Positions 1 through 64,000 of a stretch of 64,000 bases of DNA are shown here, one piece after another. Made by a program: the position numbers and the translations under genes. Numbering within the stretch: the first letter of the stretch is position 1; every line of letters begins with the position of its first letter. The notes below the pieces were generated by a model. That model searched no databases. It was not told where the DNA came from and worked only from the letters and a program-made list of their open reading frames with translations. Source of the stretch: Marsupella aquatica. Its lineage: Eukaryota; Plantae; Marchantiophyta. Where the stretch lies: the NCBI GenBank assembly GCA_973895155.1, contig OZ316896.1:14728684-14792683 (forward strand). The letters run 5' to 3'.

Positions 1-1120
1 AATGTGTGAGGTTCTGAGGATGCAGTGGATTTTGACATAGAACAAAAGAATGAAGTGGAGCTTAGGGCCCAAGATGAGCTTGAATTGATAGTTGGGCCAT
101 TTTGATTTGGGCTTGTGTTTTTTCTCAAATTGTTTCATTTGGGACGATGATTGTTCTTTCAATACATTAGCGGTCCTTCAGGAACATGGAGGTTTGTGAC
201 AGAGACAACATTGGTTTGATTAGATCGCAGGGAGTCAGATCAATCTGTCTGTTTCATCCGTTTCTTTTTTGCATGCGTTCGTTGTTTCTTATGCTACTGA
301 CAAAAGTGTGTTGTGCATGTGATTGTCATGTATGAAAGCAATGGATGTGAGATAGAGTGAAGAAAGGACCACCAGGTTCTGTCATGCAAAGGGACTGTAC
401 GTGAGATCAGAAGATCATATTCTGGTATGTACATCTTTTTTATAGAGGCAAATTGTATTCATGTGAGATTTACTCATTGTTTCAGTATGGATAACTTTAA
501 TGAAATAATGCGTGAGGTTTGGGAGTCTGAGGATGCAGTGGCTTTTGACGTAGAACAAAAAAACTAAGTGGAGCTTAGGGCCCAAGATGAGCTTGAATTG
601 ATAGCTGGGCCATTTTGATTTGGGCTTGTGTTTTTTCTCAAATTGTTTCATTTCGGACGATGATTGTTCTTTCAATACATTAGCGGTCCTTCAGGAACAT
701 GGAGGTTTGTGACAGAGACAACATTGGTTTGATTAGATCGCAGGGAGTCAGCTCAATCTGTCTGTTTTGTCCATTTTTTTTGCATGCGTTCGTTGTTTCT
801 TATACTACTGACATAAGTGTGTTGTGCATGTGATTGAAGGTATGAAAGCAATGGATGTGAGATAGAGTGAAGAAAAAAGGACCACCAGGTTTTGGTCATG
901 CAAAGGGACTGTACGTGAGATCAGATGATCATATTTTGGTATGTACATCTTTCATATAGAGGCAAATTATATTCATTTGAGATTTGTTGTCATTTCAGTA
1001 TGGATAACTTTGATGAAATAATGCATGAGGTTCGGGAGTCTCAGGATGCAATGGCTTTTGACATAGAGCAAAAGAACTAAGTGGAGCTTAGGGCCCAGGA
1101 TGAGCTTGAACTGATAGCTG
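1..1120. repeat. 513-bp tandem repeat, at least 2.2 copies, running off the left edge
   Basis: GAGCTTAGGGCCCA(A/G)GATGAGCTTGAA starts at 58, 571 and 1084, a period of 513; the intervening sequence is near-identical between copies. Confidence 0.9.
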
Positions 1121-2100
1121 AAGATTGGTCTAGTTTTTTTAAGTAGAATAAATTACACTTTGCTAAAGGACATGTCACTCTCTATCACACCAGAGGCATT
1201 GGGCACAAGCTAAAGATGCATGCACATTATCTAGTAATGCAACCAATCTGTAGTTGACAGCAATTGTTTGGAGGTGGGTTTTGTATCATAAAAGCTCAAG
1301 TACTAACAGTGAAGTGGTTTTTGGTAGTAGACTGGAGAGAGGCATCCGGATGTGTGCATGATTGTGTGAAAGAACATAAAGACAAGAGGTCTTGTCTTGA
1401 TGTAAGTAAATATGTCCCTGGTGTGCCTTTGTTGGACAATATTGCTACATTTTCTCTGTCAATTCCTTGGGCCATAGTTCCTGTATGGTTTCAAAAGGAG
1501 TGTTCACATATTAGTGTTTTTTATCCAGCCAATGGAGATTATGTAGTGAGGGGTTGCGACTTCATTTTCTTTTAATCATTGCCTTTGCTTGGTTGTCTTG
1601 ACCAGGATATCCCATTTGGCCCATTCCAATTTCTTAGATATTGGATAACCAAAAGAAAGTGATACGTTGTGTTATGTGATAGCGATGGAGACTTGTTCCG
1701 AGTGTTACAAAGTGACTTGCTTTTTTATGTTATGTTTGAAATATATAGTTGAGTTTGCAGTTGCCAAAAAAAAGGCATAAATTGTCAGCAGTGTAAGTTT
1801 GTCTTTTCTGAAGCTTGTCAATCCCTATTTTGTGAGGCATCTTGTTGTTTGATGAGGGACAATCCATTTTTCCTGAGCAGCAAGTGCCTGCAGCACCTGA
1901 GGGTGTAGAAGCTCCATTTTCTCAAGAGCAAGCGTCTGTCATTTCTGAAGAGTCAGTACTTTCAGGAGAGCGTGAGTCAAGCAAAGAGACTGACACATGA
2001 TGACTTCTTTGAAGAATTTAGCTTGTCTACGTCCAAGGAAGTTCTTGATACTGGTCCAATTACTTTAGAGACTTCTTTGAAGAAAAGAGCTCGTCTGCAG

Positions 2101-3135
2101 ATGTCTAAGGAAGTAGTTGATACTGGTCAAGTTCTAGAGTTGTCAATAACAGTAGGCTACCTTGGAGCAGATGTGAAGCCTATAGAGTTGGACAAAAATA
2201 ATGCACCAACTCACGAGAGATGTTTGTAATTATGGCCTTGTTGCTAACTATTGAAAGAGGGGAAGCTGAAAACCACCTCCATTTCCAGATGGCCGTTAGA
2301 GCAAGGACAAATTCAACAAGATTTTTGGCAGTATAGTCAGAAAATACACGAGATAGACACAAAAAGATATGTGTTCAGTTGGCAAAGTTACATGCAAGGT
2401 GCTTTCCCAGAGACAATTACATACCTACAAAGGTATGATCAGATATTGCTTGAAAGATAGTGGGATGGAGTATTTCACTTGCGCTGCCTTCAACGTGTCA
2501 ACAAATGACATCATCGCAAGGACTTTACATGCAAGGTATGGGAGAGCAGATTGCAAGGCTTGTGTTATATTAACAAATAAAAACATGACAAAAAGGATGT
2601 ATGCTTGGTTTAAATTCAAATCCAGAAAAAACAATGTGCAACATTTCTGGATACATTAACCAACATGATTCAGTCTGGAGTGATCATCCCCGTAGTGTCC
2701 TGGATTATACCCTTGAATGGATAGGGTCTGGATAATAGACAAATGAGTGCCTTGTGGAAGTGCATGATTAGTCCTTTAGATGTTACGCATGACGAGGTGC
2801 GCAACATTTTTGTTCAAAAATGGAATTATGTCAAGGTTGCTACTGGGATGAGGAGCCTCCATGAAGGCCTGCAAAGGACAGTCATTTGCAAGTCAGTCTG
2901 GAGTGATCATCCTGCAGCGTCCTGGATTTTACCCTTGAATGGACAGGATCTGGATAATAGACAAATGAGTGCCTTGTGGAAGTGCATGATCAGTCCTTTA
3001 GATGTTATGCATGAAGAGGTGTGCAACATTTTTGTTCAAAAATGGAATTATTTCAAGGCTGCTACTGGGATGAGGAGCCTCCACCAAGGCCTGCAGAGGA
3101 CAGTCATTTGCAAGTTGCACTTGCAGGAAGGCTAG
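2101..3135 (+). mobile_element. Decayed HUH-endonuclease transposase, Replitron-like (frameshifts and stops)
   Basis: Stitched frames give LELSITVGYLGADV (motif 1), IERGEAENHLHFQM (HUH motif, HLH at 2274-2282), GMIRYCLKD (catalytic Tyr at 2444, YxxK) and a C-terminal SWIIPLNG..LDNRQMSALWKCMISP. No helicase follows, which argues against a Helitron. Confidence 0.8.
2670..3115 (+). repeat. Tandem duplication (~222 bp) of the transposase 3' end
   Basis: MSALWKCMISPLDV is encoded at both 2743 and 2965. Confidence 0.9.
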
Positions 3136-3529
3136 ACCTAGACAACTTACCACAATATATCCCGCTTGTGGATAGACAGCCAATAGTGCAGATAGATTAA
3201 ATTGAGACTAATGATCCTCTTGTTTTCCCTACAAAGAACAACCATTCAACAAAGAACCAGACAGAGAATGGCCACAATGTCCATTTTGCACAAGAGTTGA
3301 TGCGGCATGGAGTGAGAGAAACAGTCAACATAAACGAGAATGGGCGGGTCACCATTGGCCAGAGGAGAATATGGAGCAGAATATGGATGAAGACGAGAAA
3401 CCTAGTATTTAGTTGTTAAATTAGCCTCTCTGGACAACTGTATTGTTTAATTGGTTTTGGCCAGCTATATTCTATCCAGTGTTTAGAGGGTTTATTAGCA
3501 CCAAGCGACTTATATTGCATTTTGCTTCA

Positions 3530-3622
3530 GCATATAGGACATAGCCTACTGTAAGTGTAGCAGTAGTCATTTTGGGGGCATATAGGACATAGCCTACTCT
3601 AAGTGTAGCAGTAGTCATTTTG
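3530..3622. repeat. 48-bp tandem duplication
   Basis: CATATAGGACATAGCCTACT.TAAGTGTAGCAGTAGTCATTTTG at 3531 and 3579. Confidence 0.85.
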
Positions 3623-4540
3623 AGGTCTCCGCTGTAATGCAGGCCTGATGTACGGGTAAAACCATCGTTGTTCCTCCTGTACATATTTTACCTTTTGCAA
3701 TGTACACATTCTGAAATAAAAGAAGTTATAAAGACAGTTTAAACCTGAGAAAAGAACGCATCCTGAACTTTTAGTCAAATGCGATGTATTGTTTAAATTA
3801 GCCCTGCCTTGGACAGGGTCAGCTACCTTGGTACCCATTGTAGTCCCTGAAGTCAAATTTGGCATTCTGTTATTATGTTGAATTAGCCCTGTCTTCTATG
3901 CAAACAAAGTGAAAGAATCTTTCACATACTTGTTTTTGGGAGAAAATAATTTTTGGAAAAGGATGGACACGTGTTGCCAATTCACTGTACAGAAAAGTAG
4001 GTGCATTTAGTTGCTGAAGGCTGCAAATGAAAGATGAAAAATAATTGCCACAGTGCAAAAACAAATCATAGAACGCAAAGCTCAATCGCCTCGGTATAGG
4101 ACTCCAAATAAAAAGAAAATACCTCCAAAACATACAGGAAAGTATATTAAAAGAATAATTAAATAACTATAATACTATTTTGTCTTATTACCAAAACTAA
4201 CTACTACCATATAGTATAGAAGTTTCATGATAATAGTAACAACAACAGCACTATTCAATAGTAACCTTGTATTTTATACAAACCAGATGATATACAGCAA
4301 TAAAAATAAATGAAATATAGTCAAGGCTAAATATGATGCTCCCATGGACGGTAGACAAAAACTATACAATTAGGATGGACTAATTGAGAATATTTACTGT
4401 CATGTTGTGAGTACAATGAGGTCCATCTAAGTTGCAACCGCAATGAGATCCATCTAAGTTGCAAAAATACATTGAAGCATTTTGACAAACCTAGAGGTCT
4501 ACTCGAGCTTCATTTTGGCGCGTGCGTGGAAGCAAGCTAA

Positions 4541-4625
4541 AGCACCAAAAAGCTAAGAATCACCCGTACACCCATACTAGCACCAAAAAGCTAAGAATCG
4601 CCCAAACTAGCACCAAAAAGCTAAC
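4541..4625. repeat. Three copies of AGCACCAAAAAGCTAA, possible TE subterminal repeats
   Basis: Direct repeats at about 4541, 4579 and 4609, bracketed by inverted TAGAGGTC (4492) and GACCTCTA (4646). Confidence 0.7.
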
Positions 4626-6086
4626 AGTCACGTACAGGTATACGACCTCTAACCAGAGTGCGGATGGAAATCGCGGCCCGAAGAATTCCGAAAGGGGGAG
4701 CAAAGGACGGCCTACAAAAGCGGGTGGCGCGGGGTCACGATCGTGGCGCCGGTGGCGCGGGCCGCGGGGCCGCGGGGTCACGGACGTGGATGGCGCGGCA
4801 AGGCAAGGCGCGGCGCGGCGGCGGGGCGCGGGGCGGGGCGGGGCGGGGCGGAGCGTGAGAGAGGAGGGGAGCAGAGGGGAGGGGAGAAGAGGGGAGGGGA
4901 ACAGGGTATTTGAGTCGGGTGTTTTTCCTCAGTTGGGCAGAAAAGTGGATAACATCATATTGCCCGAAAAGAAGGGCTATTAGTCGACGGTAGGTGTTCT
5001 GATTCGGTCATTCAGTCGCGGTGCCAATGTCAAATTTCCGAATTGGCAGGAGCAGTGGTAGCATGGAGGTGTTGTGCATCAGCGGCAAAGGAAACGTCAG
5101 GAAGAGCAAGGGGCTGGGCGTGCCGTGGTCAATAGGTGAAGGAGTAAGATCGGCAATTGGTGCCATTTGGCTGACGTCCACTCGCACATGGTGCTGGCCC
5201 GATTGGATACACAGCTCGAAATTTGGGTTGCGGTCCACGGCATCATGCCCGCGGGGGCCAGTCTCGTCTATGGCACGTAAGGATTGCCCATTCTCTAGGT
5301 CTATCTCTTTCTCTCACGGGCTGGGCTTACGAGTGAAGTTTCATTGTGTTCTGTCGTCACGGAGATGCTTGTCGTGTGAAGAGTGCCTTCCGAATGTGAA
5401 CAGGAGTAGAGGAGTGCTTGAGTTACATCGTTAGATCGCAAATTCTCCGAAGCCGACTATTTCGTCACTAGCTTTGAGTCCATCCGTATCAGGATTTTGA
5501 CCCGACCGCACCAGAGATTGCCGCGCTACGATATTATGAAGGAATGTCGCGATCCTTTCTTGCCGTGCTAACGGTTTGCTCGCCAATTCGTTTATGTCGA
5601 GAGGATTCAGACGTGATATTCGAATCCGAGGAAGCGATTCATTCTTTACTTGCAGCACGAGATCTTATACCATCGTTACAAGAAACGGGGACTCCTCGGT
5701 TTTGAGCTAACGGCTGTGTTAGAGAGACTTAATTCCCTTCGTTCCTGCCGTCTTCAGTTTGGGCCCTTCTCCGTTCAGGAGGGAGGCTTCTGTTTACAGC
5801 TTGTCCGTATCTTCGGGTCTATAGTTTAATTAAGCCTAACCATGTTGCTGCAAAATTTCGAAATCCGCAATTGAACGCAATTTCTTCGCAATTCGGAGGG
5901 GGGGAGGGTGTTGCAAACTTCGAAGGGGGTTATTTCAATTCTATCATGACTGAAGTTGCTCCACTCTCAGCCGTTAAGCATTGTTGCATTCCTCTTCTGC
6001 TTCTCGCAGACATTTGTGTCAGAATCTGATTAAAGTTACAGTGTGCAGGTGCCGGTGGGGAAGGAAACGTAAATGTCTTGGCCCTT

Positions 6087-9000
6087 ATGGATCGGAGGAT
6101 TGAAATCAGGCTGCAGCCTGCTTCTTGGACAAAAGAGCCAGTTGAAACCGGAAACTTCCCTCCTGAACACCTCTTAGTGCTCGTACATGGCATCCTTGCC
6201 AGGTGAGTGCTTCAAATGACATCGACGATGTTGATTAGTGTGTTTAGGTCACTAATGCAAGCAAATAGTGGGATCAAACGATTTCCCGCATTGGCTTTAT
6301 TGCTCGTCTGTCTGCCCACCTCTGTTTGTGCTCTGGTGTTTCTGGAGGGTATTGTGCCATGGAACGCTGCATGAAAACTATGGCCCAACTATTTCGTTTC
6401 CAATTATGTCCGAGCTCAACTTCTTGCGTAATTATAAGAAAATTTCTCTTTGTGGATAATGTATAGTCCAACTGATTGGAAGTATGCCGAGGGTGAGTTG
6501 AGGGCGCAGTTGGGCGACAGATATCTTATATATGGTAATGTAATTTGAACCCAAGAGTTCATTTGTGTTTGCTTCAATACCAGCTATTTGAGTTCGACAA
6601 TATTGTCATTTAGTGTTCCGAGAACCGTCAAGAACAAGAGGACGTGTCGGAGGCTCTTTTTTTTTTCTATCACGCTTTGGCTTTCTGAGAGACGTTTACA
6701 TCGGCCCACAGACCTCCAAAGCAAGTACAAAAGCTGGTGACCAACCCTAACTTCCTCTTTGTAACGGTACAGCTAGTGCTGTGAATTCTTATCTCGGCAC
6801 TTTGAATGGGATCGATTCAGCAGGACAACGACTTGCAGAAGAGGTAGATATTTAAATCGTTTCCATGGGTCATCTCTATTTTATTTGCGTTCGTGTGAAT
6901 GTTTGTATATGAGGAGCAATTGTCGGATTGTTGTGCCTTATATCAGGTAGGAAATCACGAAATGTTTGTCTCTTCATTCAACAGAAAAACACGTTGTCAA
7001 GGAAATTTTGAAAACTCACTGTAAAACTTGACTGCTTTCTACGAATCGTCCTTGGTTTGGATATTCCCCGTTTTAAACCTCATTGATCTAGAAGTAGTTC
7101 ATGGCCGTCGATTATGACAAATTAAATTAAACAGTTAAGTGCAAGAAGTGCTCATCACCCGAATTGACGCCTTTTACAGATTGGATTCATTGTAAAACGT
7201 ACTCCAAGTCTCAGAAGAATTTCGTTTCTTGGACATTCTCTCGGAGGTCTGTTTGCTCGATATGCAATTGCAATGCTGTACGAACGTCCGGCAGTCTCAC
7301 TGACCCAGACAGGGAACCAGCCCCCTGATGAGATATTGAAGTGCCGAGGAGAGAGAGAATCTGAAAATGGAAGTCAAAAGCCAACGATCGCAGGGCTGGA
7401 GCCTGTCAACTTCATAACTCTCGCATCTCCTCATCTCGGGGTCAGGGGAAGGCAGCAAGTAAGGTTTCTCTCCGCGTCCTCCCCAGGTGTCAGTATTCAA
7501 GAGATCATGTGAAATTTTGTGGTGGTTTTTCTTACTTTAAATGTTTTATCCTGCAAGTGGGATTCATTCTTATTTACCTGACTTTCTTCTATTTCCTGAT
7601 CTTCACGACCCTTTTCCTGCAAACCAGCTACCTTTTCTACTGGGACTTCCGGTCTTGGAAAAACTAGCAGCACCACTTGCTCCTTTCTTTGTCGGGAGTA
7701 CTGGACGTCAGCTCTTTTTGACAGATGGAAAGCCCAGTGATCCACCTCTGTTGTTAAGGATGGCCACCAACTGTGATGAAGGCCAGTTCATGTAAGTTAT
7801 CTATTATCAAAAGGCCATTGATTCATTTCGTTCCTCAATGGTCTGAAGGTTTGGTTGGCAGGCTCAGTTGACATGCTGGCTTTTTGTGGTTTTGTAGATC
7901 TGCCCTCGGAGCTTTCAAAGTGCGGACATTATATGCAAACGTGAGCTATGACCGTATCCTCTATAACAGAGCTACCTTTCTCAGAATGATGTCTATGTGG
8001 AATGGTATATGATACTTTTGAGCTGCTTGATCTTAAAAAGATCAAAAAAAGATCAAAAAAGATCAGGCATCTCAAACGAATCATATATCATTTTATATCA
8101 CGACCTCTGGTATCATAACGAACCTGTTCGATAGAGAGATATCCTTTGCAGGACAGTCGTTTCCTTGAGTCAAATCCTTTCTAGATATGGTGGGTTGGCG
8201 CACAGCTTCAATACGACGTGAGGTTGAGCTCACAAAGGTGCCTTACTGAAAAACTTTTATGGAGAGATTGTCACTCATAGCAGTAACAATTTTGAGTGTC
8301 TTTTAAAGGTGTTCTGATGAATTTAATTGGTGTCAATGGCAGCCTCGGACGTCAATCACTGCCATGTCCTTTGTATGTATTCTGATGAATTGGAATGGTG
8401 TTAATGGCAGCCTCGACGTCAATCACTACCAGGATATAAGCATGTCGTGAATGTGATTGATTGTCCACCAGTAGAGAGCTCTGGTCCACATTTTAAAGAA
8501 GGCACAGCAAAAGCAAAGGAAGCTATTCAAAGATCACCGGCCAGTAACAAGAAAGCAGCAGCTTATCATGATATGTTAGAAGGTTTGCTCCTATATTTGC
8601 AGTACTTGTGGTCCGTGACACCGATTAATCTGCACTGAACAGTTGTTCTGTGGTGCTGCCTGAACTAGGACATGGAGAATAGATATAGTTTGATCTAGAT
8701 GCATTTCATGTGTTCACGTTAATTTCTGATGTATTTTAGTTCAATACCGAGAAGGGTGTTTTTTAACAGCCTTAGTGGCTCTGTGGAGCAGAAGAGATAA
8801 TCAGGGGGCTTCAACAAGTACAATGGCGGAAAGTTGACGTTAGTTTTCACGCAGCTCTGTGGCCATTTCTTGCACACAATCACATACATGTGAGTTCGCC
8901 ATTTGACTACATGGTTTACACCCCGGTAGAGGTCTAACAGATCTTATTATAATTGGAGTTGGATAAGATACTTCCAATCACACACTCATTCATCTAGATG

Positions 9001-9116
9001 ATGGAATGCAGGTGAAGCAAGAATGGCTACACCATGAAGGAGCTGGTGTGGTGCGACATGTGACAGACACTCTCAAAGAAGCAGATCATAAATTGCAACT
9101 AAAGTCCAAGCTGTAA
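6087..9116 (+). CDS. DUF676 family putative serine esterase/lipase (alpha/beta hydrolase), 10 coding exons; start codon uncertain
   Basis: Exons approx. 6087-6202, 6467-6534, 6773-6843, 7180-7458, 7628-7791, 7898-7953, 8185-8237, 8411-8582, 8792-8889, 9012-9116 with GT-AG ends. Translation includes PEHLLVLVHGILAS, ISFLGHSLGGL (GxSxG nucleophile), FITLASPHLG, YANVSYDHMVGWRTASIR and WRKVDVSFH..AHNHIHVK. Confidence 0.9.
7954..8184 (+). other. U12-type (minor spliceosome) GT-AG intron in the DUF676 gene
   Basis: 5' site GTATCCTCT; branch-like TTCCTTGAG at 8161, about 15 nt before the acceptor AG at 8183-8184. Confidence 0.75.
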
Positions 9117-9679
9117 TTTTTCACAGTTGTACATAATATTGGAGCCCTATCAGGGAACAGATAATAGTGCAAGGTAATCTGTAATACTAGGTCAATACTA
9201 GGTCTCATACAAAATTTTGAAACCCCATGAAGAACAACTGCACCAACCTTCAAAGCTTGTGAAATGTGACATTTTCGTACACATTAAGTCAATACGAAGT
9301 AGAATTCTTGTACAGTTCCTTATAGGTAGGTTGGAAACAAAGCTTTCCCACCTGGGGTTATATTTTCTAAACTGATCTGTTGAATCTCATACTTGTCCAA
9401 AATCCCATACGTAATGGTGATGATAGTTTTTGTTGAAAGCTTAGGATAGGCAGAGTTTGACATTTACCAGAGATTACGGAGCAGAGCAGTTTTACTTAGT
9501 CTGTACAGTCGAGACAATTTAAAACATTCATCAAAGTCAAGTTCTCACAAGATCCATCAAGAATAAGCAAGTGTACATCATACAAACTCTTGTAAGAGTG
9601 ACAGTTAAAGCACCCTGTGACAATAAATACTAAAGACCATGATGGATGATGGGGATAGGTCTTCAGTAAGCCTTCAAAA

Positions 9680-11802
9680 CTAGGCACTTTTCGCTTTCCT
9701 CCGCCTCTTTGTTGCTGAATTTTTTAGAGCCAAAAAGAAAAGGAGGGCCCCAAACAATGATAGGTTCTGCATAAAACCCAGAAAACTGTCAAACCGTTGC
9801 ATAATACTAGTACACTGGAACGCTATTCAATGGGGGATAAATAAATGTCAGCAAAAGTTCAACGCACCTTCAGAAATTGCGTAAACTGATTGACATAATC
9901 TGGGCCGCCAAAATCGTAGTTATAGAAATCATGCATTATAGGTGTCACTGCGGCGAGGAAGATGAGCTGCACACGAATAGTAGTCAGAAAATGTTGACAT
10001 GTAACTAAAACCAAGAGTCTAAATTTTAAAGTTGAGACAATTTGACATCAGAGATTCCAACATGATTTCCTCAAGAAGACCCGGTAACAGTAAGAAAACT
10101 ATGCGACCAAGCATCACGTATAAAAACTCCTATATTCTAAATGGACGAAATGAAATGTAGTACACAGACCAGTAGAAAGGCGCCCAAGGTGCTGCCGAAC
10201 ATGAAGAGAATCCCTCCAAGTCCCTCTAGTCCTATCGCGGCAATCAAGAGATGCTTATTCTGCAGAAGGGCCATATATTAGGACATGACTGTCAAGAATG
10301 GCAACTGCAAGGGCACTAGTGGACCATATTAGACTCAATGCTACCTCCAGACTACACAGGAAGACGGAGCAATGACCTCTTTTAAAAAATCAAGTTGCAT
10401 AAATCCTGGATTCTTGGCCAGGATAGTGTACATGGATGTGAGTTTGAAAATTAGATTAAGTAGCACATTTATTCATTTGGAAGCCAGGTACTGAACATGA
10501 TCATTTCAATTTAGCTGGGTGGGTTCCTGAAAGAGAACTCGCCGGAAAACGCTGCTAACTTTTAGCTTCGTTCAGTGCTCGTCGCGTTCAATTACACTAT
10601 TGCGGTCCTCATCATCATTGTTGCACAATTCTGAAGGGTGGGATCGAGAGGCTTCAAAATATATTACCTCAAAATGGGGCAGGGTGAATCCGAATTGATT
10701 GTAAACATGGTAATGGAATAATGCGAACTTTGGTTTCAGGACCTTTAAAGCTCCACCTCCATCGTCACCAAAGTCGTTTATCCTATCACAGATTAGCTCA
10801 TGTCAGATGCAACGTCCAGTCCACCAAATTTGGTCTATACCTACGAAGTGACTTTTCTATCCTTCGGCCAAAGCTTGGTTGTATGTACGTCACTCCGAAG
10901 TGGAAAGAAACGCGCGACATACGATAGGTCTGGGTTCGGAAGGAAGACGTGACTACAAATTCTTCTACTTGGCACTCAATAAGGTAGCTGCTTGCTACAA
11001 GAGGCTCACTTGAGAAGAGTCAAGAATGACGATCAAGAGAACCGTGGAACCAAGTAATGCCAGCTGACCCCACCGATAATCCACTCTACATGAAAAGTAA
11101 GTGACAATAATCACGACGGCAAAAGAGTGTATGGGGGAAGGAGAGGCCCCTCAGCTACACGGGAACACAATAAAGTTGACAACCGACACTTCCCGGACAA
11201 TAACGAAATCATTGTAAACAAGCACAATTTTAAGTGCAAGTAATAATTGTGCAGTTCCACTCAACGTCAATTTGCATCAACACACATCGGCAAGGTCTTC
11301 CAGACAGAAAAAAAATAGAGAACAGAAGAGAATATACAGTGCACCAGAGGGAAGCAGCGGCTACAGAAACCGGACGCAAGCCAGGCTCAACGGAAGACCA
11401 TCGCTGAGCAATTAGGCATTCCAAACTTTCCAGAAACGGTGAAAAAGAACTCTGAGCTCCCAAAACAACGAAAAACAGGAGGCCTGCGTAGCATGGTCCA
11501 GCGAAGGGCAGCAACCAGCCATGCCGGAACAACAATTTTCAGCGTTCGGAAATCATCAAACCACGACATCTGTGTCAACGAACCCGCTGAAAAATTTCGC
11601 AGATCAATAAAAAACAACAAGTCAAGTCCGCGTAGCATTGCACTACGTAGCGCAGCAATCAGGCATACGGTCCCATGCCATTCCACGCAATGCAACGCCA
11701 TGCCAGCAATCCAGCGCAGGAAGAGAGGTCTCACTTCTGCCACGCCGCCAAGACGAAGATGGCCGAGAAGAGCACGCGGCCCGTAAACAGCAGGAGCCCC
11801 AT
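9680..11802 (-). CDS. HR-like lesion-inducing family (DoxX-like) small membrane protein, 5 exons, 152 aa
   Basis: Exons 11802-11735, 10782-10668, 10259-10170, 9966-9868, 9766-9680, all GT-AG and in phase: MGLLLFTGRVLFSAIFVLAAWQKINDFGDDGG...LEGLGGILFMFGSTLGAFLL...TPIMHDFYNYD...QFLKNLSLFGALLFF...stop. Confidence 0.9.
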
Positions 11803-14800
11803 TCTCGCCAAAACGCTGGCAAGCCTACCCGCGCCACCCCCTCCCCCGCTCGCTCCCGTCGTCCGACGTACTACGTGAGCGCTGCTGGTGCGTGCGTCCC
11901 AATCGAAACAATACTACTCTCACACCCGGGAGCACCTTCGACACCACCTACAGTCCTCGTAGCTCCTCCATCAGCTCTCCTCCGCTGTGAGAGCAAACTA
12001 CAGGGCAAAAAGATCGACGAAACATCGACATGTAGGCCCCCAGCGCCTTACCTTGGCTCGTCTCGTCTCCTCGCGTCTCGCCTCGGCCCGCTCCAGGCCG
12101 CCCATTCGAATAGGCGGGGCAGGGCGGGGGCGGGGCGAGGCGGGGGCGCGGCCGCGAAGTGATTTTCAAAAACCTGGAGGTTGGTTATCGTGAAAAGACT
12201 ACTGTAGAGGAGGGATGGAACTGGAAGGAACGAACCAACGAACTGAAGAAAGAAAGACCGAACTGAAAGAAGCGTGTGAGGAAGGGAGGTTTGTCAGAGT
12301 TAGTGCAGCTTTGTCTACAAGGAAGTTAAGTTCTGTTTAGAGGGGAGGGCATTATGGGATATAACAAATGCGTTATTATTACACTTGGTGGCCTGAGAGG
12401 ATTTTATTTGTTCTGAATTTAGTAAAAGTTTAGTAGAATCTTCCCAAAGAGGTTGATCCAGATCTTGATGGGGGCATATTGTGCTCCCAGAATGCCCTGA
12501 AAACATACAAATAGAAACATCACAAAGGGCATTAAGAAAGTGAAATCTGGGACCAAGCAAAGTGAGGGCTCTAGACCATGAGCAGACTAAAGTTTAGTTC
12601 ATGACTGTGCAAAGAGAAACAATGGATGACAACAAAATTAGTTCCTGGATCCCTTATTAATGGAAAGCTTCAGACAACATCAATTCCTTGAACTCCTGAA
12701 AGTCCACCTTCCCATTACCGTCCGCATCGACTCCCTTGATCATCTGCTGACACTTTATAACTATGTCCTTCTTTCATGCCCAGGTTCTTCAACACCATCT
12801 GCACGTAGACGAGGCCCTTATTGAACCCTACTAAGCTTGCTTCTCTTTCGTTTGCTCGTGCCTCATGCGTTGGACAATCTAATAGTAGCGAGAGGCATCA
12901 CCGAGTTAGGAACGGGGTTAGGAACTGCAATGATGACGCCATGGAAAGGAGTGCTGAGTGATCCAACATAGAATCATGTCCACTTCTTCCTGCATGGCAG
13001 CAGAAGGTCAAGAAAATTGTCACAATTGCTTTGTCATCAGATCAACTTGCCAAGAGATTTAGTTATTATTCAATTGAAACACAATTCAGAATGCGGGTGG
13101 GCAGCGGTTACTCAGGGTAAAAAATGGAAGGTGAGCCTCCTACTAATTGAACAGTCTGTTACCTAGGGTAAATAAAACAGTTATTTTTCAAACATTTTTA
13201 CATCAAGGTTTACGGCATGGCGTCCTCAATTTTATCAAAATCATGCCACAGACACGAATGTTGAGGCAATTTTATTTTGTAAACCAATCCGTACCTGTTT
13301 GCAGCGCATCTCGATGACATGGCGCGTTGTGGAGTCTCGAATTTTGGAAGGGACCTCTAGTGGGGTCCGTAAATATCCCAAAATGTGTAGGGTGTAACCC
13401 ATGGCCTTGAGGGGTTATAGCTGTAATAGCCGAGGGCAATGAACCCGAGTGGGTTACAGCCATGGCCCCCAAACAGGCCATGGGGAAGCAAGTGTAAACC
13501 CTGTTGGCTGACATTCTTCTTTCATAGACAGTTTGAAATTTGAGACTTGGCAAGGCTGACTAGGGATGATGAGACCTGAAACCCCCTAGCCAGGCTAGCA
13601 AGAGAGTTATGGCTGGCCCCTCACCTGAAACTACAAAGGAAAAAAACAAAGGAGAGCATAAGTTGTAGCTTTGCTGGATATGGAGGTAGTGCAATGATCT
13701 TTCACGAGTAAAACAGTTTTTTTCACTACAATATATTAAGGAGTACAAATTCTTGATCATAAATGCAGAAGTTCATTAGAAATTGAAGTTATCAGTCAAT
13801 GTAACCATTTGAATTGTCCTTGTATGTATTGCACTTATTGAAGTTGCGGTGTCTTGATAAGTACAAGGGTCTGGAAGAACTGCACTTATTAGTCTGATGA
13901 GTGCAAAGTCCTTATCAGATTGCACTTGCAAATAACTGCATTGTGGTTAATTTACTACAATATCCAATCAATGACAATGTTCTACAAGTGCAAGAAGATG
14001 GCAGTAACCAAGCCCTTGAACTTACCCAGGTCTCACTTTGTCACTAGACATCAAAGTACTTAAGTCTCAAGATTCAATGCCATGGTGTGGCATTTACGTA
14101 TTTTCCCAGGGTTTTACAAGTTCTTCACGAAAAAATATATCTGGAAACTTTTGCCTTTTGCCACATTTCTAGAATATAGTTCTAAATGTGACACTCTTTA
14201 CTCCATAGTTGTTAGTTTGTGGTTTTGAAAAATGTGGGGGATCTTGTGAAGGTCTCTAGGGATGGAACGAATAGAAAGAAAGCAAACAATGTGAGAACGG
14301 GAGGTGTGTGTTTAGTTAGAGCATCCCCACAGGTTGCGCCATTTGCTCGCCACTATTGGGGAGTTTTCAGGGTTGGTGGGGCCCAGGCCATCAGTCCAGC
14401 AATTGCCCTGGACCACTTTGAATTCCCACCCAACACTGGATATCAGGCCGGTAAACCTTGTTAACTGAAAATATAATGAGCTGCAACAGCTTGCAAAATG
14501 TTGTGACTTGTTATCTCTTTTCTCCTCCTCTCTTGGCCAAATATCAGTTCACTTGTATTCCCCATCCTCCGTCCTCAATCTCCGCGTAGAAACGGACTGA
14601 AGAGAAGAGTAGTTGAATCTCAATAACACTCCTTGCCAAACAAATACAGCGATGCAGATGTGTGTGTGTGTCAAATCCATAGAAATGGCCAATTTCAACC
14701 ATTCTGCAGAGTACGTGCAAAAATACTCTCACACATGACAGCAGGGAAAATCACAAACACACAAACAAACACTGTACACGAAGAAGTATAGACAACACAA

Positions 14801-16029
14801 AGATTGAATGGGGGATGGAGAGAACAATGTGCATTGGATTTGCTCAGGAGCTTGAATGTTAATAGTTGATTTTGAATATCGAGGCTGGACTGACCAGGAT
14901 GGTGCCTGCTTGTTGAGCCTAGAATTGGCATGGTGGGGTCCAGTCTTAGCTGGCCTGAAAGACACCAGGACCAATGGCGAGGTATGATGGGGTAATATTT
15001 CAGGGATGGGACTAAACTTTGGTATCAGAATCAGGGCATGCTCGTAGACCCTTTGTTTTCCCTTCCCCCCCCCCTTTATTGGGTTGCGTAACTCCCTTTG
15101 GGATCCTGTTTCTCAATTTGACATTTTTGTTTTTTGGCACTCTGATGTATAGAAGTTTGGCACTCTGATAGAATCCTGACCAAGCCATTAGTTAATTGTG
15201 ATCAGTTGGGATCAGTCTTTGCTCCCTTGCTACGCCAAAGTTTTGAAGACAGTCCTATGGCACTATTGCATGCAAAGGTAGGTTAGGAGAGGTTGGTTGG
15301 CTTTCAACTTGAGGTGCACCTTGAGGGTGGGTAGTCCTGGTGATTTTTGCAACACACTATTGGTGCCTTTGAGTGATCTCCAGGACCTAGTAAATACATT
15401 ACAAAGACAGGGGCTACCAAGTAATGAGGTTAGTGGCAGGACCCCGGGTGAGCCTTGAGGTTGGGTCAGGGTGCTATAGTGGGCAAAGATAGGGTTTTTA
15501 CCAATACCTGTAATGTAAAAACATTAGCTTAGTATTGTATCAAACTACTATACAAGATCCAGAAACAATATTCTCATATTGAGCCACCCAAAAATCCCCA
15601 CATATTTCAGGTTGGACATAGGTAGAGAAAATTTTCATCCTTAGTCAAACACTTAACTATGGTTAGATTAATTAATTATAATTACATAATAACTTTAGAC
15701 CTAAGATTAAATACCTAAGGCATGAAGTGTGGAGGGGGCCAGGCTGGCCTATGGTCAAACACATAACCTAGAGACACATAACCTAAATGAATATGCATTT
15801 GTAGGTAGAACTAGAGAGAAATATAAGCCTAATAGATTTGGATGGGTGGTGTAGCATTTAATATAGTTGTGGAGGCAGGTTTGGAATGACGTAAGTTTGA
15901 TGGTATCCCTATGCAGAATGGTCTGAGCTTCCTGTATTGACTACAAAATTTGGTAGGAAGCACGTTTAAATAAAATTAGATACATTTGATTGATAATTGA
16001 AAAAGTTTAAAGTAAAAAACAAACAAATC

Positions 16030-16126
16030 AATTGGCTTAGGTTAATTGGCTAGGGATTAGCTTGGACCTGAGAGGTCCTAGGTTCAATCCCCCCTTCACA
16101 CAATGGGGTGTGGAGGGTATATGTGT
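16030..16126 (+). mobile_element. tRNA-derived SINE-like head, interrupted downstream by a solo LTR
   Basis: B-box GGTTCAATCC at 16081 preceded by GAGAGGTCCTA, with an A-box-like TGGCTTAGGTTAATTGG upstream; no full cloverleaf. Confidence 0.45.
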
Positions 16127-16485
16127 TGTTGGGTAAAGTGTCAACCAGGATCGACACAAGAGTCATATCAACAATGTGCACGCCAATAACTCATGCACGT
16201 CAACCATGTGACTACACAACATGTAAGTGGTTCACCCAAATGGGCTACGTCCATTGTCGTTGAGGAAATCACTAATGATCAAATCATACATGGTCCACCA
16301 TAGCCTCCTCCGCGGAGCTCTAAGGCGTATCTCCTCTCTAGGTCTTTCACTGAACTCAGAATGAGTGGAACTCTCTAAGGTATTATGCCTACTCGAGTGA
16401 ACCACTCCACAAACTGTGCTAGTGTCTAACTAGAGCTAATGCTAACCACAGTCAACCAAGTACAAGGTAGAGGCAATAACTAACA
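16127..16485. mobile_element. Solo LTR (359 bp), probably Copia-type
   Basis: Begins TGTTGG and ends CTAACA; flanked by a 5-bp target-site duplication TGTGT (16122-16126 and 16486-16490); internal GTGGTTCACCC..GGCTACGTCCA resembles a motif common in plant Copia LTRs. Confidence 0.75.
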
Positions 16486-19400
16486 TGTGTGTGGGTGGGA
16501 TGGGTTTTGTGTGTAGTGGATTGGAGTTCTGATTATCTGCTTGGTCACTGGTTGCCCACTTTGTGGCCCTGATTAATCCTCTCTCCTTCCTGGTGCAGGT
16601 CCCTATCAGATTAGTTGGTGCTCACCCGGGTCTGGGTTCCCTTCAGAAAAGTGTCACATTGGGGTTGGGGGAGTCTAATTGTATTTCCTCCCTTTTCTCT
16701 TCAAGACAAAAAGTAAAAAAAACCCTATACAGTGATAAAGAAGGTATTAAAATATACTCATATATTGAAAATATACCCAAATGTGTGTATCTTATAAATT
16801 AAAATATTAAAAGTGAAATTAACAAGTACTCATATAGTATTTTCTTTATAGAAAATGAAGGTCAGATAGACCTCTAGGTTTGTCAATATACTCAATGGAC
16901 CATTTTTTATTCACAATGTCACAGGGAATATTCCTAGTAATTGGTTGATCCCAGTTGTGTGGTTTCTGTCTATGTCTCATGGGAGCATCATTTTCTTATG
17001 AGTATTTGCATATTTGCTCGTTCTTTATGATTCAAGTGCTCTCTGGTCAAAGTGAAATAAAACATACAGAGAGAAAGAAGATTTGGTCAATTTGTTTAAT
17101 GACCAAATTGCAATTGGGTCAGGGTGAAACTGACTCAGATTTTCCTTCCCTTCATTGGGTTGCTTTGCCGTTGGGATCCTGTCTCCCAGCGTTTCTTTGC
17201 CCTTGGGCAGTGTGATACATAGGTGAGTGTATTGTTTGGAATCTTAAGGTAGTGTGATAAACCCGGGCAATTCTATATAACATACTTCCAAAGAGCAAAA
17301 AGTGTTAAACTAGGAGACAAAGATCCCAATTCCCAAAGGCAGGAGACCTATTAAAGGGAAGAAAACAATGAAAAAACACAAGAAAATCAAAGAGCGTAAA
17401 ATCCCCCTAGAGTCCCACCCCAAATTATAGCCTACTCAGCAATACACTGAAAAGCTTGGTAAAGCTGGGTAATAACCACATTGGAGGGTGACACAAGAAG
17501 AATTTACCTAGAGACCCTAAAACCAACCACCTTTGCCCTCCACAGAACCCTGAATGTGAAATAGGCTAGTGTCGTGTTTTCATCTAATGATGGCTTGCCA
17601 CATTTCTACTCTGTGGCATCTAATGTTTGATCCTCTTTTTGGGTGCATGGAACACGTGCGGACAATGGGAGCCTGACAATGCTAGTCCCAGTGATAGGAA
17701 CTGGGTTGCATGATGGACTCGGGCTCCGGTCCGCTGCGTGCAATCGTTGTAAAAAATAAAATTAATGGAATGAAATAGATCATGAAGGAAGGTTGGTACA
17801 CTCTTGAGCAGTAAACTAGGCTTTTTTTTCTCAGATATTGCACTTTGATTGAGGTCCATTTATGAGGGAGAAAAGGAATTTCATCGTGGGTTGAATCATC
17901 GCCGTAAGCAACAGCGTGAAACAAGAGTACTGTAGTGCTGTAAAACTCCTCAACCCATTCACCGGAGAGCATTTTGAAGATAAATTATTCTCTCCTATCC
18001 CCCTTTTTTATATCCCTACTACAACCACATAAAAAAGGTTATTTCCCCCCACAGAGCGACAATCACACACGACAATTGCCAGATACAATGTGAATAGGGA
18101 CCACATGCACTTTTCTGTCCATGTCCTCTTTACTTCGGTCAGTTATGTGGTCGAAAGTAGCGTAGTTGGGAGTGGGTAGACCTACAGTCGTTTAGGGTTG
18201 CACTAGGGCTCCCTCTACCATAGTTCCATCTTGCAGCGCTATGTGGTGCTCTGTGCTTCATTTCGAGTGGCGGCTGTGACACCAGGTACTGTAATGCAAG
18301 GAAGGTTCGGACTCCCGGAGTCCAGGGTACTTGCGCCCCATGCTCTCACTAAGTACACAATCTATAAAAGCGAACCCTAGCTAATTGCAACGCATCCCAT
18401 TCTGCCTTTTTTCCCCATTCAGCACTTTTTTTAGAAGAGGTCTGCATTGGAAGGCAGTGTCAACCCTCTATGGAGTAAGCTCAGAATTCCTTCCGCGTCT
18501 ATGTATTGATCAATGCATATCATTTTTAATAAAATAAGATTAGCACTTACTAGGTAGGGGGTGGGCTGCACTAGAAGACAGTGCAAAGCCCTCGCATAAT
18601 TTATTCCACACATACGTATTGATCGATGCATATCAATTTTAGTTAGGTAGAGGATCAAATAAGGACGGAAATAGCTAATGCAGACTGACAAATGGCCAAT
18701 TGCACTTTGAGGCTTTGTACACTCTTATTCATAAATGTCAAATTTCATCAAATTTCAAGTTTGTGCATACATGCGGGAGTGCAAAGCCTAGGTTAAGTGC
18801 ATATTGGATGTTTATTCTCGGGAGCGTGCACTTAGAGAGAGCCGACTGTACAGGGCAGGACAATCTCGGAGGTGGAAGGGCTGTACTTTACTTTGACCGC
18901 AACTCTTCTGACAAATTAAAAGCTGATGCACAAGCCACGCAAATACGTATTTAATGCATCGTCAGAAAGTCTTGACCGTCCATCTTCCGTATCGACAGCC
19001 CACATGGGAAGATCCTAGAGAACATTTCCTCATAAGAAGATTCGTCCCCGTGCTCGTTAAAAAGAAGTTGTTTGGACAGGTGTGCCATATAAGTGACCGT
19101 ATGCAGGTTGGTTTTCACCGGGCCCCATAATTGTTCCTGACTGGGACCTCGTGAGTCGTGGCCCTGTCTCAGGACTCAGGCAGTCCTGGATGGCTGGACG
19201 AGCCGCGACGGCGCAGTCATAGGATGACGGCGCCTAGCTTTACACCAGTGTCGTCCAGCATGACGGCCGGTTGCGGACGTGGCGGGCAGCTGTCTGCACA
19301 CAGGTATATGAGGGCCTGACGTATCCGCCCGTCGGCCCGGTCCAATGGTCCATCCACTACTATGCCGTTCGAGTACTGGGCTTTGGGAACACGGGGATGG

Positions 19401-21372
19401 CAGGGAAAATTACCGGGAGGTAAAAGTCTCAACCGAAAGGGACGGGAGCGCAGGGAAAGGGTAGGACGGAAGTGGCGGCTCGAATCGCGGGCCCGTCCTG
19501 CCCTCTCCGTGCTGCGCCGCGCTGTACCCGTTTACAACCCAATCACATGTCCACGAACTAAACTCCCGTGGATTCTAGTCTCCGCTCCCCTGTGGAATGG
19601 TTTCTCCCGGCCCGGCCACCCGTGTCCCTCTTGCGTTGCTCAGTCGAGGACTCCGTTAGATTGCCCGGGCCAGCCCCGTCCCTGCGGTGCGACACCCCGA
19701 GAGTCCAAGACGGGCTCGTGTAAGACCCGCCCTGTAGGTGAGTTTGTCGACCGGATCACCGGAGGGTGCTCCCTGCGGCCTGAGGTTAGAGGACAGTGAA
19801 ACTCAGAACGATGGCGGGGAACCGGTGGGTAAAAGGGGTTTTACGGCTCGCGTGGTTTGATTATTATTTTGATTGATCAGCTTTGCTCTCTCGCTTTTCC
19901 GTCTGGAGTTTCGAGTCTCGACGTCTCGACGTCTCGACTCGACTCCTCCCCCGGCCGAGAGACCAGCATAATAACAATGTCTGTACCGTCTCGCTGCTGC
20001 CGCAAACAATTGCGCGCTCTTTCCAAAGCGAGGCGGGACGGAGAAAAAGGGCAACAACGACGGGAATCGGGATTGTATGATGTTAGATTCCGACCACTGT
20101 AGCCTTGAATTCCTGGGACGCCGAAGAAAGAGAAAGGGAGCGACAGAGAGCAGGCTGTTTGGTGCACGGCTAAGGAAGAGGGAGGAGCGAAAGGGACAGA
20201 GGAGCCACAATCGAATGAAAGCGTAGGCGGTCTGTGCTCTGTTAATCTTTCGTCGTGCGGAGAAGATGTGGTGGTCGGTAGCCCACCCATCCGTAGTGGT
20301 GGTGTCCTGTCTAGCCCTGGATCTCTCCAAGTCGCCAGAGCAACACGGCTGATGATGGTGGTGGACGGGACAGTGTGATTGATTGGTTTTCTCGTGGACA
20401 CAGTGAAGGAGGAGTCCATCGCTGCCCATCAGCATAATTATTGGAAAGTACGTCGGATGATGATGGTCTAGTCCTTAGATGGTGCAACAACAGTAGGACC
20501 AAAATAGAGAAGATCGGGCAGGAACGGGTCCGTAGCGGCTAAGGAAGCGAGGAGGAGTATGTGTTAGGATGGAGGAGGTGAATCCGGACTTACTTGTCAT
20601 TCATGGAGCAGCGAGCACCAGGAGCTGCCTTTCGAATTATTGTTGAGGCGTTTATTCTGTGAAGAGGAATGAACTTTCGCTCCGTGTCTGGGTACTTTCG
20701 TGTCATGAAAGACTTGTGGCGGCGAAAATAGCGGGAGGGGGGGCCGGGAGGGGAGGCGCTCATATTCATTTCCGGAAGGTCTCGACCGAGTGACGAGAGC
20801 GAGGCATCAGGACTTGTGCGCAGTCGGTCAAGTCGTCGGGTTTCCGGAGGTAGGGCAAGAGGTGAGGAGCGTCTCGCGGGAGGGAGGGGGCGGGTTTGAA
20901 GGTAGAGACGAGGAGATGTGACGAAGAAGGATTATACTGACCTGCGTGCGGAAGCTGAATCTTGCTTCTGGGAACATTATTATACCCAGATTGCAAGGCA
21001 GGGATCCTCGCGCTTGAATTTGGCTAATTCTCTGTGCGAAGGAGTCGTATTTTAGGATTGTTGATTGAAATTTCACATGCCGCATTATTTTCCTTTCTGA
21101 CAGGTGGTAATAGTTGGGGTTTTGGGGATGGATGCTGCTGCCCTGCGAACTTCACTCTGTGGCTCAGGCTTTGCAGCCAAGTCCATCGAATCTTTCTTCT
21201 GGCATGTTTGAATTCGAGTTTATTGATGCTTGAAGTTGCGGAACGGAGGATAACTAAAGGCAGGAAGATGTGAATCGTCTAGCTGCATGGTTACTTGGCG
21301 TCCCTAGAATGGAAATTTGCTTCGAGGTGGTATGTGTCTTTTAACTAATCACATAGGAGCAGCCGGTTGAAG

Positions 21373-24300
21373 ATGATGACGGATGGAGAACCTGTTAGAG
21401 GCCGCAGACTCAAGAATCTGGGGTCCTCAGGTTTGGCCGTTGTCCTTGACCACGAAGAGAGTGGGAGCAGTGTGGTGACTGCGACTACATGTATGCTTGA
21501 CGATAACCCTAGTGGCCCGGAGCGGACTCTCGCACATGTGCTAGATGTGTCGAGCAGTGGTGCTGATTCCGTGGTCACTAGCGATAACAAAATTGATGCG
21601 GCCGCTTTCCAACTTCTTCTTCTGTCTCGATTGAATGGACTGCAAGGTGCGGATTTGAATTGTGACGCTGATAGAGAAGGTGTTTTCATTCATGAGGGCC
21701 CTGTTGGCCCCGGTGTGGTCATGATGGACCCGGGCAGTTCCTCTGGCATTATTAAATTCGACAAGCCATGTTTAGTGCTTGAGAGTCAGTCAAGCTTCAA
21801 TAGTGCCCGGGCGAATACCTGCGTTTGGAGTGGGCAGTGGATGTTCGAAGCCACTTTAGGGACGGGTGGCATTCAGCAGATTGGTTGGGCCACCGACGCC
21901 TGCCCATTCACCCAACAGAAAGGCGTGGGAGACGCAATAGATTCGTACGCTTATGACGGCAAGCGTGTAAAGAAATGGAATTTTGAATGTCAATCTTATG
22001 GCCAACAGTGGGTAGCAGGCGACGTCATTGGTTGTTGCATTGACCTTGATGCCGGCCAGATTTCATTCTATAGGAATGGCATATGGTTAGGCATGGCGTT
22101 TGAGGAGGTCCGCAGATTGGAGCCGAAGAAGGGATATTATCCTGCGTTGTCCATGGAGAACAATCAACGCTGTGAGCTCAATTTTGGAGGAAGACCTTTC
22201 AAGTATCCCCTGAGTGGGTTCCCTGCGATTCAGGCTCCTCCGACCGTGCATATAGACAGGGAAGGAGGCAGCGGGCTCGTATCTGCAATTGTCAGAGCAA
22301 AATACCTTTTAGGATGTCTCCAGCGTCTCGTTCAACTAGGAAGCCGGGAAGTGGCTGCCGCAATGGCTCCAGTTGAGAGGTTGAAGAGGTACACGCCTTT
22401 GAATGACGATGAGTCGTTTATCGTTGGCTCAATGATAATGGAATTGCTTCAGCCTCTTCTTTGCACGGTTGTTGGGTCTGACTCTCTAGAAGACGGGGAT
22501 TCGCGTGCAAGCGCCGAGTACATCATTTGGGGAGCGTTAGTGCCCTTCTTAATGGACACCCTCAGATTAGAGGCTCCTCACGATGCTCCTAGCGTTGATC
22601 AGGCATTGGAATTCGTACTTCCCTGCCTGGACTCACTCGGGTTTGAAATTGTCATGGATGCACTTGCCTACGGCTGTAGAACATCTCCGTTCACATTAAC
22701 GGACTACCCATACACCGGTTCTTATGCATACCTGGCTTTGGCGTGCCATTTATTGGAGCGGGAAGACTTCATGAGCTACTGGTGGAAATCTAGTAACTTC
22801 GAGGCTTGTCTAGAGGGTTTACTGACCAGAAAGGGCCCGAACAAGCATGATTTGGAAGCTCTCATGCCCACTGTCTGGTGGCACGGCTCGCGGGAGGATC
22901 TGTGCTCGGAGTCGAAGATGAGGCATGCAGCTTCTGCTTTGGCCAAAGCAATTGCCAAGGTACTCGAGTGTCAAAAGTTCAGTTTTCTTGGGCTTTATTT
23001 GAATACGGTAGGACTGTAAAGGAAGAACGAAATTTGTTGTGTTGGCCTGCCACTTTCTCTCCTTATGAGGAAGCTTATGAGGAAGCTTCTCCCAGGGCTT
23101 CATCACTACGAGCGCATACCAAGCACTGCTATGTTTATAATTATTTGCATACTATGTCACTCACGAGGTTGTTTGGTGCTGACGTTAATCAGGTCGAGGA
23201 GTTACATTGGGAACTATGCCGAACTTTGCTCCACTTCATTCCACCTTCGAACACTGGTGCAGTGACTGCATCTTCATCACAAGTACCCGGGGTTTTGTTC
23301 AGAAAGTTCCTGCGAAGACTCATGTTGAAAAATAGTGGGGCACACAGAAATGTGCCTCCACCAGGTCTTTCAGATAACTCAGTGTTAGTTACTGCCTACT
23401 ATGTACTGCTCCGGTTTCTCTCAGAAGGTCTCGAGGGAAATAAGAACAGTGATACGGGGGAAGCTGGCAAAGAGCAGCAGGATACATGTGCTGGTTTTTT
23501 ACATCGAGTAGGGAAGCGGACATTTCCTGTCAGTCTGTTTCTTAAAGAAACCTCATATTCCTACGATTTTGCGAGGGTTGGGGGAACTTTTAGCCACTTG
23601 ACGAAAACTCTTCCAGTGGCTGGGGAAGACTTTGCCGATGTGGAGTGGGAGGAAAGTAGCATGGATGATGGAGGTAATATAGTCAAGCATGGTGGAAAGT
23701 TCAAACCAGCTTGTTGTTTAGACTTGATGGACAACTCAATCAGCAATGATCTCAAAAGTATCCCTGAGAAGGCTGGCGTCAGCACACACGCCGGTAGCAT
23801 CAGTGAGAGAAGTAATAATATGAGCAATGACTGTGCTGCGAGAAGTTGCAATGGGATTGATGAAGATAAACCTAGTTCTAGTGGAAGGGTGGAGTCAAAT
23901 ATGAGAAGGCGTTCGTCGCATCATCATAGATCTGAAAGGGCTGGATTTAAAGCGATCAAGGATCTCTCCGAAGCCATCAGAGAGGAAGAGCTGTTGGACA
24001 TGCTGGTGCTACTCTACCATCTTGGGCTTGCCTCCAACTTTAAGCAGGTAAGTACCCTGGTCTGATTCTGCGTTTGGAGGTTTGGAGATATTTTGTACCA
24101 GCCCCCGGGACTAAAGTGGGGAACACTTTGGTGCCAGTGAAAGATTTGCTCAGAAGGTTTAATGCTCGAATCCAAATGTGAACTATTTAGTTGCTTTCTG
24201 GAGCAAATAGGTTAGAGAAGATGAAGGTCTGACCCACGAAATGTCAATCCAAGTCTGCCACTAGGAATGCTGGCATAATTTCAGTATCCATGAATCGACT

Positions 24301-27300
24301 CTGAAGTCCAAAGTTTGACAATAGGGGCAGTTGCCAGATTAGAGAGACAGCCTGGGACCCGTTTTAGCGATTCAATCTCCGCACGTATCTTGCTTAATAC
24401 CTTGATGAATCTATGACTGACCACGGAAAATTTTACTTGAAGCTCCTTCCTTTGATTTCTTTGTAATAATCAGAAATTCAAAAACTCTTTGAATGTCATG
24501 TTGATAACGATATGGTGATGAAAGAATGTCATGTTCACTAACAAGCTGATAGGAAATGCAGTGCACTAAGTAATGTTCCAGGCCTCACATCTACTCTATT
24601 TTTTAAGCTTAACAGCTTCTACAATACACTGAGTAATACTATATGTGTTGTTCAGGCTACATATGATATGCAGCTCCAGATGCAGCTGATATCTCAACTT
24701 GAAGACATAGATCGACAAATTCGGTGTGACAAAGTTTCCAGTGAATTTTTGAAGAAATTGAAGGAAGACAGAGCTGCCTGCCGTGAGAAGTTAATTGAAT
24801 GTGTCCGCAGATGTACTTGGTGTGTTTCCTTCACCTCTTGTCCCGATGGCCTTGTCCTCAGAAACTTGCAAGTTGGAGATAAGATAATGTTTTGTACATC
24901 ATGGTGTATAAAATATCATTGGATGAATACTGAAAGAAGCTGTAATTGCCCCTTTATGTGATTGTGGGGGCGCCTGATATCCCCATACAATTTTTTTATT
25001 GCAGGTATCGAGTTTCATTATTCTCGAGGTGGAAACAAAGAGGGATGTATGCAACGTGCATGTGGGTTGTGCAGCTTCTGCTAATTTTAAGCAAGAAGGA
25101 CCAAATATTTGGCTACATTCCAGAATTTTATGTGGAAACACTGGTGGGTCTTTGGTGTCCAGTTTCTTCAGAAAAACGAAAAGTCAAATACAAATATGTC
25201 GTTACTTTATTTCTGTTTCTTTGGCTAAAGAAACTTTTTGTATGATGACATTTACAACCATTTTTTCTTTCTTTCTGTTATATGTTTTATTGAGCTTTAC
25301 AGAGTCTTAATATTGTTTGACGGTTAATATTAATATCGTGCTTTCTGGCTTTTGGTGATGTGATTGCAGGTTGATTCTTTCCATGCACTTCGGAGAAGTG
25401 ACCCACCATTTGTGACTCCGGCATCTGCATTGTTACAGCAAGGGCTTTCACCATTGGTACTACACAATGTTGCCTGCTCCTTTGGGGTTAAGCCTATCAA
25501 TGCTCTTTTTGTGCAGTTGTGACCACATGCGGATAAGCCTGAACTGCTGTGTATCTTTGGAAGTACTGAATCATGTTTTCTTTTTCGTTAACATGTTTAA
25601 TTGCTGCTAAAGAGACAAGAGGCAACTGCTATGCCCGTTCTGGCTTGCCTTGATGCTAAAATCTGTGGGGTAGGTCTTATTTTGAATCCTTAAAGGAGGA
25701 TACCTTTTGCATTGTATGTCTTGGTTCTCCTGTAAAAAGTGACGAATGTGTCGTCATGAAAATTGATTGATGATGATTCTAAACTTTTGAGTTCTTTTTC
25801 GAAACGTTGTAGGTGACATTCTTTGTGACACATTTCAGTGATTCGAGAATAGCCAATCCAGATATAAGAGACGTACTTGTACAATCAATTTCGGTGTTGA
25901 TACAATACAAGGAGCATGTTGTTGCTTTTGAGAAATGCAAGGCTGCCCGTGAGAGTATGGTTGGAGCACTATTGACTGCCTTCGATAATCGATTTTGGAT
26001 ACCAGTTTCCAATATTCTCTTGCGCCTTTGCAAAGGTGCTGGTTTTGGTGCTTCTAAATGTTACCCTCATGGCGAGTCGTTTTCTTCCTTCTTTCAGGTA
26101 TGTGATCATTCTGGTCAGTATTCTAGCACGATGTAGAATTCTATACCCCTGAAGTTGCGTAGTGAGGGCTTGGCGACATTGTTTGCTTCGGCTGACAAGC
26201 GGAAATTTTGTACTGAAGCCGAGCATATTACATTACAGAGAAAGGTCATTCGCATGAAATGTTGTGACCTCTTTTCACTCGATGGTGCGTGACATGAGGT
26301 GTTTGGTTCTTGAGACCAACCGAATGGCTTCATTGATCCCGTGGAATGGTTTATTTGTGAAATTGCAGCAACTGCTGAAGGAGAAGTGCATACTGGATGA
26401 AAAGCTTTTTGCTTCTTTCCTCAACCGCTTATTCAACACTCTTAATTGGACAATCACAGAGTATTCAGTTGTAATTAAAGAGATGGAGGAATTGACTGAG
26501 CGTGAATGTCCGGTGAGAATGCTTGCCTTCGTCTGTGTGTCCTGGGTTTCTTCCTCAAGTTTTTGGACGTATGGCAAAAGTGCTGTTAGTTTTCTGACAC
26601 CTCCCTTTTGGTAGAAACTGTAAGTTACTTCTGCTGTTGACGGGATTATCATCCTAGCCAGCGAGCCTGGATTGAGTGTTATTGCAAGGGCGGGAGTTGT
26701 AATTTGATGTGCTTGCGAAGATTTTTACTCTTCAATCCGTTCGTCATGTGGGGATAGGTGACAGATTTACAGCAAAGGAAGTGCACGATAATGTTCGAGC
26801 TGTCATGCAATCTTGAGAGAATTTTGGAGTTTTTTACCCAAGAATTATCTCATGCCTTCTTACTTGGTGCTGAGATGAATCTCGTGAGGCTTTGTGAACT
26901 TATAATATTTGTTCTGAATCACACAACATCAAGCTCGGATGCACAAATCTTTGACAGGCATACCCCTCTTCCACTGTTGACTCCCTGATTAGTCTTTTTA
27001 CTTCTGCTACGTGGATGGATGTACTATCACTTGGTCAGGTCAATAGGCATCACTTTGGAAAGAGAATATCTTTTTGTCTGCATATCTACTAGAATTACGT
27101 GAGTTATTTATTGAATAATTTGTGTTTTTCTCGTTGTCTACTATGGGTGAAAATGAGTGTCAACCCTGGGCCTCCTCCCAGGTCAACCCATTTCCGTAAA
27201 TTCACGCAAGTGGGGGAGAAGATATCTTAATAAGTACAGTCAGAAGAGTAGTTCTGGAGGTTAAAATTGCATCTCTGACATTACCGTGTGTCTTTTTGCA

Positions 27301-28342
27301 GTGCTTTGAGGCATGGTGCATCTTTAGACAAATGCAACCGATCTATGATATTGGCACCAATTGTTGGCATCGTTCTGAACCTTTCAGCAGCAACTTCATC
27401 TCCTAATCATGGTCTAGTCTACGACATAGCGCATGTGATTGCTAATGTGGATTACTCTCCTCTAGTCATCAGCAACTTTCAATATCTTCTGGATTATAAC
27501 TGGGTGAGAATTTCTCTAAATTATGGATTAATGTCATTGCCAGGTTTACGATTAGCCACTTAGTTCTTAAGTACAGTCTTTACAGTCTTAACATACATTT
27601 GATTCGTGATCCAGGCTGCATCTTTTAAAGGTGACCCGTCTGTGAGGAGGTTACCGGAACTCAAGTCCTTTCTGAAGAGGTTGCAGATAGAGAGTGAGAT
27701 TGCAAGAACAGCAGCACGAGAGGAAGAAATATTCCAATCAGGTGCAGAAGCTGATGGAGATGAAACTGCTGGTTTGAACCTCGCACTGTTTTGCCAAGTC
27801 GCTTAGTAACTTTATTTTAAATTTTACGTTAACCACCAGCTCTTCAGTCCATTACTCCTAACGTCTGCTGAGGGGCTAAGCCCGTTCCCCCACATTCAAC
27901 CCGGAAGGTCTTTTGATTCCTGTGATATATCTTTCTTTGCGGATTTGAAACATCACGGTTCAAGCATTGCTTAATCCAAAACTTGTACGAACTGTGACAA
28001 TATTAATAACCTAATTCTAGAATCAGCCTGTCTATAGATGGTCGTATTGATTAGTGCCTTTCTGGGTGCGCAGAAACAGTTGTATCAGGAGATGAAAAAG
28101 TTGAAGTATGCAGCATCTGCTATGCATGTGAGGTGGACACCATTTTTGTCCCATGTAAGCACCAGTCATGCTTGCGCTGTGTCACCCGACATCTTCTGAA
28201 CAACCAGCGTTGCTTTTTCTGCAATGCCACTATATCTGAGCTGGGTTCGATGTCAGATGTGCTCCCTGCGAAGGGGGAATTTACGGCCTCCAATGCAACT
28301 GTCACAGATGGTGGTGTCCTTGCTAAAAACGAGTCTCCTTGA
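21373..28342 (+). CDS. RKP: E3 ubiquitin-protein ligase RKP (KPC1/RNF123 homologue), SPRY plus C-terminal C3HC4 RING, 11 coding exons
   Basis: SPRY segment (SARANTCVWSGQWMFEATLGTGGIQQIGWAT...GDVIGCCIDLD), then WKQRGMYATCMW, FDNRFWIPVSNILLRL, FLNRLFNTLNWT and RING CSICYACEVDTIFVPCKHQSCLRCVTRHLLNNQRCFFCN. Exons approx. 21373-22959, 23193-24047, 24656-24819, 25005-25143, 25370-25456, 25813-26097, 26369-26512, 26758-26957, 27302-27503, 27615-27771, 28074-28342. Confidence 0.93.
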
Positions 28343-29469
28343 TGGGAAGCCCCCAGATAACTCTTCGTTTGCGACTTAGAGGCGAACTTTGAAGATCCAG
28401 GGGTAACATCTTGAAGATGCTGGAGTATGCAATTATTGGAGTATCCCGTGTGGAAAGAGGCAGTAGTCCATTTCAATTTTTCGAGGCCAAGCTTGAGATA
28501 TATATTGTTTTGAGGTTGCCTGTGTCAGGGTAACGAGAGTTCGACAGGTAAGACTGGATTCAGGATTGCAGAGAATTCTGGGAGAGCCAATAGCTTGATT
28601 AAGTTCATCTGCATAAACTGAATTCCTTTCCATGCCAGCTATCAAAATGTTCGGTCTTGTAAATTTAATATACGGAGGCACACAAGCTTTAGGGAAGGCA
28701 GACATGAATTGGTCTCATTGATTAAAATATTAGATCTCCGCAATGAAGGAGGTGATATTGTACAACCTACCCCTGTATTTAAAGAACTGAGGGCCATCGC
28801 ACATTGACCCAAGAGCAACGAAAATATGAGTGCATCTGTGAACTTGTTGATGGTGTATCGGAGATAATTATTTGAGGGATCAGATGGAAAGAACAGTCAT
28901 TGTATCTACAGAACTTTTCTCACTTTATCTTGGATACAACTAGAGATTTCTCAGGTATCTTTCTTAAAACTCAGAAGTTCGACTGGTTCTGTTTTTTGCC
29001 CTGCCAAGTTTTTACCTGAAGCTGGCAGTAATTTAAGTTTTGTTTACCTAGGATTATTAGATCGTACATCCCATCTTTGCCTGAGATGTTGGGTAACAAT
29101 AAGCATGCCACTACAGAAGTATATTGCTTCAATATGAGCGGCAACACAGCTAGGCACAAGTGTGTACTTCACTTCATTTGTCGGGTATCGTGTGGGAATT
29201 CTGTCACGAGGTCATGAATCCACGCATTCCTCTCAGACATGTGGTTTTCAGTCAAATCACGTCACACTTTGAGTGATGTGGCTGCAAATCTGAACCCTAC
29301 TTCATCGAGGACCCATAGTTAAAGCTGAAGGCTTGCGACTGTACCTAAGATTGTCTCGAATTTAACTAAAAAGAATTGTGAAGGAGCACATCGCCCAACA
29401 ACCCGTCAGGGGCTGTGCCTGTTCCGTGGCAATCTTAGGGCCTTGCTTACCATCAGCACACTGTTACGG

Positions 29470-29990
29470 CCTTCTTCCCCCTATTTCTTTCCCAAAAACA
29501 AAAACGAAACAACGCAACCACCCCAGGGTCTTGTTTCCCCTCTTCTTTTGCAATAAAACTAAAATAGTGAAACATGCACTGTTTCCCCTATTCTTCGAAC
29601 ACAACCAAGACCATGAAACCAGCCTTGTTTCCCCTCTTTCTTTCCAATAAAACCAAACCAATGAAACCAGCCCTGCCTCCCCTCTTTTTTTCCAACAAAA
29701 CCAAAAACAAAATAGCCTCTTTCCCCTTGGTCTTTTCAAAAAACAGAACAGAACAACGCAACAGTGTTAGGGCCATGTTTCCCCTCCATATTTCTTTCCA
29801 ACAAAACCAAAACAATAACTCGCCTTGTTTTCCTTCGTTCTTTCCAAAAAACAAAAACAGAACAATGCAATGGTGTTAGGGCTATGTTTCCCCACTATCT
29901 TTCCCCCAAAGAAAGCAAACAAAACAATAAAACCAGCCTTGTTTCTCCTCCTCTCCAAAGAATAACAGCAAACAATGAAAACCAAAGCCG
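29470..29990. repeat. Degenerate minisatellite, units of about 40-60 bp (TGTTTCCCCT..CTTT..AA.AAAAC)
   Basis: Alternating pyrimidine tracts and AAAAC tracts, roughly ten units. Confidence 0.7.
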
Positions 29991-30554
29991 AGATGGATAG
30001 TCACTTTGTCCGAGCCCATCCCCATCCCTGTGGACTGTGGAAAGTCATCAGTCAGTTTACACTGAGAAGAAAGAGGGACCGGTTGCATTTTGGATGGGAT
30101 TTTGTGAAAGTACACCTGACATTTTGGATGGAAAACTGTGTTCAAGGACACCTAAGTAATTTTTCCAGTCATCCTGATCAATTTTTAACTGAAATTTGGG
30201 CAGACTTGTCCATTTAATAAAAAAATCAGGAAATTTCTCAAATCTCAAATGTTTCCAACATGTTCTTTGATGTCTAATTTATCACTTGACAAAGTTTGAG
30301 ATTTGTCTGAGATCATTTGTTTCATTTCCAATGAGCACAAAGGCTCCTCAAATAATGAATTCACAGATAGTGAATTTTTACTCCACACTCAAAGTTAACC
30401 ATGTTATCCTTGCCTTGCAGGTAGAAAGGAAACCCTCTTTTGTTGGTTATGATGTAGAATGTATATTGGACCTTTTGTGTGGCCTGGCAGTTTCCTTTGT
30501 CACTCTAAGTTCTCGGTGGACAATCCTCCGCTGTCACTCTAGATTTCTGTTCAT

Positions 30555-30880
30555 TTAGAGCCCTCACTTAGCTGAGAAGTCACTCCCTCACCTAAGTGAA
30601 GGCTCAGGTGACAAGGGAATGCCCCCCTGCCGAGTGAGGGGACATTCCCTTGTCACCTGTATTATTGTTTTCCTGGAGGCTTCACTTAGCTGAGAATGTT
30701 TATGGCCAGTGGGCGACCTCTAATTGATCGTGTATTAGTGATTGTCTAGAACCCTCACTTACTGTAGCTGAGAATGTCTCTGGTCAATGGTGGGCCTCCA
30801 ATTTAATTTTGGAGTATTTCTGGTCAAGAGCCCTCACTTAGCTGAAAATGTCTATGGTGAACAAGCGGCCTCGAATTTGA
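30555..30880. repeat. Repeated AG(A)GCCCTCACTTAGCTGAGAA units with an internal 17-bp inverted repeat
   Basis: Units near 30558, 30678, 30748 and 30828; CAGGTGACAAGGGAATG (30605-30621) pairs perfectly with CATTCCCTTGTCACCTG (30643-30659). Confidence 0.7.
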
Positions 30881-32509
30881 TTGTATCACTGTGACGGACC
30901 GGTCCAGATCAGATAGGGTGGCGATGCTCAAAGTGCCACAAATATGTTTAAGTCAAGCGGGGTGGAGATGTCAAGTAATATGCTTGATAGACCCTCTGCC
31001 AGAAAAAAAACTTTCCTTATCAGCCCCCACAATTTGTTTTTTGCAAACTCAACCCGTCTTAATGATCCATACAGTGAGTTCTTTTACAGAAACTGCAGGT
31101 TTCCATCCCTGGTTTATCACGTTGTTCTGCACTTCGGTGCTATTGTTTTCTATGGCGCACTGTATGCAGTGAGGACTGCACATACCTGATTCCAAGCAGT
31201 CACACTACTGGTTTTGGAAGACAGTATCCATGATCGTCTTCACTTCACACAACATTTTTCTTCACCGAGAGTACTTTTTGCTCAGGGCTAAATGGCCAAC
31301 ACTGGTGGTTTTGCAAGACAACATGAAGATAGTCTTCAGGTCACACCTGAAAAATTTCTTCACCAAGAGTACTTGCTCTGCTCATCCGTGCAGTTTGGGC
31401 AGGGGTAAAGCTGACATTGGTTTTTTTGGAAGGCGATATAAGAGTAGTTTTTGCTCACTCATGCCAATTGGATGCAGTGTCAAACTCAGGGTAGAACTTA
31501 GACACACCGTGCAGCCCCGTACACAACGCAAGCCTTGTGAAAACCCTGTGGAAACTAGTAAAACCTTGAGCCTCGAAAGACCTACTGGGAGCCAAACGTC
31601 AAATGAAGTTTACAAATCAGAAGGCATTCACATGAATGTCTTCACTTTGCAAATACCTAGTCTCACAATTTGGACGGCGTGATAATCCCAACAACGATGA
31701 TGACGACCAGCCGCATTCAACGCCTGTGGTTCAATGGGACACAGTTTGTGGTGGAACACCCTGCAGTCATGGTTCACCCACTCTGGTCCTAGTATCCAAA
31801 ATCTCACTTTAAAATAACGGTCTCTCACGTTGTCACTGAAGAAAAAATCAAAATGTAGAACTTCCTAAAATGTTCCTCACCGCACTCCTAAGCCCTCCGC
31901 TAATTCCCCGATCAGCCTTACTGCTGCCAAGAAGTTGCAAGACCACCACGATGACACGCTAAAAGTCCATCTTCTTGAGATCTTCACTCATTCATAAAAA
32001 CGTCAGTGTTACAAAGCCGGGCTGAACAGGTTCTTTACACTAAATTGGCTGCCTCAATTTTGTGTCCTACTAACTTTCTACTCCTACGAGGCTCACCAAA
32101 CAAACTTCCGACGCAAGTATCAATCACGTACACTAATCTGAAGTCTTGTCCAGTCATAAAATCAGTGTGAACAGCGCAAAACAAAGGAATTGGCTCTATT
32201 CTTCAAGCCACCTTTATGGATTCAATTCTCTCCTCCGGCACATGATGCAGCAATTGCGAACAAACCTTCTGGAACGCAACCAGCCTCCGAAGTAAAGAGT
32301 TGGCAGGAACATGGAGGGGGCCCGTCGAAGGGTAAACCCACCACTCTGTACTAGCCGTCAGTTAGCTTGTATTTCCATTGGAAATCTGAAGGCTGAAAGA
32401 ATCTATGCCTCGTTGCATCTGATAATGTATCATCTTTCGTCAGCGCACTCAAGCAACATTTAATGAAGGCCTCCATAACTATGTAGATACTGAACTTAAC
32501 CTAGTGGAG

Positions 32510-38042
<5,533 letters not shown>

Positions 38043-38118
38043 CCCTCCTTTGCCTGGCTGGGGATGGGAATTGGGAAAGGGAGTGAATAGACGAGCCTCT
38101 GGAAAATGCTTGTAGGAC

Positions 38119-38432
38119 GATCTCTGTCCGTCCTCTGAGTCTCTCTCCGGTCTGCAACTCTGACGTTGCTGACGGGTGGCTACTGTAAGGCTTAAACCCC
38201 AAACCCTCCACTAACCGGGGTTAGGCCAGGTTGTGGTTCCCGTATGTGGTTTGGTTTCCACCATAGTGGGAGCACCTATCTCTGTCCGTCCTCTGAGTCT
38301 CTCCGTCTGCAACTCTGACAATGATGACAGGTGAGTACTGTAAGACTTAAACCCTGAACCGTCCACTAACCCGGGTTAGGGCAGGTTCTGATTCCTGTAT
38401 GTGGTTTGGTTTCCACCATAGTGGCAGCACCC
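38119..38432. repeat. ~158-bp tandem duplication in the FtsHi2 5' UTR/promoter
   Basis: ATCTCTGTCCGTCCTCTGAGTCTCT...GTATGTGGTTTGGTTTCCACCATAGTGG present twice, starting near 38120 and 38278. Confidence 0.85.
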
Positions 38433-39779
38433 ACCTCTTGCCGGGGACCAAAACTCAAAGTAAGGGGGCATTATTAGGCCAGGTTGACATCCAACTTCCG
38501 GAAGAGTGGGCCACCTACTATAGGACTGGTAGTAAGGGCCAGCTTTACACGTAATGATGCTACTAAAATATTATCACTGCCAACGAACAAAAAATACCAA
38601 ACCAGGAGAACATCCAAAAAAGAGGAGACCCAACGAAGGACAAGATGCCATAGAGTGGGTTCACATCCAACTCATCGTCCAGTAGGTTTTTACTCGAGAG
38701 TTCAATGTACTGCTGCCATGAAACAACCAAAATTGCCTTTTATCATATCTCTGTGTGTGCTTGGCTTGCCTTGTTGCACCCTTCAGCTTTTGCAGCAATA
38801 ATAGCTCCAATAAATGGTCAAAACTTAATTTCAGCGTTCTTCAAGAAGGGAAGTGCACCTTTGGCCAAACAAGTAAGCCAAGCTATCTCGACCAGCTGGG
38901 TCTGAACCTGGCCTTAGACTAGCAGAAACTATTTGTACCTTAAACTTTGCAAGGTGTAGAAAAAAATTTACAATGCAACATCTAACCCAACTCCTTGCCC
39001 GACAACAAATTAACAAAAATACGGTTTGAAGAAACTTGGGCTGCTGTTAAATTTAGAACATCTCAAAGTTGAACTTCCACCATATCACTTTTATAAACAA
39101 AACTCCACAAAAGAGGACTCATCACTCCAACCCACTCCCCCCCCCCCCCCCAACAATGTTAAACAATCTTAAACTTTTGTGATGCAGAATGATTTCAACT
39201 GCGGAAACAATGCCAAATAATCAACCTCATTTTTAATCATTGGCAGTTTTTAAACAAGTTGAGACTTATTTCTCATTTTGTGGGTTGCCTAGGCGCAAAA
39301 ACACCATACGCACACCTAGATGCTTATGGTGTGCTCAACATTAGAAACGTCAATCTGCTCTCTTGGGCCATCCACCTTCTGCTTGCAGGCCAAAGAATAT
39401 GGATTAAAGTTGTAACTACTGATGTTTCATTCTTCAAGGAGCTATTGTGGAAGTTCATGCAATCCTTCAAGGTAATAGAAGTGTGCAGAAGGCCACACAC
39501 TTAAGCCAAATTTTAATTGAAATCATTGAGATGACTGCTAGGGCTACTAGAACATATAGAGAAAATTTGGTGACATATTATGTAATGTGTGAGTTTAGGT
39601 TTTAGACCCTGCCGACAATAAATCCATCATAGGGAGACTCTTTGACATGCTTGTTGTGTGGATATGAATTATTGTGGGAAACATAGCAGGTTTAAGTGCC
39701 ACTGATTGGGTTCATTTTAAAGAGTACTGTCATCTCAATGACTCCTGGCATCATAGGACCACTTGCTCTAGTAATCCTC

Positions 39780-40260
39780 TGGCCGGGCTGCTGGGGGTGG
39801 AGACTGGCTACCCCATCTCCAAGATAAGTTGGTGGAGCCCTCTGAAGTGCAACCGACACTGCAGTTAAAAAAGACTATGATGATGGACATATGGGGACAA
39901 GGCCCTGCTCAACATAATGTATCACACAAGTTTGCAAGAAACAATTGACGGTTGGGTGTAGAACACCCAAACTTCCACAACAAATGGGGGAATAGCCAGG
40001 GCAACGGCAACGCACACATAAGCTTTGGTCCTCCTTTACCCATGCTGCCCTTGTGGTGGCATGACCACGTACATGAACAGCTGCTGCAACATTGGCCCCA
40101 CTGGTAAGGTCTGCAATGACCACATCCCCAAAGGCCCAAACTCCAGCCTGACAAAAGGTCAGCACCACGCCAATCAGGAAGCCCTCCCAGGGTCTTGAGT
40201 TAAAACCTTGAATGGTGTGTCTAACTTGGCCTGCACGTACTTGTTTGCTTGAATTTGTGA
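39780..40260 (-). mobile_element. Old 3' fragment of an RLE-type (CRE-like) non-LTR retrotransposon
   Basis: GDVVIADLTSGANVAAAVHVRGHATTRAAWVKE aligns by eye to LADVVVANPLRQDIIGTAATTAGAAASRAATTKEAKY of the 46-47 kb copy. Confidence 0.65.
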
Positions 40261-43200
40261 GTTCCATGGAGCTTTGTTTATGAGTAGGGCTAAACACTAC
40301 CATTTCGAATGAGAGGAGCAGGATTCCATGGGGTACTGGGTACCTGCCAATAGCAATACATCTCTTTGTTCTTTTGGGTGTCTTGTGGAAACTTCAGACC
40401 GATCAGTCCCTTCTTCACTGTGATTCTGAAAGGCATGGGACCAGTTTGAGTCTGGTAAGTCATGTTAAATTATTAAGCTCCTATATCCTATATGGTGAAT
40501 TCACCTTTCAGATTTTGTCTTATTCAGATTTTCTGTCCAGTAGTTTGATTTTAATGTACCCTAACAAGGTGAATCATTTGTATTAAGTTGATTTTGAATT
40601 AACTTTTGGATCCCTTTAAATTTTAGTGAACTTAGATTATCTTGAATGTATTTGGCTCCCCTCATAAACGTTTAATCTTTCATTTTGAATCACTCCTTAG
40701 TGAATTCTCTTTTTTCTCATGAGAGTGAGAGAGAACAATGTGCATATCTGATATACTAAGTTCCCCTTGTGGTTTCGTTTAGATACTAAGTTGTTATGGT
40801 TTTAATTGAATTCATTATCATTATAGAAGCAAGTGAAAATCTGTCCTGCATGTGCACAACTCTTAAATACCTTGGTGTTTTCTTGGTCATAATGTGCTTT
40901 TTTTGCATGTGTACTTCTGGTTTTGTGTTATGTCACTCACTCTTAATTAACAGATGTTAATTTCTAGGTATATACTTTACATGTACCTATTTTTTTATCA
41001 TAAAATGAATTACATATCACTACAAGAAAAAAAGGCATATTCTAGGATGAACATGCTATATCACCAGTGAGACATATCTTAGGGTTGCTTTACAAGTAAC
41101 CAGGGGATGCTTCTTTCTAATTTTATTAAGATGAAATCCAGATAGTATAATGCGTGGGAAAAATCACTGTTGGCTTTTCAAGAACTGGAGTTGGTGTTTA
41201 TCAACTAAAGTAGAGAGGTATTGTATGATGCAAGCAAACAGTAATTTTTGATAGCAAGGAGAATGTCAAACATTCGGTCACTAGTGGTTTCTAATTTGAG
41301 TGAATTTCTAAGACTACGGATGGCTAGCGAGTTGGGTAGCCAAAAGAGGAGTCCCCAAAATGGATTTTACTACTAGGTTTTGGCTAGCTAGACTAACTCT
41401 GCTAGTGAAGAGAGTTTTTCTACTCTTAACAATAAATTCTGTACTTATTGCTCTCACGCTACAATTACCACCACCTCAGTAGATGGCAAGGGGCCAAAAT
41501 AAATGTACTTTGTCTAGAATTTTATTTTAAAAACAAATTGGTGTGAAGTCTATCTTTAGAGGAAGAATTGTTTTATCATTCCACACTTTGGCTCCTTCAT
41601 ACATAAGATTACATTTATTACATTTTTACGGGTCTAGTTAGAGACTCCTGTAATTCTGGAAATTCTGTGAAAAATCATATCTCATAAATTTTAAACCATT
41701 GGATCTGTGTAATTGGACCATCTAGATTATTTTCATGTGTGAGTACTTGTGTGAACACTAGTGTGAGACAAAACTGAAATCTTGATTCTCAGCCATTGGA
41801 TTTTTCTTATTGAAGCATCTAGATGCCTTGCATGTGGGAACATTTATAATGCATAATCATGTGGGACAAAATGGAGAAGTGGTGTCAGATTCTTGTCATA
41901 CCAAAATAGATCCACATACATTTCTCAGTCATTTGACTCATTTCTCTCAACTATGCCATGCCAAAATGAGTGAATGTACATGTCCAACTAACTTACCCCC
42001 ATTCCATGCCTCCACATCTATTTTACATCAACTCAAACACTATAATACACTAGCCACCCAAAAAGTACTTTAGTCTTTTACAATGTCAGGAAAAAGTAAG
42101 ACATCATCCTAGCTCTTCATCAAAAATTGATTTTTTGGGGTGCCATCAGATCCACATAGATACTCCTCCCACCTCAAATGTGTGTCCAATGCCTGTCCGC
42201 ACCTGCCCAAAATGGAAATATAATAAATTTTGGAAATTTTGGAGAAAATCTGAATATGTAAAAAAAAAAAAATGTATTCAGTGTGACTTAAAAATAAAAC
42301 AAAACAAAACAACAAAAAACACTCCCTCATATTGTGCAACCATGCCTGAACACATATGCCGATTACAAAACTTAGACCATAGCAGTGCATTTTTACTTTC
42401 ATTCCTACTTGATTTAAACGTTGAAATTTTGGGGGCTCATAGAATAGACATTGCGACCGTTTACTCTGGCAAAAATTAATCTTAGTACCAATGGAGCAGG
42501 GGGTTAAGAATTAAAAACAGGCAAAGATTGCCAACATTGTCTGATAAGTTTTCCGCAAAAGACATAATTAAATGCCTTCCAAGCTTATTTGACCTGGGCA
42601 GATCTGACCTGAGCCAACCTCACCTAAGCTGATTTGACCTAGGAGGACTTGAAGGAAAATCATTTTCATTGTGGCAGTGCTAAACCCTCATTTTCGCTTT
42701 ATTCTTAAACAAAAGGGTTTCCCAGGAAAAAGGAGGAAAACAATTCAATCAATCTTTGAATCAATGTGGCATGGAGCATTTAGAAAAAAATTAACCTAAT
42801 AACATTTTCCAGGACATGTGAAGGGTTGTCGAGTGAAATAACTTTTTGCATATGGATGGACATACTCAATATTGCTAGTTGTGTTGAGATACATGTGTTG
42901 CGGGGAGAAACCAATGTATCTTGACTTAGAGATGTTTGGTTCACCCAGTTTACGGTGTGTCCATGACCAAAAGAAAAAAATTCACTATATATTAACACCA
43001 TACATTGGCCATAGTTTTGGCAAGTCACAAGCTGAGCTCCATGACACAATACTCTTCTCTCTTCACTCTCCAACTCTTGACCATTGATATCTAGTGTGAG
43101 CACAATGAAGTGTTCCTAGAAGGTATAGGCTCTCTCCACTAGTTTAACCTCAGCAGCACTTAACCATGGTTAAGTTGTGCCTAGACAGTTAACCTATTTA

Positions 43201-45829
43201 ACCACTTGCTAGAGTTAAGTATCAACAGGTTATTAACCTTTGCTACCCTCAACAATGCTGTAATGGATTGGGCAGTTGTAAAAGAATCCTCCATGTACCC
43301 TAATTCACTTCCCCGCCCCCCCCCCCCCCCCCCCCTAACCACATCAACAACTTTCCTAATTTTTAGCAACAAAACCATACATGCGAGGATGAGGGCCAGG
43401 CACTCGCGCCCCAAGTGAAACCAGCTGGGGCAGGGGAGGGACCTAGAGGGAGACTTTGAAGATTATGCCTGCTTCACCGGCCCATGTTGCTGATTCTGCA
43501 TCCGCGCTCACAGATTTATGATGACCTCACCAAAGCATAGAGGCAGGTCTTATTACTCGTAGTGGACTACTGGATTTAGCCCTTTCCCATCTTTTTAATT
43601 TCACACACACCACAGCCGCCTGGCATGCACAGTGCCACCTGTCCTCCTTTGACTCTGGCAGCGCCAGGCAAAGTCCACATATCAATCTCGTAAAGTACAA
43701 TCATCGTACTTTGGTTTTTCCTGATTTATAAATTTTGGTGGAAGTTGATCATGTGCTTGCAATCCTTGCATTCTTCAGGAAAATGGAGCAAAACACCGTA
43801 TAAGGGAGGTGTTTCTGGGGAGGTTTTCGTGAATCACTATTAGTGCTAGCTACTCTACTTGTCTTACTGGAATATTGTTTCGTCGTGAGGTTACAAGTGA
43901 AGAAAAACGATGTGCACACCAGTTTCCCATAATTTTCAACTTGAAAGACTCGCTAAATAGTCGCTGTAGTGACGGATTTTTAAAAATTCCGTATCTTTAA
44001 TCTAATCAATCCTACTTCTCCTCTCAAGAGTGGATACCGCGTTCATCGTGTGACATCGTTTGGGCCCCACCCAAAGTGATTCACATAACGTGGAGAGAAC
44101 ATTGCTAGTGAAAACTTGTCTTGTCGAAACTTGCAGAGTCTTTACGCTGGGAGACACATGCCGAAGTTCAGCAGCTACGCAAAAAGTGCGAACTGCGAGT
44201 CGTCAACAAACTTGACCCGAATTTCGAGAACAGAGGAAAGATTCCGTAAACCGCGGAGCTTTCGTCGCATCGAACAAAAACCCACGAGACATTTTTCGAA
44301 CAGCAGCCGTTCGGAGACCATACTGCAGTCCACAGTGATCGTCACAATATTTACAGTCTCGTAGTCCTCGGAACGCCTATGAAACGTACGAGAAGAGCGG
44401 TTCTTGTAGAGGAAGCCTGCCCACTGGGAGATTCGCTCGGCCTACAGTGGCGGCCGAGGAAGCTCCTACTGAACCTGCTGAAAGTCTCCTTTCTATGCTA
44501 TAAAAAGAGAGATCCCTGTCTCTTCTCCAGCGGCCCTCCAATGATCCAATCGCTTGTCGAGAAAAGCCATTGATTATTTTATTATTTTCTACCGAACTTT
44601 TCTCCCCTCCATGGCTCATTGGCTCCATTGGCACCCACGGACCCACCCCTCCCCCTCGCCCGACACCAAAACAAGACAAGAACATAAACAATAATATCTC
44701 GAGATCAAGACAAGTCGATCCCATCCGCCGATCCAGAATTCGGACTATACATGATGGGCGAAGTCGTGAAATTCGGAAATTAAATCATGATAATAATAAT
44801 ACAATAAAACAAACAGAGGCGTGCTGACGTGATTGTGCAGGAAAATGATGCCTGCCAGCCACCTGCCAGACGCCATGCTCAGTGTGACCGGTACAGGTTC
44901 TAGACTGACAGGAAACCGGGACATAACCGGTGGGCTAAAAGCGAAAGAAGGATTTACCAGTCTCAAGGGCGCGAGGATCATTCTGAGAATCTGAGTTTCT
45001 GACTATGTGGGGATCAATAACGCCAACAAACTTGGGGGTTGACTTTGTATGGTTGTAGGTAAGGGTTAACGGGATTATCAGACTACAGGCCAGCGCCCCT
45101 AACCATGAATTTGTATATACTTTTGTCGGCAAGTATTATACTTACTCTAACTAACAGAGAGAGTAGACAACACTATAAGGAAAAGCCCCACAAATTGGAA
45201 GAACCAGCACTCTCCCTGATATTTTACTAATAAATATCTTCCAATATCAAACCCAGGAAGTCTTTTCCATTTGAAAATCGCTCTCCGCCCCCTCATTCCC
45301 CTGCCCTTGATATGCACACTGCTTTACAAAGGGGTGCCCCGGCAAGAATTATACCTCTTAGCAACCAGATATGTCCAACCAATGATTGGAAACTAAGTGT
45401 AATGCAAGACAGGTGAGGGTGGCCAGGTCATTGCATGGTGGGGCGCTGTGGCATGGAGTTAAATGAAGGAGGAAAGTTGTTTTAAGATGTTTTTGCTCCC
45501 CTTTTTTGTTCCTCCACCCCCCTCTCCACTCTGTCCCTCACCCTCCCGCTCTCTTGCTCCTCCTGATCCCGCCCAAGGAAGGGAGCACACACATCAGGGA
45601 GTTTATTAGGGTCAGGGAGGGAGGGAACACAGCTGTGCATGAGGCCAAGTGGACAGGGAGGAGGGGACCACAGGTGTCTCTGGTGGATTGAACATAATTT
45701 TAGCAAACAGCAAAGAGATGATCCCATCCATTTCACTTTTTGCAAACATACTACACATGAGTTTTGGCAGGATTGCATATTACGATGCCTTCTAGACTCG
45801 GAAGAAATCTTCCAGAAAAATTTATAAAT

Positions 45830-47447
45830 CAGTGAAAAACAAAGTACAAGGAAAGGAAAGGAAAGAAAAAGAGGTTCAAAGACAAATATACACATTTTTT
45901 ATATACAAAGGGACCAATCAGAGTACAAATGAACAAACAAAAGAGGGTCCAAGTGGACAAAACCAATCGAAAAAGAAATGAGCAAAAGGGAACCACTAAA
46001 CACCAAGAAAGAGGAACTAAAAGTAAGAAATGAGCAATAGGGAACCCCTAAAAACCAAGAAAGAGAGACTAAAACTAACCCAAGCGGACCGAGGTCCTCA
46101 TCATTCCTAGTGAATGTGGCAAAAAGCTAATGGTCCACATCAAGGGTCAAAACTAGATCGGCAAGTGGGATTGGAACATCCTCTAGGGGAGCTAGCCGCT
46201 GCGGAGGCACACTAGCACCCACTGTAAGAGATCGATGATAGATGGCCCGAGCTTGAGCACGCTGCAAGGTGACTGAAATGCGTCGGCAAAAGTGCATGGT
46301 CAAAATAGAAAGCGGGGGTCCGGTGGGACCCATGCAGCCATGAACATCCCGGGCAGCTTGCCGAAGAAGCCCATCAAACTGAGGATGAAGACGCCCAAAT
46401 AGCTCCAGAGCAAGGGGGAGGAAGTTGTCGGATGAAGCTCGTGCAGCATATTTGGCCTCCTTTGTTGTTGCCGCACGTGACGCTGCTGCCCCTGCCGTAG
46501 TTGCCGCTGTCCCAATGATGTCTTGGCGCAATGGGTTTGCCACCACTACATCTGCCAATGTACGTTGACCCTCACGGACCATGGTAAGATCCACCTGTAA
46601 CCGCTGTGATGGAGGACCAGGTAACTCGAGTACCACCTCCCACCGCACGCATACCAAAGAGCCAGAGAGAACCTGAGCAGTCGCATCTCGCACAGCGTCG
46701 TGAACAATAATGGTTTCACCTCCCAAACTGCACCGAAGAAGATGGACGCCTGTGGCATCACAAGGCTTCCCACAAGTGCACGAAGGGGGTAAACCTGCAA
46801 GAAGTGGGTGGGGCAGCCCCATATGAAGACACATGGCTGTGGAGAACTCCGTTGAAGACATCCGCAAATGAGGAATGACTGGATTGGCCTGAAGCCATCC
46901 ACCTGCGCCCTTCCCTCCGAAAGAAAGAATCCGAGCTCGGTCCGTGTCAGGTGCCTCGGAGAGGATGCTGGAAAGGGTGAAAGCGTGCATATACCCAGCG
47001 AGGTCTGCCTGAAGACAAACGGGATCCAAGGATAAAAACTCCTGAAAAGAAGGTAACGCGGCGCGAACGGGATCTGGTAATGAGGACCGCGCTGCGCGCA
47101 AATGAACCTGAAACGGGAGGGAACCCTCCTCTACCTCCATGAGAGATGAAAGTAAAAAAGGGCGATCCTCTATAAGAAAATGATCGGCCAACAATGAGAA
47201 GGCGGCCGCCCACGCACCCAAAAAGGCCAAAGGTGCAAGGCTCTCAATGGAAGTAAGCTCAAAACCACCCTGCAAAATAGGAAGACTGAGTTGTTGATGA
47301 AGCCACAAAGATGAGAGCAACGTACCCGGCCCCAAAAGAGAGGCCAGGGTCTGACGAATGGAGACATCAAATGCTCGAAGGTGGATACAAAGATCCTCGG
47401 TAGGGGGATGCGTCCTAGCCAGATAAGACGCACGAGGGTGGATGCAG
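45830..47447 (-). mobile_element. 5'-truncated RLE-type (CRE-like) non-LTR retrotransposon: post-RT region, CCHC knuckle, restriction-like endonuclease and 3' UTR
   Basis: Open frame ending at 46127 with CTCGKPCDATGVHLLRC..HDAVRD, VDLTM..LADVVVANP..KEAKY, FLPLALELFGRL and RRISVTLQRAQA; 3' boundary approximate. Confidence 0.85.
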
Positions 47448-47449
47448 CC

Positions 47450-48168
47450 GCTCCCCTTGAACCAAGAAAACGACCAATCACTCAAACTATAAAATAATTC
47501 TTGAACCCAAGAATTCAAAATAACAAGACGTCTAGTAACTACTCCTATTAGGGCTGGTAGGTAGGCCCCACAGCCTAAAGCGGCATGTTTATTTTGGAGA
47601 CACGTCAAATAATTCTATCTTTTTATTTACAGCGAAAAAGCCAATGACTTTCCTCTCTCCAGCTATAATTCTTTTTATGGGTACCTTTTTCGTTTTATCA
47701 ATGGTCTTAATTTACGAGTTTCTTCACCTGGCCACTTGGCTTTTTTCAGAGGCTCCGGAAACGGCCCAGACTTGTAAAGTTTCCCAGCCCAAGAAACCTG
47801 GCTGGATAGCCGAATCCGGAGTAGACATTGGACTCTCCATCTCGTAATGGTGCAGAACCACCTTATAGTTATTTGGAATGTTCAGCCTGCTCTTGGTATT
47901 TGGGCACATAAAATGAGTTCCAAATTTATTAAACGCCTTTTTTCTAGTTCGGAGCTTCCATTCCAAAGCTAGGGTTAGAGCGCATGAGGTAACTAGGAAC
48001 CGTTTCTCTATTCGTGGCTGACGGGTACCTAGTACTTAGCCTCATATATTGATACATTTTTATGAACAGAGCAACCCTTTTTCCCATTCTGTCGCCCCCG
48101 AGTGAAAGTTGGGGGGGGCCCGAAAGGCGCACAGTGGCGCCCTCTTTTCCCGGCAAGCGCGACGGGGG
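47450..48168 (-). pseudogene. Fragment of an organellar-type group II intron maturase (domain X); probable NUMT
   Basis: One minus frame reads FLVTSCALTLALEWKLRTRKKAFNKFG, matching the SCALTLAxKxKLxTxxKxFxKFG domain X signature of mitochondrial intron ORFs; a GC-rich cluster at 48095-48168 resembles bryophyte mtDNA intron inserts. Confidence 0.7.
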
Positions 48169-48265
48169 AGCAAACACCTAACCAGAAAAAGGAAAAGCAA
48201 GTGCAAACCTAAAAAGGGAAGAAGAAAAAGTGAAAAGTGTCAAACATTACAAGAGTGCAAAATCA
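48169..48265 (-). mobile_element. Short 3' UTR fragment of the CRE-like family
   Basis: CAAACACC..AAAAG.AAAAGCAAGTGCAA.CCT.AAAAAGG..GAAAAGTGTC.AAC..TACA.AGTGCAAA matches 52368-52452. Confidence 0.7.
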
Positions 48266-49920
48266 AGGACTATTGTTTACATTGGAAAATGTGACAAGAG
48301 CTAAAGGGCCACATCCAATGTCTTAACCAAATCAGCAAGCGGGATTGCATTGAGTGTTCCGGTTCATTATTTTACAAGGTGCAAATAGGAGGTACTCTCC
48401 TCTCTAGTCTTGGATCACAATCAAGTATAGTGTATTGTTGGCTACAAAACCATAGTCATACTCAATCTTTGTTAGACTCTAAGTGGAACTTTTCAAGGTC
48501 TGACCCCAGATTTATCTGCTCACTTCAATTAGTGTGGTAAATCATACGTGTTTTAAACAACCGTTGTCTTAATAAAGAATCATAAGTTTGTTTAAGCTTT
48601 CATGTGTGATCCAGTTATCATTAAGCTGTCATGCGTAATCCAGTCATAACAAACAACAATTACTGCTATGTGCGTCACCACAAACAAACAAACAACATAT
48701 TAGGCCAGATATAACACAGGTCAAGAAACACTCATGTTACGTGACCTACAAGTAAGCATTCCTGTCACTACAAAAATAAAACGAAAAATTCGTGCATACA
48801 GATCTTACTTGCCAGTCATTGAAATAACCACAAGCATGAAATACACGTTTGGGCTGTTCCCATTAAAAAAAACTACATGGTCCTGCACCCCTCCCACCAG
48901 AATAAAAGCTCCATATTTGCAGGAAAGGACAAATATTGTGGGTATGATGTTCGGATGGACCTAATCAATTATTAATTAATTAATGTTATGACCGATGCAC
49001 CGTTGGTAACTTTAACAGTTTTGACTATGTCACACTTAGTGGTTGTGTAAATACATTAATGAGACACTTTGCGGTGGACGTTGTAGTGAAGGTGCTTTAA
49101 AGCTAAGGTTGTTTTTAGTATGGTTGCCTTGGGCTCTTTGACCAGAATTAATGGCCAGGTACATCAACTTCAATACTCAGCATCCATGTTTTTGTATCCA
49201 GAAATGCACGCCATCACACTTACGAAATTTTCAATGTACAGTAGAATGTTTCACCTCCCCACATTGTTATATATAATTACGAGCATGCAATTCTAACTTT
49301 GGAAATCTTTGATGTCTTGGGTCTAGGAGGCATTCGGAGGATAAATATTACAAATAATTGTATATTTTACTCCATACTTTGTATTTCATCTCTATGATTC
49401 ATCCAATTTTCCTTGTTGATCCATATTTGAATCCTAAAACATTCTATTTTTGTCTCTTTCTAGACAAGGTTCAGTATCATCCCAACCGTTTGTGTGTATC
49501 TTAGCATTGATTATATGGTGTCACCTAAACTTGTTTGGTGTCCAAAGTCTTTCATGTTTCCTAAAGAGTAGTAAATGGGAAATATCAAATTGTCCACACA
49601 CAAGTAAAAGGGCTTAAACCACCATTGTCATTCCTTGGGACCTGATGAAACCAGGTGATCATAAGAAGTCCAATTTTTTCTGAAGGGGCGATTTATCCCC
49701 ACCCCTGCATTTTGGTAGTGGTCGTTTAATGACAAAGCACTGGACATGCTTTATTGTCTAAGGTTATTATGTTACTGGCATGAGCTTTTCACCACTAGGA
49801 TCCTCTATGTCTTCATTATTTTGCCCGATGGCTTCATCCTTGCTACACTCATACAGTATATCTTATTTGATATATTGGCTTGTTATATTATAAACTAGCC
49901 CGATGCCCGTGCATTGCATG

Positions 49921-50950
49921 AAAGATGTCGAGTGATAAAAAGATGTTGATGTGATAAAAAGGTGTGGAGTGATAAAAAGATGTCGAGTGGTAAAAGGATG
50001 TCAAGTGATAAAAAGATGTTGAGTGATAAAACGAAGTCAAGTGATAAAAAGATGTCGAGGTGATAAAAAGAAGTCGAGTGATAAAAGAAGTCGAGTGATA
50101 AAAGAAGTCGAGTGATAAAAGATGTTGAGTGATAAAAATATGTCAAGGTGATAAAAACATGTAAAGCTTGCAAGACAAGGCTGGGAACTGATTGCCAGAA
50201 CGTTTCCAGATCTGATCACTTGGCCTGCTGGGGAGTTGAAACCTATGATGGAGGCTTTTGCTGGACACGGTCTTGCCCGCTCCTTGATAGTTTTCATGGT
50301 TTATCAAGTACTATGGCATATTTGGCTTGCCAGGAATGAGAGTGTATTTAACAATGGTAGAAGTAGAAACTTTGATCTGCTAAAGATCCTTTCAGAAATG
50401 ATTGATCAATTACATCGACTGTGTGAGGACTCTGGCCCCTGCAACCGGCGCACGCGACTGCTGAGGACCAAGGACGCCTGAATTGGGTTTTGCGGACGGA
50501 GGCACGGTTCACACTTTCTCTCTGATTAATGACACGGTTATACAACTTAGTCCCCTCTTAGACAGGGTCAAAATTTTCCTTGCTATGGGCTATTCCCTGG
50601 TTGGGATGCTAGGGGTTGAGCTGCTACCTGCTCCCGTTCGTTGCTGTTTCTTTGACTCTTCACTGCCTTGGAGTTTCTGCTAGGACCCATCAAGAGAGCA
50701 CACTAGAAGTATTTGGGATCTTTAGCGGTCATGTTGTGGATGTTCTACTGGCTCTGGCTCTGGCCTGCCCTCACCGGGCGTCTTTGTTGCCTTTTTGGCT
50801 CCCAATCCCGTAGGGTTTTGCGGGTTGTTTTGTGAAAAAAAACATGTTGAGTGATAAAAACATGTCGAGGTGATAAAAAGATGTCAAGGTGAAAAAAAGA
50901 TGTCGAGGTGAGCAAAAGATGAGCAAAAGATGTCCATGAGAGAAAATATG
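49921..50950. repeat. 17-19 bp minisatellite GATGTCGAGTGATAAAAA inside the Helitron, split by the L1 fragment
   Basis: About 13 units at 49921-50160, with further units at 50838-50950. Confidence 0.9.
50163..50837 (+). mobile_element. 5'-truncated L1/Tx1-type LINE 3' end
   Basis: Encodes VLWHIWLARNESVFNN (conserved ORF2 C-terminal WxIWxxRNxxVF), ends in a short A tract, and is flanked by AAAAACATGT at 50153-50162 and 50838-50847 (TSD). Confidence 0.8.
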
Positions 50951-52249
50951 TGGAGGAGATTCCAGCATTTTGAGATAAGAAGAATATGTTTAGGCAAGGC
51001 ACAAATGTCAAGGGTGATAAAATGGGATAAAGCAAACATGATGAAGATGAGATACATAAGATGCTTAAATACAAATCTGCTTACAAATTTCTGAATTCAT
51101 AAGCAAAAGTATTACTTTACAACAGAGTTCTCGAGTAAAGGTAGTCCTGAGCATATTAACTGATTTGGTACGGAAGTGCTATTGGACAAAAGCGTTTTAA
51201 TGCGATAAGTCAGCAAGAAAAAAAAGATGTCATTTTTGGAAGATTGTTATCATTTATGAAATGTTGGTAGTAGCAAAGTGGTGTTAGCATTAGGGAAAAG
51301 AGTGCATGTAGAAAGGATTCATTTATCAATAGAAATTAAAGCATGAGTTGCAAGGGAGGGAGGCGAGGTAGAAGTTGAATGCAGAAGTGAACTAAACGCG
51401 GTCCAAAAAGAGTGTGATAAGAAACATAAGCGTTGGATTCTCATGCATTGCACCAAGAGAAGTGTTATTCAAGAAGAACATGATTTACACTCAAAGTGAT
51501 GAGCATAAAATAGTGCTACCAAACAGACTTTATGTACTTGTTGAAGTAAGAAACTGGTGAGAAATGTGAAAAAGTGAGGTTGTGAGTGGGAAGGAGAGGT
51601 AAAAGTTGTGAGGCAATGGAGGTTTCCGCTCTTGTCCCCATCCGCCACCCAAAAATAGCTTTCTCTAACACTATACATTGCAAACGGGATTGCAAAACAA
51701 AAAACAACATTATAAACATGCAAAAAGAAAATTATAACGTTGTCCCGACACAATGGAATGAAGAGGAAAAAACTCCATTTCTTTAGAACTTGCCTAACCA
51801 TTCTTAGTGAGAACACCAATTTCTCATTTCTTCTAATTAAAAAACAGAAATAAAAGCACACGGGATCATTCCTGTATGCATATGAATTAGTTATACATAT
51901 TGTATATCTAATGGATACAAATCACTCCCGCCTTTTTCATGGATTGTAAGCATACGAAAGTTGAGATTTGGCGGGCCTGCATATTATAGAGTGTAGATAG
52001 TGCTCTTTGCAAAATGGCCAGGTCAAAAATATTTTTATCCATGGTTTATGGCCAGTCATCACGCATTTGAGGTGGTAATAAATTCTAACACCCCTATTCT
52101 TGGACTGCCCTCGTTTGCTGGAGATCAAAATCCTTTAGCACACCACCCTTCAGCTCTGGATGCCTCTAGTCTTTGTTGGTCACCCTTGTCTTGATTTGTA
52201 TGATTGTGACCAAGTCTATATCCTGTCGTTATGTTTTACTTCTTAGTAG

Positions 52250-54800
52250 GGAAAAACTAAACGTAACCAAGGAAAAACTTCTCAGTAGAAAATGAACTGC
52301 CACCAAAATTTATGAAACAGGACAAAACAAAGTACAATGAAGCGAACGAAAAGAGGGCCAAAGAGGACAAACACCCAACAAGTAAAAAGAAAAGCAAGTG
52401 CAACCTGAAAAAAGGAAAAAGGGAAAAGTGTCTAACGCTACACAAGTGCAAAGTACTAGTGTCCAACCGTCTGCAGAGTTATAGTAGCGCCCACTGTGAG
52501 GGATCGATGATTAATTGCTCGAGCTTGAGCACGTTGTAAGGCCATTGAAATGCACTGTCAAAAGTGCGTGGTCAAGATGGATAGGGAGTCCGGGGGGACC
52601 CATCCGTCCATGAATATCATAAGCAACATGTCGAAGAAGCCCATCAAACTGATGATGAAGATGCCCAAATATCTCAATAGCAAGGGGGAGGAAGGTATCA
52701 GATGAAGCTTGAGCAACATATTTTGCCTCCTTTGTTGTGGCCGCTTGGGATGCCGCTGCCCCTACCATTGCCGCCACTATCTCGATGATATCTTGGCACA
52801 GAGGGTTTGCTACCACAACATTTGCCGAAGCACATTGACCATCACGGACCATGGTTAGATCAACCCGTAATCGATGTTTTACAGGACCAGATAGCTCAAG
52901 CACCACCTCGCGCCTTACGTGTACCAAAGACCCGGAGCGTACCTAAGTACCCGCCTAAGTAGTAGCATCTCTCAGAGCATCATGAACAACTATGGTTTTG
53001 CCTCCCAAACTGCACCAAAGAAGATGGCCCCTGTGGCATCACAAGGCTTCCCTCATGTGCAGGAAGTGGCATGGGTAAACATACAAGAAGAGGACAGTGG
53101 GGCAGCCCAGACAAAGACAAATGTTTGTTGAGACTCCTTTGAAGACATACGCAAATGAGGGATGGCTAGATTGGCCTGAAGCCACCCTCTTGGGCCATTC
53201 CCTCCGGAAGATAGAATCCAAGCTCGGTCCATTTCAGGTGCCTTGGTGAGGATGTTAGAGAGGGTAAAAGTGTGCATACAGCCAACAAGGTGAGCCTGAA
53301 GATGGACCCAAGGATAAAAACTCCTAAAAGGAAGGTAACACAATGCATACAAGATTCGATAGTGATGATAACACCTCTTGCAAATGAACGTGAAATGGGA
53401 GGGAACCCTCCTCAACCTCCATAAGAGATGAAAGTAAAAAGGGTTGATCCAACAATGATGCAATCAGCCAACAATGAGAATGAGGCTGTCCACAAACCCA
53501 AAAATGCCCAAAAGGCTAAGCTCTCAATGGAAGTAAGCCCAAAACAACCTTCAGAAATTATAGGAAGTGTGAGTTGTCAATGAAGCCACATAGATGAAAG
53601 CAAAGAACCAGGACTTAATAGAGAGGCAAAAGTCTCTCAAATAGAAACATCAAATGCACGTAAGTATAGACAAAGATCCTTGGTAGGGGCATACGTCCTA
53701 GCAAGATGAGATGCCCTAGGGTGTAGACATTGCAGATGGAGCGGGGCTAGCAGGGGCTAAAGCAACCTATAGAGCATCAACAATAAATGATTAGCAAAAG
53801 GTCATAGTAATGATAGGGGAGTCAATGACTCGAAGACCTCCCACTGGATGTAAGAACCCAAGAGGAAGTGCCAAATTGGAGGGTAACCCAGTTGGACTCT
53901 AAGCACATTGTCAACTCTTCACCAGTTGAACCCTTAAACCAAGGGCCATCAACTGGTCTGAAAGGGTGGTGAGGGTAGAGGCAACGTAAGTGGGGGGACC
54001 AATAATGTGGAAAGCGAGGGGAAAATACACTGGGGGTGGGCACTAGAGGTTGCCCATAGAGATGTAAAATGGGCAATGACAAAAAGAGGCACGCCCAAAG
54101 CGTCACCCTACTTGTTACCTTCTGCAAAAAAAGGTTAATTAGTATACTCTTGTGTAGAGGTGTGATGACTATAAAGGAGAGGGTTCTCCAAACCATAAAA
54201 CAACGGACAAATTGGATAAGGGACTGAATGTTTGGATATGTTATTCTCAATGCACGGAAAATGGCTGCTTGTGAGACCGTGTTGAAAGCATTGGACACAT
54301 CCACTTGTAGAACAATCCAATCAGGGTTGAGATCCAAGGTAGTCCGAATACCCGCAATGACGGTCTGTCAACCTCCAGGAACGCCGATTGTAGACTGATG
54401 TGGAGAGAGATGACCTGATAGTGGACGAGATAGTGAGAACAATGTGATGTGAGTGTGTGAGACACAAGACGACTAAAAAACTCTCCAATGGCAATGGGCC
54501 AAACTTTGTGGATGACTTAGCCATGACTAGTAAACGCAATGTGCTCAAAATCCGAGAGACCGAGAGTGGTGGACCTCGCCACCCAACGCCCTCACCAATC
54601 CCAGCACTTGTGCCTAAGTGCCCTTGGTGCCCGATTGCCTCCACGGAATACCTCGAGCAAGCATCCAAGTGCCTCTAGCACTACCTGCGGCCCCTCCCAT
54701 ACGAAGCCGCACTTGCTCACCTACACGACCGCTAGTCAACGGTCCTCACTGTCTGCACAAGCAACCAAGCACCTCGGTAAGTAACCCCACCGGATCTAGA
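52250..54800 (-). mobile_element. Longer, heavily decayed CRE-like non-LTR retrotransposon with RT and RLE remnants
   Basis: RT remnants V(W)PIAIGEFFSRL (about 54470-54505) and IVLQVDVSNAFNTVS (about 54275-54320); RLE region RVDLTMVRDGQ..NVVVANP..KEAKY (52511-52927) is homologous to the 46-47 kb copy. Confidence 0.85.
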
Positions 54801-56533
54801 ACTCGCCAAGTCTAGCATCCTAACTCAAGCTCAACAGACGTTGGTACATAGGTCAGCGATAGGTCCTCCCGATGCCATAAGCCGGAACCAGAACCCACGC
54901 CCACTGTCCGTCCAGGATAGCTCCTTCCTTGGGCGCGGCCCGGGTTCCCCCTCGTACCTATCCATCACCAACTGACCGCCCTGACCTCAGGACATACTCA
55001 TGGCCCAAATAGTGTAGCTTGTCCTAAAGCTTGTCCCAAGCTTGTCTCAGCATGCCGGGACCATAATGGCCCTAACTCTAACAACCGCTCCCGGTTCGCC
55101 CCACTGATGGTCTAGGGATCGAGCGCCCTTGGGACTTAGCCTCCATACCTACTTGGCCTTGCCTCCCCAACGCAAGCTCCCTTGGGAGGCTGAACGCGGC
55201 TTGGCTGCTATTCGACAGGATTTGGCAAGCGGGCGAGCTAACACCCGCAAACCACGAGAACCCATGGCACCCCCGGACCCATCTGAGCTCAGGAGGGCGT
55301 AGCCCTCCTCAAGAGCTTTCCAATGCACCCAACTGTTGGAAAGATATCACCATTTCCGTTTGGCGGTTTCCCTTAGTGTCGCGACCACCGCGGCTCACGA
55401 CTTTGGCTCGGCCTTAGCCCCCAGGGAGACACCACTCCCCTCATATATGCTTCTGGAGACCTGCCACCCCCGGACCAACTTTGGTCCCTAAACATTTGGC
55501 CCCCAACCCGGATCTCATCGCGCATAATGGGCGCGCCACCAACTAGCAACGCCCATAACTTTCTTCATAGGCATCCGCAAGCGGAGTGCCTTAGCCCGTT
55601 GTGACCAGGCCGACCTGGTGCTCATGCCTAGGCCCTCAGGTCTGATTGCTGCTCGGGGCCCCCGACCGGCCCAACCCGGATCGGGCCACAACTTGCGCCC
55701 CAAGCGTCCATTGCCAATGACATCAACTCCATTGGCCTTGGGCCCAAGAGGAGCTTACTCCTAAGCCCTCAGAACTCAAAGTCCATCCGACGGTCCGGAT
55801 GACCATTCTTGAGCCCGGCCCAATTCCCCTTGACCCGACCAGCCATAGGCTAGTCAAAGTCCTTAGTTTGTGTCCCTAACTTGGCCCCTGGCCTCGCCAG
55901 TGCCACGTCTCATTGCCCACAAGTCTCCCCATGCTAAGTCCTCCCCGGATGGCCTATCCGGGCCTGGATCATAAGGGAGCTCGGTGTTGGAGTCAGCGAC
56001 ATCGGAGCTAAGTGTTAAGGTAGTCGAGTTCCGCGACTCCGAGGGAGGCAAGCGCCCTACTGGACTACACTGGAAAAAGGAAAATAAAACTAAAAAACTG
56101 TTAGGTATTTACTCAAGGTCTGTCATGCCGAGGGACAGTGCCTCTTGTGCACATCGGCATGTCCCTCGCATGCCCGCTAGGTATGTAGTTAGGGCTAGTG
56201 TACTATTTGAGTTAGTGTCATGTTCTTGTAGCGAGCCTGGGCCGTTCTTGAAGCAAAGGTGTTTATTAGTGTGATGCCTGGACCCGGTCCTACTTAGGGC
56301 ATGTTTTTCTTTGCCGTTTTTCAGTTCTTCTTGAATCGCTGTTGATAGAGCTCAGACAATGCTCGTCGGTTCCGTACACGGGATTCACACAGTGATTCGT
56401 TAGATGCTCCCGGCCGATCGTCGAGTTAGCGGTGAAGGGAAGAAGATTGCTCGTGGCAGTTTCAACAATTTTTGGTCAAGCCGTTGCAATTTCCTCGATA
56501 GACATTAGCAAGGCTTCAAAACTATGGGTTTAG

Positions 56534-57979
56534 TGTGGTGTTATGTGTATACTTAAGTGTATACACATAACACTCCCGTCGGGGCCCCTTTTTGTTAGTT
56601 TTTATGGCCATTTCCGGCCACGGCTGCCGCGCGACCGTCACCGGACTGCCTGCGCGACTACTTCCCGACTGCATAGGGCCGCGAGCCTGTTTTTCTCGCC
56701 TCACTTCCGTTGCTCCTGCCTTGCTTCAGCTGCGACTTGATTTGTGCCAGCAATTAAAGCAGCCAAGGGAGGGGGAGCGACTCCCTTCCTTTTTGTCCTG
56801 CAAGCAAGAGGGGATGGAGGGCACGAAGCCCTATGGAGTAATTAAAGTAGGGAGGAGGGGGAACCAAGGCAGGAGCGCAGGAGAGGGCACGAGGCCCTAA
56901 GCAGCAATTAAAAGGCGGGGGAGGGGAGTTCACATACGACTCCATTCTTCAGGAGTCCCGGCCCCTGCAGGGCACGGAGCCCACTGTCAGCATTGAAGAG
57001 GGGGGGAGTACACTTGACTCCTCTCACGGGAGTCTTCTGCCAAGGCACGAGGCCCAAATTGCATTGAAGGAGAGGAGGGGGGGAGTTTGTAGCCCCTTTT
57101 TGGGAGCACATAAGGTGGGGCACAAAGCCCTATGGAGGGCTCATGCCATTAAGAGGGCCCAGTTTCTTTTGCCCGCCTCGCGATGGCTTTTCTCTTCTTT
57201 TCGGCCACCTGCAAGCCTGCCTCGGCTATTTTCCCCTTTTTTGGCCTTTCTCGCTTTTTTGCCACGTGACGATCGACCTGCTGCCAGTTCCCGGGTCCAC
57301 ATCAGGCCGATGTGTATACACTTAAGGGGGCCCCTTTCACGTGTTGTAGGGCCCATTTCTTTCCGTTCGCTCCTACCTTGTTCTCAATTATGTGCATAGG
57401 GCACCGTACCGGCCGGTCCTTCTGTTTTTGGGTCCACATAGGGGCCCGAGGTATACACTTCAGGGGGCCCACTTTCACATTTTAGGGGCCCGTTTTCCTT
57501 GTTTGCGGCCGCTGATATCAAGTCATCTGCATACGGCTGCGGGTCCGGTGTATACACATCTGACGGTCAATTTGGCATATACATCAGCAAACGCATAGGG
57601 GGCTAAATTTGCGTTTTTAAGGATACTTTTTCTCTGACGGTTTTTCGACGGTGACAATTTTTCTGTGTGTTTACACATTTTGCACATTTTGGGTACATCG
57701 GGTATTGTCACACAGCATGTCAGCAGACAAGCCGAGAGGTAGAAGCTCATCGCCACCAACACCTTGGTACCACTTACGGAGTGATTCACGACCGTTGGTG
57801 CCAATTTCATTGGAATTCGACAATTTTGACGACGTCCACAGACAATAGCAGCACCCACACCACGCAATCCTTCTGCTACATTTGGTGGTCGCTTCACCAC
57901 TACTCCAAAGCCTGCTATCACTTCATTGCCATTTACCCTTTCTACATCAGTGGTTGTTCCTGCTTCACCGACATACAGC
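56534..57979 (+). mobile_element. Putative 5' LTR/leader of the Gypsy element, with palindromes and tandem repeats; boundaries unresolved
   Basis: Non-coding, directly upstream of gag; hairpin at 56541-56570; GTATACAC motif repeated; about five 65-85 bp units containing GGCACGAGGCCC between 56750 and 57160. No second LTR in the window to confirm. Confidence 0.45.
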
Positions 57980-59521
57980 ATGGATGCCAGCCACTCATCT
58001 GGCCGCATTGAGCGCTTCAGCAGGCGGCCAAGCACTATCTCTTTACGTGAGTTCAAATCCACTTTCTACACTGTCGTTTACGAATTGGAGTTGAAGTACG
58101 ACAGCAATTTCACAAATGCTTTTGCATTTAAGCAGCTAGCCAGGTATGTGCACCATGAGGCTTTGGATGTGTATGAGTAGCATTCTCAACGGCTGCTTGC
58201 TGTCACACAGTTGCCTAACCCTACCTATGCTAGTGCAATTGCGGCAGCCTCACAATTGACCTTACAGAATGCCATTGCAGCCCATGCTGTTGCTCCTGCC
58301 ACTTCCCCTCCTACTCCAGTTCCTACCACTACGCCAGTTACTCCCACTGTCTTGGCACAGGCTACATCAGGCATTTCTCCCACCATTGATTCTCTTGCCT
58401 TTGCTGATCCAGTGGCTGAGTTTTTCCAGGTTCTTGAATTGGAATTCCCAATCAAGGGTGCTGACAAAATCATGCATTTGGCCACCTTTGTGAGGTAGCG
58501 CGATGAAACCTTGAAGATGATGTATCACCGGCTTCTCAAGCTGAAGGAGGACACCCAGAGCATCACTGACCTGGAAGCTGCTCATCGCTATCTTCGCGCA
58601 TTGGAGGGCACACCAGCTCTCCATTCGCAAGTGTTGTAGCAAGTATTCTCAGAGTTTGGAGACAGCTACACCCTGCTCAATGTCTATGACACTGCTGAGA
58701 AACTTGAGTTGGCCCATGCACATTATGAGGCCAGTATTGCACGTCCACCGCAATCCAGGTACCAGGCTGCTGCCCCTACACTGGCCACCCCTTCCCGTGT
58801 GCCACAATATGGTTCCAAGACCAAGCCAACCCATGCTGCCTTCATGCTGCCATCTTGCAACTACTGTAGTAACCCCAATCACAAGGCTAATGAATGTGAT
58901 ATTGTTGTTGAGGACCTATCTTGTGATTTTTGCGGGAAAGTGGGTCACTTGGAGGCAGTTTGTTTTGTCAAATTGCCAGAGAGGAAGCAGCTACGACAAC
59001 AGGCCCCTCATCTCACTCCAGCTTCCACTCCCCCACCAGCTAGGAGGGCTCCTATTGCCTCAGTTGCTCCTCCTTCCAGTGGCAAAGCACCTGGTGCCAA
59101 CAAATCGCCCAAGCAGCAACAGAAGCAACCAGCTCAGAAGGAGGCTCACAATGCACAGGCAACTCCACTCCAATCTCTGACTCATGAGGTTGAGTCCCTA
59201 CGTGCCCAACTTGCCAACATCAAAGGCAAGTCACCTGCCTCTGCTGGTCCTTCTCAACCAGCTGGTCACGTGCAACCCATCCCTAGCCCAGGCACCACTG
59301 ACAATTCAACATCTCTTCCCCGCTCTTTCTATGGCTTGCCATTTGATGCTCATATGGGTGAGTGTGTGCTGTCCTCTGCTACACAACCTGGCCTTATGGC
59401 AGAATTTTCAGATTCATTCTGCCCTTCCTATTTTGCTTACCAGCAGGCCAGTGCTGCCTCCCGTATTGCTCCCACACGCCGCATTGTACAGGCTGATGGT
59501 CTTGCTCTGCTAGTCCTCTGA
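57980..59521 (+). pseudogene. Ty3/Gypsy gag with two CCHC zinc knuckles, three in-frame TAG stops
   Basis: A single frame from ATG 57980 with stops at 58178, 58496 and 58637; knuckles CNYCSNPNHKANEC and CDFCGKVGHLEAVC. Confidence 0.8.
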
Positions 59522-60099
59522 CTCGAGCCAGGGGAGCTTGGGCTGTCATGCCCCAATCTTTTCAGCCACTCACACTTGCTGAAGAGCGCACCTTGTTGGC
59601 GAGGGAGGAGGGAGCTGCAGCTACATCCATTCCACCACCAGGTGCTGCTAACATTTCACAGGGAGTTGTTTCTCCTGAGCTGCTTGAGCATTTCACCTCC
59701 GGGTTGGCACAAAAGATTCTTACAACTCCACTTTTCAGTTGCCATGATTTATAATTGGATGCTAGAGCTGTCATGAGAGCGCTAGAGGGCTCACTGCATT
59801 CTTTATCAACCCCTGTGCCACCAGTTTGGAGGTCCAATCTCATGTACATACTGGACCTTCTTCTTCTCCATTACATGCTTCCACTAGTTTGGCTATCCTA
59901 GTACCAATTTCCAGTGGTAGCGATGACAGTATTGCTGCAGATTGTGTGACCAGAGCTACACTAGATTCTGGTCATGCTACTCCATCTTTCTTGACTATGT
60001 TGTTGAGTGGAAAGACCGTGGATACTAACTCTCTTCACAAGGTACCTCATCATTTGCCAAAAGTGGTGCGTAGCGACAGGACTTCAGTTTCCACCACCA

Positions 60100-60470
60100 T
60101 TGCCATTGTTGACAATAGGAATTCAACGATCAAGTTGGAGGGTCACACTCCTGAGGTGGTCATGCTAGACACAGGCGCTCAACCAGTGATATTGGGCATT
60201 CAGTTTGCCAAGAAGATGGGACTGCTGACTGATCATTTACAACAATCCAGGTGGCACATTCTAACTGCTAGTGGCACTGTGTGTGTTGGGTGAGAGTTCT
60301 ACTTTACTCACTCTCACTTTTAATGGAGGTACAGATCAGGAACTGCATTTCCCAGTCAGATGTTTGGTTACCAATGCCACTACGTATGATGTGCTCATTG
60401 GCCAGGAGGCTTTGTTCCCACCAGGTTTTACCATTGACAACTGGCATGAGCATGCATACTACAGAGTTGA
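60100..60470 (+). pseudogene. Retropepsin-type aspartic protease of Gypsy pol (frameshift near 60285)
   Basis: VMLDTGAQPVILG (DTG at 60168-60176) followed by YDVLIGQEAL. Confidence 0.88.
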
Positions 60471-60828
60471 TTGGCATACGGATGGCTCACACTTGGGCTA
60501 CATTCCACTTGATTTGCATGGTGCCCATACACCTATGGCTCACCACTGTGTGTTGAAAGCAGTGCACACAGCTACCTATGTCAACCACCCATTGCAAGAT
60601 TGGATTGAGGAGGATGATGATGAGGTGGCTACTGCACATGCTACTACACGTATAGCAGCACTTTCCAGCAACGTGGACCATCAACCAGAGGTGGTACAAT
60701 GGCTCCAAGCAGCCCATGGACCTTTGGTGGCTGCATTGCGCAAATTTGAGGACCTTGGGCAGCACAATGGCCAACCAATAGCCCCAATCTTGAGTGCACC
60801 AGTTACATGGACTCCTCCTTCAGATGGC

Positions 60829-61765
60829 CTTACATTGCTTGAGCTTTTTGGTGGCATTTCTACACGCCTGGAAGCTCTCCTACAATCTAGCATGGTGGTG
60901 AAACAATACATCTCTGTGGATATTGATCCAGATGCAAGGCAAGTGGCTGAATCCCGTTTGCTAGAATTTTCAGAGCAATTTCCCCAACAGTTTCCACACA
61001 GTGCATGGAAGTCTGCATTTTCTTTCTTTCCTCTAGATATCCAGCTTGTCCAGCACTGGCACTTAACCCTTCTTGGCTCCCTTGATTTGATCATAGCTGG
61101 TTGGGAATGCCAAGGGTTTTCAGCTGCTGGTCACGGTGCTGGACTGCATGATTCTCGTTCTGGCCTTTTCACAGCATTGGTTCAGATTCTCACTTGGGCT
61201 CAATCCCTTTATCCTGCTGTTGGTTATATCATTGAGAATATTTAATCTCAGTTTGACCAACGTCCACAGGTCAAAGAGGATTTTAGTGTGGTCCAGCACT
61301 ACTTGGGACCACCCCTTCTCATTGATGCAGTGCATTGTGGTTCTTATGCACATTGTCTTCGTAACTTTTGGACTAACCTTGCACCACCTTCCTTATTGGA
61401 GTTAGCTCTTCACCACACATCCAGGGACACTAACCTCATAGTGGACCAGATTTTGGATCCTGACAGTTCTTGCCAACCAGTTACACGGCACGAGCCTGCA
61501 CCTTAGTATCCAGCCAATACCATTGGACAGCCCCGTGCTGCTTGGCCTACGTACATTTGTATCCTTTCCAGGTGCACATGCCTTTCAGGGTGATGGTCCT
61601 GGCCTGGTTTATCGACATTCTACCAGTACTTGGGATGAACCTAGTCCTGAGGAGAGAGAACGGGCTATGGGCTTCCAATCCGGTACTACAGGCCACACCC
61701 AAATCACCAGGCTGGTCAGGAATGCTTTACTTGGTAGAGTAATGGATCTTAATGCTCTCACTTAA
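60829..61765 (+). pseudogene. C5 cytosine DNA methyltransferase domain embedded in Gypsy pol between protease and RT
   Basis: Ordered motifs: I LLELFGGIS (FGGIS at 60847), II ISVDID, III LDI, IV LDLIIAGWECQGFSAAG (Cys at 61108), V DSRSGLF, VI IIENI (ENI at 61234), VIII AHCLRNFWTNL (61348), IX EPSPEERERAMGF (61637), X LLGRVMDLNAL (Gly at 61733). Stops at 61243, 61504 and 61763 and a frameshift near 61550. Confidence 0.88.
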
Positions 61766-62119
61766 CTTCTGGTCACTTGCATCCTTTTTCAGATGTACAT
61801 TCATCCAGCATCTGGAGTTCCAGCTCTACCACTCCATGGTGCTGCTACATGGCATCTAGACCAGGTGCACTTACCTCTATTCAACACTCACCGCTTCAGT
61901 CCAAGTGTTGGGGGGGAGGAGGTCCCTTGTAACGTGGCTGACAATATTTCTGAGTTTCATGGTGTGGACCAACTCAGATCAGCAGGTACAACAGGCCTTG
62001 GAGAGGCCTCATCACCTTATCAACAGCATGCTAGCAACTTGGACAGTGGAGAGGCTGGCACTTCTAGCTCTTCAAGCACGAGTACATCAGGTCTTATTCC
62101 TAGTGTTGCCAACTACACA

Positions 62120-63010
62120 TTCATCATGGGCAACCACCTGAGTAAAAGACAGAAGGACCAGCTGCTGAATTTGCTCCTCAAGCATGAGAACGTGTTTGCT
62201 TTCTCTATGAAGGACTTGGGTAAGAGCAAGACTATGCAGTTCTCCATTGAGTTGGCTGATGAAACACCGTTCTTCAGGCGGAGACATCGTTTGAGTAAGC
62301 ATGAGTGGCAGCTGGTGGATGAGAGGTGCCAAGAGCTCTATGAAGCTGGTCTTATTCAGCCATCTACATCAGATTTTGCAGCAGCTACAGTGATGCCAGC
62401 AAAGAAGGATTCCAGTGGATTGTGGACAGAGAAGCGCATGTGTGGGGACTACAGGCCACTGAACCTGGTCACACCCCAGGACATGTACCCCATGCCACGG
62501 CCAGAGGAGCTATTTGACAGCATTGGAGACTCAGACATCTTCACTCTTGTGGATCTAAGGCAAGGCTTTAACCAGATTTTGCTGCTTGCAAAGGACCGCA
62601 AGAAAACTGCTTTCCATGGTAGTAACCAACTATGGGAGTGGTTGGTGATGCCATTTGGCTTGAAGAATGCGCCCATGTTCTTTCAAAGAGTCATGGACCA
62701 GGTTCTTCAAGGTGCTGAGTTTCTGAAATGCTACATTGATGATGTGTTGGTCCACAGCAAAGGATTTGACCAGCATCTACTTGACCTTGAAGAGCTATTC
62801 ATGAGGCTTAAGAAGGTGAACCTAAAGATACACCCCAAGAAGTGTGAATTTGCTGTCATATCAGTAGTATACCTTGGGCACTGCATTCTTCCAAATGGAA
62901 CCATGGCTCACTGGGCCAAGGTGGTATCCATCTTGGAAATGTCCACTCCTACTAATGTTCACACTCTTCGGAGCTTTATTGGGTTGTGCAATTACTACTG
63001 GATCTACATC
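62120..63010 (+). pseudogene. Gypsy reverse transcriptase
   Basis: RMCGDYRPLN, VDLRQGFNQI, KTAF, VMPFGLKNAP, YIDD (62732-62743), KCEF..VYLGH, LRSFIGLCNYY. Confidence 0.96.
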
Positions 63011-63535
63011 AATTCAAAGATTTCAGTACCATTGCACATCCATTGTATGCTTTGTTGAAAAAGAATGTGACTTGGACATGGAGTACAGATGCTGAGGCAG
63101 CATTTGTCACTTTGAAGGAGAAGCTCTCAGAATACCCGGTGCTGAGAAGACCTGATTTTAGCAAGGTCTTTGTGCTACACACAGATTGGAGTGCCCTTGG
63201 GATTGGTGCCATTCTGGGCCAGCATGATGAGGAAGGTAAAGAGTACGTCATTGCCTATGCATCCAGGAGCAACAATCAGGCAGAGAGTCATTATTCTTCG
63301 TATGAGGGTGAATGCCTTGCTGTTGTGTGGGCTATCATACATTACAGGCCCTACCTCTATGAGACCAGGTTTATCCTCTACACCGACCACCAGCCCTTGA
63401 AGTGGTTGATGACCAACGACAAGCTTACTAGCAAGCTTGCTCGTTGGGCGCTCATACTCCAGGAGTATGATTTTGAGGTAATTCATAGGCCTGGTGTGAC
63501 ACATCAAAATGCTGACACTATGTCCCGCAACCCTT
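63011..63535 (+). pseudogene. Gypsy connection and RNase H domain (after a frameshift); no integrase in the window
   Basis: VLHTDWSALGIGAIL, IAYASR, YSSYEGECLAVVWAI, LYTDHQPL, LARWALILQEYDF, NADTMSR. Confidence 0.93.
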
Positions 63536-63567
63536 TGATTGCCTCTGATGATTCCTCAGATGCACGG

Positions 63568-64000
63568 TGTCGGGGGAATCTTTAGTTCTTGGGAAGCACC
63601 AAGCTCTTGTTTTTCCTATCTTGGAAGAAACCTTTCCAAAGTATGTATTTTCTCACCTCACATTACCCTTGCGATCCCCTTTGTCAATCAATTTTTCTCA
63701 CCATTATCCTCTAAAATATCTCTCACGGCCTTTGTTCCACTCTACGATGAGTGACTTCCTCACACTAAGCCTCGAAGCGGCCTATCCTCTTTCCACATAA
63801 CCCAAGTCAAGTCATAGATTGCAATTTCCAATGAATCCTATAATTAGATAAGTCAATTATAGAAAACAAAGACTATGATCTTAAGATTTACTATAGATGA
63901 TATAATCACAGACTCTGGCATCCTAAGCATAACATTGTATCTTTCATCTCCATATTTTCTAACTAAAATATCTCTACAATCAACCTTCTTACGACATACC
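63568..64000. mobile_element. Probable nested insertion (LTR-like start) interrupting pol before integrase
   Basis: Coding character stops abruptly at TGTCGGGGG (63568), followed by AT-rich non-coding sequence. Confidence 0.45.

Follow-up and report, generated by a model that had tools for sequence, protein, structure and literature searches.

The window, a stretch of 64,000 nucleotides of Marsupella aquatica DNA, contains a dead, decayed and interrupted member of a Ty3/Gypsy family found in liverworts and mosses and equipped with a DNMT3-like domain of its own. Sequences for gag, protease (PR), a C5 cytosine methyltransferase (DNMT), reverse transcriptase (RT) and RNase H (RH) follow one another in that order, and the element is cut off after RNase H. 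Its parts are as follows.

56117..56120, + strand: GGTC flanking the 5' end, predicted from the 4-bp duplications of relatives to be the left copy of a target-site duplication (TSD); the right copy is outside the window
56121..56419, + strand: terminal repeat A1, starting TGTCATGCC as in moss-type relatives (alignment)
56323..56336, + strand: predicted self-primer (RNA 5' end) AGTTCTTCTTGAAT, aligning with the moss-type primer with two differences
56420..57716, + strand: G+C-rich 5' leader with internal repeats, a low-copy variant, positioned between A1 and gag as in relatives
57717..59520, + strand: gag, broken (61% identity to P0002 1-496; weak N-terminal match to L005)
58835-58999, + strand: two Cys/His zinc knuckles in gag
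60114..60453, + strand: aspartic protease with its DTG at 60168; a frame change near 60281 divides it
60817..61792, + strand: DNMT3-like C5 cytosine methyltransferase domain, broken (catalytic Cys codon 61108-61110)
62156..63025, + strand: Ty3/Gypsy reverse transcriptase (YIDD)
63031..63563, + strand: RNase H and the start of the RNase H-integrase linker; likeness to relatives stops at 63563
63568..64000, no strand assigned: a different repeat, beginning TGTCGGGG, which appears from a sister contig and depth to interrupt the element

The earlier note on this DNA placed the start of the element at 57980; A1 moves it to 56121. The alignment of A1 scored 161, compared with a mean of 105 and a maximum of 135 for controls (0/211 control segments as high); taken singly, its nhmmer match is weak (E 0.32). 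Copy depth is high over 56306-56417, inside A1, run depths here and below being not copy numbers but a means solely of placing repeat boundaries. The window copy of A1 lacks its 3' end and the primer-binding site, and an exact reverse complement of the 56323..56336 primer is present in three sister contigs (run X2), just before the place of 56422. A palindrome at 56538-56573, with an inverted pair at 56552/57326, was dropped as a candidate element end after A1 had been located. The gag gene probably starts near 57717. At the 3' end, a sister contig runs on past 63563 with other sequence, and a separate high-depth repeat covers 63376-63692 (run X5). With likeness to relatives ending at 63563 and another repeat setting in at about 63568, integrase is absent from the window; the integrase, PHD finger and 3' repeats of this copy may lie beyond the window or have been lost. 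No paired LTRs were found at 40000-64000 of the window.

The copy is extensively broken, with stops in gag (58178, 58496 and 58637) and in the DNMT (61243, 61504 and a third, TAA, at 61763), a frame change in the latter near 61555, and others near 59507, 59810, 60281 and 63030. The frame relationships described in the earlier note nevertheless hold. The C-terminal half of the protease and the N-terminal half of the DNMT share ORF 60265-61245, which matches PF00145 at 26.9 bits (cut-off 22, E 4e-6), and the DNMT C-terminus is in the RT frame, with only the TAA at 61763 between them. RVT_1 matches ORF 61766-63058 (E 4.5e-27) and RT_RNaseH matches ORF 62956-63585 (E 1.2e-38). The proposed Ty3/Gypsy assignment is borne out by the best PDB match of the RT, which is Ty3 RT (E 1e-62), and the land-plant host by RKP, which is 92% to Calypogeia and marks the host as leafy-liverwort-like.

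A methyltransferase within the gag-pol frame

In relatives from Calypogeia and Sphagnum and at 80 metagenome loci, the DNMT lies inside a single gag-pol frame of the order gag-protease-DNMT3-like methyltransferase-RT-RNase H-DDE integrase-PHD. Natural frames that run unbroken across PR-DNMT-RT (P0002, P0128 and L004) show that the domain is part of the polyprotein rather than an adjacent host gene, as had been proposed. The domain order is kept in 80/80 loci, as far as each reaches, among loci chosen by their DNMT, so that DNMT-less sisters could not appear; 31/80 extend to integrase and PHD. In full copies, pol ends with a DDE integrase and a PHD finger (Pfam rve, Integrase_H2C2 and PHD). In L004 the PHD finger is followed by a stop, there is no chromodomain after the integrase, and none of its 10 ORFs of at least 100 aa is a tyrosine recombinase. 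The idea that the window copy acquired its DNMT by an isolated capture, or harbours a nested piece of a host gene, can be dismissed: only the broken state of the copy, and the DNMT-based choice of loci, speak for it, against the unbroken frames of relatives, the same DNMT position in Calypogeia, Sphagnum, Closterium and Klebsormidium proteins, and a high-depth contig (run X6) that joins DNMT and RT across their boundary (61459-62325).

The family has a Gypsy-type RT and RNase H in the order PR-RT-RH-INT, the integrase being seen in relatives only. DDE integrase, TG..CA ends and 4-bp duplications are likewise found in relatives, while the window copy shows the TG end only. The earlier note looked to intact copies with integrase and paired LTRs; full copies with integrase occur among the relatives, but two complete direct LTRs flanking the body were not found, the repeats of relatives being arranged as A-body-B-A-B or A-body-B.

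The family is most likely a land-plant branch of KnitGypsy-Dnmt3 of Klebsormidium nitens, because Klebsormidium and Closterium proteins have the same gag-PR-DNMT order, in keeping with the old streptophyte lineage suggested earlier. The K. nitens protein GAQ93235.1 (P0282) shares the order zinc knuckle-protease-DNMT and is 28% identical over 528 columns. In a chlorophyte sister type the DNMT sits after RNase H. The DNMT tree does not resolve the family and the Klebsormidium elements as sisters. This tree was built with FastTree only, from 92 rows of 99 extracted plus additions, with nine phage sequences as outgroup; near-identical cluster members and proteins with <230 aligned residues were omitted. 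The trees comprise neither host DNMT3/DRM sequences nor DNMT-less Gypsy RTs, and the Klebsormidium protein, which has no RT, is outside the RT tree. The 70% DNA identity of liverwort and peat moss raised the question of recent horizontal transfer, which is not supported, as synonymous sites are saturated (pS 0.75-0.78); a viral origin was rejected as two viral-contig scans gave distant DNMT matches only (25-44%, partial segments). Literature searches, like the earlier note, gave no report of an embryophyte retrotransposon with a DNMT; such elements are in print for algae only.

Properties of the methyltransferase domain

The C5 motif order is unrearranged, with a PF00145 match and a DNMT3 fold. 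The best PDB matches of the DNMT from an intact relative are DNMT3A, and its AlphaFold model (pLDDT 96; top Foldseek matches DNMT3A/B) predicts a complete DNMT3 fold; the best ESM Atlas cluster, of little further weight, is streptophyte DNA_methylase (score 0.96). The earlier claim that all canonical motifs are present in order stands for the order but not for motif IV, which is G-W-E-C-Q, without P-C, family-wide. Glu replaces Pro in 80/81 aligned sequences, although the catalytic Cys is present in 81/81, motif VI keeps its Asn in 81/81 and its Glu in 75/81, and the SAM-binding glycines are retained. The window copy has lost the motif I Gly and the motif VIII Arg, both of which intact relatives retain. 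Sequence comparison indicates that the domain is intronless within the Gypsy Pol and kept by purifying selection: dN/dS is 0.09 between L001 and L004, and between liverwort and moss types, where synonymous sites are saturated, DNMT dN (0.22) equals that of the protease (0.22).

The CpG observed/expected ratio of the window element is 0.24, compared with 0.44-0.77 in five window controls. In moss-type copies the element median is 0.34 (39 loci) and the flank median 0.25 (33 flanks); CpG depletion was thus discarded as a sign of self-methylation, since flanks are equally depleted and the loss is not element-specific. CpG is plentiful in the final 60 bp of B (o/e 3.2), the rest of the element being CpG-poor.

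It is conceivable, at perhaps one chance in a few, that the DNMT has a non-methylating role (DNA binding, base flipping or as a structural part of Pol) or targets only the CpG-rich B end, controlling the choice of palindrome by the integrase. Consistent with this reading are the non-canonical W-E-C motif, the Klebsormidium domain, which gave no methylation in yeast, a result that its authors, in the available text, call inconclusive (PMC5890265), the CpG content of B, and the one-sided cutting described below. Retention of the catalytic residues and SAM-binding glycines, the coexistence of W-P-C and W-E-C variants across the wider clade, and the predicted complete DNMT3 fold argue against such a role.

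Terminal repeats and a probable route of integration

Repeat anatomy beyond A1 derives from moss-type metagenome loci, whose short-read assemblies are prone to collapsing tandem repeats. In these, self-comparison revealed the order A-body-B-A-B in 6/23 long loci, and there are 15 distinct long-form 3' ends. Short forms, A-body-B with a TSD, occur in L010, L056, L060/64 and L074, L007 contains a tandem copy, and L070 and L078, despite their common flank, are of different forms. Among 11 distinct two-ended insertions, the TSD is an exact 4 bp in seven (including L052, after its end was placed by hand), has one mismatch in two and is absent from two.

Signals typical of LTR-type replication are present. 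A complement of the self-primer (≤2 mismatches) occurs in 20/25 distinct 5' ends, compared with 6/500 control 12-mers, and lies right after A, as in Tf1; a TATA box is found 31-32 nt upstream in 19/25. The liverwort primer has two changed positions, with matching changes in its complement. A G-run immediately precedes B1 in 31/31 loci, and a palindrome, CA/TA-RY-TG/TA with a 2-nt spacer, is present at B|A in 17/17. The A|B joint (n=15) is exact in seven cases, substituted in one and shortened in seven, among them L052, in which A2 is fused to the last 29 nt of B. Shortened joints show no clustering by descent, with 4 changes against a shuffled mean of 4.8, on a tree that omits L069, is poorly resolved and contains a long L076 branch that reflects an insertion.

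These features suggest the following route. Transcription would start ∼32 nt past the TATA box inside A1 and end in A2. The first 12 nt of the RNA would pair with the site right after A1, priming the minus strand as in Tf1, a step for which the sequence argues strongly, and the G-run before B1 would prime the plus strand. The true LTR would therefore be B+A, and the linear cDNA B-A-body-B-A, whose ends would lack integrase signals. Joining of the two ends would generate the A|B joint, and integrase would then cut the palindrome ahead of the body; the resulting insertions have TG..CA ends and a 4-bp duplication, the process itself being proposed. Together with the identification of the window copy and the family, we regard it as probable, by roughly two to one, that A-body-B-A-B repeats stem from an end-joined two-LTR cDNA circle opened by integrase at an internal CA-NN-TG palindrome; the circle-first route taken by itself is favoured a little less firmly. 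Foamy virus integrase, which cleaves palindromic 2-LTR junctions, provides a precedent for circle opening (PMC1180852).

Three points count against this route. If the two-LTR circle is symmetric, its second palindrome ought to be opened as well, yet the corresponding permutation, A-B-A-body-B, is seen in 0/25 distinct 5' ends. The small deletions at joints could be later slippage in ATAT. The RNA start, the cDNA and the circle are all predictions from assembled DNA.

A less probable alternative, to which we give something like a one-in-five chance, is that an A1-to-B2 transcript regenerates its ends when the template is switched internally, as in DIRS/Ngaro elements, the A|B joint being copied rather than newly joined. 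The repeat order is that described for DIRS-type elements and KnitGypsy-Dnmt3 (PMC5890265), and template switching would account for the single permutation and the 7/15 exact joints. Against this, the self-primer site after A1 and the G-run before B1 define ordinary LTR-type priming, whose product would end exactly where A and B meet at the A|B joint; the distribution of joint variants does not match the tree; and the family has a 4-bp TSD and a DDE integrase but no recombinase. More doubtful still is a substrate without a free circle: linear cDNAs linked head to tail as a dimer or concatemer, or a single linear cDNA from which the left B piece is removed and attached to the right end. The integrated product and ragged joint would be identical, short forms with a TSD could be linear cDNA cut at both palindromes, and the tandem copy in L007 is consistent with concatemers. 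Nothing else speaks positively for them, however, short forms are also explicable by B1-B2 recombination or assembly collapse, and LTR cDNA more commonly undergoes intramolecular joining.

Discussion

Like the family described here, KnitGypsy-Dnmt3 contains an intronless DNMT3-like domain in a Gypsy Pol under purifying selection and has DIRS-like repeats (PMC5890265), which in our data are seen in moss-type relatives, the window having A1 only. The host here, by contrast, is a land plant, and motif IV is F-P-C in P0282 but W-E-C in the liverwort/moss family. De Mendoza et al. 2018, in the text available, placed acquisition of the domain in the K. nitens lineage and offered no mechanism for the repeats (PMC5890265). 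A single-lineage origin in Klebsormidium is unlikely because the domain has been retained since before the moss-liverwort split.

Retrotransposons with split direct repeats and a tyrosine recombinase lack a protease. The PAT-like, Ngaro and SymbioDIRS-Dnmt3 elements share with the family the layout A1-body-B1-A2-B2 and a presumed circular intermediate, and SymbioDIRS has an active DNMT3 in Pol, but all of these integrate by tyrosine recombinase, without a DDE integrase (PMC7192593, PMC5890265), whereas the liverwort/moss family has a protease, a DDE integrase and 4-bp duplications and no tyrosine recombinase. The Tf1/Sushi and Tcn1 chromoviruses resemble it in their Ty3/Gypsy RT, RNase H and DDE integrase and in an RNA whose 5' end can pair with the site that follows the 5' repeat, and self-primers are predicted for moss and clubmoss Tcn1 (PMC4600332, PMC6317226). 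Those elements have ordinary paired LTRs and a chromodomain, in contrast to the permuted repeats, PHD finger and DNMT found here. In foamy virus and HIV a DDE integrase also cuts a palindrome in a circle, freeing processed CA ends, although in those viruses the palindrome is formed by the two joined ends and this route is a secondary one (PMC1180852, PMC4372172); in the liverwort/moss family the palindrome is inside the LTR and templated, and the route appears to be the normal one. The EpiLTRs of Cymbomonas and Euglena are LTR elements that likewise combine a cytosine methyltransferase with a chromatin reader, but their DNMT is sister to DNMT4 and accompanied by DAM and a chromodomain; the preprint, in its available text, sets streptophyte Gypsy-DNMT3 apart and names no bryophyte element (bioRxiv 10.64898/2026.05.21.726589).

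The putative role of the DNMT, protease-released or Pol-bound, would be to methylate extrachromosomal cDNA or the circle, which would then reach the genome bearing the same marks as transposon DNA of the host, while the PHD finger would steer chromatin targeting. A bolder proposal, which we consider improbable though worth stating, is that an ancient green-plant Gypsy lineage, reaching from chlorophytes to mosses and liverworts, represents the first case of an LTR retrotransposon that is normally circle-first, its own DNMT3 methylating the CpG-rich B end on the circle to choose the palindrome and pre-mark the insert.

The new elements are the occurrence in a liverwort, the 5' repeat that starts at 56121 and the signals for replication. 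The repeat anatomy, with its absence of ordinary paired LTRs, is more surprising than the DNMT and was overlooked in the earlier note. It speaks for an LTR element whose integration proceeds from a permuted circle, usually deemed a dead end, and LTR finders would overlook such elements or misjudge their size. The Calypogeia and Sphagnum gene models in this comparison are element fragments, and DNMT pieces of this kind can swell the number of DNMT3 genes that annotations credit to a host. DNMT-carrying retrotransposons are extended from two algal curiosities to land plants, at high copy number, and, as bryophytes are tractable, the advantage that a methyltransferase of its own brings to a transposon can be put to the test.

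Domain organization and the bryophyte family

Gag, protease (PR), C5 cytosine methyltransferase (DNMT), reverse transcriptase (RT) and RNase H (RH) lie on the + strand of the window in the order that the earlier note had proposed for a Ty3/Gypsy element, and in a PF00145 profile search the ORF at 60265-61245 scored above the curated cut-off (26.9 bits). The identity of the element as described is virtually certain. Its 5' start, previously put at 57980, has to be moved, as the 5' copy of terminal repeat A (A1) begins at 56121. Likeness to relatives stops at 63563, where another repeat starts. The window copy is dead, because alignment to natural unbroken relatives reveals stops at 58178, 58496, 58637, 59752, 61243, 61504 and 61763, together with several frame changes. 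These breaks are mostly absent from contigs of four public runs; the differences between the copy and those contigs are mainly A/G and T/C, a pattern that is expected if a methylated copy underwent deamination.

Searches with the protease-DNMT ORF recovered 202 near-length and four longer relatives, among which are gene models from Calypogeia fissa (69%) and from Sphagnum magellanicum. The view that the DNMT is part of the polyprotein is borne out by the related protein P0128 (1315 aa), in which gag-PR-DNMT-RT occupies an unbroken frame. A second protein, P0002 (1214 aa), comprises gag-PR-DNMT without a break, and the metagenome locus L004 contains a DNMT-RT-RH stretch of 847 aa, with its protease and integrase (INT) read in that same frame. 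Of 600 matching stretches in the metagenome scan, 570 were confirmed and 80 loci were retained, all of moss type (85-94% to the S. magellanicum protein across its PR-DNMT part). Domain order is kept in all 80 as far as each reaches, with integrase and a PHD finger reached in 31; as the loci were selected by DNMT, sister elements lacking the domain cannot appear among them. Locus L007 (124-10904) holds two tandem element copies, 82% identical, the first being cut short past RNase H and abutting A1 of the second, as in a nested or self-targeted insertion. At L063, L067 and L069 a second, reversed family copy sits inside the DNMT of the first.

Genomic setting of the window copy

Features in the surroundings and 5' leader of the element are as follows.

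21349-24065, + strand: RKP E3 ubiquitin ligase, a host gene, from sequence comparison of its exon
36414-38210, - strand: host gene, which from its motifs probably encodes an FtsH-like plastid protein
46127-47614 and 52400-54674, both - strand: two decayed copies, ~80% identical and 6.28 kb apart, presumably non-LTR retrotransposon-like (class from motifs)
49921-50174 and 50840-50915: 18-19 bp tandem repeats
54565-56120: very high copy repeat, into or beside which the element is set
56538-56573: near-perfect 36-bp palindrome in the 5' leader
56552/57310: 17-bp inverted pair in the 5' leader; tandem-like repeats of 66-85 bp lie in between

For the RKP exon (21376-22968), identity reaches 92% with Calypogeia fissa, 72-73% with Marchantia and Riccia and 56-59% with mosses, values that indicate a leafy-liverwort-like land plant as the host.

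Terminal repeats and predicted priming sites

Self-comparison of the relatives revealed the order A-body-B-A-B, where A is ~290 bp and B ~180 bp, with TGTCATG and CACGACA at the element ends. Exact 4-bp duplications flank seven of the 11 distinct two-ended insertions, two others having one mismatch and two none. A 3' end consisting of B only occurs in nine distinct cases, four of which have both ends and display a matching or near-matching duplication. At L070 and L078, which share an identical 3' flank, one has the short form (B) and the other the long form (B-A-B), reflecting either repeat recombination or assembly collapse.

A TATA box within A lies 31-32 nt ahead of a 12-mer whose complement directly adjoins the 3' end of A1. 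This complement was found with at most two mismatches at 20 of 25 distinct ends, compared with 6/500 controls. An RNA-start complement after the 5' repeat is the hallmark of Tf1-type self-priming (PMC4600332), and self-priming is predicted for moss Tcn1 (PMC6317226). In the window element a primer-like 14-mer is present at 56323-56336, and its exact complement occurs in sister contigs of one run, at the gap position of the window copy; relative to the moss type, the primer has changed at two positions and the site at the two that pair with them. For the liverwort element the end structure observed consists of A1 and this priming pair, the remaining repeat anatomy being that of relatives.

A G-run precedes the 5' copy of B (B1) in 31/31 loci, and in 17/17 the junction of B1 with the 3' copy of A (A2) forms a palindrome whose spacer measures 2 nt. 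Unlike this spacer, which is constant in length, the joint between A2 and the 3' copy of B (B2) varies: among 15 distinct insertions it is exact in seven, substituted in one and, in the other seven, has lost 1 to about 147 nt, the variants being scattered over a weakly resolved tree.

A proposed route of integration

The two priming sites would place one cDNA end where A stops and the other where B begins, so that the functional LTR would be B+A and the linear cDNA B-A-body-B-A. The A2|B2 joint of the integrated element would then be exactly these two ends joined. Since the joint ends are ragged whereas the palindrome spacer is constant in length, the integrated element is probably a permuted form of a two-LTR circle that the DDE integrase has cut open at an internal palindrome. 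Palindromic circle junctions can be cut by foamy virus integrase (PMC1180852). The alternative opening, A-B-A-body-B, was seen at 0/25 5' ends, which counts against the circle model, as does the chance that assemblies have collapsed repeats. On balance we lean towards circle-first integration. The DNMT would most likely methylate the extrachromosomal cDNA or circle, predicted to remain outside chromatin for more time than ordinary cDNA does. A bolder, putative role for the DNMT at the cut site is suggested by the CpG-rich end of B. CpG depletion was considered as a mark of self-methylation and dropped, as the element is not set apart by it.

Conservation and fold of the DNMT domain

Between the window copy and L004 the DNMT is 70% identical with a dN of 0.22, similar to the protease, synonymous sites being saturated. 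The subfamilies represented by loci L001 and L004 give a dN/dS of 0.09, and closer decayed copies 0.10-0.42 for DNMT and 0.09-0.53 for RT. Among solved structures the intact domain matches DNMT3A/B/C best (E 4e-9), better than it does DRM and M.HhaI, and its predicted model (pLDDT 96) matches DNMT3A (E 1e-19, TM 0.73/0.84). The earlier description of the motifs as all canonical needs correction at motif IV, which reads G-W-E-C-Q (motif numbering of the C5-methyltransferase literature). Intact copies are predicted, with fair confidence, to be active methyltransferases.

A probable wider green-plant lineage

From 1.84 billion representatives searched, 920 matches were obtained. Among the best 150, those of at least 280 aa display two layouts (names were looked up for 20 matches, with species given for six): PR-DNMT-RT-RH-INT, which includes Klebsormidium nitens GAQ93235.1 and Closterium proteins, and RT-RH-DNMT-INT-PHD, which includes Scenedesmus pol proteins. 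The latter layout is recovered as a single clade, by the DNMT tree (52 rows, support 97) as well as by the RT tree (25 rows, 99). Bryophyte DNMTs also form one clade (6 rows, 99), with no resolved link to Klebsormidium in the tree, and P0002 aligns with the Klebsormidium protein over gag, protease and DNMT. The simplest reading of these sequences would be that a single ancient Gypsy-DNMT3 lineage of green plants shifted the position of the domain once; two separate captures may instead have occurred. The bryophyte element very probably shares its lineage with KnitGypsy-Dnmt3, the K. nitens element.

In P0246, P0312, P0177, P0191, P0288 and about 20 more Gypsy polyproteins, Scenedesmus sp. PABB004 being represented, the DNMT follows RNase H and precedes integrase, and a PHD is present; this layout was not met in the literature surveyed. 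The Closterium gene model P0172, in which rve and a Copia-type RVT_2 precede protease and DNMT, is probably two nested elements fused through annotation. P0005 and P0151 represent a non-LTR-like ORF of 1988 aa with an RT fragment, a PCIF1-type (adenine methyltransferase-like) domain, a C5 DNMT whose motif is P-C, an RNase H domain and a C-terminus of restriction-like type; one retroelement protein thereby contains two methyltransferase types.

Relation to known elements

The study of de Mendoza et al. 2018 (PMC5890265) describes DIRS-like (split-repeat) ends in KnitGypsy-Dnmt3, places acquisition of its DNMT in the K. nitens lineage and reports that the domain showed no activity in yeast. The bryophyte family likewise has split repeats, in the order A-body-B-A-B in relatives. 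Later papers, in the passages covered, speak only of streptophyte Gypsy-DNMT3 (PMC12344493; bioRxiv 10.64898/2026.05.21.726589), and the REXdb survey contains zero occurrences of methyltransferase, methylase or PHD. Neither a bryophyte element of the DNMT-Gypsy kind nor a Gypsy element with split repeats was found in the mainly open-access literature covered. The observation is real, and represents a land-plant extension and a mechanistic variant of Gypsy-DNMT3 elements.
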